Shown here: one piece after another, positions 1 to 64,000 of the stretch
Numbering within the stretch: position 1 is the first letter of the stretch
How the letters are laid out: each line of letters starts with the position of its first letter
From: Malacoraja senta
Taxonomy: Eukaryota
Reading direction: 5' to 3'
Length of the DNA: 64,000 nucleotides
Assembly (NCBI GenBank): GCA_038087875.1
Contig: CM075987.1
Span: 26,538,001 to 26,602,000, forward strand
Notes under the pieces: model-generated
Database searches by the model: none
Told to the model about the DNA's origin: nothing
Seen by the model: the letters and a program-made list of their open reading frames with translations, nothing else
Made by a program: the position numbers and the translations under genes

Positions 1-485
1 CAGTCTAACTGTTTCTTAAACGTTGGGATAGTCCCAGCCTCAACTGCCTCTTCTGGCAGCTCGTTCCATACACCCACCACACTGTGTGTGAAAATGTTAC
101 CCCTCAGATTCCTATGAAATCTTTTCCCCTTCTTAGGGTCTCCACCCAAAACGTCACCCATTCCTTCTCTCCAGAGATGCTGCCTGTCCTGCTGAGTTAC
201 TCCAGCGTTTTGTATCTATCTTCAATTACAAGAGTTGACTGTCCACAAAAAAAAACAAAGCACAATTACTGGCATCCTGCACAGGAATTATCCATCTGTC
301 TAAAAACCAAGAGGCCATTGTACGTTGGGCCGAAGGGCCTGTTTCCACGCTGTATGACTCGATGACTACAACTCGTCAAGAAGCAAGATTGCATGCAACT
401 AAAGCCTTTGGTTTACAATGGCTCACTGCAACTTGCACCTTCGTTGCTTAATATAGAGAGCTAATGTTACTTGTGAAAAATATAC

Positions 486-750
486 ATCCTCTAGATGCGC
501 TGGGACGCATCCTCGGTGATGCGATCGAGTCTCACAACATCAGACACCCTCGCCCAGGCGACCCAGCCGGGGTTGATCAGGCCCCGACTTGTGTCCCAGC
601 AGCAACCGCCCACGGATCAGCCATCTTAATAACTACTCTGCAGGGGTTGGGAGATTCTAGTGCGTGGAGGCACTGGGCTCTGTGGGGTGAGTCCTGGCCG
701 GGCTCCTCCTGCGTCTCACCATGAAGAAATCATGCGTTTTGCCCGGCATG
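486..750 (-). mobile_element. Internally deleted HERO-like (RLE non-LTR) retrotransposon remnant
   Basis: The minus strand ends IKMADPWAVAAGTQVGA* (stop at 577-579), followed by TCAACCCCGGCTGGGTCGCCTGGGCGAGGGTGTCTGATG. The upstream piece reads GETQEEPGQDSPHRAQCLHA. Assignment is from memory of fish HERO elements. Confidence 0.5.
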
Positions 751-1009
751 AATATTACATCTCTGTCGATCATCTTGTCACCACAAGGTGCCCCAGAGGT
801 TCCTGACACCCCAAAGTATTGCCAAAGTAGTCTGAACTCTGAAACCTTTACTTCATATCGTGCTGCTGCTAGGATACCCAGCCACTTCAAAAAATGTGGT
901 GATAATCAGTCTTAATCATACATTTGAATTTGTGTCGAGAGACAGCTAGCTTATCCTGACTAAGGCCAACTTGGCATCAATTTCAGAGTTCCAGGATCAT
1001 TAACAGTAA

Positions 1010-1385
1010 AGGGCCTGTCCCACCAGCATGCGACCTGCATGTGGCGAACGCGACCAAACCGGAAGCGGGGGCCGCGCGGAGGTCGAGTGAGTGACGTGAA
1101 GTTCGAGCGAAGTCCGCGGGAAGTTCGCGCGTGACGTACGGCGTCGAGACGCAGCGCACGGCCGTCGAGGCGGTGCGTACGGCGTCGAGGCGGCTGCGGG
1201 CCGGCAGGCCGTTGCCGCGCGGAATTTTTGAACAGTGTCAGTTTTTCGGTGTCGGAACCAGCTCCGCACAACTCCATACGGCTCCAGCGATCGAAGTGGG
1301 ACCGGCTCCGCGAGGCCGTACGGCCCAAGCAACCACGGTAGGTCGCACTTGCCGCATGCAGTTGCATGCTCGTGGGACAGGCCCT
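1010..1385. mobile_element. PIF/Harbinger-type MITE, subfamily A
   Basis: TIR AGGGCCTGTCCCAC..GTGGGACAGGCCCT with extended imperfect arms, TAA on both sides, CpG-rich body. Confidence 0.85.
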
Positions 1386-1404
1386 TAACTGGCAGGAGAG
1401 AATC

Positions 1405-1772
1405 AATTTAGTTTAGTTTAGAGATACAGCGCAGGCCCTTCGGCCCACCGAGACGGCGCCGACCAGCGATCCCCGCACGCTAACACTATCCTACACACAT
1501 TAGGGACCGTTTTACATTTACACCAAGCCAATTAACCTACAAACCTGTACGTCTTTGTAGTGTGGGAGGAAAGCGAAGATCTCGGAGAAAACCCACGCGG
1601 GTCACGGGCAGAACGTGCAAACTCCGTACAGACAGCAAAGACGTACAGGTTTGTAGGTTAAATGTAAATTGTCCCTAGTGGGTGTAGGATAGCGTTAATG
1701 TGCGGGGATCGCTGGTCGGCACGGACCCGGTGGGCCAGTTTTTGCGCTGTATCTTTAAACTAAACTAAACTG
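1405..1772. mobile_element. HE1 V-SINE, inverted pair (minus then plus)
   Basis: Two partial copies fused at about 1636, with (CTAAA)n tails pointing outward. Confidence 0.8.
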
Positions 1773-2147
1773 AACCTGGAATATGAGCTCAGTATCTCCT
1801 CCCACAGATGCTGCCTGATCTGCTGAGTATTTACAGCATTCCCTGTTTTAATGTGGAGAGCTTCACTGATCTGGTGGACAGAATGTTCTAGCATCAGAGC
1901 ATGTATTAGTATTGGACAGGATCATAGCGAAGATCCACCAGAATAATAATGTGCTTTAAATTGAGGATAAGTTGCATAAACATCTTTTGTATTCCCTTCA
2001 GTCCAGACGGTGGGAGTATCATGATTGACTTTTTTAAATGTGATGTGTATTTTATGGGAAGCTTTCTTTTGATTGCATAATCAGTAAATAAAAAGGCATG
2101 TGATGCTTAATTTTGGTTCTAAATCATTCAGCGATTAATTCTGCAAA

Positions 2148-2445
2148 CATGGTGGCGCAGTAGAGTTGCTGCCTCACAGCGCCAGAGACCCGGGTTCCAT
2201 CCTGACTACGGGTGCTGTCTGTACGGAGTTTGTACGTTCTCCCTGTGACCTGCGTGGGTTTTCTCCAGGTGCTCCGGTTTCCTCCCACACTCCAAAGACG
2301 GACAGGTTTGATGGAAAACTGGCTTGGTATCAATGTAAAATTGGCCCTAGTGTGTGTGGGATAATGTTAATGTTCGGGGATCGCCGGTCGGCACGGACTC
2401 GGTGGGCCGAAGGGCCTGTTTCCGCGCTGTATCTCTAAACTAAAG
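2148..2445 (+). mobile_element. HE1-type tRNA-derived V-SINE
   Basis: tRNA head (TGGCGCAG..GGTTCCATCC), V-domain (GTTCTCCC.GTGACCTGCGTGGGTTTTCTCC..TTTCCTCCCACACTCCAAAGAC), CR1-like tail GGGCCGAAGGGCCTGTTTCC and (CTAAA)n. Confidence 0.85.
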
Positions 2446-2784
2446 AATAAAACTAAATGTCATTGTCAGGAGACTGCTTCTCTCAATTAACCACGGAAAT
2501 GTTTGTATTTAGGTCCAAAGGAAGTTCTCTCAATGCTAGATGTCTCTCAGGATTGTGAAATAACTTTGGTCTAATCTCAAATCTAATTATTTAAAATGTT
2601 AATCACATATTGAATTCAGAGAATTCCTACTGAACAGAGAGATGCAGGAGTCAGTGATGTGTCTCACAGCTCCAATGACTCAGGTTCGATCCTGACCATG
2701 GGAACTATCCTTGTTAAGTTCGTATCTTCTTCCCGTCATTGCGCAAGTATTGTTTTCCTCTCTAGATTCTCCAACTTGCACGGA

Positions 2785-3098
2785 GGCGCAGCGGTAGAGT
2801 TGCTGCCTAACAGCACTTGCCGCGCCGGAGACCCGGGTTCGACCCCGACCACGGGGTGCCGTCTGTACGGAGTTTGTACGTTCTCCCTGTGACCTGCGTG
2901 GGTTTTCTCTGAGATCTGCGGTTTCTTCCCACACTCCAAAGACGTACAGGTTTGTAGATTAATTGGCTTGGTGTAAATGTGTAAACTGTCCCTAGTGTGT
3001 GTAGGATAGTGTGAGTGTGCGGGGATCGCCGGTCGGCACAGACTCGGTGGGCCGAAGGGCCTGTTACCGTGCTGCATCTCCAAACCAAACTAAACTAG
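2785..3098 (+). mobile_element. HE1-type V-SINE
   Basis: Head, V-domain and tail as in the copy at 2148. Confidence 0.85.
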
Positions 3099-3253
3099 AC
3101 TTGACAGGTGGGAGAGGTCAGTTGATGGGCGGTGGGAAATGGGGAGGGAGGGGGAGGAGTACGAGTCAGCAGGGAGGGGAACATATAATTAAGAACTGGT
3201 TTCACAGCAGAAAAGCAAGTAGAACTAATATGGATTCTAGGTTCAAGCCCTCG

Positions 3254-3998
3254 GCCTGGATAGAGTGGATGTGCAGAGGATGTTTCCACTAGTGGGAGAA
3301 TCTAGGACCAGAGGCCACAGCCTCAGAATTAAAGGACGTACCTTTAGAAAGGAGATGAGAAGGAATTTCTTTAGTCAGAGGGTGGTGAACCTGTGGAATT
3401 CATTGCCACAGAAGGATGTGGAGGCCAAGTCAATGGATATTTTTTAAGGCAGAGATAGACAGATTCTTGATTAATACAGGTGTCAGGGGTGATGGGGAGA
3501 AGGCAGGAGAATGGAGCTGAGAGGGGGATCGGCCATGAATGAATGGCGGAGTAGACTTGACGGGCCGAATGGCCTAATTCTGCTCCTGGAACTTATGAAC
3601 TAATCGATGAAAATGAAGGTCACAAAATATACAAAAATATTCCATTCTCATTCAATTTTCAGAACCCATTTTTGGCGGGGGGGGGGGGGTGAAGGGGTGG
3701 GGGGGGGGCACAATGTACAATCATGATGCAAAATGCCTATGACTGAGGTAAGAGGGGAAAGATTGAATAAGAACCTGAGGGGTAACATTTTGCACACACG
3801 GTGGTTTGGTGTATAGATCGAGCTGCCAGACAAGATAGTTGAGGCAAGTACTAGATCAACATTTAAAAGATATTTGGACAGGTACATGGATAGGAAAGGT
3901 TGGGCCAAACGCAGGCAGGTGGGACTAGTAGATGTTGCATCTTGGTTGGCAGGGGAAAGTTGGGCCGAAGGGCCTGTTTCAATGCTGTAACGACTCTG
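3254..3998 (+). mobile_element. Two CR1 (HER1-like) LINE 3' fragments
   Basis: ESRTRGHSLRIKG..FFSQRVVNLWNSLP motif and GGGCCGAATGGCCT 3' stem-loop. Confidence 0.85.
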
Positions 3999-5459
3999 AG
4001 AGGACAAGTTTCTCCAACTCCACTGAAAATGTTGTCTGTTTGCTGAATTCTGAATATGACGCTGGAGCTTAGTTTAGTTTTAGAGATTCAGAGTGGAAAC
4101 AGGCCCTTCGGCCCACCGAGCCCCTACCGACCAGCGATCACCCCCATACACCAGCACTATCCTACACACAGCAGGGACAATTTACAATTCTTACCGACGT
4201 TAACTAACCTACAAACCTGTACGTGTACAGGGTGTGGGAGGTAACCAGAGATCCTGGAGAAAACCCACACAGGTCACGGGGAGGACGTACAAACTCCGTA
4301 CAGACAGCACCCGTACAACTGTACAACTCTGCCGGGCCATAAAGTGCTAACTTAGATAGATCTGCATTGATGTGACTTTTAAAGGACAAGGGGGTCACAG
4401 GCATTTTTACCAGCTTTGCAGAAGAGCAGGGCACTCAATCCATATAAACCGTGAGCCCTGGTGATACTTAAATCATTAGAGGTAGCTGCTGAACTTGTGC
4501 TTTTTTAAAACCACTTCATTATGTCAAGGCAGTGACTGTAGGCTCATGAAACCCAGGGCTATTTTAGGACTGGCATTATTCCACAGTAACAGCCTGGTTC
4601 TGATGGCATTGCCCTACAAAGTGGCTTGTCATCTCATATCCAGGGGAGTAAAGCACCGAGGCAAAAAATTATTTTAGAACAAAAAAGACATTTGCGGTCA
4701 AACACGTCTCTTGTTGAAACCATCTCAGAAGCCAACAAATGATTGCAATGCCTGAATCTTTAATGTACACTGTAGAAGGCAGGACAGAGTGGTGAATCTG
4801 TGGAATTCTCTGCCACAGAAGGCGATGGAGGGCATTTCACAGGATGTATTCAGATATCGCTTTAGTTTAGTTTAGTAACAGGCCCTTCGGCCCACCGAGT
4901 CCGCGCCGACCAGCCATCCCCGCACGCTAACACGATCCCTACACACACACACGAGGGAAAATTTAGACTTATACCAAGCCAATTAACCTACAAACCTGTA
5001 CGTCTTTGGAATCTAGCTCCTCGGGCTAACGGAATCAAGGGATATGGGGAGAGAGCAGGAACGGGGTACTGATTTTGGATGATCAGCCATGATCATATCG
5101 AATGGCGGTGCTGGCTCAAAGGGCCGAATGGCCTACTCCTGCGCCTATTTTCCAGGCTTATACGTTTCTGTGCTTCCAAATAATGTGGCAAAAAAGGGCA
5201 GAAATGCAGCTGATTAACAAATTATAATAACTAGAAAGACAGGATTTTTTGTCGATGTAACGGAAAGGAGTCAAGGAAATTATGTTTGGAAGATAGACAT
5301 AAATCTGCAGGCATTTAGGCCATTGTTTATATATATATATATATTTTTAAGCAAAATAAATTGACCACTCACCCATTTAATTACACAGAACATCACTGCG
5401 TACTTCTATCGAAGATTAAACTGGAAAATGCTGAGAGAAGAACTCTTGAATATTCCCGT

Positions 5460-5690
5460 GTAGGAAGGAACTGCAGGTGCTGGTTTAAACTGAAGACAGA
5501 CACAAAATGCTGGAGTGACTCAGCGGGACAGGTACCATCTCTGGGGAGAGGAAATAGGTGACGTTTCAGGTCGAGACACTTCTTCTGACAAAAAGGGACT
5601 CGATCTGAAACGTCACCTATTCCTTTTCTCCAGCGATGCTGCCTGACCCGTCATCTTCCTTGTAAACCAGCATCTGCAGTTCTTCCTACA
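5460..5690. mobile_element. Penelope inverted pseudo-LTR pair
   Basis: GAAGGAACTGCAG..GACACAAAATGCTGGAG followed by its reverse complement. Confidence 0.7.
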
Positions 5691-6492
5691 CAAGTCACTT
5701 TTGGAGATTAGAGGAATCGAACCTCCAAGCCTTTTTAGCCCACTCCTGCCATCGGGAAGAAGGTACAGGAGCCTGAAAACTGTAACGTCCAGGTTCAGGA
5801 ACAGCTTCTTCCTGACAGCCAACAGGCTATTAAACACGGCAACCTCCAAATAGGCACTGAACTATATTGACTTCGAGGTGGTATTTTTGCACTATTATTG
5901 TCTATTTATTTGTTTCTTTGTTTTTATATATGTGTTCTAGGAGCAGAATTAGGCCATTCGGCCATCAAGTCTACTCCGCCATTCAATCATGGCTGATCTA
6001 TCTCTCCCTTCTAACCCCATTCTCCTGCCTTCTCCCCATAACCCCTGACACCCGCACTAATCAAGAATCTATCCATCTCTGCCTTAAAAATATCCACTTG
6101 CGTGGCCTCCACAGCCATCTGTGGCAATGAATTCCACAGACTCACCACCCTCTGACTAAAGAAATTCCTCCAAAATATATATTACTGAACTTTAGTTGTT
6201 GTTTATGATGGTTTTCCGGAATACTACGTTTGCCCGCCTGTTGCTACTGCTGTAAGTAGGAATTTCATTGCTCCGTTTTGGGACATATGACAATATAACG
6301 CTCGTGACTCTTCTTTTTCCAAGTGGAGGCACCAAGACCTCATAAGCCTCATAATCAGATATGCTTTCATGCTTCCCTGAAATTACACAGGACTTACTGT
6401 GTGTGATAGCTCCCACCTTAATATCCCACCCGGATCTGAGAAGGCTGTGGATTTCATGTCATTTACCAGAAAAATACAGGGTGACATTCACG

Positions 6493-6795
6493 GGTGGCAC
6501 GGTGGCGCAGCGGGTAGAGTTGCTGCCTCACAGCGCCACAGACAAGGGTTCCATCCTGTCTAACGGGTGCTGTCTGTGCGGAGTTTGTACGTTCTCCCCG
6601 TGACCTGCGTGGGTTTCCTCCAGGTGCTCCGGTTTCCTCCCACACTCCAAAGACATACAGGTTTGTAGCCGAATTGGCTTGGAATAATTTGTAAATTGTC
6701 CCTAGTGTATAGCAGTAATAAATAGCAGTAATAAATGTTGGTCGGCCCAGACTCCGGGATGAAGGGCCTGTTTCCACGTTGTATCTCCAAACTAA
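6493..6795 (+). mobile_element. HE1-type V-SINE
   Basis: Head, V-domain and tail present. Another diverged copy lies at about 7006-7245. Confidence 0.8.
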
Positions 6796-7456
6796 CATCA
6801 AATTACAGTCCCCAGGGAGCACTACACTGTTATGTGTCACCTTTCAGTTGAGACATGAAATAAAGACCCAGCCTGTTTTACATGCCATTACACTCTTTTG
6901 ATAAAGAACAATGGAGATTCTGGCCAAGTTTCATCACTCAACCAACAACACTGAAAACAATGTCGATTCTGGCAAAACACAAATTAAGCGTTATAACCAT
7001 GTCCAGGGTGGCACGGTGGCACAGCTGGTAGTGCCGCTACCTCACAGCACCACAGACCCGGGTTCGATCCTGAGCTCGGGTGCTGGCTGTGTGGAGTTTG
7101 CACGTTCTCCCCGTGACCGCGCGGGTTTCCTCCAGGTGCTCTGGTTTCCTCCCACACCCCAAAGACGTGCAGGTTTGCAGGGTAATTGTCTTCTGCAGGT
7201 TTCCTCCTCGTGTGTAGGGAGCGGATGAGAACAATGGGATAACACAGTATAGTTTCTCCTGTTTCCTCTTCGGTGCCTGAGGAACGAGAACTAGCTAATG
7301 CTGCTTGGCCAGCACTTTGATTGGAGGCTCTGCAAGTGATGACGTTGGCCCATCACCATTGCAGCTCCCACAACTTGCTGTCTGCACAACACATTTATAC
7401 AAAAGACTTGCATTTCCTTCAATGTGACATATAGAAGGATTTCTTGGGTCTCAAAT

Positions 7457-9320
7457 TCCAGGAATGAGTGGGTGAGCATACGATGAGCGCTAGACAGCAC
7501 TGGGGCCTCTACTCGCTGGAGTTTAGAAGGTTGAGGGGGGACCTCATTGAAATGTACAGAATAATGAAAGGCATAGATAGAGTGGATGTGGAGAGGATGT
7601 TTCCACTGGTGGGAGAGTCTAGGACCAGAGGTCACAGCCTCAGAATTAAAGGGCGCTGTTTTAGAAAGGAGGCGAGGAGGAACCTCTTTAGTCAGAGGGT
7701 AGTTAATCTGTGGAACTCATTGCCACAGAGGGCTGTGGAGGCCAAGTCAGTGGATATTTTTAAGGCAGAGATGGACACATTCTTGATTAGAACGGGTGTC
7801 AAGGGTTATGGAGGAAGGCAGGAAATGGGATTAGGAGGCAGAGATCAGCCATGATTGAATGGCGGTGTAGACTCGATGGGCCGAATGGCCTAATTCTATT
7901 CCTACAACTTGTGAACATTTCCAAACTTCCTTCGTTCTTGGCTCTTCCCATTGTTATTTTCCCTCATTCTGCTTCCAGACACTTACAATTTCATACCTTC
8001 CGCGAGCTGACACACCGTAACTTGTAATTACAAGGCACTTTCAACGCAGCAGGAAAGCCCAAGGCATTACTCGAGAGTAACCAAAAACATGGCACTGAGC
8101 CACAACAGGAGTTATGAGAAAAGCTACCCAAAGGCTTTGTTACAAATTGTCTGGTTCAATGAAGATCTTGAAGGAAGGGAGGTGCGAAGGTGGTAAAGTT
8201 TGTCGGGGGCATTCGAGAGGCATTGGAACATGTTCCCGATGTTGGGGGAGTCCAGCACCTGGGGCCGCTGTTTAAGAATAAGGAGTAAGCCATTTAGAAT
8301 GGAGATGAGGAAACACTTTTTCACACAGAGAGTTGTGAGTCTGTGGAATTCTCTGCCTCAGAGGGCGGTTCTCTGGATACTAAATAGGGCTCTTAAAGAT
8401 AGCGGAGTCAGAGGATATGGGGAGAAGGCAGGAACGGGGTACTGATTGGGGAGGATCAGCCATCATCACATTGGTATACTGTACCTGCCTTCTCTCCATA
8501 TCCCCCGATCCCTTTAGCCACAAGGGCCACATCTCTGGAACTCTCTGCCACAGAAGGTAGTTGAGGCCAGTTCATTGGCTATATTTAAGAGGAAGTTAGA
8601 TGTGGCCCTTGTGGCTAAAGGGATCGGGGGATATGGAGAGAAGGCAGGTACAGGATACTGAGTTTGATGATCAGCCATGATCATATTGAATGGCGGTGCA
8701 GGCTCTAAGGGCCGAATGGCCTACTCCTGCACCTATTTTCTATGTTTTCTATTGAATGGCAGTGCTGGCCCGAAGGGCCGAATGGCCTACTCCTGCACCT
8801 TTTGTCTTTGACAACATGGTCGTCAGTAGTTGAGCAATGGGACTTGGGACCACTCAACACACCAGTCATACATAGAAACATAGAAAATAGGTGCAGGAGT
8901 AGGCCATTCGGCCCTTCGAGCCAGCACCGCCATTCAACATGATCATGTCTGATACAGCGTGGAAACAGTCCCATCGGCCCAACTTGCCCACATTGACTAA
9001 CGTCCCATCTACACTTGTCCCACCTGCCTGCATTTGGCCCACATCCCTCCACACCTGTCCTATCCATGTACCTGTCCCAACGTCCCAACGCCTCAACTAC
9101 CTCTCCGGCAGCTCGTCCCATGCACCCGCCACCCTTTGTGTGAAAAAACTACCCCACAGATTCCTATTTCATCTTTCCCCCCCTCATCTTAAACCAATGT
9201 CCTCTGGTTCTCAATTCCCCCACTCTGGGCAAGAGACTCTGAGCGTTTACCCGATCTATTCCTTTCACGATTTTGTACATCTCTATAGGATCACCCCTCA
9301 TCCTCCTGCTCTCCAAGGAA
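7457..9320. mobile_element. Cluster of CR1 3' fragments in both orientations
   Basis: LGLYSLEFRRLRGDLIE..TRGHSLRI..RVVNLWNSLP at 7457-7917, with further pieces at 8223-8800 and 8871-9320. Confidence 0.85.
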
Positions 9321-9339
9321 TAACTTAGTTTAGAGACAG

Positions 9340-9890
9340 TCAAAAAGACCCAACAGAGGATGTACTTCCTGCGGCAGCTGAGAAAACACAATCTGCCACA
9401 GGCAATGATGGTCCAATTCTACACGGCCATCATAGAATCTGAGCTCACCTTCTCCATCGTGGTCTGGTTTGGCTCAGCCACCAAGCACGACACCCGGAGG
9501 CTGCAGCGAATCGTTCGATCCGCCGAGAAGGTTATTGGCTGCAACCTTCCCCCTATCAACGAACTGTACCCCTCGCAAGGGCCGAAGCGAGCGGGTAAGA
9601 TCATCTCTGACCCCTCTCACCCTGGCCACAAACTCTTCGAATCACTTCCCTCTGGAAGGCAACTCCGGACTGTCAAAGCTGCCACAGCCAGACATAAAAA
9701 CAGTTTTTATCCACGAGTTGTAGCTCTACTCAACAGCCAAAAATCAGTTGCCTCCTTGTGCTCTTGTATTTTAGTTCATTCTTCACATGTTTAAATTATA
9801 ATGTTTTATTTTTAATTGTCTACTGTATATCGTGTTGTTACTTGTGAGCAAAGCGCCAAGGCAAATTCCTTGTATGTGAACATTCTTGGC
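9340..9890 (+). mobile_element. Rex1/Babar LINE 3' fragment
   Basis: QQRMYFLRQLRK..FYTAIIESELT..VWFGS..RLQRIVRSAEKVIG..SHPGHKLFESLPSGR..KNSFYP. Confidence 0.85.
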
Positions 9891-10182
9891 TTTGTTTAGA
9901 GATACAGCGCGGAAACATGTCCTTCAGTACGCGCCGACCAGCGATCCCCGCACACTAACACAACCCTACACGCACTGGGGACAATTTACATTTATACCAA
10001 GCCAATTAACCTACAAACCTGCATGTCTTTGAAGTGTGGGGAACAAAAAGGTTTTCGGAGAAAACGCACGCAGGTCACGGGGAGAACGTGCAAACAATGT
10101 ACAGACAAGCACCCATGGACAGGATCGAACCCGGGCCTCTGGTGCTGTAAGGCAGCAACTCTACCGCTGCGCCACCATGCCA
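9891..10182 (-). mobile_element. HE1-type V-SINE
   Basis: Reverse complement of the consensus. Confidence 0.8.
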
Positions 10183-10574
10183 ACACCTGCTCTAACATAT
10201 GACAGAGGTAGCATTGAACTGGAACCAAAGGAAATGTGGTTTCTCCATTCAGTTCTAGTATCTAATCAAATGGTCACTGTTATCGCAAGCGATGTAGAAG
10301 ACTGAGTCTGCATTATTGGTAGTGTATCCACCGTGTCCAACATTCATTCCCTCCTCCATCAGAACAGAGCAGTAACAATGTTTACCATCTGCAGTGAGCA
10401 TCTAGGCCAGTCCAACAGCATATCTCAAAACCATAACTGCTTCTACCATCAAGGTCAAGGTCAGCAGACACATCGGAACACCACAAACCACAGGTTCGTC
10501 TGCAAGTCACGCTCCAAAAATGTGCAATCGTCAAGTCAAGCTTTATTCGTCACTTGCACATAAATTGCAGTCTT

Positions 10575-10850
10575 CATCATCATCATCATCATCGTTGAAA
10601 ACATCAGCGGGCACGGTGCCTTACAATGCCGTGTACGACAGTGATCGCAACTTCTACTGAAGTGTGGATGGCCGTTGGCTTGCTAGGAGCTCATCTGCCC
10701 TTTGACAGGTCTTGTTTTTGGTCCACAGCCCCCTCCTCACCTGGCAAACCAGGTGGGGGAGACGGTTTAGTCGCCAACTATCCGACCATGGAGCAGGTAG
10801 CACGGGAGTACATGGTACCCGTGGCGGAGGGAACTTACCCCGACCTGACC
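10575..10850 (-). mobile_element. Non-autonomous retroposon with (ATG)n tail (RTE-like), copy 1
   Basis: (CAT)n at the left end; the body is shared with 62387-62800. Confidence 0.5.
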
Positions 10851-11921
10851 TCAGACAAATGTACAATCTTGTAGGTTAATTGGCTTGATATAAATGGAAA
10901 AATGTTAATTAGTCCCAAGTGTGTGTAGGATAGTGTGAATGTGTGGGGATCGCTGGTCGGTGCAGACTCGGTGGGCCGAAGGGCCTGTTTCCGCGCTGTA
11001 TCTCTGAAATAAACTAAGTTCAACCATATAAAGTTGGAACCATTTCTCCATTCCCCGTCATCGTTCAGTCAATGAGTCATGAAACGTGGAAACAGGACCT
11101 TTGGCCCAACTTGCCCACACCGGCCAACATGTCTCAGGAACAGTCTGAAGAAGGGTCTCGACCTGAAGGGCGAAGTTTCGGGTCGAGACCCAAGATCACG
11201 TTCAGGTTACATTTACTGTCTCATTCACCAATTGGTGCAGTGAAATTTGAGTTACCATACAGCACACAAATAAAATAAACACAACACAATAGAATTTAAC
11301 ATAAAACATTCTTCCCTTCTTCAGTCTGCTATGCAATACTCTAAATGTGGTCTCACCAACTTTTTATACAACTGCAACATGACCTCCCAAACTTCTGCCA
11401 TATTCCAACCTGTGTTTGAATCAGTCACCTCCAGATAACACAAGGGGATATTACGTCAAAGGTACTTAGAATATAAACATAGGCATCAAGAGATATATTT
11501 GCCATTTCTCTTGTGGCAATATTGGAAGTATCGCCAATACTTTAACAGCAATAAAATAGCCTTCAATTCTTATTTTTTATTGAATCAACCTGACCAGATC
11601 AGGTTATTTCCAAATAATTTAGCATCCGATTTCAGAGATTACACTTTGATCCATAATCAAAGTGAAACCGTGTAATATCAGCAGTGAATATATCTTCATG
11701 CATCTATATGAAAATATTTGTCAGCATTGGAAGTTTTAACACAATTAAAATCCATGTAAAAGGAACGGAAAACCTTATTCGATAAAAGATGGCACACCAT
11801 CTTGCTGTTGTTCAACTGCACGATTCCAACAACTCAATACTGTAGAGGTCCACGCATTATGTAAACGCTCTGTTTCATTATTAATTGATGCAGTTTCGTC
11901 ACTCACGCGTGCATCCAGTTA

Positions 11922-12780
11922 ATCTATATAGCTATAAAAGTCTCATCTTGTATGCATGTATGTATGTCTAGTATCGAACTAAAACCCTGCCGTTGTTCGT
12001 GAGCATACACCAGTTAACCTCCAGCTCGCTAATCCTTTGTTCTCTAATCTCACAACGGCCCCCCCCCCCCCCACTCACCACGTGACTGTTCGGCCCAGGT
12101 CACGCCCAATCCAATCAAGAGTTCGAGCCCGACCAATGAAAGTTAGATATCAAAATGGCTCAGCCCACCACATAGAAACATAGAAAATAGGTGCAGGAGT
12201 AGGCCATTCGGCCCTTCGAGCCTGCACCGCCATTCAATATGATCATGGCTGATCATCCAACTCAGTATCCTGTACCTGCCTTCTCTCCATACCCCCTGAT
12301 CCCTTTAGCCACAAGGGCCACATCTAACTCCCTCTTAAATATAGCCAATGAACTGGCCTCAACTACCCTCTGTGGCAGAGAATTCCACAGATTCACCACT
12401 CTCTGTGTGAAAAATGTTTTTCTCATCTCGGTCCTAAAAGACTTCCCCCTTATCCTTAAACTGTGATCATTGTCCTGGACTTCCGCAACATCGGGAACAA
12501 TCTTCCTGCATCTAGCCTGTCCAACCCCTTAAGAATTTTGTAAGTTTCTATAAGATCCCCCCTCAATCAAAAGTTAACCTCCAGCTCGCAAATCCTTTGT
12601 TCTCTAATCTCACAACGGCCCGCCCCCCCTCACCACGTGACTGTTCGGCCCAGATCACGCCCAGTCCAATCAAGAGTTCGAGCCCGACCAATGAAGGTTC
12701 GATATCAAAATGGCTCAACCCACCACATGACCCCCCCCCCCCCCCCCCCTCCCAGAACCGGAGTAAAGGAGGCGATTAGG
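11922..12780 (+). mobile_element. Possible Helitron-like element 5' portion
   Basis: A|TCTATATAGCTATAAAAG start followed by (TATG)n. No 3' hairpin or CTAG end was identified. Confidence 0.35.
12171..12568 (-). mobile_element. CR1 3' fragment with (CATAGAAA)n tail
   Basis: Reverse complement of the CR1 consensus seen at 47905-48328. Confidence 0.9.
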
Positions 12781-13134
12781 TTTACGAGTGAGACGGCCTG
12801 ACGTCGGAGTTTCGATCATCCCAAAGAGAGGGCCTGTACTTCGGGCCGTCTGTAGCGGCAACTACGGAGGGTTCATGGTCCCCGACCACGGTGAACAAAA
12901 GAGGAAGATTGTCTGAATGTTATCGCCTTCCTTCACAATGAAGAATGTTGATTCCACTGTGGTGGAACCTTCTGAATTTGTAGTCGGCAGGGCAGTACTC
13001 TGCATATTGCAAACTCGATGTTTATGTTAAATTCTATTGTGTATTGTGCTCTTTTTGATTGTGTGACTGCATGGTAACTCATTTCGCTGAACCTTAATTG
13101 GGTGCGTGTGACAAATGAACTTGAACCTTGAACC

Positions 13135-13415
13135 TTGGTCGGGGTCACAGCGGGCAGAGTGGAGGGCGGGTGTGGGGCCATGACAGTGGAAGCCCTCTAC
13201 AGCGGGGCTGTGCCACCTGCACCGGTTGATCAATGTCCAAGTGTGCCGGCTTGAGACGGTACACGGAGACAGTCTCGTGCCAGCCGCCCACGTCGATGAC
13301 AAAAGTCGAGGTGTCGTGATGCCGCACCTGGAAAGGTAAGGCCTTTCAAGTGGAGTACGGTGGGAATACGTTCTTGAAGCCATTTGTTCATCAAAGGCCT
13401 GACCTGATCTGCCAA
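13135..13415 (-). mobile_element. Gypsy LTR-retrotransposon integrase C-terminal remnant
   Basis: Frameshifted SHRTPLERPY / FQVRHHDTSTFVIDVGGWHETVSVYRLKPAHLD, resembling the GPY/F module and VSxDRLKP motif. Confidence 0.7.
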
Positions 13416-14132
13416 TAATGCAATATGATACGAAGACAATAGACAATAGGTGCTGGAGTAGGCCATTCCGCCCTTCGAGCCAGCACCGCTATTCAATGTT
13501 TATGTACTGATCATCCCCAATCAGTACCCCATTCCTGCCTTCTCCCTATATCCACTGACTCCGCTATTTTTAAGAGCCCTATCTAGCTCTCTCTTGAAAG
13601 CATCCAGAGAACCGGCCTCCACTACCCTCTGAGGCAGAGAATTCCACAGACTCACCACTCTCTGTGAGAAAACGTGTTTCCTCGTCTCCGTTCTAAATGG
13701 CTTACCCCTTATTCTTAAAAAGACAAGACACGATAACCTGGGGTCACTCAGCGGGTCAGGCACCATCTCTGCAGAAAAGGAATAGGTGACGTTTTGGGTT
13801 GGGACCCTTGTTCACACTGAGAGTCAGGGTAAGGAGATGTGGAGGAATCTCTTTAGTCAGAGGGTGGTGAATCTGTGGAATTCATTGCCACAGAAGGCTG
13901 TGGAGGCCAAGTCAGTGGATATTTTTGAGGCAGAGATCGACAGATTCTTGATTAGTGCGGGTGTCAGGGGTTATGGGGAGAAGGCAGGAGAACGGGATTA
14001 GGTGGGAGAGATAGATCAGCCATGATTGAATGGAAGAGTAGACTTGATGGGCCGAATGGCCTAATTCTACTCCTATCACTTATAAACTTATGGATGGGAA
14101 CCGAGAGATATGATACTTGATAATGATGTGCG

Positions 14133-14315
14133 CAGGAAGGAACTGTAGATGTTGGTTTACACCGAAGATAGACACAAAATGCTGGAGTGACTCAGTGGGA
14201 CAGGCAGCATCTTTGGAGAGAAGGAACGGGTGACAGCTGGTCTGAAGAAGGGTCTCGACCCGAAACGTCACTCATTCCTTCTCTCCAGAGATGCCGCCTG
14301 TCCCGCTGAGTTACT
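14133..14315. mobile_element. Penelope inverted pseudo-LTR pair with an intact hammerhead-like core
   Basis: CTGAAGA-AGGGTCTCGACCC-GAAAC-GTC at 14242-14269 on the plus strand, inside inverted arms. Confidence 0.7.
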
Positions 14316-14324
14316 GCAAGATTC

Positions 14325-14627
14325 TTTTTTTTTTTTTAATAATTTTTTTAATAGAAGTACGGTAGATTACAGTAATGTACAACACGTATATATTAATACA
14401 TTTTTTGTACCGCTTCACTTTTTTAAACTTTAAGAAAGAAAAAGAAAGAAGTAAGAAAAGTGAAGAAAGTGCGCAAAGGTTGTGAAGTGCAAAAGAGTGT
14501 TGGGAAAAGAAAGCCCCTTAGAAAAGAAGTTAGAGAAAGAAGTAAAGTTAGAAAATAGACCCTAGAAAAGAAAGAGAAAGAAAGAAGGAACAATCGCTCT
14601 ATTATAACTCTTATAACTCTTATAACA
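14325..14627 (-). mobile_element. Poly(A)-tailed retroposed fragment (L1/Tx1-like 3' UTR)
   Basis: 13-bp TSD TACTGCAAGATTC at 14312-14324 and 14628-14640. Poly(T) at the left end on the plus strand; pyrimidine-rich sense strand. Confidence 0.65.
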
Positions 14628-15164
14628 TACTGCAAGATTCAAGAGAGTTTCTTGTCATGTGTCCCTGATAGGACAATGAAATTCTTGCTTTGCTTCAGCA
14701 CAACAGAACATAGTAGGCATTGACTACAGAACAGCATACTCGCCAAGTGGGCCCATCTCTTATTATTTAACTTAATTTGAAACACACTCGTGAATATTCA
14801 TCCTTCATCCCAAAATTCAGCACAGAGAATACTTTTCCAAGGGATGCGTTAAGTTTCAGGTACTGTACATGTCATCTCGTCTCCTTGTGCGACTGCTGAT
14901 TATCAACTTGCCAGTATACATCATGTCTTGTAACATCTCTTAAATATCCCCAAATGCTCAGATGTGTGAATCACGTCATTCAGAACACAGAGGAGGCCCA
15001 CACACAACTGCCTGATCAAAGCAAAGCAAGATGCCTGCGATCACCAATCCAAGTGTACGGATTCATACGAGCAGGAAATGAGATGAAGATCACCGTGAAC
15101 TTCTATTAGGCTAGCGATGAAATGGCAAAGACAAGAAGACAAGAAGGGCAAAGACAAGCAAGAA

Positions 15165-15398
15165 AGAACTGCAGTTGCTGATAAAATCAAAGGTAGACAC
15201 AAAATGCTGGAGTAACTCAGCGGGACAGGCAGCATCGCTGGAGAGAAGGAATGGGTGACGTTTTGGGTCGAGGCCCTTCTTCAGACTGAGAGTCTGGGCA
15301 AGGAGATGAGGAGGAATTTCCTTAGTTAGAGGGACTGTTTCAGACTGAAGAAGGGTCTCGACCCAAAACGTCACCCATTCCTTCTCTCCAGAGATGCA
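15165..15398. mobile_element. Penelope inverted pseudo-LTR pair with a short CR1-like filler
   Basis: Same repeat family in opposite orientations, separated by about 40 bp of CR1-like sequence. Confidence 0.65.
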
Positions 15399-15859
15399 AG
15401 ACAAGGAGGGTGTCAGGGTTTATGGGGAGAAGGTTGGAGAATGGGGTTGAAAAAGATCCACCATGGTTGAATGGCGGAGTAGACTTGATGGGCGGAATGG
15501 CCCAATTCTGCTTTCTTCCTTTACTGGCTTTACCCTGCACTAAACGTTATTCCATTTATCATGTGTCTGTACATTGTAAACGGCTCAATTGTAATCATGT
15601 ATTGTCTTTCTGCTGACTGGTAAGCACGCAACAAAAGCTTTTCACTGTACCTCGGTACACGTGACAATAAACTAAACTGAAGTCGAAAGTCTAAATATTT
15701 ACATTGAAAAGATCTGCAGGCATGTAGTTCATTGTTATATATTTTTTAAAGAAAAATAAATTGGCCAGTCACCTATTTAATTACACAGAACATCACTGCA
15801 TACTTCTATCCAAGAATAAACTGGAACATACTGAAAGAAGATCTCTTGAATGTTCCTGA

Positions 15860-16207
15860 GTAGGAAGGAACTGCAGATGCTGGTTTATATCAAAGAAAGA
15901 CACAAAATGCTGGAGTAACTCAGCGGGACAGGCAGCATCTCTGGAGAGAAGGAATGGGTGACGTTTCCGGTCGAGACCCTTCTTCAGACTGAGAGTCAGG
16001 GGAAAGGGAAACGAGAGATATAGACGATGATGTATAGAGATATATATTCATTTGTTCTTTATCTCTCTACATCACCATCTATGTCCCTCGTTTCCCTCTC
16101 CCCTGACTCTCAGTCTGAAGAAGGGTCATGACCCTAAATGTCACCCATTCCTTCTCTCCAGAGACGCTGCCTGTCCCCCCCGAGTTACTCCAGCATTTTG
16201 TGTCGAT
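15860..16207. mobile_element. Penelope inverted pseudo-LTR pair (long arms)
   Basis: A minus-oriented then plus-oriented copy of the same repeat, with the degenerate duplication TCTTGAAT.TT.CT on both flanks. Confidence 0.75.
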
Positions 16208-16562
16208 CTTGAATATTTCTATGTGCCAGGTTGCTACGTGAATGAATCCTCATGAGATGTCTACTGCTATGTAGTAAGTCGGCACCGTGCCTGCAACTCA
16301 CATTGCACACTGCAAATCCCCACACCTAAGGCTATGGCTTCACGACAAGGCTCATTCCATGAGAAACACCAACAGTCATTCGGCAAGGCCTGCAGATGAG
16401 GTTTAGCGCGCAGCACAGCAAGAGTTAGAAGAAGGGCCTCGAACCGAGACATCACCCATTCCTTCATTCCAGAGATGCCGCCTGTCCCGCTGAGTCACTC
16501 CAGCATATTGTGTCCATCTTCACAGCAAAGGTAGGTGCTCAGCAAGAATGTTGTCCACATTA

Positions 16563-18562
16563 TAAGTGATCGGAGCAGAAATAGGCCATTCGCCCCATCA
16601 ATCCACTACACTATTCAATCATGGCTGATCTGTCTCTCCCTCTCAACCCCATTCTCCTGCCTTCTCCCCATAACCCCTGACACCCGTACTCGTCTGTGGA
16701 ATTCTCTGCCTCAGAGGGCAGTGGAGGCTGGTTCTCTGGATGCTTTCAAGAGAGAGCTAGATAGGGCTCTTAAAAATAGCGGAGTCAGGGGATATGGGGA
16801 GAAGGCAGGAACGGGGTACTGATTGGGGATGATCAGCCATGATCACATTGAATGGCGGTGCTGGCTCGAAGGGCAGAATGGCCTACTTCTGCACCTATTG
16901 TCTATTGATCAAGAATCTATCAATCTCCGCCTTAAAAATATCCATTGACGGCCTCCACATCCTGTGGCAATGAATTCCACAGATTCACCACCCTCTGACT
17001 GAAGAAATTCCTCCTCATCCCCTTCCTAAAGGAATGTCCTTTAATTCTTAGGCTATGGCCTCTGGTCCTAGACTCTCCCACTAGTGGAAGAGCCCATCCA
17101 CTCTACACCCACCCAATCCGGGACTATTGTTATTTGATAAGGTTCAATGAGGGGTCCCCTCATCCTTCTAAACTCCAGCGAGTACAGGCCCAGTGCCGTC
17201 AACCGCTCGTCGTATGTTAATCCACTCATTCGTGGGACCATTCTCGTGAACATCCTCTGGACCCTCTCCAGCACATCCAGAAATAAGACTTGATGGCTTT
17301 TCTGCAAAGCTCATTCGATGAGAACCACAAACAGCAAGGCCTACAGATAAGGCGTGGCGTGCAGCACAACAAGGGTCAAGACTCATCAAGAACGTATGTG
17401 GTCCACATCAAAATTCTTAATGGGTTGGACAGGCTAGATGCAGCAAGATTGTTCCCGATGTTGGAGAAGTCCAGAACAAGGGGTCACAGTTTAAGGATAA
17501 AGGGGGAAGTCTTTTAGGACCGAGATGAGAAAAACATTTTTCACACAGAGAGTGGTGAATCTGTGGAATTCTCTGCCACCGAAGGTAGTTGAGGCCATTT
17601 CATTGGCTATATTTAAGAGGGAGTTAGATGTGGCCCTTGTGGCTAAAGGGATCAGGGGGTATGGAGAGAAGGCAGGTACAGGATACTGAGTTGGATGATC
17701 AGCCATGGTCATATTGAATGGCGGTACAGGCTCGAAGGGCCGAATGGCCTACTCCTGCACCTATTTTCTATGTTTCTATCAGTGGTGAAAACATCAGGAA
17801 ACATCCCAGCATTTTTGTGCCTATCTTCGGTACTAAACCAGATTTTGGGGTTCACAAGTGATAGGAGCAGAACCAGTCTCCTGCTGAAGGTACTCCTCAG
17901 GTTGACCAGAGTGCTTAGCTCAGTCTGAGCTAGAACATAGAAGATTATAGCGCAGGAACAGGCCCTTCGGCCCACAATGTCAGCATACTATGGGTTGAAG
18001 GGGTAACATTAAGAACAGGGTGCGCCCGTTCAAATGGAGCCCCATCACACAAAAATCTCAAAGTAACCAGTCACTTGGAATCCGAGCAAAATCTGATTGA
18101 AGGTGAAACCAGATGGAGCACTTGAAATTTATGATGCACTCATTAAAGATGAACAAGGGAGTCTTGGTCTGGTGGATGACATTGCATCACAGATCCTGTG
18201 GTATCCACATACTTACTTTCATCAGATCATAAATTATAGGAGTAGAATTAGGCCATTTGGCCCATCAAGTCTACTCCACCATTCAATCACGGCTGATCTA
18301 TCTCTCCCTCCTAACCCCATTCTCCTGCCTTCTCCCCATAATCTCTGACATCAGTGCTAATCAAGAATCTACCTTCTCTGCCTTAAATATATCCATTGAC
18401 TTGGCGTCCACAGCCTTCAGTGGCAAAGAATTCCACAGATTCACCACCCTCTGACTGAAGAAATTCCTCCTCATCTCCTTCCTAAAAGAACGTCCTTTAA
18501 TTCTGAGGCTGTGACCTCTGGTCAACGAGTGAAAGCATCCTCTCCACGTCCACTCCATCCAA
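16563..18562. mobile_element. Nested CR1 3' fragments
   Basis: Minus copy 16563-17278 interrupted by plus copy 16692-16907; plus copy 17409-17778; minus copy 18225-18562. Confidence 0.8.
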
Positions 18563-19212
18563 GCCTATCTTTCTGCTGGGGTCCCTGATTGACAATTTGA
18601 AGGGCGACAGGTGAGGGGACACAGGTAGTAGGTGTGCATCGTTAGTGCAGAAACTGGAAGGCAGCCAAACGCAAGGGCCTCTCTGCACAAGAGCCGCCGT
18701 GCATCTGGTGATCGAACCAAATGGCGTTAGGAGCATAATATGAAACAGGAGCGAGAAATGTGAATAACAACATCTCTCTCTGTTGTATTAAAGTCACGTC
18801 CTCGCACCTGCAGTGGCGTCCTTTTGCATTGACGTGAGAAGAGGGGAATGAAGGGAGGGGAGAGGTGGGACTTGGATACGAGTTTTCAACGCAACCCCAA
18901 TCATGATCAACTTTTAAACGCGAAATGCAAGGGGTTAAACATAATCAATTGCATCTGCAAATATATTATTGCACAATTACATAACCGGTGTGCAGGGACA
19001 AACCGGCCGCTTTCACCCAATGTTGCTCAGCAGAATCAACTAAGGGCAGCTTGGTTTAATAATATTTTTTTTTTAAAAAGACGAGTCTCCATTTAACGAG
19101 GCAACGGCGAGGGAAGGGAGTCTTTGCAAATCGTTGTGGAGTTTTGTTTGGGTGGAATAGAGTAAGGGCTCCGCCTAGTGGCAAAGGTAACTCCGCCAGT
19201 CACCCACCAGCA

Positions 19213-19213
<1 letters not shown>

Positions 19214-19269
<56 letters not shown>

Positions 19270-19311
19270 CCTTCCCTTCAAGAAAACTTTCAATGGCTCG
19301 TTCTCCACATC

Positions 19312-19352
<41 letters not shown>
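19214..19352. repeat. (CA)n and (GA)n microsatellites
   Basis: (CA)n at about 19214-19268 and (GA)n at about 19316-19352. Confidence 0.95.
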
Positions 19353-19361
<9 letters not shown>

Positions 19362-19392
19362 AGGAATTTTTTTTATGGCTGCTAAATATTTC

Positions 19393-19592
19393 NNNNNNNN
19401 NNNNNNNNNNNNNNNNNNNNNNNNNNNNNNNNNNNNNNNNNNNNNNNNNNNNNNNNNNNNNNNNNNNNNNNNNNNNNNNNNNNNNNNNNNNNNNNNNNNN
19501 NNNNNNNNNNNNNNNNNNNNNNNNNNNNNNNNNNNNNNNNNNNNNNNNNNNNNNNNNNNNNNNNNNNNNNNNNNNNNNNNNNNNNNNNNNNN
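19393..19592. other. Assembly gap (200 N)
   Basis: Run of N. Confidence 1.
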
Positions 19593-20117
19593 GGACAATT
19601 TACAATTGTTACGGAAGCCAATTAGCCTACAAACCCTGCACGTGTTTACAGTGTGGGAGGAAACCGGTGCGCCTGGAGAAAACCCACGCGGGTCACGGGG
19701 AGAAACGTGCAAACTCCGCATAGACAGCGCCCGTAGTCAGGATTGAACCCGGGTCCCTGGCGCTAGAAGGCAGCAACTCTATCGCTGTGCCCCCGTGCCG
19801 GCCTCAGCTAGACTTTTGATGAAAATGTTCCATATATCAGATTGCTACCAACAAGTAGAGAGAACCAACCCACTCAGTCTGTTTCTGAGCATTTACATCA
19901 TGTTTTATAACCACTGTACTTCAAAGTACAGGGCAATAAAAGGCAGAGTTTTGAATCTTTTCGGGGCCAAGACTCAAGGCACCAATATCGAGCGTTATTC
20001 ATAGCGGAACTAAGCGTCGTAGTCAGGATCGAACCCGGGTCTCTGGCGCTGTGAGGCAGCAACTCTACCACTACGCCACCGTGCCGTCCTGAAACCAGCG
20101 TCTGAAATGATGTTATC

Positions 20118-20845
20118 AAGTCAAGTCACTTTTATTTCTATAGCACATTTAAAAAACAACTCTCGTTGACCAAAGTGCTTTACATTGGTGGAGATACTAA
20201 CGTTATACAACAGTGGTTCATAGATTAAGTACATACATAAATACATACATATAGCCCTCCCTCAGAGGACGTCAAGAAAGGGTTGGGAGTAGAGATGAGT
20301 TTTAAGTCTCGACTTAAAAGAGTCGATGGAGGGGGCAGTTCTGATGGGAAGAGGGATGCTGTTCCACAGTCTAGGGGCTGCAACCGCAAAGGCGCGGTCG
20401 CCCCTGAGCTTATGCCTAGACCGCGGGATGGTCAGTAACCCCAAGTCGGCCGATCTGAGGGACCTGGAGGTGGAGTGGTGGTGAGCAGACTCTTGATGTA
20501 GGTGGGGGCAAGCCCATTGAGGGCTTTGTAAACATAAAGAAGGATCTTGAAATTTATTCGGAACCACACAGGGAGCCTGTGGAGAGAGGCCAGGATCGGG
20601 GTGATGTGGTCCCTTTTTCGGGTGCCCATCAGGAGTCTCGCTGCGGCGTTTTGGACCAGTTGCAGACGGGACAGGGAAGATTGGCTGATGCCAGTGTAAA
20701 GGGAGTTGCAGTAATCTAGGCGGGAGGAGATGAATGTGTGGATGATCTTTTCGAGGTCGTCAAACTGGAGGAATTGTTTTATTTTAGCTATCGTCCGAAG
20801 CTGGAAGAAGCTAGCTTTTACCACGGCATTGACTTGTTTGTCAAT
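20118..20845 (-). mobile_element. L2-clade LINE 3' fragment
   Basis: ORF pieces SRLDYCNSL..LQLVQNAAARLL..HITPILASLH and GDRAFAVAAPRLWNSIP, with a (TGACT)n tail. Confidence 0.9.
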
Positions 20846-21642
20846 TCAAAGAATTTTTTTTATGAAAGGGCAATATTAAAAAGGGGGCATTAATATCCTT
20901 TTACCTGCATGGCGTTAGAAAGGAGCTATGTTAGAATGGAACATTTTGTGTCTGAGGCCCTGCCAGCCTTGTTTGGTAAGGTTTGTCACGGTGTGCGTCG
21001 CGACTGTGATGAAAGTGCACTTCACAAGTGGCGACACTTTGGACACAGCGTTCTCCACTGAGCATCATAATTTGACCAGGCATGTCCCAAAGCACAGGCG
21101 CGGGGCGAGGCAAATACGGGATAATTATCTACAAATTGCACAGCCGCCGGCCAGCGTCGTTAACTCTATTCCCAAACAGTGTTCTGCCCGCAGGGCTGGC
21201 TTCTGTTGCCGAACTCAAAAAGGTCAGACTGGGGGAAAATGCAATCTACAAAGCACTCGTGGTTCCTTCACAGTCGGAGAAATCGCAGTCAATCTGAAGT
21301 GAAGTAAACAACTAATCTGACAGAACATTTCATTCTGCTAAACCACACGTCTGATAATTAGCCAGTTATATTCACAGATTTGCATTGTTATCCTGAAATG
21401 CTAAGCAGTTTCCCCCTGGGCACATCTAAACTGACTTTATTTATTTGTTCAATCTAAGTTTACCTTGGTCTCAACTCATTGAAAGAGCTGCAGCCAGTAA
21501 TATGCCCCACAGACTCACTTACAACTGACCACAGTCAAGACCAAACTGTGTCCTTTACAGAGACAAGGAACTGCAGGTGCCGGGTCATGCACAAAAGGAA
21601 TGAAAAGTACCAGAGTAACTCAGTAGGTCAGGCAGCATCTCT

Positions 21643-21945
21643 GAATGAATGAATGAATAGGTTTATGGGCCAAGTATGTACACATACAAGGATTTTGCCT
21701 TGGTGCTCCGCTCGCAAGTAACAGCACGACATACAGTAAACAATTAAGAAAAAAACATAAAACATTAAAACATTAAGAATAAAACATTGTAGTTTAAACA
21801 TGGGAATGAAATAAAATACCAGAGCAAAAGGAGGCTATTTGGTTATTGAGTAGAGCTACTGCTTATGGAAAAAAAGCTGTTTTTATGTCTGGCTGTGGCA
21901 GCTTTGACAGTCCGGAGTCGCCTTCCAGAGGGAAATGATTCAAAG
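21643..21945 (-). mobile_element. Rex1/Babar 3' end fragment
   Basis: Reverse complement of the 9630-9890 segment, with an (ATTC)n tail. Confidence 0.7.
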
Positions 21946-21981
21946 AGTCATGCTCTGGAGGACATGGATAGGTGTTGAAAG

Positions 21982-22399
21982 CAAAGCTCCTATAGCGGAT
22001 AGGATCAAGATAGACCACTCCTGCTAAATGCAATGGGCTGACGTGTAGTACGCAACGGAGCGGAACGTGGGCCTTTTTTTCATCCATTTCCGTAACCGGA
22101 CCCGACCCTGACCCGACTCGCAGTGTAATCAACGTTGCAGGGGAACAGTTTGTGTTAATAAATTATAATTCTGAAAATGAGGAGAAGATTTTTATCAAAG
22201 AACTTTTATTTTTACGAGGATGTTTCCGTATCAGCCTTCCGTCTCCGCACTAGTTATCTTTGCTCCGCTATGGCGGGATCTTTGGTGCGGAGACGGAAGC
22301 CGTTACGGAAATGGGGCCGAAAATTACCCATGAATCTGCCCATGACCGTACCACGTCTTTTTCGTCGAGTGATCTATCTTGCTTGCTATAGGATCTTTG
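21982..22399. mobile_element. MITE with CAAAG termini and perfect 8-bp TSD (P- or hAT-like)
   Basis: TIR CAAAG[C/A]TCCTATAGC plus sub-terminal CAAGATAGA[C/T]CACTC. TSD GTTGAAAG at 21974-21981 and 22400-22407. Confidence 0.8.
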
Positions 22400-22407
22400 G
22401 TTGAAAG

Positions 22408-22600
22408 GATCTGCAGATGCTGGTTTAAACCGAAGAGAGACAGAAAATGCTGGAGTAACTCAGCGGGACAGGCAGCATCTCTGGAGAGAAGGAATGGATG
22501 ACATTTCGGGTCGAGACCCTTCTTCAGACTGAGAGGTGAGGGAGAGAGAAACAAGAGATGTAGACAGGGATGTAGAGAGATATAGAACAAATGTCTTTCC
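22408..22600 (-). mobile_element. Penelope pseudo-LTR copy
   Basis: Same family consensus, directly after the MITE at 21982-22399. Confidence 0.65.
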
Positions 22601-23009
22601 ACTACCTCGGTGTCAATAATAAATGAAACTGAACTAAGAAGGGACTCGACCTGATGCAGCCTGACACTGCGCCACCACGACCACCCTAAATCTTATATGC
22701 TATCAAGAAAGAAATTGTTTAATGGAGATTGTGAAGCAACGCATAACTGCATTTCATGCCAACAGAGTTTTGAATGCTTTCTGTGACTCTGCGGGTGGGT
22801 TGGTAACTTCTCACTGGACAATAGACTGAAGAGACTTCTTCTACCTCAGAAAACATTGAATATTGATGTGGTGGTTTCAAAAATAGTCCAAAAGTGATTC
22901 AATAAGAAATGAGTTTCACATCCTTTCCATCAATAAATGAAATCAATAAACTATCATCATGGATTTATGGATGAAACCTAAGTTTTAAATTGGAGAAACT
23001 TTAGGAGGG

Positions 23010-23752
23010 GCACAACATCCGAGGACGTACACACCATTGATGATAAATGGGGATACTGTGGATAGGGTGAGCTGCTTTAAATACCTGGGAGTCCACATCT
23101 CAGAGGATCTGACATGGATATCACACGCTGCCGCCACTGGTGAGTAAGGCAAGGCAGCGCCTTTACCACCTCAGGCAATTGAGGAAATTCAGAGTGTCTC
23201 TGAGGATCCTCCAGTGCTTCTACTCAGCGGCTGTGGAAAGCATCTTGTCCGGAAGCATCTTGTATGGAAATGGTTTGGGAACTGCTCTGCCCAGGACTCT
23301 GCAGAGAGTAGTGCGTTCGGCCGAACGCACTATGGGACTACACCCCCCCCCCCCCTGCAGGAACTATACATCAGAAGGTGCAGATCCAGAGCCAGCAACA
23401 TCATGGGGGACCCCTTCCACCCCAGCAATGGATTGTTCCAGCTGCTACGGTCAGGTAAACGCCTCCGTCGCCATGCTGTGAAAACAGAGAGGATGAGAAG
23501 GAGTTTCTTCCCAGTGGCCATTAGGACTGCAAACTCCTATCTCACCAGGGACTAACTTACTGTACCAATTTACTGCTGTGTGGATCTTTTTAAAATTGCT
23601 GTTTTTTCTTTTTTTCCCCACAAATATGTAATTACTGATTCTGTTCCATTTTGCATTGTAGTTTTTTTGCACAATCCGCGAGCATCGCCACTTTTCATTT
23701 CACTGCACCATCTCGTATGCGTATGTGACGAATAAACTTGACTTGACTTGAA
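23010..23752 (+). mobile_element. Rex1/Babar LINE 3' fragment
   Basis: FKYLGVHISEDLTW..KARQRLYHLRQLRKF..FYSAAVESIL..HPSNGLFQLLRSGKR..RSFFP, with a (CTTGA)n tail. Confidence 0.85.
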
Positions 23753-24869
23753 CATATGATTTGCGTTTGATGACGCTGGGCCTGTACTCGCTGTTTAGAA
23801 GGATGAGGGGAACCTCATTGAAACTTACTGAATAATGTAAGGCCTGGATAGAGTGGATGAGGAGGGATGTTTCTACTAGTGGGAGAGTCTAGGACCAGAG
23901 GCCACAGCCTCAGAATAAAGGACGTACCTTTAGGAAGGAGATGAGGAGGAATTTCTTTAGTCAGAGGGTGGTGAATCTGTGGAACTCATTGCCATGGAGG
24001 CCGTCAATGGATATGTTTAAGGCAGAGATAGATAGATTATTGATTAGTACGGGTGTCAGAGCATTATGGGGAGAAGGCAGGAAAATGGGGTTGAGAGGGA
24101 AAGATAGATCAGCCATGAGCGAATGGCGGAGTAGACATGATGGGCCGAACGGCCTAATTCTGCTCCTAGAACTTATGAATATATTGTCAGGGTTGTTCAG
24201 CTTCCCAGTGAATTAGATTTTAGTTCAGTTTAGAGATACAGCGGGGAAACAGGCCCTTCGGCCCATCGAGTCCGCACCGACCAGCGATCCCCGCACACTA
24301 ACATATCCGTGTTAATTTCTTCAGATCTATGAATGTGAAGAGGTAGCTTCACATTCTCTCTCCCTTCTTTATCAGATCAGATCAGAAAAAAATTATTAGC
24401 CAAGTATGTAAAGGAATTTGACTTGGTGCATATTCCACCGCCTCCTGATTTCCCCGCTGCCTCCGCTTCGCCGTCCACTCTGTGTAGTTGGAAGCCGGCC
24501 AGTTACAGCGCATTGTCCAGGGTCGACTCACACAGCCAGGTCTCGGCGAAGCACAGGGCAGCGGCTCGGGAGAAGACCTTGTTTGTTGTGGGGGGGGAAT
24601 CGTTTACCATCTTTGCTTGATGTTTGTCTTCACTTCATGGAACGCACGACAAAATAAGTGGCCATCGATCCTGGAGAACTGAGCTGTTGAGATTGCTTCT
24701 GAGAGCTTCTTGAGATTACCAAAGCGATCGTACTACAATTCAGTTGAGGAGCACATTTCAAAATTGCTCAGGCAGAACTATGACAACATGAGTTAACACA
24801 GAAACCTGACAACTGGCTCAGCAAGCTATCATCAAGCATTAATTACACCCAGCCAACACCAGATGATGA

Positions 24870-25160
24870 GTTTGGTTTAGAGATACGGCGCGGAAACAGG
24901 CCCTTCGGCCCACTGAGTCCGCGCCGACCAGCGATCCCCGCACACTGACACTATCTTACACACACTAGGGACAATTTACAATTTTACCGAAGCCAATTAA
25001 CCAACAAACCTGCACGTCTTTGGAGTGTGGGAGGAAACCGGAGCACCCGGAGAAAACCCACGCAGGTCACGGGGAGAACGTACAAACTCCGTTCAGACAG
25101 CGCCCGTAATCAGGATGGAACCCGGGTCTCTGGCGCTGTGAGGCAGCAACTCTACCGCTG
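24870..25160 (-). mobile_element. HE1-type V-SINE
   Basis: Reverse complement of the consensus. Confidence 0.8.
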
Positions 25161-26519
25161 CCTGACCCACTGAGAAACTCCAACACTATGAGTTGTTTTT
25201 TCGGATAGGCATCTGGATTTGTAGGGAATGGAGGGATATGGCTTATGTCCAGGCAGGTAAAAGTTGGACACAAAGTGCTGGAGTAACTCAACGGGTCGGG
25301 CACCGTCTGTGGAGGAAAAGGATGGGTGAGGTTTCAGGTCGAGACACGTCTTCAGACTGAAAGTGTCCCATCCGATGTCGGGACCTGACCGGAAACGTCG
25401 ACCGTCCTTTTTCTCCAGAGACGCCGCCTGTCCCACTGAGGATCTGCAGATCCTCCCCACTCATTTTGAACAAGACATAAGTCTCTGACAACCTGTAAAA
25501 TAATCATTGCCAGTTCTGGTAACAGTAAAATAACATCATTAAAAAAATGTTCCCATAGATACATGAAAAATATTGTCAGTCATCCTTAACATTTAAATAT
25601 GGTCTCAAATAAAGCAACTGTGCAGTATATTGGATGGCAGCAGTTGACATTTTAAAGACTGATTTTAGCTAAAACATTTTTTTCTAAATTGAATGATATG
25701 AGCACTTATCCAGCGTTTGTTACTGGAAACAGAAATATCATTTGATGTATGAAAAATGTGGCCTTTACATCGCTCTGCATGTTCAGGCAATGATTGATAA
25801 ATAACCACACAAAGTTAAACAGGGCGGCACGGTGGCGCAGCGGTAGCGTTGCTGCCTGACAGCACCAGAGACCCGGGTTCGATCCTGACTACTGGTGCTG
25901 TCCGTACGGAGTTTACACCTTCTCCCCGTGACCTCGTGGGTTTTCTCCGGGTGCTCCAGTTTCCTCCCACACTCCAAAGACCTTCAGGTTTGTAGGTTAA
26001 TTGGGGCCTGTAAAATATTGTAAATTGCCCCAAGTGTGTAGGATAGTGCTAGCGTACGGGGTGATCGCTGGTCGGCACTGCTCTCTGGCGCTGTAAGGCA
26101 GCAACTCCACCACTGCGCCATCGTGCAGTCCCTAAAAGGAATTGGATAACTAATCGAAAAAATTTAAAAAGAAAACCCACAAACATGGGAATGAAGATTG
26201 GAAACTCCAAAAACATTCAGGTTTGTCGGTTTATCGGCTTGGTATTCATGTGAAATTGTCCCTAGTGTGTGTCGGGTAGTGTTAGTCTGTAGGAAGGAAC
26301 TGCAGATGCTGGTTTAAACCAAAGATAAGACACAAAATGCTGGTGTGACTCAGCGCGACAGGCAGCATCTCTGGAAATAAGGAATTGGTAACATTCTGGG
26401 TCAAGACCTTTCTTCAGTTAATCGCTGGTCGGTGTGGACTCGGTGGGCCTATTTCCACACTGTATCTCTAAACTAAACTAAAACAGGGGTGTCAAAGGAC
26501 AACCAAAGGAAGACTGCAA

Positions 26520-26770
26520 CGACCAGGTTCAGGAACAGCTACTTCCCCACAGCCATCAGGCTATTAAACCTGGCTCGGACATAACACTGAACTTTACTAG
26601 CCAATACTGTTATTTGCACTTTATCAGTATATTGACCATTGTGTATATATTTATAGAATGCCTTGTAGTAAATGCCTACTATGTTCTGTGAGCTGAAGCA
26701 AAGCAAGAATTTTCATTGTCCTACCAGGGACACATGACAATAAACTCACTTGACTTGACTTGACTTGACA
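26520..26770 (+). mobile_element. Rex1/Babar 3' end fragment
   Basis: CCAGGTTCAGGAACAGCTACTTCCCCACAGCCATCAGGCT..ATGACAATAAA and a (CTTGA)n tail. Confidence 0.65.
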
Positions 26771-27176
26771 AATCTCCACTGGTTCAATTCCAGAAAGTGA
26801 GACAAAGAATATTTCAGACATTAGATGAGGAGATTTGTTGTTGAGTGCATTCTGATAATATTCCTATTAAAGCCTATTTTGAGAGCACTTGATGATGTCA
26901 CTTGGGACAATGCAATTAGAAGAATGTTGTGAATCTCAGTGTTATATCAAACATTTTAATGAACTTAAAAATGCATTGCGATGATTCATTTGGGATTGTG
27001 AAAAGCTTTAGAAGAAGTCAGCATTCACTTTATTAACAATGACCAATACAATTAAAATGTGGAGCTGGGGCATGCTTGCTTAAACGCTCAGTGTGAATTA
27101 AACCATCAAAAATCATATTTATGTTTAGCCATTGCTTGCTTGTGTCCACACTTGGAAGTCTAGGTCCAAATCATTC

Positions 27177-27480
27177 TTTAGTTTAGTTTAGAGATACAGG
27201 GCGGAAACAGGCCCTTCGGCCCACCGGGTCCGTGTCGACCAGCGATCCCTGCATATTAACACTAACCTACACACACTAGGGACATTTTTTACATTTACCA
27301 AGCCAATTAACCTACAAACCTGTACGTCTTTGGAGTGTGGCAGGAAACCGAAGATCTCGGAGAAAACCCATGCAGGTCACGGGGAGAACGTACAAACTCC
27401 GTACAGACAGCACCTGTAACCGGGATCGAACCCGGGTCTCCGGCGCTGCATTCGCTGTAAGGCAGCAACTTTACCGCTAT
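27177..27480 (-). mobile_element. HE1-type V-SINE
   Basis: Reverse complement of the consensus. Confidence 0.8.
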
Positions 27481-27904
27481 GTTGACTCAGCCGATGAAGT
27501 ATGAGGAATATGTCCCACATATGAGAGGAATAGATCAGGTAGACGCACAGAGTCTCTTTCCCAGAGTAGGGGATTCAAGAACCAGAGGACATAGGTTTAT
27601 GGTGAGGGGGGGGAAATTTATCATGAACCTGAAGGGTAACCTACATTCCTTCCTCTAGCTTCACGTCATAATTCTTTAATCCTTTTGTCTCACATCTTTA
27701 ATTTTAATCATCTCTGGCCTTTGCCCAAACATCTGCCTATCAACATCGTCTGTGTTCTCTGGAGAACATGGATAGATGATGTTTTTTGGTCGAGACCATT
27801 CTTCGGACTTTTGTCCTTTTGAGTATATTAACCAGTATCTGCAGTTCTTTGTTTCGCTATCAGGTTATGTTAATGATTTCCCCACCTGCCCTCTGCAGAC
27901 CCAT

Positions 27905-29815
27905 TCATAAATTTGAGAAGCAGAATTAGGCCATTCAGCCCACCAAGTCTACTCCGCCCGTTCAATCATGGCTAATCTACCTTTCCCCTCTCAACCCCAT
28001 TCTCCTGCCTTCTCCCCATAACCCCTGACACCCGTACTAATCAAGAATCTATCAATCTCTGCCTTAAAAATATCCATTGACTTGGCCTCCACAGCCCTCT
28101 GTGGCAATGAATTCCACAGATTCACCACCCTCTGACTAAAGAGATTCATAGAAACATAGACATAGAAACATAGAAAATAGGTGCAGGAGGAGGCCATTCG
28201 GCCCTTCGAGCCAGCACCGCCATTCATTGTGATCATGGCTGATCGTCCCCTATCAATAACCCGTGCCTGCCTTCTCCCCATATCCCTTGACTCTACTAGC
28301 CCCTATTAATGAGATGAGCTTCCTTCTCATCTCCTTTCTAAAGGTACATCCTTTAATTCTGAGGCTGTGACCTCAGGTCCTAGACTCTCCCACTGGTGGA
28401 ATTATCCCCTCCACATCCACTCTATCCAGGCCTTTCACGAATCAGTAACTTACATTTTCTTGCAGGATTGTTTGTTGAATAATTAACTTTCAACAAGTAT
28501 TTACTTTTGGCATTACACGCTGCCCGTGAAGGGGTTTTGTGTTTCACAACACATTTTTGCTTCATTAGTACCTTGAATTCTTTCCACTGGTATTCATCAA
28601 CATTCACTTGTGAAATTCAGATTTGGCTTCAGTAAGAATAATAAATTAGCGTTCTCCAAACTGAGTGAAGTGCTGCACTTTGCATCTTCTGAGAGATTGG
28701 GCAACATATCAAAAATGTCAATGATCAGACCAAGAGGTAATTGCTGTGTTGAAAGTGGGGGAACGATGTTTTATCTTCAACTGCACAGCCAGGGGGTCTG
28801 AAATAAAAAGTGAAAATGCTGGGAACACTCAGCAGGTCGGGCAGCATCTGCGGAAAGAGAAATAGAGTCAGCGTTTCAGGTCAAAGGCACTTTGTTTTGA
28901 ACCATCAAGTGTAACATTGAAGGTGCACAAAAATGCTGGAGAAACTCAGCTGGGTGCAGCAGCATCTACGGAGCGAAGGAGATAGGCAACGTTTCGGGCC
29001 GAAACCCGTGTAACATTGACTCTGGTTCAGAGATGAGGAGAAAGGGTTTAGTACGGTGTCAGAGGTTATGGGGAGAAGGCAGGAGAATAGTGAGGGGGGG
29101 GGGAGGGGTGGTCCAGAACCAGGTGTCACACAGTTTAAGAATAAGGGGTAGGCCATTTAGGACTGAGATGAGGAAAAACTTTTTCATCCAGAGAGTCGTG
29201 AACCTGTGGAATTCTCTGTCACTGAAGGCAGTGGAGGCCAATTCACTGGATGTTTTCAAGAAAGAGTTAGATGTAGCTCTTGGGGCTAACGGAATCAAGG
29301 GATATGGGGAGAAAGCAGGAACGGGGTACTGATTTTAGATGATCAGCCATGATCATATTGAATGGCGGTGTTGGCTCGAAGGGCCGAATGGCCTACTCCT
29401 GCACCTATTTTCTATGTTTCTATGTTAATTCATCATCTGCCTTTATTTAACTTTAGCCATGTACTGAGCTGAGAGAAACGCATGCTTTGACAGACCTGCT
29501 AAGTTCATGTTTTCTCAATGATACACTTTCTGACTTGTTTAGACATAGAAGGGGCCTGGTTAGAATGAAATATTTATGATCAAAATCTTATCACACTTTA
29601 AGCTGCTTTGAGGCCAGTTCATTGACTATATTTAAGAGGGAATTAATGTGGCCCTTGTGGCTAAAGGGATCAGGGGGTATGGAGAGAAGGCAGGCACGGG
29701 ATACTGAATTGGATGATGAGCCACGATCATATTGAATGGCGGTGCTGGCTCGAAGGGCCGAATGGCCTACTCCTGCACCTATTTTCTATGTTTCTATGTT
29801 TCTATGTTCTATGTC
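27905..29815. mobile_element. Cluster of CR1 3' fragments
   Basis: Minus copy 27905-28440 (with a nested copy); plus copies 29030-29425 and 29608-29815. Confidence 0.8.
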
Positions 29816-29913
29816 AAGGTGCAAATTAAACTGGAAATACACAAATAAGGTAAGTCCAAATCTCAGATTTATGCACATTATATCTGTGTTTAAAGCAAAT
29901 CATGCATTTAAAA

Positions 29914-30780
29914 TGGGCAGCACGGTGGCACAGCGGTAGAGTTGCTGCCTTACAGCGCCCAGAGACCCGAGTTCGATCATGACTACAGGTGCTGTCTGTA
30001 CAGAGTTTGTACGTTCTCCCCGTGACCTGCGTGGGTTTCCTCCGGGTGCTCCAGTTTCCTCCGATATTCCACAGACACACAAGATTGCAGGATAATTGGC
30101 TTTGGTGAAAATTGAAAATTGTCCCTAGTGTGTAGGATGGTGCTAGTGTACGGAGAGATCGCTGGTCAGCGATGACTCGGTGGGCCGAAGGGCCTGTTTC
30201 CGCGCTGTGTCTCTCTAAAATGGGCGGCACAGTGGTGCAGCGGTAGAGTTGCTGCCTGACAAAGCCAGAGACCCGGGTTCGAATCTCACCACGTTTGCTG
30301 TCTGAACGACGTTTGTAACCGTGTGGGTTTCTCTGGGTGCTCCGGTTTCCTCCCACACTCCAAAGACGCAGCAGCAAATCCCAAAACCGGTAAAAATTGT
30401 AAAATGTCCCTCATGTGTAGGACAGTATTCTTCTTCTTGCGTTCGAGGCAGCAGAGGTTATGTAACATCCTGCAGGCTCTGTAGCCAGTTCAACGTGCTG
30501 TTGTCAAGGGCCGTGGGGGCTACCCCTCCACCAGGGGGGCGGAGGACAGCGCTGTTTGCTGGTCCGCTCCACACACGCAGGCTGCTGATGAACGCAGCCC
30601 CCAGCGATGCATGTTTGGTGTTGAACCGGCCGACTCCTGTACGGAGCTAGTTCAGGGCGACCCACTCTTTGTGGGGCAGGTCCGAGCCAGGTGGGGCTGT
30701 GGTGTTCGGTGCATTATAGTGCTAGTGTGCGTAGATCGCTGGGCCAAAGTGCCTGTCTCTGCCCTGTATCTCTAAAGTCC
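29914..30780 (+). mobile_element. Two tandem HE1-type V-SINEs, the second interrupted by Vingi
   Basis: Heads at 29914 and 30222. Confidence 0.8.
30428..30714 (-). mobile_element. Vingi/Ingi-type LINE 3' fragment inserted in an HE1 SINE
   Basis: Decayed minus-strand translation PPGSDLPHKEWVALN*LRTGVGRF..HRWGL..SAACVCGADQQT..LDNSTLNWLQSL, followed by a (GAA)n tail. Confidence 0.7.
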
Positions 30781-31070
30781 AAAGTGAAATATGTAACATT
30801 GAATTAAAAATAGCAGTAGACAAATATTGAAACGGTGCCAATACATGACTGCGGCCGCATGTGTAAATATGCAAAACAATGTCACTGAAGATAGACACAA
30901 ATGCTGGAGTAACTCAGCGGGACAGGCAGCATCTCTGGAGAGAAGGAATGGGTGACGTTTGGGGTCAAGACCCTGCTGTGTTTTCTGTTAATTACTTGAG
31001 ACAAACTCTCAGTTATCGTTTTAAGTTCCTTCCACGTAATATTATCGAGTCGGAGTGACGGTGTTTTATA

Positions 31071-31517
31071 GAAATAGAAACATAGAATTGGCCAGGATTT
31101 GGCCATTCGGCCCTTCGAGCCAGCACCACCATCCAATATGACCATGGCTGATCAGCCAAACTCAGTACCCCGTTCCTGCTTTCTCCCCATATCCCTTGAT
31201 TCCGTTAGCCCTAAGAGCTACATCTAAAACTCTCTCCTGAAAACATCCAGAGAATTGGCCTCCACTGTCTTCTGTGGCAGAGAATTCCACAGATTCACAA
31301 CTCTCTGGGTGAAGAAGTATTTCCTCATCTCAGTCCTAAATGGCCTACCCCTTATTCTTAAACTGTGACCCCTGGTTCTGGACTCCCCCAACATTTTTCC
31401 TGCATCTAGCCTGCCCAATCCCTCAAGAATTTTACATGTTTCTATAACTATAAAATCCCCTCTTATCCTTCTAAATTCCAGTGAATGTAAGCCCAGTCGA
31501 CCCATTCTTTCATCATA
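31071..31517 (-). mobile_element. CR1 3' fragment
   Basis: LGLHSLEFRRIRGD..TRGHSLRIRGRPFRTEMRKYFFTQRVVNLWNSLP. Confidence 0.85.
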
Positions 31518-31683
31518 TTCATTTCATTATATTTAACATTCCTCTGTAAATCCACTCACAGTGGTTTGTGCGTGTGGCAGATGTCACCAGTGTGACTGTT
31601 AGCTGCCCTCCTGTGGTTCATGGAAAGCAGCAGGCTGGAAACACAGGAGCTAGATCCTACTCTGTGGGTGGAGGTTGACATGA

Positions 31684-32028
31684 GGGCGGCACGGTGGCAC
31701 AGCGGTAGAGTCGCTGCCTCACGCGCCAGAGACCCAGGATTAGATCCTGACTACGGGTGCTGTCTGTACGGAGTTTGTACGTCCTCCCCGTGACCCGAGT
31801 GGGTTTTCTTCGAGATCTTCGGTTCTTTCTCCCACACTCCAAAGACGTGCAGGTTGTAGGTTCGTTGGATGGGTATAAATGTAAAACATTTTTTTTTAAT
31901 TGTCTCTATTGTGTAGGGTAGTGTTCGTGTGCGGTGATCGCTGGTCGGCGCGGACCCAGGGGGCCGAAGGGCCAGTTTCCGCGCTGTTATCTCTAAACTA
32001 CACTAAACTAAACTAAACTAAACTAAAC
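31684..32028 (+). mobile_element. HE1-type V-SINE
   Basis: Full length with a (CTAAA)n tail. Confidence 0.8.
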
Positions 32029-32597
32029 CTCATTGACAATAGACAATAGACAATAGGTGCAGGAGTAGGCCATTCGGCCCTTCGAGTCAGCACCGCCATT
32101 CAATATGATCATGGCTGATCATCCCCAATCAGTACCCCGTTCCTGCCTTCTCCCCATAATCGCCTGACTCCGCTATCTTTAAGAGCCCTATCACTGAAAC
32201 TTACCGAATAGTGAAGGGTCTGGATAGAGTAGATGTGGAGAGGATGTTTCCATTAGTGGGGGAGTCAAGGACCAGAGACCACAGCCTCAGAATTAAAGGA
32301 CTTCCTTCAGGAAGGAGATGAGGAGGAATTTCTTCTGTCAGAGGGTGGTGAATCAGTGGAATGCTTTGCCACAGACAGAGGTGAAGGCCAAGTCAATGGA
32401 TATATGAAAGGCAGAGATATTAGGATGGGTTATTGCATTATGTTCCCAATAATCCCAAACCCTACCGAAACGTCACCTATTCCTTCTTTCCAGAGAAGCT
32501 GCCTATCCCGCTGAGTTACTCCAGCATTTTGTGTCTACACTCCCCCAAAACGTGTCTATCACTGTCTTAAAGATATTGAGTGATCACTCTCCACATT

Positions 32598-33145
32598 GGG
32601 GCGGCACGGTGGCGCAGCGGTAGAGTTGCTGCTTTACAGCGCCAGAGACCCGGGTTCGATCCTGACTACGGGTGCTGTCTGTAGGGAGTTTGTACGTTTT
32701 TCTCGTGACCTGCGTGGGTTTTCCCCGGGTGCCGGTTTCCTCCCACACTCCAAAGACGTGCAGGTTTGTAGGTTAATTGGATTCGGCAAAGATTCTAAAT
32801 TGTCCCTCATGTGTGGGACAGTGTTAAGGGGCCTGTCCCACTTGGCCGATTTTTCGGCGAATGCCGGCGTCATATCAGGGTCGCCAAAAGATTTTGAACA
32901 TTTCGAAATCCAGCGGGGACAAAAGAAATGTTGCGACACTTGAAAAAACACCGTGCGTCATACTTCACCACGCCGCGTCATGCCGAAAAGTTTCCGGTGA
33001 CCTGATACGTCAGCCAATGATGACGGCAGTCGCCGAAAAAATCGCCAAGTGGGACAGGCCCTTTAGTGTGGGGTGATGGGCTGGTCAGTGGGCCGAAGTG
33101 TCTGTTTCTGCGCTGTATCTCTAAACTAAACTAAATTAAACTAAA
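32598..33145 (+). mobile_element. HE1-type V-SINE interrupted by a Harbinger MITE
   Basis: Head at 32598; the tail resumes at 33066. Confidence 0.8.
32827..33062. mobile_element. PIF/Harbinger-type MITE, subfamily B, inserted in an HE1 SINE
   Basis: TIR GGGCCTGTCCCACTTGG.CGATTTTT.CGGCGA. TTA is duplicated at 32824-32826 and 33063-33065, and the host SINE resumes exactly. Confidence 0.85.
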
Positions 33146-34530
33146 CCTCTTGAAGGTGGAAAATTCCAAAATTTGAAACCTTCTTAAAAAAAAAAACCCC
33201 CAACAGTTCTAGACATGGATAAAATCATGTCCTTTCCATTTTTTGTATCGGAGTTGTTCGGTTCAACTTGTCCAAGGCTTGCATCAGAAAACTTATTTGT
33301 TTATGTAATTCTCAAATGTTTGTAATTGGAACAAAACGTTACATTGATTGCACTGTCAATTGACGCTAACTTACAAATGAGCTATTGACTTTAGCATTCG
33401 GAAATAGAAACGGCCTTTAAAGCTCCAACAAAGCATCCATTTAGAAGCGAAATGCAGTTTCTAGCCTCACCAGCCTGGACACAAAACTCACCAGTTTTTG
33501 AAACCTTCCTTTGTTGAATCAAATCTCCGAGCTTGTACACTTCCTATGTGAGTGATGTGCCATTATATTCACCAAGTGTCTGTATTTGCGTTTTGTTTCT
33601 GCCTCTGTAGGGCTCGTTCACACCAACGGACCCCATTATTGTGGAGGGAATAAGGGAGACCAGTGATGGCGAACGATGGCAAGTCACTGGGCTTTTATAC
33701 TGGCCTTTATCCGCAGTATAAATGAACCTCCTGTTGGGGAATAGGCCGTGAAAGGAAAAAAACAGCAGCAGCTGCAGGCAGGTTTCATCCTGTCACTGGT
33801 ATTTTCGGAGCGAGTTTTCATCTCCCCCCGACCAACCGAGGGGTGAATAAGTTGAACGGGTTAATGGGGTGAAGTTGCCCGTACCAGTAAATGGTTGTTT
33901 CATTCCGGCAGCGTGGCCCAACAGCGAACCATTGTCAGGCCTGTTTATCGGTCAGTTTCGCTCAGTAAGTGAAGAGGTTTGTGGACATCGTTGACATGGG
34001 CGCGGTGGATGTGAGCTGACTGCAGGCAATTTGGATGAATGAAGAGGGAAGCGAAGAATTCAATGTAGGGGGAAATCGGAATGAAGGGACGCACTGTCAG
34101 AGAGTCTGCTGGGCGGGCTCTGTTGGAATCTGATTCTCACTCCAGCGGGAGAAAGAAGAGCTGTAGTTTGTTGAAGGTGGACTCAAAATGTTTCCACTCG
34201 TGGGAGAGTCTAGGACTCTAGAGACTAGAGCCATAACCTCAGAATAAGAGGACGTTCCTTTGGAAAGGAGACGAGGAGGAATTTCATTAGTCAGAGGGTG
34301 GTGGATCTGTGGAATTCATTGCCAAAGAAGGCTGTGGAGGCCAAGTCAGTGGATATTTTTAAGTCGGAGATAGAAAGATTCTTGATTAGTGTCAGGCACA
34401 GCAGACAACTGCAGCACAATAGAATCAGATTGTTGGATCAAATATACATGAACCCATCATCACTGCCTCAGCTGCCCCTCCCTGTGAGCTTGATCAAAAT
34501 ATATTTTCCATGGTTTTATTCATGAGTTTT

Positions 34531-35152
34531 GGGTGGCACGATGGCGCAGCGGTAGAGTTGCTGCCTCACAGCGCCAGGGACCAGGGTTCGATCCTGACTA
34601 CGGGTGCTGCCTGTACGGAGTTTGTACGTTCTCTCTCCCCGTGACCTGCGTGGGTTTTCTCCGGATCCTCCCACACTCCAAAGACGTACAGGTTTGTAGG
34701 TTAGTTGGCTTCAGTATAAATTGTAAATTGTCCCTAGTGTGTGTAGGATAGTGTTAGTGTGCGGGGATCGCTGGTCGGCGCGGACTCGGTGGGCCAAAGG
34801 GCCTGTTTCCGCGCTGTATCTCTAAACTAAAGCTCAAAACTAATGATGGCAAATGCTCAGTTTAGAGATACAGCGCGGAAACAGGCCTTTCGGCCCACCA
34901 AGTCCACACCGACCAGAGATCCCCGCACATTAACACTAAAACACGACGAAATTTTTACATTTATACCAAGACAATTAACCTACAAACCTGTACATCTTTG
35001 GAGTGTGGGAGGAAACCGAAGATCTTGAAGAAAACCCACGCAGGTCACGGGAGAACGTGCAAACTCCGTACAGACAGCACCCGTAGCCGGGTTCGAACCC
35101 GGGTCTCTGGTGCTGTAAGGCGCCAATTCTACCGCTGCGCCACCCTGCCGCC
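34531..35152. mobile_element. Tail-to-tail pair of HE1-type V-SINEs
   Basis: Plus copy 34531-34830 and minus copy 34858-35152. Confidence 0.8.
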
Positions 35153-36432
35153 CACGTAAACTGCTCCCAGAGTCTCTGAGTCACAGGCCCATGTCCAATT
35201 CTCAGGGCATCTAACAAGCAGAACAAACAAAGATCTTAATTAAAAGCAAATTGCTCGGTATAAAAGAAAATCATGTTACAAGCTCACTCACAAGACGAGA
35301 CATGGAGCAAATGAATGAGTTATTTGTTGAACAGTGTTGTACTTGATTTTGCACCATGTGTAAATGCTGTATAACCCCGGGATATATCTCCTGTTATTGA
35401 CAAATTCTCTTTTCGAGTGCAGGCATTATCACTTCCTCAGAGAACCAACCGTTAGAATTTGCATAGCGTTCAATTGTTGCTAACTTTCTGGAAGCCCTGG
35501 GTGAAATTGCAAAACCCAAGACTTTTCAGTTGGAATGAAGAAGGCATTGAAGTTTAATACAAAGTGTTTTTGGTGGGCCGAAGATCCTATTTCCAGACTG
35601 TATCTCTAAACTAAACTAAACTAAACTAAACTAAACTAAACTAAACTAAGGCACTGCATTACTTTCCCTTGCTGCAAATTCATTGGGTGGTAGATTCAAC
35701 AAAGGGTCTTGACCCGAAAAGTCACCTATTCCCTTTCTCCAGAGATGCTGCCTGACCCGCTGAGTTACTCCGGCATCTTGTATCGATCTCAGGTACCACA
35801 CGCTGGGAAAACAGAGAGCCGCAGACTCAGAACCAAGCATCAGAAAAAGAAGCTGGACAAGCAGGACAAGAGGGTGGTGGGGAAAGAAAGGAAGTTCTCA
35901 AAGATGCTGGGTCTTGCACGTATTCACAGCTGGTAAAGTCCCGAGATATCCAAAGCCTGGGCCTCTGTGGTCACGTTTATACGGATAACTCAGCATAGAA
36001 CTTGTTACCTGCTGGGCTTAGTTTTTATCCACGAGTAGTTGCTCTACTCAACAGCCAAAAATCTGTAGCCTCCCTTTGATCTGGTATTGTGTTGGTTCAC
36101 GTGCTTGATCAATGGTGTTTTATCATTAATGTTTTATTATTATTAATGTTTAGTGTTTTCTGAGTCATTCGTAACTGTCACTGTATGTCATGTTGTTACT
36201 TGTGGGCGGAGCACCAAGGCAAATTCCTTGTATGTGAATACTTGGCCAATAAATGTACTTACTTACTTACTTACTTAGGCAAGAAGTGGGCGTAAGACAT
36301 ACTTCTGAGGTTTGGCCTGAGTTGCAGTTGCTGTCAGCAATACACAGTCGATCTGTGTTGTGGTTAACCCTCGTTGCAATGTCCTACCATTGTACAAACT
36401 CGTGCAGGCGGACATGTGTGGAACAATCGATC

Positions 36433-37395
36433 CACACAAAAACCTGGAGTAACTCAGTGGGACAGGCTGCACCTCTGGGGAAAAGGAATAGGTGACGGTT
36501 TGGGTCGAGACCCTTCTTCAGACTGAGAGTCAGGGGGAAGGGAAACGAGACTTACAGACGGTGATGTGGTGAGATGTAGAACAAATGAAAGAAAGATATG
36601 CGAAATAATAACGATGATAAAGAAAACATCTCATTGAAACATATAAGATTGTTAAGGGCTTGGACATGCTGGAGGCAGGAAACATGTTCCCGATGTTGGG
36701 GGAGTCCAGAACCAGGGGCCACAGTTTAAGAATAAGGGGTAAGCCATTTAGAACGGAGACGAGGAAACACTTTTTCCCACAGAGAGTGGTGAGTCTGTGG
36801 AATTCTCTGCCTCAGAGGGCGGTGGAGGCAGGTTCTCTGGATGTTTTCAAGAGAGAGCTGGATAGGGCTCTTAAAGATAGCGGAGTCAGGGGATATGGGG
36901 AGAAGGCAGGAACGGGGTACTGATTGGGGATGATCAGCCATGATCACATTGAATGGCGGTGCTGGCTCGAAGGGCCGAATGGCCTACTCCTGCACCTATT
37001 GTCTATTGTCTATTGTCTATTGAAACAGGCGATTGTTAGCTGTGGCCTAGGTGAAAACGAGTTACAGCCAATGAGACTCAACAAGACGACTTTGAAGCTG
37101 GTACGACTTGGGTGGGGGAGGGATGGAGAGAGAGGGAATGCAGCGGTTACTTGAAGTTGGAGGAGTCAATATTCATACCACTGGGGTGTAAGCTGCCCAA
37201 GCGAAATATGAGATGCTGTTCATCCAATTTGCGTTTGGCCTCACTCTGACAATGGAGGAGGCCTCGGACAGGAAGATCAGTGTGGGAATGGGAAGGCGAA
37301 TTAAAGTGTTTGGCAACCGGGAGATCAGGTAGGTCCCGGCGGACTGAGCGAAGGTGTTCAGCGAAATGATCGCCCAGTCTACATTTGGTCACATC
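36433..37395 (-). mobile_element. Penelope-like element 3' fragment: GIY-YIG endonuclease C-terminus, 3' UTR and pseudo-LTR, interrupted by a CR1 insert
   Basis: ORF 37147-37392 reads TKCRLGDHFAEHLRSVR..PVAKHFNSPSHS..EQHLIFRLGSLHPSGMN, typical of PLE GIY-YIG domains. Past the CR1 insert it continues into the CTGAAGAAGGGTCTCGACCC terminal repeat. Confidence 0.85.
36628..37021 (+). mobile_element. CR1 3' fragment inserted in the Penelope element
   Basis: ORF 36660-36923 with CR1 motifs and a (CTATTGT)n tail. Confidence 0.9.
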
Positions 37396-37574
37396 GATAT
37401 TTAAGTCCAGACTAATGGAACTATTTTCAGGGATAAACCATTGACCTGTTTAGTTCATAAGTTCATGGAGCAGAAGTAGGCCATTTGGCCAATCTCCTTT
37501 CTAAAGGTTGGTCCATTTATTCTGAGGCTATAACGTCTGCTCCTAGACTTTCCCATAGTGGGTTAACATTAATG

Positions 37575-38726
37575 AGCTTTTGACGGCACTGGGCCTGTGC
37601 TCGCTGGAGATTAGAAGAATGAGGACGGACCTCATTGAAATTTACCAAATAGTGAAAAGCCTGGGTAGAGTGGATGTGGAGAGGATGTTTCCACTAGTGA
37701 GAGAGTCTAGGACCCGAATTAAAGGACTTTCCTATAGGAAGGAAATGAGGAAGAATTTCTTTAGTCAGAGGGTGGTGAATCTGTGGCATTCGTTGCCACA
37801 GACGGCTGTGGAGGCCAAGTCAGTGGATATTTTTAAGGCAGAGATAGAAATATTCTGGGTTAGTACGGGTGTCAGGGGTTATGGGGAGAAGGGAGGAGAA
37901 TGGGGTTAAGGAAAGATAGATCAGCCATGATTGAATGGCTGAGTAGACTTGATGAGCCAAATGGCCTAATTTTGCTCCTATTACATATGAATTTATGAAG
38001 AAGGATTTTGACCCGAAACGTCACCTATCCATGTTCTCCAGAGATGCTGCCTGACCCGCTGAGTTACTCCAGTCCTTATTTAAGAATAAGGAGTAAGCCA
38101 TTTAGAACGGAGACGAGGAAACACTTTTTCTCACAGAGAGTGGTGAGTCTGTGGAATTCTCTGCCTCAGAGGGCGGTGGAGGCTGGTTCTCTGGATGCTT
38201 TCAAGAGAGAGCTAGATAGGGCTCTTAAAAATAGCGGAGTCAGGGGATATGGGGAGAAGGCAGGAACGGGGTACGGGTCGGACGACAGATGGCGCAATGG
38301 GCTAAGTGTTCGGCTGGCAACCGGAAGGTAGCCGGTTCGAATCCCGCTTGGAGTGCATACTGTCGTTGTGTCCTTGGGCAAGACACTTCACCCACCTTTG
38401 CCTGCGTGTGAATGTGTGTGAATGCGTGTGAGTGATTGGTGGTGGTCGGAGGGGCCGTAGGCGCGATAGCAGCCACGCTTCCGTCAGTCTGCCCCAGGGC
38501 AGCTGTGGCTACAGAAGTAGCTCACCACCACCGAGTGTGACTGAGGAGTGAATGAATAAAGCGATGCAAAGCGCCTTGAGTATTAGAAAGGTGCTATATA
38601 AATCCCATCCTTATTATTATTATTATTATTATTGTGGATGATCAGCCATGATCACATTGAATGGCGGTGCTGGCTCGAAGGGCCGAACGGCCTACTCCTG
38701 CACCTATTGTCTATTGTCTATTGTCT
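37575..38726 (+). mobile_element. Two CR1 3' fragments, the second interrupted by the AFC-like SINE
   Basis: CR1 C-terminal motifs and 3' stem-loop. Confidence 0.85.
38275..38633 (+). mobile_element. tRNA-derived CORE-SINE resembling teleost AFC-type SINEs, with an L2-type tail
   Basis: A and B boxes (TGGCGCAATGG, GGTTCGAATCC), CORE-like GTGTCCTTGGGCAAGACACTTCACCC, CTGCCCCAGGGCAGCTGTGGCTAC and an (ATT)n tail. Inserted in a CR1 3' end. Confidence 0.75.
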
Positions 38727-39629
38727 ACGTTGTGTCTTTTTTTTTGTTGCAAAGCAGCATCTGCAGTTCCATGTTTTGACCATTTTAAGAGCTTTCATTT
38801 CTAATCTCAAGTTCAGCAGCATTAATTATTTCAGGAGACGAACATCATCAACGGCAGTGCTTTAAATTACTCCGTAATTGCCGATCTGTGCTTGTTCTCC
38901 CATCCATTGCAACCCAATAATGCCATTTCTTCAGAGTCGTTGCTTGCAATTAGCAGTTAACGTATCAATTAAGTCTCAATTATTCTAAATTATTAAAGAT
39001 CAGTTTGGCCCAAGATAAGAGGATGGTTTGCCAGAGACCTTGTAATAGATACCTCTGGGCACAGAAGCAAAAATGTCCATGTTCTTTTAGTGGAATATAT
39101 ATATATCAATAATCTGAAACGCTAATTTCACTTTCCTTTCTGCCCAATGAGAGTTGTTGTCCAAAGTTTGGAGTGAACAAACCATTGAGTTACAAGCGAC
39201 CCACTTGCCTTCTCACTTGCTTAGCTTAGCTTAGTTTAGTTAAAGAAGGAACTGCAGATGCTGGAAAATCGAATGTAGACAAAAGCGCTGGAGAAACTCA
39301 GCGGGTGCGGCAGCATCTATGGAGCGAAGGAATAGGTGACGTTTCGGGTCTTGTCCCGCTGAGTTTCTCCAGCATTTTTGTCTACCTTAGTTTGTGTGAT
39401 GGTCGCTGATGTGTGAAAACGCACTCCACCAGATTCAGGGACAGTTTCTTCCCGGCTGTTAGCAGGCAACTGAACCGCCCTCTCACCAACTAGAGAGCGG
39501 TCCTGAACTACTATCTACCTCGTTGAAGACCCTCGGACTATCGTTAATCGGACTGTGCTTCCTGTGCTGTGTGACACTACGCTCTGGATCTACTTACAGG
39601 CTGACAAACCTGTGGGATCACAAACTTAA

Positions 39630-41285
39630 ACCCCTGTCTCACGGTGCGAGTTGACCCACGAGGTACCCCGAGCTTAAAACAAATTTAACTCGTGGTAATC
39701 ACGTACGATTAACGTAGCGGGAACGTCGGAACTCGTGGACGCAACTTAGCGACTCTTGGCGCTAACGGCAGGTACCTGTGAAAATTGTTAACTCTTGAAA
39801 AAGTTCAAACATGTTTAAACTTTTCCACGAGTAAAATGTACTCTTGAGGTTAAAATTTGAAACATTTAAACACGTTGTAAGAACGCAGTGGCCCGTGCGT
39901 TTACCTTCGTGACTCGTGAGTCTACCGTGGGAACTCTTTAACTCAGCGGGCAGGCAGCATCTCTGGAGAGAAGGAATGGGTGATGGGATGACATTTCCAA
40001 ATTGCGGGGGGGGGGGGGGGTTGGAGGAGGGAGGGGGGGGGGTGGAGGAGAGAGAGTGGAGAGTGGAGGGAGAGGAGGGGGAGACAGATGGGGGTGTCTT
40101 CATTCACTAGCTGCGGGTGCCGGTCACTGAAACAGGCAGGTGAGATTTCACATCCACCTTGTGTGTGTGTGTCTCTCTCTCACTCCCTGCCTCTCACACA
40201 GGCTGAGAGACTCTGCCTCTGTGAGTGTACGTCCCTTTCTCCCCCTCTCCCACACACAGTAAGACCGAGGTAAGTCCATCTGTGTAAGTCCATCTGTGTC
40301 TCCCACATACACAATAAAACTCTGCTTTGTGTATGTATATACGTCTCCCCCCATTTCTCTCTTTCTCCCCCCCCCACCTCTCTCTTTCTCCCCCCACACA
40401 CAATAAGACCGATGTATTCTGCTTAGTCTCTCTTCCCTACCACACACACAGATAGACCGAGGTCCTGTGCGCTCTTTCTCTCCCCCCCACAGTCATGCCG
40501 AAGTACACCACACTGCCTCTGTGCCTCTCTCTCTCTCTGTCTCTCTCCCCTCTCTCCTTCATACACAGTCAGAGGTCCACACTGTCTCTGTGTCTCTCTC
40601 TCCCCTACACACAGACTGAGGTACACACTGCCCGTTGTGTGTGTGTGTCTGCCTCTGTCTCTCTCTCCCACACACATAGTTAAAGGTACTCCACGCTGAC
40701 CACCCCCCCCCCCCCCCAACCTCCCTCCACCTCAACTCACGCCTGGGCACCAAAGCAGCTCAGGAGGCGAACCCTGAGCTCCGTCTCCCAACAATCTGAT
40801 GGGCGCATCCGTCCACATTCAAAGATTTCATCTCCAGTCTCCCCGCAGTGTGTAGACCTGGCAGTAAATTCATTTAAAATATAGCAAACCTCCGCCTGCT
40901 GGTCTTCTATCTACGTGATGTGTGTTTCAAACTAATCATCAGTATAACTGCTCTGGCACTGGACGGTGCGCATTTTCCCTTTGTAGGTCACATCAATAGA
41001 TGCGGCCACGCTGAATTCAATCTTTAACTCAAAGCCGCAGGATGGAGATGTTGCTTATTAAAACAGACCTTCATTGACGGTTGGCTCAAGAGTAACTCGG
41101 GAAAGGAACTTGTTAACTCGGGAGACGAACTTGGAACATCGCAGAAATGACAGTTAACGGCAAACTTGAGTCATACCCGTGGGAACTCGGTTAAACTCTT
41201 GATCATACACTTGGAATCTCGTGCACAACCACGAGTCTTTCGCTCGGGGTACCTCGTGGGTCAACTCGCACCGTGAGACAGGGCT
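39630..41285. mobile_element. PIF/Harbinger-type non-autonomous element with cargo, subfamily C
   Basis: 44-bp TIRs with 1 mismatch (A[C/G]CCCTGTCTCACGGTGCGAGTTGACCCACGAGGTACCCCGAGC), flanked by TAA. Confidence 0.8.
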
Positions 41286-41506
41286 TAAAGTCCTCAACCT
41301 GAACTTTCATTTTCAAAGGCTTGTATCATTATACTAATTATTTCTTTCCTACATCCACTCCCTATAAAGAATCATGGAACATTTGGGGGGACAGGCAGCA
41401 TCTGTGGAGAAAAGGATTGGGTGCGTTTCGGGTCGAGACTCTTCTTCAGACTGATGTCAGGGGTGTGGGCCGGACAGATGGAATGTAATGTAGTCGGAGA
41501 CAGTTA

Positions 41507-42056
41507 AGGCTCTGTCTTACCTGTTTGCGGTCATCGGCGGTGAAGCGCGGCGTCGCTGGTGGCGAGGACCGCGCGGCAACGGCGAGAGCGTCGAGCCTAT
41601 CCACCGGAGCGCCGCACGGATGCTGCGCGGGGGCCGAGTTAATTCAAACACGGCGGGTCCCGCCGCACGTGACTCACCAGCGGCGGCTGTGGCAGCGGCC
41701 ATCCTGATCGCGGCGCTGTAGCAGTGGCTGTGCCTGCGGCCGTGCAGCACACGTGCCTCACTGGCGGCGGCACGTGCCTCACTGGCGGAGGCTGTGGCAG
41801 TGGAGGTTTGACGCACGGCGCTCGAGCCACACTGGCGGCGGCCCGTGCGTGCGGCCGTGCCGCACTTGTGCATCACTGGTGGAGGTTGTGCGGTGAGTAT
41901 TTGGTTTTCGACATTGTCGATTTTATTTTAGCACCGCGCGGTGTTGGGAACACCGCCGCACGGCCCCGGAATTGTATGTTCTCACGAGTGCGCGGTCTAT
42001 GGCGGCAGATTCTTCCCGTTTCGCCGCCAATGACCGCAGACTCGTGAGACAGGCCT
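41507..42056. mobile_element. PIF/Harbinger-type GC-rich MITE, subfamily D, inserted in a Penelope repeat
   Basis: Imperfect TIRs of about 40 bp (AGGC.CTGTCT.AC..T.TGCGGTCAT.GGCGG.GAA). TTA is duplicated at 41504-41506 and 42057-42059. Confidence 0.75.
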
Positions 42057-43058
42057 TTAAGACTGGTGGGAGAACTGGGAAGGGGGAGGGGAATCCCCAC
42101 ACAGCAATCATCTACTTTGATTTGTCATTTTCACACCTTACCCTTTCATATCTCTGTGTCTCCCTCTCCTCTGACTCTCATTCTGAAGAAGAGTTGTGAC
42201 TGGAAATGCCACCTATTCCTTCTCTCCAGAGATGCTGCCTGACCCGCTGAGTGTCCCTCTTCAATTCTTTTACATGTTAGAAGGAACTTTTTATATCCTT
42301 CTTTATTGTAAAAGTAACAGAAAAATCTACCTTAGTCAAGACTGCTGCAAAATGTGCATTTATTACTTCACTTAAACCACAGTCTTCATTCCCCTTAAGA
42401 AAATCTCTCACTAAAATCAGTTTCCTTTCTTTAACTGCCGTTTTGCTATTAATATTTTTTACAAATGAAACATTTTCTGCTGCTGCTTTTTCTGTTGTCA
42501 TCTGATAAATGTTAGTTCTCGCTCTTTGCCTCTAATGATTCTTGCATTTTGTCAATTTTCTTCCAATTCTCTTGTTTCTTTGTTGAATTATGAATGTAAC
42601 ATTTATCATAAGCCTCCATTTCTGTTTCATACTAATCTGTGCATTTGTAATCATCACGGGAGCGGCGACATTAGAGAATCCTTTCCTTTCCCTCTCAAGG
42701 GACTGTATCTCATCTCTACCTGAAATGTGGTCTCGTCTTTCAAAACATGTCTTTGCTCATCGACTGCTGCATCTTCAGCCCTTTGTCTCCAATTCACACA
42801 TGGGTCAGTATGAAGGGACCATAGCAACAGATGAAGTTTGTATTGTTAAATAGAAGCTTGCTTTAAAAGACAATATTTTGTGCAAATGTTGAAAGGGCGA
42901 AGCAAAATTGTAGCACGCGGTCTTCAGAGAGGAGCCCATCTTTATAAATTATTGATTGCAAAGTCAACATATTCTGCATGAAATAACTGCTGCTATTAAT
43001 GGTCAGGAATTTGCCTTCTCATGAGAAATCTTTTAGTTTAGTTTAGTTTACTTGAGAG

Positions 43059-43621
43059 CAGTGGTTCTTAACCTGGGGGTCGTGACCCCCTATGGGGGTC
43101 ATTTGGGGCTTTGCCGGGGGTCATGAAGGGGACACAAATAACATATCAATTTGTTGAGCCCATGTTTAGGAACCTTAAAGCCCTGTCCCACGGAACGAGT
43201 TCATTCCAAGAGCTCTCCCGAGTTTGCCCTGATTCGAACTGGGAGATTTACGGTAATGGCCGCTCGTCGGTACTCGGGGCTCTCGTGGACATTTTTCATT
43301 ATGTTGAAAAATCTTCACGAGTCTTCCCGAGCTTACCTGCCGTTAGCGAGTCTTCCCGAGTACCTGCCGTTAGCGTTACGAGCCGTTAAGAGACGTCCCC
43401 GAGCTCCGACGTACCCGCTACGTTCATTCTCCGTGCTTACCACGAGTTCGATTTTTTTAAAACTCGGGAGAGCTCTTGGAATGAACTGGTACGTGGGACA
43501 GGGGTATGACAAAGGTACATACCACATACAGTTTAAGAAGGAACTGCACACGCTGGAAAATCACAAACAGTATTTTGTCCACGTATGCGCGTACTGGTGC
43601 CCAAAAGGTTAAGAACCACTG
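43059..43621. mobile_element. hAT (Charlie-like) MITE hosting a Harbinger MITE
   Basis: 16-bp TIR CAGTGGTTCTTAACCT/AGGTTAAGAACCACTG. The 8-bp flanks CTTGAGAG and GTTTAGAG match 6/8. Confidence 0.8.
43178..43506. mobile_element. PIF/Harbinger-type MITE, subfamily E (copy 1)
   Basis: TIR CCCTGTCCCAC...CGAGTTCATTCCAAGAGCTCTCCCGAGTTT. Near-identical copies at 54622 and 57302. Confidence 0.8.
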
Positions 43622-44290
43622 GTTTAGAGATACAGCGCGGAACCGGGCCCTTCGGCCCAACGAGTCCACCCCGACCAGCGATCCCCGCACACTAACACTA
43701 TCCTACACACACGAGGGATAATTTACACATATACCCAACTTATTAACCTACAAACCTGTACGTCTTTTGGAGTGTGGGGGGAAACCAAAGATCGTGGAGA
43801 ATAACCACGCAGGTCACGGGGAGAACGTACAAACTCCGTACAGACAGTACCCGCGGTCAGGATTGAACCCGGGTCTCTGGCGCTGGAAGGCAGCAACTCT
43901 GCCGCTGCGCCAAAGTGCCCCACCTTCATTTGCTATATTTAAATAATAATAAATAAGATACCTGATTTCCACAAGCAAAAGTATTGGGGTGGCACGGTGG
44001 CGCAGCGGTAGAGTTGCTGCCTCTCAGCGCCAGAGACCTGGGTTCGATCCTGACCACGGGTGCTGTCTGTACAGAGTTTGTACGTTCTCCTCGTGACCTG
44101 CGTGGGTTTTCTCCGGGTGCATCGGTTCCCTCCCACACTCCAAAGACGTACAGGTTTGTAGGTTAATTGGCTTAGGGTAAATGTAAATTGTCCCTGGTGT
44201 GTGCAGGATTGTGTTAGTGTGCGGGGATCGCTGGTCGGCGTGGACTCGGCGGGCCGAAGGACCTGTTTCTGCGCTGTGTCTCTAAAAAAG
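43622..44290. mobile_element. Head-to-head pair of HE1-type V-SINEs
   Basis: Minus copy to about 43922 and plus copy from about 43987. Confidence 0.8.
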
Positions 44291-45830
44291 ACGAAACTAA
44301 TTTAATCATCTTGTTTAAAAAGACTCCAGCAAAATGCTTCAGTGCAAAACTTGTTTCATTCATCAAATGAAATGGTAGAGCATTGCATGAACAAGCACAG
44401 GCAAACAGAAAGGCAATGGAATGGGTTGTTGGAAGGATAAATAAAGAGCTTCACAAGGTCATAAAGTGTAAGTGGAAATACTTCTCGACTAACCCTTAAT
44501 TACAGAGACGAGAACATCATGTACTGAGTTTGTGTTACCTACAAACTGTCTACTACAACATTTTTAGCTGCTATGCGGAAACAACGTTTTGACATTGTGA
44601 ATCTAATGGGAAAGAGGGCTGTGAGAGACTTAGTTAACTAGTTTAGTTTAATTTAGTTGCGAGATACGGTGCAGAAACAGGCCCTTTGGCCCACCGTCTC
44701 CATGCCGACCAGCCATCTCCGCACACTAACACTGCCCTACATACACCTGAGACAATTTACACTTATACCAAGCCAATTAACCTACATACCTGTACTTCTT
44801 TGGAGTGTGGAAGGAAACCGAAGATCTTGGCGAAAACCCTGCGGGTCACGGGGAGAACGTACAAACTCCATACAGACAGCACCCGTAGTCAGGATTGAAC
44901 CCGGGTCTCTGGCGATGTAAGGCTGGAATATTTCTCTAAAATTTCCACTTGGTCTCCATTTGCCATTAGTCAGATAACAGCCATAAGAGTCAAAGAATGA
45001 TACAGCGTGGAAACTGGCCCTTCATCCCAACTAGCTCACATGTCCCAGCTACACTAGTCCCACCCGCCTTTGTTTGGCCAATGTCCATCCAAACCTGTCC
45101 TAACCATGTACCTGTCTAACTGTTTCTTAAACATTGGGATAGTTCCAGCCTCAACTACCTCCTCTGGCAGCTCGTTCCATACACCCACCACCCTTTGTGT
45201 GAAAAAGTTACCCCTCAGATTCCTATTAAATCTTTTCCCCTTCACCTTAAACCTATGTCCTCTGGTTCTTGATTACCCTACTCTGGGCAAGAGACACTGT
45301 GCGTCTACCCGATCTATTCCTCTCGTGATTTTGTACACCTCTTTCAGATCACTTCTCATCCTCCTGCGCTCCAGGGAATAGAGTCCCAGCCTTTGGGCAT
45401 TTTTCATTCATCAAATCAGCTACTGCAAATTCAAAGTATTGAATGGCGATCTTATAGAGGTGTACAAAATCATGATGGATATCGGGTAGACGCACAGAGT
45501 CTCTTGCCCAGAGTAGGGGAAATAATTTGTGCCTCTCTAGTTTCCACAGATGTAGTGGTGAACATTGTAAGATGGTGAAGTAATTTGCAATAGAAAGTCA
45601 CAGTCTCTCCAGGGACGCTTAAAGGGAGGTTTAATGGAGGTGTGTAGTCGACAGAAGGGTCTCGACCTGAAACAACACCTTTTTCTTCGCTCCATAGATG
45701 CTTCCTCACCCGCTGAGTTTCTCCAGCATTTTTATCTATGTTCAAAATAACAATGTGTTTTTGATATTCGTGGATAGGAAGAAACTATTTTGCAAGTTGC
45801 CAAGGCTGGTGACCAAATGACATGTATTTA

Positions 45831-45930
45831 TAATAATAATAATAATGGATTGGATTTATATAGCGCCTTTCTAATACCCAAGGCGCTTTACATCGCATTA
45901 TTCATTCACTCCTCAGTCACACTCGGTGAT
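45831..45930 (-). mobile_element. 3' tail fragment of the same AFC-like SINE
   Basis: Reverse complement of about 38530-38633, with (AAT)n. Confidence 0.7.
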
Positions 45931-46054
45931 GATCTTTGTTTGGAAGCAAAGATTAACCAAGGAGCATTTTATTTTACTTGCACTGAGGTCTTAAGAATAT
46001 GTTGACTCTAACGCTGCGTGACAACTTTCTTTAAATAGTGTTTCTTTTTTATAA

Positions 46055-47120
46055 AGTTATATAAAGTTTCCTTTATTGTCATTCAAACTTTTAGTTTGAA
46101 CGGAATTGCATACATTGTAGTCATGACAGAGAATAAAATAAACGAACACACAATGAACACAGTTTAACATCCACCACAATGAGTCTACCAGGCACCTCCT
46201 CAGTGTGATGGAAGGTAAAAGTCTTAAAGTCCTTGTCTCTTCCTTCCTTGTTCTCCCTCTGCGTTGAGGCGATCCAGGCTTCCAATGTTGGGCCCCCCGC
46301 CGGGTGATGGTAAGTCCCGCGATGTAAGGCTGGAATATTTCTCTAAAATTTCCACTTGGTCTCCATTTGCCATTAGTCAGATTACACCCATAAGAGTCAA
46401 AGAATGATACAGCGTGGAAACTGGCCCTTCATCCCAACTAGCCCACATGTCCCAGCTACACTAGTCCCACCCGCCTTCGTTTGGCCAATGTCCATCCAAA
46501 CCTGTCCTAACCATGTACCTGTCTAACTGTTTCTTAAACGTTGGGATAGTTCCAGCCTCAACTACCTCCTCTGGCAGCTCCAGCCTCCGCGAACGGGCCG
46601 GTTCAAACTCCGCGGCCCGGGGGCGGACGAAGCTGCCACCCTCCAGTCCAGCGGACGAATCTGTTGTTGCGGGAGCTCCGGAGAATCGGTCACCAACCTG
46701 GGACCTGCGAGCTCCCGACGTTATCGTCCACTGGGCCCGCGGCCGAAGCCTCCGAGGCCCCGAAGTCGGGTTGCCGCCGCCGCAGCGCCACCACAGCCCC
46801 GAAGTCGGCCAGCTTCGCGATGGTGAGTCCTGGCTCTGCCTCCGGAGCCTCAAGGTCGAGGTCGGTCCCAGTTGGAGGCCGCCAGCTCCGCGATTAGGCC
46901 TCAGCGCAGACGGAGACGGAGACGGGGGATACGACAAGAAAAGGTCGCATCCCCCCGAAGGAAGAGACTAAAACAAGTTTCTCCCGCCCCCCCCCCACAC
47001 ATACACAAATAAAAATAAACTAAAACATACGTCCAACAAGACAAAAGAAAACAAAAAAAAAGAAAAACACAGACGGACTGCAGGCGAGCCGCAGCTGCAT
47101 GGCCGCGACGCCACTCCCGG
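46055..47120 (-). mobile_element. GC-rich non-autonomous retroelement with a GACAATAAA-type 3' end (family unassigned)
   Basis: CpG-dense 5' part. The 3' part resembles segments at about 11200-11310 and 12780-13135. Confidence 0.45.
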
Positions 47121-47189
47121 AACTTGCACCCCATCTTTAGAGTTAACATATTCTTAAGACCTCAGTGTAAGAAAAACGTTCAAATTGTG

Positions 47190-47420
47190 CAGGAAGGAAC
47201 TGCAGATGCTGGTTTGCACCGAAGATAGACTCAAAAAGCAGGAGTAACTCAGCGGGTCAAGCAGCATCTCTGCAGAGAAGGAATGGGTGACATTTCGGGT
47301 CGTGACCCTTCTTCAGACTAAAAGTTTCTGAAGAAGGGACTCAACCTGTAAGGTCACCAATTCTTTTTCTCCAGCGGTACTGTCTGACCCGTTGGGTTAC
47401 TCCAGCTATTTGCGTCTATC
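47190..47420. mobile_element. Penelope inverted pseudo-LTR pair
   Basis: Inverted arms of the same family around CTTCAGACTAAAAGTTTCTGAAG. Confidence 0.65.
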
Positions 47421-47904
47421 CTCCCAACATCTATCCTAGCATGGCCCCTCTGGATCTTGTATGTTTTAATAAGAACACTTCTCGTTTTTTCTAAATTCCA
47501 AACAAAAATACAGGTCTATTTTTCTGCAGCCAACAGTCACAAGAGGACAGACCTTTTATCTCAGGAATTGGCCTTGTGAAATCTCTTTCCGGATGTGTCC
47601 AGTGCCAACATATTCCTTCTTAAAAACAAATGTACGGAAGCCATAAACAGGATGTGATCAAAGTCTACGCTTTCACTTCTGAAATAGGTCGATGCCTATT
47701 TTCTTCCACATAATTTAAAGGATATTTTTACTTATTCAGTGTCAACAATCATTGTCGAAAATCAGACATAATGGTGGGGTCTAGATTGGTGTTGTTGTAC
47801 AATTCATAAGTTTATCAGTGATAGAAGCAGAATTAGGCCACTCGGCCCATCGTCGACTCTGCCATTCAATCACGGCTGATCTATCATTCCCTCTCAACAC
47901 GGTT

Positions 47905-48328
47905 TATACTCGCTAGAATTTAGAAGATTGAGGGGGGATCTTATAGAAACTTACAAAATTCCTAAGGGGTTGGACAGGCTAGATGCAGGAAGATTGTTCC
48001 CGATGTTGGGGAAGTCCAGGACAAGGGGTCACAGTTTAAGGATTAAGGGGAAATCCTTTAGGGCCGAGATGAGAAAAACATTTTTCATACAGAGAGTGGT
48101 GAATCTCTGGAACTCTCTGCCACAGAAGGTAGTTGAGGCCAGTTCATTGGCTATATTTAAGAGGGAGTTAGATGTGGCCCTTGTGGCTAAGGGGATCAGG
48201 GGGTATGGAGAGAAGGCAGGTACGGGATACTGAGTTGGATGATCAGCCATGATCATATTGAATGGCGGTGCTGGCTCGAAGGGCCGAATGGCCTACTCCT
48301 GCACCTATTTTCTATGTTTCTATGTTTC
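47905..48328 (+). mobile_element. CR1 3' fragment
   Basis: ORF 47928-48233 RGDLIETYKI..TRGHSLRIKG..RVVNLWNSLP and a (TTTCTATG)n tail. Confidence 0.9.
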
Positions 48329-48384
48329 TAACACCATTCTTCTGCCTTCTCCCGTGAACCCCTGACGCCATTACGAGGGAGGTA

Positions 48385-48690
48385 GGGTGGCGCAGCGGTA
48401 GAGTTGCTGCCTCACAGCGCCAGAGACCCAGGTTCGATCCTGACCACGGGTGCTGTCTGAACAGAGTTTGTACGTTTTCCCCGTGACCTGCGTGGGTTTT
48501 CTCCGGGTGCTCTGGTTTCCTCCCACAGTCCAAATACGGACAGGTTTGTAGGTTAATTGACTTGGTATAAATGTAAAACATTGTCCCTAGTGTGTGTAGG
48601 ATAGTGTTAATGTTTATGGGGATCGCTGGGCGGCGTGGACTCAGTGGGCCGAAGGGCCTGTTTCCGTAATGTATCTCGAAACAAAACTAA
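48385..48690 (+). mobile_element. HE1-type V-SINE
   Basis: Head, V-domain and tail present. Confidence 0.8.
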
Positions 48691-48705
48691 TCATTAATTT
48701 ATTTA

Positions 48706-48886
48706 AGAAGGAACTGCAGATGCTGGAAAATCGAAGGTAGACAAAAGTGCTGGAGAAACTCAGTGGGTGCGGCAGCATCTATGGAGCGAAGGAAATAGGC
48801 AACGTTTCGGCCCGAAACGTTGCCTATTTCCTTCGCTCCATAGATGCTGCCGCACCCGCTGAGTTTCTCCAGCACTTTTGTCTACC
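48706..48886. mobile_element. Penelope pseudo-LTR fold-back insertion (75-bp arms, 13-bp TSD)
   Basis: Arms 48736-48810 and 48812-48886 are reverse complements with 1 mismatch. ATTAATTTATTTA is duplicated at 48693-48705 and 48887-48899. Confidence 0.85.
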
Positions 48887-50079
48887 ATTAATTTATTTAT
48901 CTCTGCCTAAGATTGGAACATTGCAGGCGTCGTACGTTCAACTATTGTCACCCAGAGACAGAGAACAGACAAGAAGAATTTAATCCAAATACAAACTGGA
49001 TTTTAACAGGAGTCTTTTAATTCCTTTTACAAGAGACCTGCCAAATACTATCTTTGATCTGTATTTATCTTTGAGGTGTAATTTTTGAGGGAACTATTTA
49101 TAATTATAAGCCAATTAATCAAAGTCATTTTAAGGTTTTAATATCAAAGTCTCTGGTTAGGCACGTGGAATAAAAGTTCTGATGTTGAAATGTTCGTGAC
49201 ACTTAATTCACGCCAATATTTCAGAATTGTATGAATTATTCAAGTAACACATGTTTGAACTTAGAGGTTGATTTTTGTACGGATTTTGAATGTCTACATT
49301 CACTTTGTGAAGTGATATGGCAGCAGTTTGTAAAAAAATAGAGCTCATTTGCAAGATACTTCAAACACAAAAAGGGATAATGTTATTGTTTAATGGAATA
49401 TTTTAATTATAAATATTAATCCTTGCGACTTTACGCTGGGAGGTTTTGACAAGTAATCTGACAAAGTGAGTAAGCCCGATGTAGAATTCTTCAGAGATGC
49501 CATTTCTGTTTTGACTTGGATTTTCTGGTCTTTCCAAGGACAAGTTTTGTTGCTTTGCTTCTCGACGCATGCTCACCCTGAGCACTGTTCCACCGAGAGG
49601 AATTGTACTGCCTGCCTGAGTGAGATTAGGCAAATCTACACTCTGCAGTGAATGAGGGAAGGATCTTTAGTTCGGTTTAGTTTCGTTTAGTTTAGAGATA
49701 TTGCACGGGAACAGGTCCTTCGTCCCCCCCCTCCGGTCCGCACTGACCAGCAATATCCTACACACACACTGTGGGCAATTTTACATTTAACCTACAAACC
49801 TGTACGTCTTTGGAGTGTGGGAGGAAACCGAAGATCTCAGAGAAAAACCCATGTGGTCATGGGGAGACAGTGCAAACTCCGTACTGACAGCACCCGTGGT
49901 CGGGATCGAACCTGGGTCTCTGCAGCTGTAAGGCAGCAACTCTACCGGTGCGCCACCATGCCGACCATTTACTAGGATAAACAGGCATCCAGTTTATTGT
50001 CTTTAGGCGTTAGGCATTTAGAGATACAGCGCGGAAACAGGCCCTTCGGCCCACCGAGACGGCCTCGACCATCCCGTAC

Positions 50080-50279
50080 NNNNNNNNNNNNNNNNNNNNN
50101 NNNNNNNNNNNNNNNNNNNNNNNNNNNNNNNNNNNNNNNNNNNNNNNNNNNNNNNNNNNNNNNNNNNNNNNNNNNNNNNNNNNNNNNNNNNNNNNNNNNN
50201 NNNNNNNNNNNNNNNNNNNNNNNNNNNNNNNNNNNNNNNNNNNNNNNNNNNNNNNNNNNNNNNNNNNNNNNNNNNNNNN
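50080..50279. other. Assembly gap (200 N)
   Basis: Run of N. Confidence 1.
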
Positions 50280-50619
50280 TTGTAGCTCGGTACACGTGAC
50301 AATAAGCTGTACTGGAAGATCAAAAAGCTGAAACACAAATCACTGTCTTTGACCACTAGCTCAAACTTTTAATATTCATTTTTTAGCCTGGGAAATAAAA
50401 TGCCTCACTCAACTTCCAGAGTTTTCATGGAGAGACCTAATTGAGTTGAGTTGAGTTGAGTTCATAAGTGATAGGAGCAGAATTTGGCCATTCGGCCCAT
50501 CAGGTCTACTCCACCATTCAATCATGGCTGATCTATCTTTCCCTCTGAACCGCATTCTCCTGCCTTCTCCCCGTAACCCCTGACACCCAGTTGAATTGAT
50601 TTGAGTTAAGTTGAGTTGA

Positions 50620-50936
50620 GTTTGTTTAGTTTAGAGATACAGCGTGGAAACGGGCCATTTGGCCCACTGAATCCGTGCCGACCAGCGACCCCCCCACCCC
50701 CCCCCCCCCCACACTTACACTATCCTACACACACTGGGGACAATTTACAATTTTACCAAGCCAGTAAACCTACAAACCTACACGTGTGGGAGGAAACCGA
50801 AGCACCCAGAGCAAACCCAGACAAGCCATGGGGAGAACATAAAAACTCTGCACAGACAGCACCTGTGGTGAGGATCGAACCCGGGTCTCTGGCTCTGTGA
50901 GGCAGCAACTCTACCGCTGTGCCACCGTGCCGCCCA
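50620..50936 (-). mobile_element. HE1-type V-SINE
   Basis: Reverse complement of the consensus. Another minus copy lies at about 49667-49963. Confidence 0.75.
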
Positions 50937-51850
50937 GTCAAAGGCATGATCAGTGCCTGAGATCATATGAGCAATCAAATCAGTGAATGGAAGGAATTTG
51001 TTGGTTTTTATCAGGCAACTGAACCAACTAGAGAACGGTCCTGATATACTATCGACCTCCTCAGAGACCCTCGGACTGTCTATAATCAGACTTAACTGGA
51101 ATCTATCCTGCTCCAAACATTATTCCCTTTATCCTGTATCTGTACACTGAGGACGGCTCGGTTGTAATCACGTATAATATTTGCGCTGACTTACGCAAGA
51201 AAAAAGCGTTGCACTGTACCTCGGAACACGTGACAATTAACTAAATTAAATTAATTTTGGAGGGATATGGACCAAGCGCAGGCAGGTGGGACCAGTGTAG
51301 CTGGGACATGATAGTGGGTCAGCATCTCTGGAGAAAAAGGTTGGGTGACGCTTTGGGTCGGGACCCTCCTTCGGACTCCGAAGGGTCTGACCGCTGACGT
51401 GCGAACAAAAGATTTTCACTGTACCAAATCTACTGTACTGATGTTGGGGGAGTCCAGAACCAGGGGCCACAGTTTATGAATAAGGAGCAAGCCATTTAGA
51501 ACGGAGATGAGGAAACACTTTTCAAACAGAGAGTTGTGAGTCTGTGGAATTCTCTGCCTCAAGAGGGCGGTGGAGGCCGGTTCTCTGGATACTTTAAAGA
51601 GAGAGCTAGATAGGGCTCTTAAAGATAGGGGATATGTGGAGAAGGCAGGAACGGGGTACTGATTGGGGATGATCAGCCATGAACACATTGAATGGCGGTG
51701 CTGGCTCGAAGGGCCGAATGACCTACTCCTGCACCTATTGTCTATTGTCCACTGTGTGAATTGAATCTCGACCTAATTGAATTTCAAGGCTGTTGTGCTG
51801 CATCACTGACGAACATTGAAAGCAAGCTGTAAGAAACTGCAAAAACCTAC

Positions 51851-52041
51851 CTCCAAGGATAGCGGACGAGAGGACATGCGTTCCGTATTTTCGGATGACG
51901 GTGTCGATCACTTGCTGGGTTGACGGCCTCCTCCCAAGCAGGCGGATGCTTCTCTGGAACTCCGGCATGAGTGGGATGGGATTGCGGATGAGGTCCCTCC
52001 TCTCCACCGCAGTATTCCTCACCTTCCAACGTGCAAATTCT
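51851..52041 (-). CDS. BRINP1: BRINP1 internal coding exon (191 bp, MACPF domain; equivalent to mammalian exon 3)
   Basis: Acceptor ttgcAG (plus strand ctgcaa 52042-52047) and donor GTAGG (plus strand cctac 51846-51850). Translates (R)[63 protein letters not shown](G), with the MACPF signature YGTH-x7-GG. Recalled BRINP1 sequence ([28 protein letters not shown]) fits better than BRINP2/3 (KVNNLA..LAPEF). Confidence 0.95.
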
Positions 52042-52318
52042 CTGCAACGACAACAGCAGGACGGTCAAAGCCACGCCGGCAGGTAGCGTGGAAACAAACA
52101 AGGTGTCAGGGGTCATGGGATTGAGAGGGAAGGTTAGATCAGCCATGATGGAATCCATGCTATCATACAAAAGATATCTGTACATTCGAAGAAGTCGAGG
52201 AGATACGAGCTGTAAAAGCTGCTCATCGCTGCGGACACTCTCCATCTACTCTGATGGTCTTTATGTTTCTTTAAAAATTAACGGTAGATTAATTTTGTGT
52301 GGATGTATAAATTATAGT

Positions 52319-52625
52319 GGGTGTGTGCGTGCATGCATGCGTGAGTGTTCATGCATGTGTGTGTATATGCATATGTGTGTATGCATGTGTGTGTTTGTGC
52401 ATGTATGCATGTGCACGTGTGTGTGTGCATGGATGTGTGTGCAAGCATATGTGAGCATGAATGTGTGCATGTGTGTGCGCATGCATGTGTGTGCACGTGT
52501 GTGTGTGCAAGCGTGTGTGAGCATGTGTGTGTGCAAGCGTGTGTGTGTGCAAGCATGTGTGTGTGCAAGCATGTGTGTGTGCAAGCGTGTGTGAGCGTGC
52601 ATGCGTGTGTGCACGTACACACATA
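52319..52625. repeat. Complex alternating purine-pyrimidine (TG/CA) repeat
   Basis: About 300 bp of GTGT/GCAT/GCAAGC units, about 280 bp upstream of the BRINP1 exon acceptor. Confidence 0.9.
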
Positions 52626-53449
52626 CAATAATAATGCAAAAAGACAAAACCAAGTCTATTGTAGTTCAGAGCCTATTTGAGGTTATGGTGGTTTAATAGC
52701 CTGTTGGCTGTCGGGAAGAAGCTGTTCCTGAACCTGGACATTACAGTTTTCAAGCTCCTGTACCTTCTTCCCAATGGCAGCGGTGAAATTTGATTTGGTT
52801 GGATTCATTCACCTTTGATGCAGCCCAAAATGTGCATAAAAGCTCTTCATTTTGACTAAAGTTAATCTTCAAAATGCTGTAAAATCCTTCCTTTTATACG
52901 TTGCTTTTGACGGGCTTGCTGAAATCAATATTAAAATCATATTGGCCCCATTTAACCTGCTGTAATTGCTTCCAGCAGCGCTTTTTTTTTTTAAGAGCAA
53001 TTACATTTTATTACCATTAATTACTGATATGTTATCTTTGTTTCTCAGTCCGCCCCCCCCCCCCCCCCCCCCAATGTAATGTTTGGATCATTTGAAGTTT
53101 ATGGAAAAAAAACATGCAGGGACCGTTAAAGATTATTGCAGATGAATATTGTAACTTTCATCCATGTTGTTCATTCATGTGATAAAAACCCACACCTCCA
53201 GATTGGGGTTCAGTTTCCTCTCAACTGTTATCAGGCATCTGAACCAAATGGAAGGCATGAAGTCTGTGTGTGCTACTTTCAAGACAGCAGCCAACCTTCC
53301 TAAAGAGGGTACACAAAAATGCTGGAGAAACTCAGCGGGTGCAGCAGCATCTATGGAGCGAAGGAAATAGGTAACGTTTCGGGCCGAAACCCTTCTTCAG
53401 AAAGAGGGTTTCATTAGGTGACCCAAGGTGAGACATTGACAATGCCTTA

Positions 53450-54270
53450 AGATCATAAGGTCATAAGTGATAGGAGTAGAATCAGACCTTTCGGCCCATC
53501 AGGGCTGATCTATCTCTCCCTCCGAACCCCATTCTCCTGCCTTCTCCCCATAGCCCCTGACACCCGCACTAATCAAGAATCTATCTATCTCTTCCTTAAA
53601 AATATCCACTGACTTGGTCTCCGCAGCCTTCTGTGGCAATGAATTCCACAGATTCACCGCACTCTGACTAAATAAACTTCTCCTCATCTTCCTAAAAGAA
53701 CGTCCTTTAATTCTAAAGCTGTGACCTCTGGTCCTAGACTCTCCCACCAGTGGAAACATCCTCTCCACATCCACTCTATCCAAACCTTTCACCATTCTGT
53801 ATGTTTCAATGAGGGTTCCCCATTCTTTTTCTAAACTCCAGCGAGTACAGGCCCAGTGTCGTCAAACGCTCATCACAGGTCAACCCACTAATTCCTGGTC
53901 AAGAAGGAACTGCAGATGCTGGAAAATCGAAGGTAGACAAAAATGCTGGAGAAACTCAGCGGGTGGGGCAGCGTCTATGGAGCGAAGGAAATAGGCAACG
54001 TTTCGGTCCCGAAACGTTGCCTATTTCCTTCGCTCCATAGATGCTGCCGCACCCGTTGAGTTTCTCCAGCATTTCTGTCCACCACTGATTCCTGGGATCA
54101 TTCTCGTAAACATCCTCTGGACCCTCTCCAGAGCCAGCACATCCTTCCACAGATATGGTGCCCGAAATTGCTCACATGCGGCCTGGCCAGCGCCTTGTAG
54201 AGCCTCAGCGTTACATCCCTGTTTTTGTACACAAGCCTTCTCGAAAGAAATGCTAGCATTGAGTTGGCTT
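53450..54270 (-). mobile_element. CR1 3' fragment interrupted by a Penelope palindrome
   Basis: LRLYKALARPH..ERVQR..TRGHSFRIKG motifs. Confidence 0.85.
53901..54081. mobile_element. Penelope pseudo-LTR fold-back insertion nested in a CR1 fragment
   Basis: Same palindromic structure as 48706. CCACT(A/G)ATTCCTGG is duplicated at 53885-53898 and 54082-54095. Confidence 0.8.
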
Positions 54271-54621
54271 GCTGCCAGTACTCAGTCCTCACAATGGAGT
54301 GGGAATGCCTACTTATTTGGCAATATATTTACTCCTACCCAATAATTCTGTTTACAGAGGGCGACAGATGAATATTAACTAGGCCGACTTATAATAGCTC
54401 CGTTGTACGATGACCTTACTTCCCCCCTCAGTTGCAAATGCAAAACACAAACAGATTTGACCACAGTTTAACAAAACAACGTCCCCACATGAAGCATTGC
54501 ACCAACTCCTGTCTACAGATGCAGTTTGTTATCAAGTACAGTTAATTCTGCTCCTATGACCTATGGACCCATGAGCTTATTATGTGATCTGGTAATAAAA
54601 AACTTATCATGAGCAAAGTAA

Positions 54622-54929
54622 AAGCCCTGTCCCACTGTACGAGTTCATTCCAAGAGTTCTCCTGAGTTTGCCCTGATTCGAACTCGGAGATTTACGGTAA
54701 TGGTCGCTCGTCGATCCTTGGGGATCTCGTGGACATGTTGAAAAATCTTCACGAGTCTTCCCGAGCTTACCGCGTTTCCCGAGTACCTGCCGGTAGCGTT
54801 ACGAGTCGCTAAGAGACGTCCCCGAGCTCCGACGTACCCGCTACGTTCATTCTCCGTGCTTACCACGGTTTGATTTTTTTTAAACTCGGGGAGAGCTCTT
54901 GAATGAACTCGTACAGTGGGACAGGGCCA
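54622..54929. mobile_element. PIF/Harbinger-type MITE, subfamily E (copy 2)
   Basis: Same TIRs and body as 43178, preceded by TAA. Confidence 0.8.
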
Positions 54930-55207
54930 AAACTCATCAACCCAAAGAAGTTCTCCAAAGTTCATAAGTTGTAGGTGCAGAATCAGGCCATTCGGCCCAT
55001 CAAGTGTACTCCACCATTCAATCATGGCTGATCTATCTCTCCCTCCTAACCCCATTCTCCTGCCTTCTCCCCATAACCTCTGACACCCGTACTAATCAAT
55101 TCTGGTTGCCTTAAAACAATTGTTGCCTCACAATAATGCTCTTTCTGTGTCATCTGTCCTGACCACAAACAAATCCACTCACTGGCCATAATAATCAAGA
55201 GGAATTA

Positions 55208-55520
55208 GGGCTGGCATGGTGGCGCAGCGGTAGAGTTGCTGCCTTACAGCGCAAGGGAACCCAGGGTTCAATTCTGACAGTGGGCACTGTCTGTATGGAG
55301 TTTGTACATTCTCCCCATGGCCTGCGTGGGCTTTCTCCGGGTGCTTCGGTTTCCTCCCACACAACAAAGACGTACAGGTTTGTAGGTTCATTGGTTTTGG
55401 TAACATTTTAAATTGGCCCCAGTGTGTGTGTGTAGGATAGTGCTGGTGCGCAGGGTCGGCATGAACTCGATGGGCCGAAGGGCCTGTTTCCGCGCTGTAT
55501 CTCTAAACTAAACTAAACTA
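55208..55520 (+). mobile_element. HE1-type V-SINE
   Basis: Head, V-domain and tail present. Confidence 0.8.
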
Positions 55521-56520
55521 ATTAATGGCCATGTTTATCGGCAACGGAACAATGAAATTCTTGTTATCCGCAGCTTTACGAGCCTGTTAACACGATAACA
55601 CATCAATAGACAATAGACAATAGGTGCAGGAGTAGGCCATTCGGCCCTTCGAGCCAGCACCGCCATTCAATGTGATCATGGCTGATCATCCCCAATCAGT
55701 ACCCCGTTCCTGCCTTCTCCCCATATCTCCCTGACTCCGCTATCTATAAGAGCCCTATCTAGCTCTCTCTTGAAAGTATCCAGAGAACCAGCCTCCTTGT
55801 GGAACCCTCTGAGGCAGAGAATTCCACAAGCTGACATCTCTCTGTGTGAAAAAGTCAACCGTTTCATTTATAGAAACAGAATGCTGGAGTAACTCGGCGG
55901 GACTGGCAGCATCTCTGGCGAGAAGGATTGGATGCCGGTTCGGATCGCGACCCTTCTTCAGACACAGAGATTCGGCAAGTATTATGTGGAAACAAGCTAC
56001 AGAAGCACAGACTCACTTGTAAGGGACGGCAAATGGATTGTACTTGCACAGTGCTATCAAGGAGTGGGTGCAGCGTCTGATGCCAGCTTCAGGCAACAGC
56101 GTTAAGGACAAGAAGTGGAGATTTTGTGGAGGAAAAAACTTCAAAGTCAAAGGGCATTTTGTAGGAAAAAATGAAATTCTATTTTGGGGCCCCTCTGGCT
56201 TCAGAAGCTGTGTTTGCTTGCAGGCATTTTTAAGCCAGAATGCAAGTGCACTTGTGTTAGAAAAGACTTGACATTCAGACACTAATTATTACACTGTTGT
56301 CATCCTATTCAGATGCCTAGTTCTGACAGCACCACATTTCTCCATCCCCCTTTTTCACTGCCGTTCACCAGCTTGCGTGTCTTAACGAGAAAGATTGGCG
56401 GATTTTGAGAGTAAATAAAGGTCATGACATTCCGATCCTCGCAATGTAGCAGGCTATGCCTTTGGTTGAGAAGCAGATTGGTGTGAATTTCTGAAGTTGC
56501 AGGGATAAATGAAATGGTTA

Positions 56521-56850
56521 GGGAAGAACTGCAGACGCTGCTTTAAATCGAAGGTAGACACAGAATTCTGGAGTAACTCAGCGGGACAGGCAGCAGCTCT
56601 GGAGGGAAGGAGTGGGTGACTTTTGGGGGTCGAGACCCTTCTTCAGACGAGGGTGGTGAATCAGTGGAATGCTTTGCCACAGACGGCGGTGGAGGCCGTG
56701 TCAATGGATATATGGAAGGCAGAGATATTAGAATGGGTTATTGCATTATGCATTATGTTCCCAATAAACCCAAACCCTACCGAAACGTCACCCATTCCTT
56801 CTCTCCAGAGATGCTGCCTGTCCCGCTGAGTTACTCCAGAATTCTGTGTC
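56521..56850. mobile_element. Penelope inverted pair enclosing a captured CR1 plus linker segment
   Basis: Left arm 56521-56648 and right arm 56780-56850. The filler matches 32341-32465. Confidence 0.7.
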
Positions 56851-57301
56851 GATCTCCGGTTGTTTAACTGGTTTCAAAGCTGATCCTGATGCAGTGTAGT
56901 TTAGTTTAGTTTAGTTTAGTTTAGAGATACAGCACGGAACAGGCCCTTTGGCCCAATAAGTCCGACCGACCAGCGATCACCAACACTATCCTACACACAC
57001 TAGGGACAATTTACAATTTGTACCAAAGCCATCTAACTATAAAACCTTTTTAGGAATGTGGGAGGAAAACTCCGCAGGTCGCGGGGAGAACGTACATACT
57101 CTGTACAGACACCACCCATAGTCAGGATCGAACCCGGGTATATGGCGCTGTAAGGCAGCAACTCTACCGCTGCGCCACCGTGCCGCCTACAAGCAAACAG
57201 TAGTGGTAACGTAGGAAGCAACATCAGATGGGAAAAAGTACTGTGGTAACAACAGGTGATTTAGTGAGTAGGTGAATTGGTCCATTGAGTGGTCAAAGTA
57301 A

Positions 57302-57619
57302 TAGCCCTGTCCCACGGTACGAGTTCATTCCAAGAGCTCTCCCGAGTTTGCCCTGATTTGAACTCGGAGATTTACGGTAATGGCTGCTCGTCGGTACTCG
57401 GGGCTCTCGTGGACATTTTTCAACATGTTGAAAAACCTTCACGAGTCTTCCCGAGCTTACCTGCCGTAAGCGAGTCTTCCCGAGTACCTGCCGTTAGCAT
57501 TACGAGCCGCTGAGAGACGTCCCCGGGCTCCGACGTACCTGCTACGTTCATTCTACATGCTTGCCACGAGTTTGATTTTTTTTTAAACTCGGGAGAACTC
57601 GTACAGTGGGACAGGGCCA
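57302..57619. mobile_element. PIF/Harbinger-type MITE, subfamily E (copy 3)
   Basis: Same TIRs and body, with TAA/TTA flanks. Confidence 0.8.
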
Positions 57620-58589
57620 TTATAGAACATAGAACAGTACAGCACAAGAGCAGGCCCTTGTTTGTGCCAAGCACAATGCCAAGACCATCGCACAGATCCT
57701 CATGCACAGAGCCTATATCCTCCATTACCTGCATATCCATACACCTACTCAAAAGCCTTTTAATTGCCACTCATGTACCTGCTTCAACCACCAACAGCAC
57801 ACCCAGGTATTCATTACCCTCTATGTAAAAAACTTGCTCAGCACATCTCCTTTACACTTTGCCCTTCTCACCTCAAAACTATGTCCTCTAGTATCTGAAT
57901 TTTCCATCCTGGGTATAAAAGGTTCTGCCTGTCTACCCGAGTGGGGAACGAGATGTTTCACAGAAACTACTGATAAATGACATGGTGGTTTGTGGAAGCT
58001 GATTTACACTGACGTGCAAAAAATATATTTCCGTTCAGTTGAGTTACAAAGTCATAGATTCATAGAATCATTCGTGGTAGTAACAGGCCCTTCGGCCCAA
58101 CTTGCCCACACCGGCCAACATGTCCCAGCTACACTGCTTCCACCTGCCTGTATTAGGCCCATATCCCATGGAGAGTTGCGTTTGGTTCCAGCAGCAATCC
58201 AAAGAAAGCACTGACAATGGACAGAAGTTTAGGGGTAACATGAGGGGGAACTTCTTTACTCAGAGAGTGGTGGCTGTGTGGAATGAGCTTCCAGTGAAGG
58301 TGGTGGACGCAGGTTCGTTTTTATCATTTAAAAATAAATTGGATAGCTATATGGACGGGAAAGGAATGGAGGGTTATGGTCTGAGCGCAGGTATATGGGA
58401 CTAGGGGAGAATACGTGTTCGGCACGGACTAGAAGGGTCGAGATGGCCTGTTTCCGTGCTGTAATTGTTATATGGTTATATGGTTAATGCACAGACATGT
58501 CAATTTGAATTCTTCACAACAACTTGAACTTTAACAAGGAACCACTTTGTGGCGATCACAGTATTCTTTACTCATTTTCATCGTTGATC

Positions 58590-58890
58590 AGCACGGGTGG
58601 TCAACGGTAGAGTTGCTGCCTCACCGCGCCAGAGACCCGGGTTCGATCCCGACCACGGGCGCTGTCTGTACGGAGTTTGCACGTTCTCCTCGTGACCTGT
58701 GTGGGTTTTCTCCGAGATCTTCGGTTTCCTCCCACACTCCAAAGACGTGCAGGTACATAGGTAAATTGGCTTGGTGTAAATGTAAAACTTGTCCCAGGTG
58801 TGTGGAGGATAGTACGGGGATCGCTGGTCGGTGCGGACTCGATGGGCCGAAGGGCCTGTTTCGCGCTGTATCTCTAAACTAAACTAAACT
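58590..58890 (+). mobile_element. HE1-type V-SINE
   Basis: V-domain and tail present. Minus copies also lie at about 56898-57187 and 60940-61300. Confidence 0.8.
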
Positions 58891-59104
58891 CAAATTTATC
58901 CTGGGCTACAAGTCGCTCCATTTTGTTTGTGGAGTTAACTGCAGGCGTGTGTATCAATAACAATGCTCCCCTACTTGAAATGTCACAATAAACCATTATG
59001 TTTGCATGGATTGTCATTTGTCACTGGAAAAACTACCAGTCAAGTGAAGTCATGGGATGCAAGAGAAACACAGAGAATGGAGCAGCACAGCACAGGAACA
59101 GTGT

Positions 59105-59515
59105 AGGACGGAACTACAGATGCTGGTTTAAACCGACTATAGACACAAAATGCTGGAGTAACTCAGTGGCACAGGAAGCATCTCTGGAGAAAAGGAATGG
59201 GTGGTCTGAAGAAGGGTCGAGACCGGAAACGTCACCCATTCCTTCTCTCCAGAGATGCTGCCCGTCCCGCTGAGTTACCTCGTGACCTGCGTGGGTTTTC
59301 TCCGAGATCTTCGGTCTCATACCACTTAGTATGAGGAAAATATGAACCGAAAGTAGACACAAAAAGCTGGAGTAACTCAGCAGGTCAGGTAGGTAGCATC
59401 TGTGGTGAAAAGGAATAGGTGACATTTCGGTTCGAGACTTCTTCATTCTTCAGACTTCTTCATAGCAGTCTGAAGAAGAATCTCGGCCTGAAACGTCGCC
59501 TAGTCCTTTCCTTTT
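59105..59515. mobile_element. Cluster of Penelope pseudo-LTR inverted pairs
   Basis: Two adjacent fold-back copies separated by a short HE1 fragment. Confidence 0.6.
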
Positions 59516-60265
59516 TTACACATGAGGAGTCATGAAGGATTATGCTGATGCTGCCTCCGAAACTTCAGGATGAAGGCGCTGACTGAGAGATAATTAAATA
59601 ATAAGTCACAGGCTTGGGACCTGCCAATGAGTCCTTTCCTTTAATCCTGACAGATTTATGGAGAATTCAAATGCCAATGATGTCTTGTCGGTGTCTTCGA
59701 ATACACAATCTCTGCGAGCAACCTTTCCAATCTACATTCCACAGGTGATATATTGTCACCAAGTTCGAACAGGGAAAGGTCACCTACTCCATCAAGACTG
59801 CTCATTCCACACACCCTGTACAATTCGTCCAATATACAATTAATTTAATCCATGATTGAACCAATTCCTGTCACCAGCCCTCCACTGACAATCAGGTTTT
59901 TAGTTTAAAGGTAGACACAAATGCTGGAGAAATAGGTGAAGTTTCGGGTCAAGACCCTTCTTCAGACGCGAACCGAAATGTCACCTATTTCCTTCGCTCC
60001 ATAGATGCTGCCTCACCCGCTGAGTTTCTCCAGCATTTTTGACCACCTTCGATTTTTGCAACATCTGCAGTTCTTTCTTAAACAACCCAGCTCCAGAGAT
60101 GCTGCCTGCCTTATTGAGTTACTCCAGCTTTTTATGTCTATCTTCGGCACGAATATTGGCTTCATTAGTTTAGAATAAGTTTAGTTTGGCTTGGTTTAGA
60201 GATACAGCGCGGAAACAGGCCCTTCGGCCCACCGAGTCCGTGCCAACCAGTGATCCCCACACACT

Positions 60266-60940
60266 AGCTAGCTTCTTCCAGCTTCGGACGATAGCAACAA
60301 TAAAACAATTCCTCCAGTTTGACGACCTCAAAAAGATCATCCACACATTCATCTCCTCCCGCCTAGATTACTGCAACTCCCTTTACACTGGCATCAGCCA
60401 ATCTTCCCTGTCCCGCCTGCAACTGGTCCAAAACGCCGCAGCGAGACTCCTGACGGGCACCCGAAAAAGGGACCACATCACCCCGATCCTGGCCTCTCTC
60501 CACTGGCTCCCTGTGCGGATCCGTATACATTTCAAGATCCTCCTCTATGTCTACAAAGCCCTCAATGGGCTTGCCCCCGCCTACATTAAAAGTCTTCTCA
60601 CCCACCACTCCACCTCCAGGTCCCTCAGATCGGCCGACTTGGGGTTGCTGAATATCCCACGGTCTAGGCATAAGCTCAGGGGTGACCGGGCCTTTGCGGT
60701 TGCAGCCCCTAGACTGTGGAACAGCATCCCCCTTCCCATCAGAACTGCCCCCTCCATCAACTCCTTTAAGTCAAGACTAAAAACGTATCTATACTCCCAA
60801 GCCTTTCTTGACGTCCTCTGAGTGAGGGCTACATGTATATATGTATGTAGTTTGTTTGTTTATACTATTCTTATAACAAATGTAAAGCCCTTTTTGTATT
60901 TTAAATGTGCTATATAAATAAATGTGACTTGACTTGACTT
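60266..60940 (+). mobile_element. L2-clade LINE 3' fragment with uninterrupted ORF2 C-terminus
   Basis: Open frame to the stop at 60821, near-identical to the copy at 20118-20845, with a (TGACT)n tail. Confidence 0.9.
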
Positions 60941-61713
60941 GCACCATCCTACACACTAAGGATAATTTACAATTTTACCAAAGCCAATTAACCTACAAAC
61001 CTGCACCTTCTTTTGTTTTAGAGGGACGGAGTGGAAACAGGCCCTTCGGCCCACCGAGTCTGCGCCGACCAGTGATCCACGGTATACTGGTTCCATCCTA
61101 CACACTAGGGACAATTTACAGAAGCCAATTAACCTACAAACCTGTACGTCTTTGGAGTGTGGGAGGAAACCGGAGCTCCTGGGGAAACCCACGCAGGTCA
61201 CGGGGAGAACGTACAAACTCCGTACACACAGCACCTGTGGTCAGGATCGAACCCGGGTCTCTGGCGCATTAAGCGCTGTGAGGCAGCAACTCTACCACTG
61301 CGTCATCTCCACTCTTTCGGGACTCTTGTCTTCCAATTGAACCAAGGTTTCCACTTCATCACACACCAACTATTGTGCCAGTACAACGGACGGCATGGTG
61401 GCTCAGCGGTAGAGCAGCTGCTTTATAACACCAGAGACCCGGGTTCGATCCTGACTACGGGTCCTGCCGGTGTACGTCGAAATCAGGCTGGCACTGCTTG
61501 ATGTGGCGAGGGAGATCGTAAATCCTCTCTGTACCCTTTCCGGATTGACAACATCTTTCCCATAACACGGTGCCCAGAACTGAACACAATGCTCTAAATG
61601 TGGCCTCACCAACATCTTATACAACTGCAACATGACCTCCCAACTTCTATACTCAAAATAAAGTCCAGTCAATGCACATCAAGGATAGTCCGATGGTCTC
61701 CAATGAGGTAGAT

Positions 61714-61879
61714 CTTCTTCTTATCAAGTCCACACACAAGATTAGAAGTTGTTCAGCCAGAGCTGAACACACATCTCGGCATCTACATACAATGGTGTCT
61801 GTCTTGTCACTTCTTGTGCGTGGTGGTGGAAAGATTGGTGGGAACAGGGCCGCGACGTGAACGCTCTGTCCTTGACCCC
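61714..61879 (-). mobile_element. Short non-autonomous retroposon with ribozyme head and (GAA)n tail (Ingi/Vingi-type SINE candidate)
   Basis: TSD AATGAGGTAGAT at 61702-61713 and 61880-61891 (14 bp if the preceding CC is counted). It interrupts a Rex1-type 3' fragment precisely. The minus-strand 3' end is TAAGAAGAAG, and there is an 8-bp hairpin at 61750-61769. Confidence 0.8.
61828..61879 (-). ncRNA. Predicted minimal HDV-like (CPEB3-type) self-cleaving ribozyme
   Basis: GGGGUC-AA-GGACAGA-GCG-UUCACGU-CGC-GGCCCU-GUUCCCA-CCAA-UCUUUCC. P1 is 6 bp with a G1.U wobble, P3 is GCG/CGC, L3 is UUCACGU, P2 pairs 6 of 7, J4/2 is CCAA, and P4 is absent. Confidence 0.75.
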
Positions 61880-62014
61880 AATGAGGTAGATAGTAGCTCA
61901 GGACTGCTCTCTAGTTGTTGGTAGAATGGTTCAGTTGCCTGATAACAGCACTTACTGTATCATTGTTTCATTGTATTGCATTGCTCTCCTTTATGGCAAG
62001 GTTGGAGACAGAGG

Positions 62015-62345
62015 AACACAGAGTGCTGGAGTAACTCAGTGGGTCAGGCAACATCTGTGGAGAACATGGACAGGTGACGTCTCGGTTTCGGGATCACTCT
62101 TCAAACGCCAGACCCCGAAACGTCACCTATCCATGTTCTCCACAGATGCTGCCTGACCCGCTGAGTAACTCCAGCACTCTGTGAAACGTCACCTATCCAT
62201 GTTCTCCACAGATGCCGCCTGACCCGCTGAGTTACTCCAGCACTCTGTGAAACGTCACCTATCCATGTTCTCCACAGATGCTGCCTGACCCGCTGAGTTA
62301 CTCCAGCACTTTGTGTATAAACCAGTATCTGCAGTTCCTTGCTTC
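62015..62345. repeat. Penelope pseudo-LTR with three tandem 66-bp units
   Basis: GAAACGTCACCTATCCATG... starts at 62117, 62183 and 62249, preceded by an inverted arm. Confidence 0.8.
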
Positions 62346-62386
62346 TACATTTGGAGGAAGGAACTGCAGGTGCTGGTTTACACCGA

Positions 62387-62800
62387 ATCATCATCGTTGA
62401 AAACATTAGCGACGCAGTGGCGCTGGTTTCCAACGGGAACGGTGACGGACGCGCCACACATCTCCGTCCTCCAGTTCCTGTGGACTTCCACCGCTGGAAG
62501 TTTAGGATTTTGGTGTGTGTGTGTGTTTTATCATCGTTCCTTACAAAGCTGTGTACGACAGCGATCGCAACTTCTACTGAAGTGAGGATGGCCGTTGGCT
62601 CGCTAGGAGCTCATCCGCCCTTTGACAGGTCTTGTTTTTTGTTCCTGCTGGGGGTCCACAGCCCCCCTCCTCACCTGGCAAACCAGGTGGGGGAGACAGT
62701 TTAGTCGCCGACTCTCCAACCATGGAGCAGGTAGCACGGGATTACATGGTACCCGTGGCGGGGGGGGGGGGGGGGGGGGGGGAACCCCCCCCGACCTGAC
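62387..62800 (-). mobile_element. Non-autonomous retroposon with (ATG)n tail (RTE-like), copy 2
   Basis: Longer copy of 10575-10850, nested in a Penelope repeat. Confidence 0.5.
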
Positions 62801-63422
62801 ACCGAAGATAGACACAAAATGCTTTCGTAACCCGTCTGAAGAATGTTTTCGACCAGAAACGTCACCTATTCCTTTTCTCCTGACCCTGAGATGCAGCCTG
62901 ACCCACTGAGTTGTTCCCTGTGCAAATCAGTATTCACAGTGCCTTGTTTGTACACGTTTCCTTTGTCCACTCCCCCACCCCCTTTCTTCACATCACTGTC
63001 CTAACTTGGCTTCCAATTCTCGAATCCTTTCATGGCTTTCTGCTTATCTGCAAATTCTAGCAATCCGTTGAAAGGATGTAATGCAATAACTGGGGTTGCG
63101 ATAAGATCAAGCTGCCATTATGTAACCTAACCTCTTGCTTTGTGACTCAGATCACAATTAAGGGTTGATTTCCTGGCATGTGGAATAGTTTTCAATTACC
63201 GTCAACGGGAAGGATTTGTAATTCAGATTAAGAGTGTTTTACCAAGCCTAATGAGTTGTAACATCGGAGATTGTGGATTTGCAGACACTTTTCTCAAATT
63301 CAATTTAACAAAAATGTTTTTAGAAATCAGGGCAGATAAAGAGGGAAGGATGTCACAACTCAAGGATAATGGCAGAAATAAATAATAATATCAAAAGCAA
63401 CTTATAGGTAGAATCTGGGAGG

Positions 63423-63712
63423 AGGGCAGCACGGTGGTGCAGTGGTAGAGTTGCTGCCTCACAGACCCGGGTTCGATCCCGACTACGGACGCTGTCAGTA
63501 CGGAGTTTGTACGTTCTCCCTGTGTCCTGCGTGGATTTCTCCAAGATCACTGGTTTCCTTCCACACTCCAAAGACGAGCAGGTTTGTAGGTTAATTGGCT
63601 AGGTATAAATGTAAATTGTCCCTAGTGTGTGTAGGATAGTGTTAATGTGCAGGGATCGCTGGGCTGAAGGGCCAGTTTCCGCGCTGTATCTCTAACCTAA
63701 ACTAAATTAAAC
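63423..63712 (+). mobile_element. HE1-type V-SINE
   Basis: Head, V-domain and tail present. Confidence 0.8.
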
Positions 63713-64000
63713 TATGAACATATTTTGCAACACATAAACTTGCCGACTTTGACATCACCGAAGGCCACAGATAAAGAGCCAGATTTCTGTTTCAGTATGT
63801 GTGTCATGCGTGTGATAATGGCCTGGCTTGCCTGCGCTTGATCCATATCCTTCCAAACCTGTCCTGTCCATGTACCTGTCTAACTGTTTTTTAAACGTTG
63901 GGATAGTCCCAGCCTCAAATACTTCCTCTGGCACCTTGTTCCATTCACCCACCACCCTTTGTGTGAAAAAGTTAACCCTCGGATGCCTATTAAATCTTTT

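What the first reader, a model, noticed from the sequence alone, without database searches (positions are those of the whole stretch)
61714..61879. 166-bp retroposon headed by a minimal HDV-like ribozyme with a CPEB3-type core, sense to BRINP1
Seen: a clean insertion with a 12-14 bp TSD and a (GAA)n tail but no tRNA A/B boxes. Its first nucleotide begins a 52-nt nested pseudoknot: P1 GGGGUC/GGCCCU with G1.U, P2 GGACAGA/UCUUUCC, P3 GCG/CGC, L3 UUCACGU, J4/2 CCAA, and no P4. Established: HDV-like ribozymes process the 5' ends of Ingi/L1Tc, R2 and RTE retrotransposons. From memory, the mammalian CPEB3 intronic ribozyme contains AGCGUUCACGUCGCGGCCC, the same 19-nt core seen here. Inference: this is a ribozyme-liberated, promoterless SINE probably mobilised by a Vingi-type LINE (a GAA-tailed Vingi fragment lies at 30428). 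It could bear on the transposon origin of the CPEB3 ribozyme. Because it is sense to BRINP1 and upstream of the exon, it could cleave nascent pre-mRNA. One P2 mismatch (C.U) may reduce activity in this copy.
Basis: partly seen in the sequence, partly recalled or inferred. Interest (0 to 1): 0.88.

Follow-up and report, generated by a model that had tools for sequence, protein, structure and literature searches.

The report
Ribozyme-headed retroposon of a Vingi-like LINE
This 166-base insertion is one copy of a roughly thousand-copy jumping element in a cartilaginous-fish genome whose first 52 bases are a stripped-down relative of the mammalian CPEB3 self-cutting RNA, which points to a family of jumping genes as the likely source of that mammalian ribozyme.

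Summary
Window 61879->61714 (minus strand) is a clean 166-nt insertion with a 12-14 bp target-site duplication and a GAAGAAG tail. Its first 52 nt have the P1/P2/P3/L3/J4-2 layout of an HDV-like ribozyme without P4.

- **Family:** the genome search gave 921 first-look candidates; all 40 scored were 91-100% identical. Copies start at the predicted cleavage base G1 next to unrelated flanks.
- **Rfam:** only the CPEB3 ribozyme model matches. The window copy scores 22.8 bits, below the cut-off of 35. Other copies score 37-44 bits.
- **Relatives in the same genome:** at least four further repeat families begin with full, P4-bearing CPEB3-type ribozymes (48-64 bits). One is a young 3.1-kb single-ORF endonuclease/reverse-transcriptase LINE that starts at G1 and ends in (GAA)n.
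- **Fold support:** 13 of 25 base pairs across the families show compensatory changes.
- **Named Vingi LINEs:** a published supplement prints the same ribozyme-type sequence at the 5' ends of two of them, and that paper does not list Vingi among ribozyme-bearing clades.
- **Context:** the element lies sense to BRINP1, about 9.8 kb upstream of an exon.

Self-cleavage is inferred, not shown. The single RNA read-lay was confounded and showed no end pile-up. I rate this a new variant of a known kind, and it bears on the origin of the CPEB3 ribozyme.

The parts
61714..61879 (-). 166-nt non-autonomous retroposon, one copy of a family with at least several hundred copies
61828..61879 (-). 52-nt P4-less CPEB3-type HDV-like ribozyme head; predicted cleavage is 5' of G at 61879
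61874..61879 (-). P1 5' strand, GGGGTC
61846..61851 (-). P1 3' strand, GGCCCT (G1.U wobble)
61865..61871 (-). P2 5' strand, GGACAGA; the family consensus is GGAAAGA, and this copy has a private A12->C
61828..61834 (-). P2 3' strand, TCTTTCC
61852..61864 (-). P3 (GCG/CGC) enclosing L3 TTCACGT, identical to the Rfam CPEB3 consensus
61835..61838 (-). J4/2 CCAA; the first C aligns with the C that starts J4/2 (CGAA) in the CPEB3 model. That this is the catalytic C is recalled, not tested.
61839..61845 (-). J1/4 GT plus a 5-nt linker that replaces P4
61750..61769 (-). Perfect 8-bp hairpin TGTTCAGC-TCTG-GCTGAACA near the 3' end; a possible recognition element, function inferred only
61714..61720 (-). 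(GAA)n tail, GAAGAAG; the terminal GACTYGATAAGAAGAAG resembles the LINE end GACACGAAAAGAAGAAG
61880..61891 (-). Upstream target-site duplication, ATCTACCTCATT
61700..61713 (-). Downstream target-site duplication, ATCTACCTCATT (+GG, ambiguous)
51735..52064 (-). Open frame holding a BRINP1 (MACPF) exon. It is context only and shows that the retroposon is sense and about 9.8 kb upstream.

Best explanation
The 166 nt are a copy of a promoter-less, non-autonomous retroposon that is mobilised in trans by a compact Vingi-like LINE of the same genome.

The proposed mechanism is as follows. The element has no polymerase III head, so it is transcribed as part of whatever host transcript runs through it. 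Its first 52 nt fold into a CPEB3-type HDV-like double pseudoknot that has lost P4. This fold cuts the RNA immediately 5' of G1. The cut frees an RNA whose 5' end is the ribozyme itself and whose 3' end carries a hairpin and ...GACTCGATAAGAAGAAG. The LINE's endonuclease/reverse transcriptase then copies this RNA into a new site by target-primed reverse transcription, which produces the 10-14 bp target-site duplications.

**Shown:**
- the family and its precise 5' boundary;
- the target-site duplications;
- sequence-level homology of the head to the CPEB3 ribozyme model;
- covariation of the fold across sister families;
- a young LINE with the same ribozyme type at its 5' end and a (GAA)n tail.

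**Inferred:**
- that the P4-less version still cleaves;
- that this particular LINE is the mobiliser;
- that the window copy could cut BRINP1 pre-mRNA. It carries a P2 mismatch, A12->C, which probably weakens it.
For: **1. The family is real.** The search gave 921 first-look candidates. All 40 scored are 91-100% identical and run from position 1-3 to 162-166. For 58 copies the median divergence from the consensus is 3.6%; the window copy is at 3.0%.

**2. The 5' boundary is at G1.**
- 23 of 30 fetched copies start GGGG[T/C]C next to unrelated flanks with 10-14 bp TSDs.
- I also fetched 34 copies chosen only by their 3' 83 nt. Of these, 26 reach position 1-2, 1 reaches position 3, 3 lack 4-6 nt, and 4 are truncated or rearranged at about position 40 or 83. 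None continues upstream of G1.

**3. Rfam.** CPEB3_ribozyme was the only ribozyme family to match. Other copies of this family pass the gathering score of 35, at 43.7 and 37.4 bits and 36-44 bits. None of 14 control genomes scored over the cut-off.

**4. Sister families.** Four more repeat families start with P4-bearing CPEB3-type ribozymes: 64.2 bits at best, with 39 of 59 scored hits over the cut-off.

**5. Covariation** over 23 ribozymes of the 5 families:
- 90.1% of cells are paired, against 34-46% when partners are slid;
- 13 of 25 pairs change on both sides (P2 4 of 7, P1 2 of 7, P4 6 of 7);
- 0 of 500 shuffles reach the covariation score;
- the P1.1 C-G pair is present in all 22 distinct rows;
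- J4/2 keeps C-N-A-A in 22 of the 23 rows shown (CGAA, CTAA, and CCAA in this family); one family D copy reads CGAT;
- this family's P2 differs from the others by compensatory changes.

**6. The LINE.**
- Five copies share about 3.14 kb at 97-98% identity.
- It has one 934-aa ORF with APE and RT domains (RVT_1 3.1e-32) and no RNase H match.
- It starts at GGGGATC (11 long matches start at query position 1-4).
- It ends CACGAAAAGAAGAAG and has TSDs.

**7. Published sequence.** The supplement of Kojima 2018 (PMC5786205; passages seen) prints positions 2-74 of Vingi-2_Gav (a 3128-bp LINE) and the start of Vingi-4_Crp. Both have the same P1/P2/P3/L3/CGAA layout.

**8. P4 is dispensable elsewhere.** Minimal HDV-like ribozymes that lack P4 exist (introduction passage of PMC10879173).
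Against: - No cleavage assay exists for any of these sequences.
- The window copy is below the Rfam gathering score, at 22.8 bits against 35.
- Nested folding of the 52 nt prefers a competing pairing, GGAAA (9-13) with UUUCC (36-40). It is no more stable than shuffles: z +0.60 for a consensus-like copy and +0.25 for the window copy. The LINE ribozyme's minimum-energy fold, by contrast, recovers P1, P3 and P4.
- Compared with sister family D, the loss of P4 appears to have removed the original CGAA cytosine. The present CCAA is then a replacement whose competence is unknown (by-eye comparison).
- A lay of polyA RNA-seq raw reads found no place where molecules begin or end. About 6% of the run was read, and the depth was about 70-100 over the head. 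The test was weak, because the flanks belong to another abundant repeat that inflates the neighbouring depth, and cleaved non-polyadenylated RNA may be missing from such a library.
- Similarity between the retroposon and the LINE at the 3' end covers only about 17 nt, 9 of which are the GAA repeat. The body of the retroposon matches nothing else I fetched.
Confidence: 0.65

Rival explanations
1. The head is a dead relic. The family descends from a ribozyme-bearing Vingi derivative, but the P4-less version no longer cleaves. The constant 5' end at G1 then comes from an internal promoter within the first tens of bases that starts transcription at +1, as the Pr77 region of L1Tc is both promoter and ribozyme.
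For: - The competing fold and lack of thermodynamic signal.
- The apparent loss of the original J4/2 cytosine together with P4.
- No pile-up of RNA ends.
- The abstract of PMC3383444, seen in the listing, describes one 77-nt region acting as both internal promoter and HDV-like ribozyme.
Against: - No tRNA, 5S, 7SL or snRNA similarity in the head.
- P2 is kept perfect in the family consensus through changes that are compensatory relative to sister families, and J4/2 keeps the C-N-A-A form.
- Older and younger subfamilies keep the 52 nt almost unchanged, differing by one C in a C-run, while the body differs by a 9-nt indel.
Confidence: 0.25
2. The copies are 5' processed or 5' defined only in the autonomous LINE context. 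On this view the short element spreads by template switching of the reverse transcriptase from LINE RNA onto a host RNA, so the ribozyme head is a passenger piece of LINE 5' sequence and not a working part of the short element.
For: - The short element's body has no detectable relative.
- Kojima 2018 (sections seen) describes SINEs that carry LINE 5' pieces as middle parts.
Against: - The head is not a copy of the young LINE's ribozyme. P1 and P2 have different sequences, P4 is absent, and identity over the first 36 nt is about 80%.
- The family has its own subfamilies and a uniform structure over dozens of examined copies. That fits a master-copy lineage, not repeated chimera formation.
Confidence: 0.05

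Closest known systems
Mammalian CPEB3 intronic ribozyme (Rfam RF00622)
   Same: - P3, L3 (UUCACGU), the P1 3' strand and the following UGU are the same.
- J4/2 has the same C-N-A-A form.
- The LINE-type ribozymes of this genome match the whole model at 48-64 bits. By my hand count, 46 of 67 positions from G1 are identical, and 40 of 49 outside P4; 6 of the 9 differences outside P4 form compensatory P1/P2 pairs.
- Copies of the short element pass the gathering score.
   Different: - It is multi-copy and sits at the 5' end of mobile elements, not at a single conserved intronic locus.
- The host is a cartilaginous fish, not a mammal.
- The short element has no P4, a 6-bp P1 and CCAA in place of CGAA.
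- The window copy itself is below the gathering score.
Vingi-clade LINEs and their bipartite non-autonomous derivatives (Kojima et al. 2011, recalled; Kojima 2018, PMC5786205, passages and supplement seen)
   Same: - Compact LINE of about 3.1 kb with a single ORF (APE+RT, no RNase H).
- Non-autonomous relatives keep the 5' end.
- The printed 5' ends of Vingi-2_Gav and Vingi-4_Crp have the same ribozyme-type sequence.
   Different: - The paper does not call these 5' ends ribozymes. [quoted passage not shown]
- The short element here is not a simple internal deletion of the LINE I found.
- Clade membership of that LINE was not tested by phylogeny.
NARTc/RIME/SIDER of trypanosomatids and R2 SIDEs of Drosophila, which are non-autonomous elements headed by HDV-like ribozymes (abstracts of PMC4035085, PMC3383444 and PMC3414825 seen)
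   Same: A non-autonomous retroposon keeps the ribozyme-bearing 5' end of a LINE, is released from co-transcripts by self-cleavage, and is mobilised in trans.
   Different: These belong to different LINE clades (Ingi/L1Tc, R2) and different hosts. Their ribozymes are unlike CPEB3 in sequence and retain P4. R2 elements are site-specific.
Minimal HDV-like ribozymes (drz-Mtgn) and theta ribozymes of phages (PMC10879173, introduction passage seen)
   Same: HDV-like double pseudoknot without the P4 domain.
   Different: Those come from metagenomes and phages and lie next to tRNAs, with no sequence relation. The one here arose inside a eukaryotic retrotransposon lineage whose relatives still have P4.

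Membership tests
HDV-like self-cleaving ribozymes (nested double pseudoknot) | P1 starting at the cleavage-site base, with a G.U or G-C closing pair, and P3 nested inside it | tested here: met
   P1 is GGGGTC/GGCCCT and P3 is GCG/CGC. P1 is 85.5% paired and P3 90.9% paired across 22 distinct sequences, and P1 has 2 compensatory pairs.
HDV-like self-cleaving ribozymes (nested double pseudoknot) | P2 pseudoknot formed by the strand after P1 and the 3' terminal strand | tested here: met
   The pairing is GGAAAGA/UCUUUCC in the family consensus; the window copy has one C.U mismatch. P2 is 94.2% paired, and 4 of 7 pairs are compensatory across families.
HDV-like self-cleaving ribozymes (nested double pseudoknot) | J4/2 with the catalytic cytosine (the C-N-R-A form is recalled from the literature), and P1.1 between L3 and J1/4 | tested here: met
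   The J4/2 cytosine column is kept in all 23 aligned ribozymes, though one search lists it only among the nearly invariant columns. J4/2 reads CCAA here, and CGAA or CTAA in all but one of the sister-family rows (one family D copy has CGAT). The P1.1 C-G pair is present in 22 of 22 distinct rows.
HDV-like self-cleaving ribozymes (nested double pseudoknot) | P4 helix (dispensable; absent in minimal variants) | tested here: not met
   A 5-nt linker replaces P4 in this family. Sister families keep a P4 with 6 of 7 compensatory pairs.
HDV-like self-cleaving ribozymes (nested double pseudoknot) | Site-specific self-cleavage 5' of G1 | not testable with these tools
   The only indirect evidence is that genomic copies start at G1. 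The RNA read-lay was uninformative.
CPEB3 ribozyme family (Rfam RF00622) | Score at or above the curated gathering score of 35 bits | tested here: inconclusive
   The window copy scores 22.8 bits as a local match. Other copies of the same family score 36-44 bits, and sister families 48-64 bits.
CPEB3 ribozyme family (Rfam RF00622) | Single orthologous locus in an intron of CPEB3, in mammals | tested here: not met
   The sequence is multi-copy and dispersed. This copy lies in BRINP1.
Vingi clade of non-LTR retrotransposons (for the partner LINE) | Single ORF with APE and RT and no RNase H, in a compact element of about 3 kb | tested here: met
   The ORF is 934 aa. Pfam finds RVT_1 and Exo_endo_phos(_2) and no RNase H. 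Copies share about 3.14 kb.
Vingi clade of non-LTR retrotransposons (for the partner LINE) | Reverse transcriptase groups with named Vingi elements in a phylogeny | not tested
   No named reference proteins were at hand. Homologues of 46-63% identity occur in many metazoa, including Anolis, but are unnamed.
Vingi clade of non-LTR retrotransposons (for the partner LINE) | 5' terminal sequence like that of named Vingi LINEs | tested here: met
   I compared by eye with positions 2-74 of Vingi-2_Gav and the start of Vingi-4_Crp as printed in the supplement of PMC5786205. They have the same P1/P2/P3/L3/CGAA layout. No tool alignment was run.
SINE in the strict sense (polymerase III head) | tRNA-, 5S-, 7SL- or snRNA-derived head with an internal polymerase III promoter | tested here: not met
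   ARAGORN found nothing. No such Rfam family matched at E<=10 in 61500-62100.

The most novel reading that the evidence does not exclude
The mammalian CPEB3 ribozyme is not a de novo invention. It is the exapted 5' end of a Vingi-type LINE, or of a Vingi-derived short retroposon like this one, that landed sense-oriented in a CPEB3 intron of an early mammal. Vingi-type elements across vertebrates, from cartilaginous fish to crocodilians, carry this ribozyme as their 5'-end processing device. They therefore supply the long-missing outgroups for its evolution, and a natural P4-less variant as well.
Probability: 0.55. Interest if true: 0.9.

Novelty: new variant of a known kind. Interest (0 to 1): 0.8.

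Why it matters
[quoted passage not shown] Here, sequences that match the curated CPEB3 model over its whole length sit at the 5' ends of active-looking retrotransposons in a cartilaginous fish, and the same sequence type is printed at the 5' ends of named reptile Vingi LINEs. The human genome is reported to hold Vingi traces (PMC5753468).

Together these give a concrete, testable origin for one of the few mammalian self-cleaving ribozymes, one that has been linked to memory. They would also add Vingi to the LINE clades that process their 5' ends with HDV-like ribozymes.

Vingi elements are being developed as gene-insertion tools with their native 5' UTR retained (PMC13708176), so a ribozyme in that UTR would be of practical interest.

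The short element itself is a natural experiment in how far a eukaryotic HDV-like ribozyme can be trimmed. Hundreds of sense-oriented intronic copies could act as built-in pre-mRNA cutters.

Tried and rejected
- **RNA evidence.** The look-up of sequencing runs listed no RNA holder on record. The chosen stretch is flanked by another abundant repeat, so the depth next to G1 is inflated and the threshold is hard to reach. I treat the result as uninformative on cleavage.
- **Partner LINE sharing the 3' 83 nt.** All 40 scored hits of 376 candidates are the short element itself. No LINE shares that region at the sensitivity used.
- **'Vingi fragment at 30428'.** blastn and tblastn of the LINE found here against the window gave nothing at E<=1e-3.
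- **Source of the retroposon body.** No match to the LINE or to the other ribozyme-headed families beyond the first ~36 nt.
- **Thermodynamic support.** Nested folding cannot model the pseudoknot, and it gave no signal for the P4-less head.
- **Papers not held.** Kojima 2011 (PMC3002237) and Ruminski 2011 (PMC3308841) could not be read. What they say about Vingi 5' ends or vertebrate ribozymes is unknown to me.
- **Literature searches.** The term sets were 'HDV-like ribozyme'+SINE; 'CPEB3 ribozyme'+retrotransposon+origin; HDV-like+ribozyme+shark; Vingi+non-LTR; Vingi+ribozyme; 'CPEB3 ribozyme'+LINE+lizard; the five-term search; and 'CPEB3 ribozyme'+ancestral+mammalian+marsupial. None turned up a paper linking Vingi or fish retroposons to the CPEB3 ribozyme. 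Subscription journals are largely outside that library.
- **Earlier scan notes.** None on this genome.
- **Further locus fetches.** I fetched 34 stretches of 276 nt instead.

Full report
**1. What is in the window**

On the minus strand, bases 61879 to 61714 form a 166-nt unit that begins GGGGTCAAGGACAGAGCGTTCACGTCGCGGCCCTGTTCCCACCAATCTTTCC and ends GATAAGAAGAAG.
- ATCTACCTCATT flanks it on both sides, at 61880-61891 and 61702-61713. The next two bases could belong to either the duplication or the element, so the target-site duplication is 12-14 bp.
- The 19-nt core is unique in the window; 0 of 100 shuffles contain it.
- ARAGORN finds no tRNA. At E<=10 an all-Rfam scan of 61500-62100 returns one meaningful hit, CPEB3_ribozyme, at 22.8 bits, E 0.0012, model positions 13-46 of 78. 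This is below the gathering score of 35, and the gathering-threshold scan of the whole window is empty.

**2. It is a family with a sharp 5' end**

The window's own genome is 1.94 Gb. A search with the 166 nt gave 921 first-look candidates. All 40 scored are 91-100% identical and essentially full length.
- Of 30 fetched copies, one being the window copy and two pairs being segmental duplicates, 23 start GGGG[T/C]C. The other 7 differ only in the first or second base. Flanks are unrelated and show 10-14 bp duplications.
- To avoid selecting for intact 5' ends, I searched with the 3' 83 nt alone (376 candidates, 40 scored) and fetched the 34 hits not already in hand.
  - 26 reach position 1-2, 1 reaches position 3, 3 lack 4-6 nt, and 4 are truncated or rearranged near position 40 or 83.
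  - None carries shared sequence upstream of G1.
  - None is a LINE end.
- For 58 copies, the median distance from the family consensus is 3.6%. I dropped two duplicates and four truncated copies before this count. The window copy differs at 5 of 166 positions, including A12->C in P2 and U38->C in the linker. Reads and contigs from several coded organisms show the consensus A at position 12. The family's P2 is therefore a perfect GGAAAGA/UCUUUCC, and the mismatch is private to this copy.
- An older subfamily has a 9-nt insertion in the body and one extra C in the P1 3' strand. Its head is otherwise the same.

**3. The head is CPEB3-type, and it has P4-bearing relatives in the same genome**

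Searching the genome with Rfam RF00622 gave 59 scored hits. Of these, 39 were over the gathering score, the best at 64.2 bits over model positions 1-78. None of 14 control genomes scored over the cut-off.

The hits fall into five families, each beginning at the predicted cleavage base beside unrelated flanks.

| Family | Score (bits) | Notes |
|---|---|---|
| A | ~60-64 | the LINE described in section 4 |
| B | ~60 | short repeat |
| C | ~51 | very close to the mammalian consensus |
| D | ~48 | short repeat |
| E | 36-44 | the present short element; above the cut-off despite lacking P4 |

By my hand count on the cmscan alignment, family A is identical to the model consensus at 46 of 67 positions from G1. 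Outside P4 it is identical at 40 of 49. Six of the nine differences outside P4 form three compensatory pairs in P1 and P2.

An alignment of 23 ribozymes from the five families, scored against the double-pseudoknot structure, gave:
- 90.1% of cells paired, against 34-46% when partners are slid by 1-3 columns;
- 13 of 25 pairs with changes on both sides (P2 4 of 7, P1 2 of 7, P3 1 of 3, P4 6 of 7);
- 0 of 500 shuffles reaching the covariation score;
- the P1.1 C-G pair in all 22 distinct rows.

J4/2 is CGAA, CTAA or, in this family, CCAA in 22 of the 23 rows shown; one family D copy reads CGAT. Its first C is present in every aligned row I inspected, although one search lists that column only among the nearly invariant ones.

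There are caveats. The structure was drawn from these sequences, and the sequences are related.

**4. The likely mobiliser**

Family A is a LINE.
- Five copies share about 3.14 kb at 97-98% identity.
- It starts at GGGGATC..., ends ...CACGAAAAGAAGAAG, and has target-site duplications of 9-11 bp in three copies.
- It is low-copy. A search with its first 300 nt found 22 candidates, all scored, and 11 long matches start at query position 1-4.
- Its 3' end (GACACGAAAAGAAGAAG) and that of the short element (GACTCGATAAGAAGAAG) agree at 15 of 17 positions, 9 of which are the repeat.
- Protein relatives at 46-63% identity occur on contigs of about 3.0-3.4 kb from many animals, including Anolis.

No named reference was available for a tree. 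The Vingi assignment therefore rests on architecture and on a published sequence. The supplement of Kojima 2018 (PMC5786205) prints positions 2-74 of Vingi-2_Gav, a 3128-bp LINE, and the start of Vingi-4_Crp, both aligned to an alligator SINE. Both have the same P1, P2 (GCAGAA/TTCTGC), P3, L3 and CGAA layout. [quoted passage not shown] It does not list Vingi.

**5. How it most likely works**

A retroposon that lands at random sites and has no polymerase III head can keep an exact, heritable 5' end in only two ways. Either the end is encoded inside the element by an internal promoter, or it is made by self-processing.

The first 52 nt are a homologue of a self-cleaving ribozyme. They retain every core feature except the dispensable P4, and the element's own P2 is kept by compensatory change. 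Co-transcription followed by self-cleavage at G1 is therefore the most economical reading. Target-primed reverse transcription by the Vingi-like LINE protein would follow.

P4-less HDV-like ribozymes are known from metagenomes and phages (PMC10879173).

Against this reading:
- Nested folding favours a competing GGAAA/UUUCC pairing and gives no stability signal.
- The loss of P4, judged against family D, seems to have taken the original J4/2 cytosine with it.
- The RNA lay showed no end pile-up. That test was compromised because the insertion sits inside another abundant repeat, and because the library was polyA-selected.

My estimates:
- about 0.95 that this is a Vingi-associated retroposon with a ribozyme-derived head;
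- about 0.6 that the consensus head cleaves;
- less than that for this mutated copy.

**6. Context**

An open frame at 51735-52064 on the minus strand holds a MACPF-domain exon. Its relatives are BRINP1 proteins, and the best full-length hit, from a shark, is 97% identical over the aligned part. Cutting of the pre-mRNA is possible but untested.

**7. Comparison and novelty**

Non-autonomous elements that keep a LINE's HDV-like ribozyme head are known: NARTc, RIME and SIDER in trypanosomatids, and R2 SIDEs in flies (abstracts seen). The kind is therefore known. What is new here:
- the host, a vertebrate;
- the clade, Vingi-like;
- the ribozyme's sequence-level kinship with the mammalian CPEB3 ribozyme;
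- a natural P4-less form in a eukaryotic transposon.

[quoted passage not shown] The human genome is reported to contain Vingi traces (PMC5753468; that paper mentions neither ribozymes nor CPEB3). My eight literature searches found no paper that connects these points. The library lacks most subscription journals, and I could not read Kojima 2011 or Ruminski 2011.

The boldest reading my evidence allows is that the CPEB3 ribozyme is an exapted Vingi 5' end.

Noticed in passing
window 61600-61655, 61684-61713 and 61880-61949: The retroposon is inserted into another very abundant repeat. Reads and contigs from several coded organisms run straight across the empty site, seen as loose ends at 61713 and 61878. 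Depth there is several times that over the retroposon.
   Followed up: partly
G000 loci L035, L039, L043 (family B); L042, L044, L046, L052, L055 (family C); L045, L048, L054, L056 (family D): Three further repeat families begin with P4-bearing CPEB3-type ribozymes (48-60 bits). Within each, similarity ends about 80-110 nt after G1, and all continue with ACCAC... after P2, as the short element does. One family C copy (L044) looks like a retroposon of about 250 nt with a target-site duplication. Their full extent and their partners are unknown.
   Followed up: partly
L041 (G000:C8:937440-937815): Upstream of one LINE copy, the first ~30 nt of the ribozyme (P1 to P3) are repeated three to four times in tandem. 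The origin is unexplained.
   Followed up: no
L038, L049 and G000:C6:38257057-38257151: Three matches to only the first ~97-102 nt of the LINE, followed by unrelated sequence. They may be internally deleted (bipartite) derivatives or interrupted copies.
   Followed up: no
window about 30380-30440, minus strand: A repeat ends ...CTCGAACGCAAGAAGAAGAA and is then followed by unrelated sequence. The tail is like that of the retroposon and the LINE, but there is no blastn or tblastn similarity to the LINE found here.
   Followed up: partly
window about 30215-30330, plus strand: A tRNA-like head (GGCACAGTGGTGCAGCGGTAGAG...GGGTTCGAATC) typical of a polymerase III SINE, directly beside the (GAA)n-tailed fragment.
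   Followed up: no
window, many places (for example 7468-7854, 13521-13811, 16535-16822, 36621-36923, 47880-48233): Dozens of open frames share the peptide ...FSQRVVNLWNSLPQRAVEA.SLD.FK.ELD... on both strands. This is presumably the C-terminal coding end of a very abundant LINE of this genome.
   Followed up: no
window about 19300-19560 and 50040-50290: Runs of N (read as X in translations), that is, assembly gaps or masked stretches.
   Followed up: no
window 61712-61767: In the polyA RNA run, reads over the 3' third of the retroposon are strongly skewed: 63-80 with the first mate on the minus strand against 7-15 on the plus strand. The 5' part is nearly balanced. The library protocol is unknown, so the transcribed strand cannot be named.
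   Followed up: no
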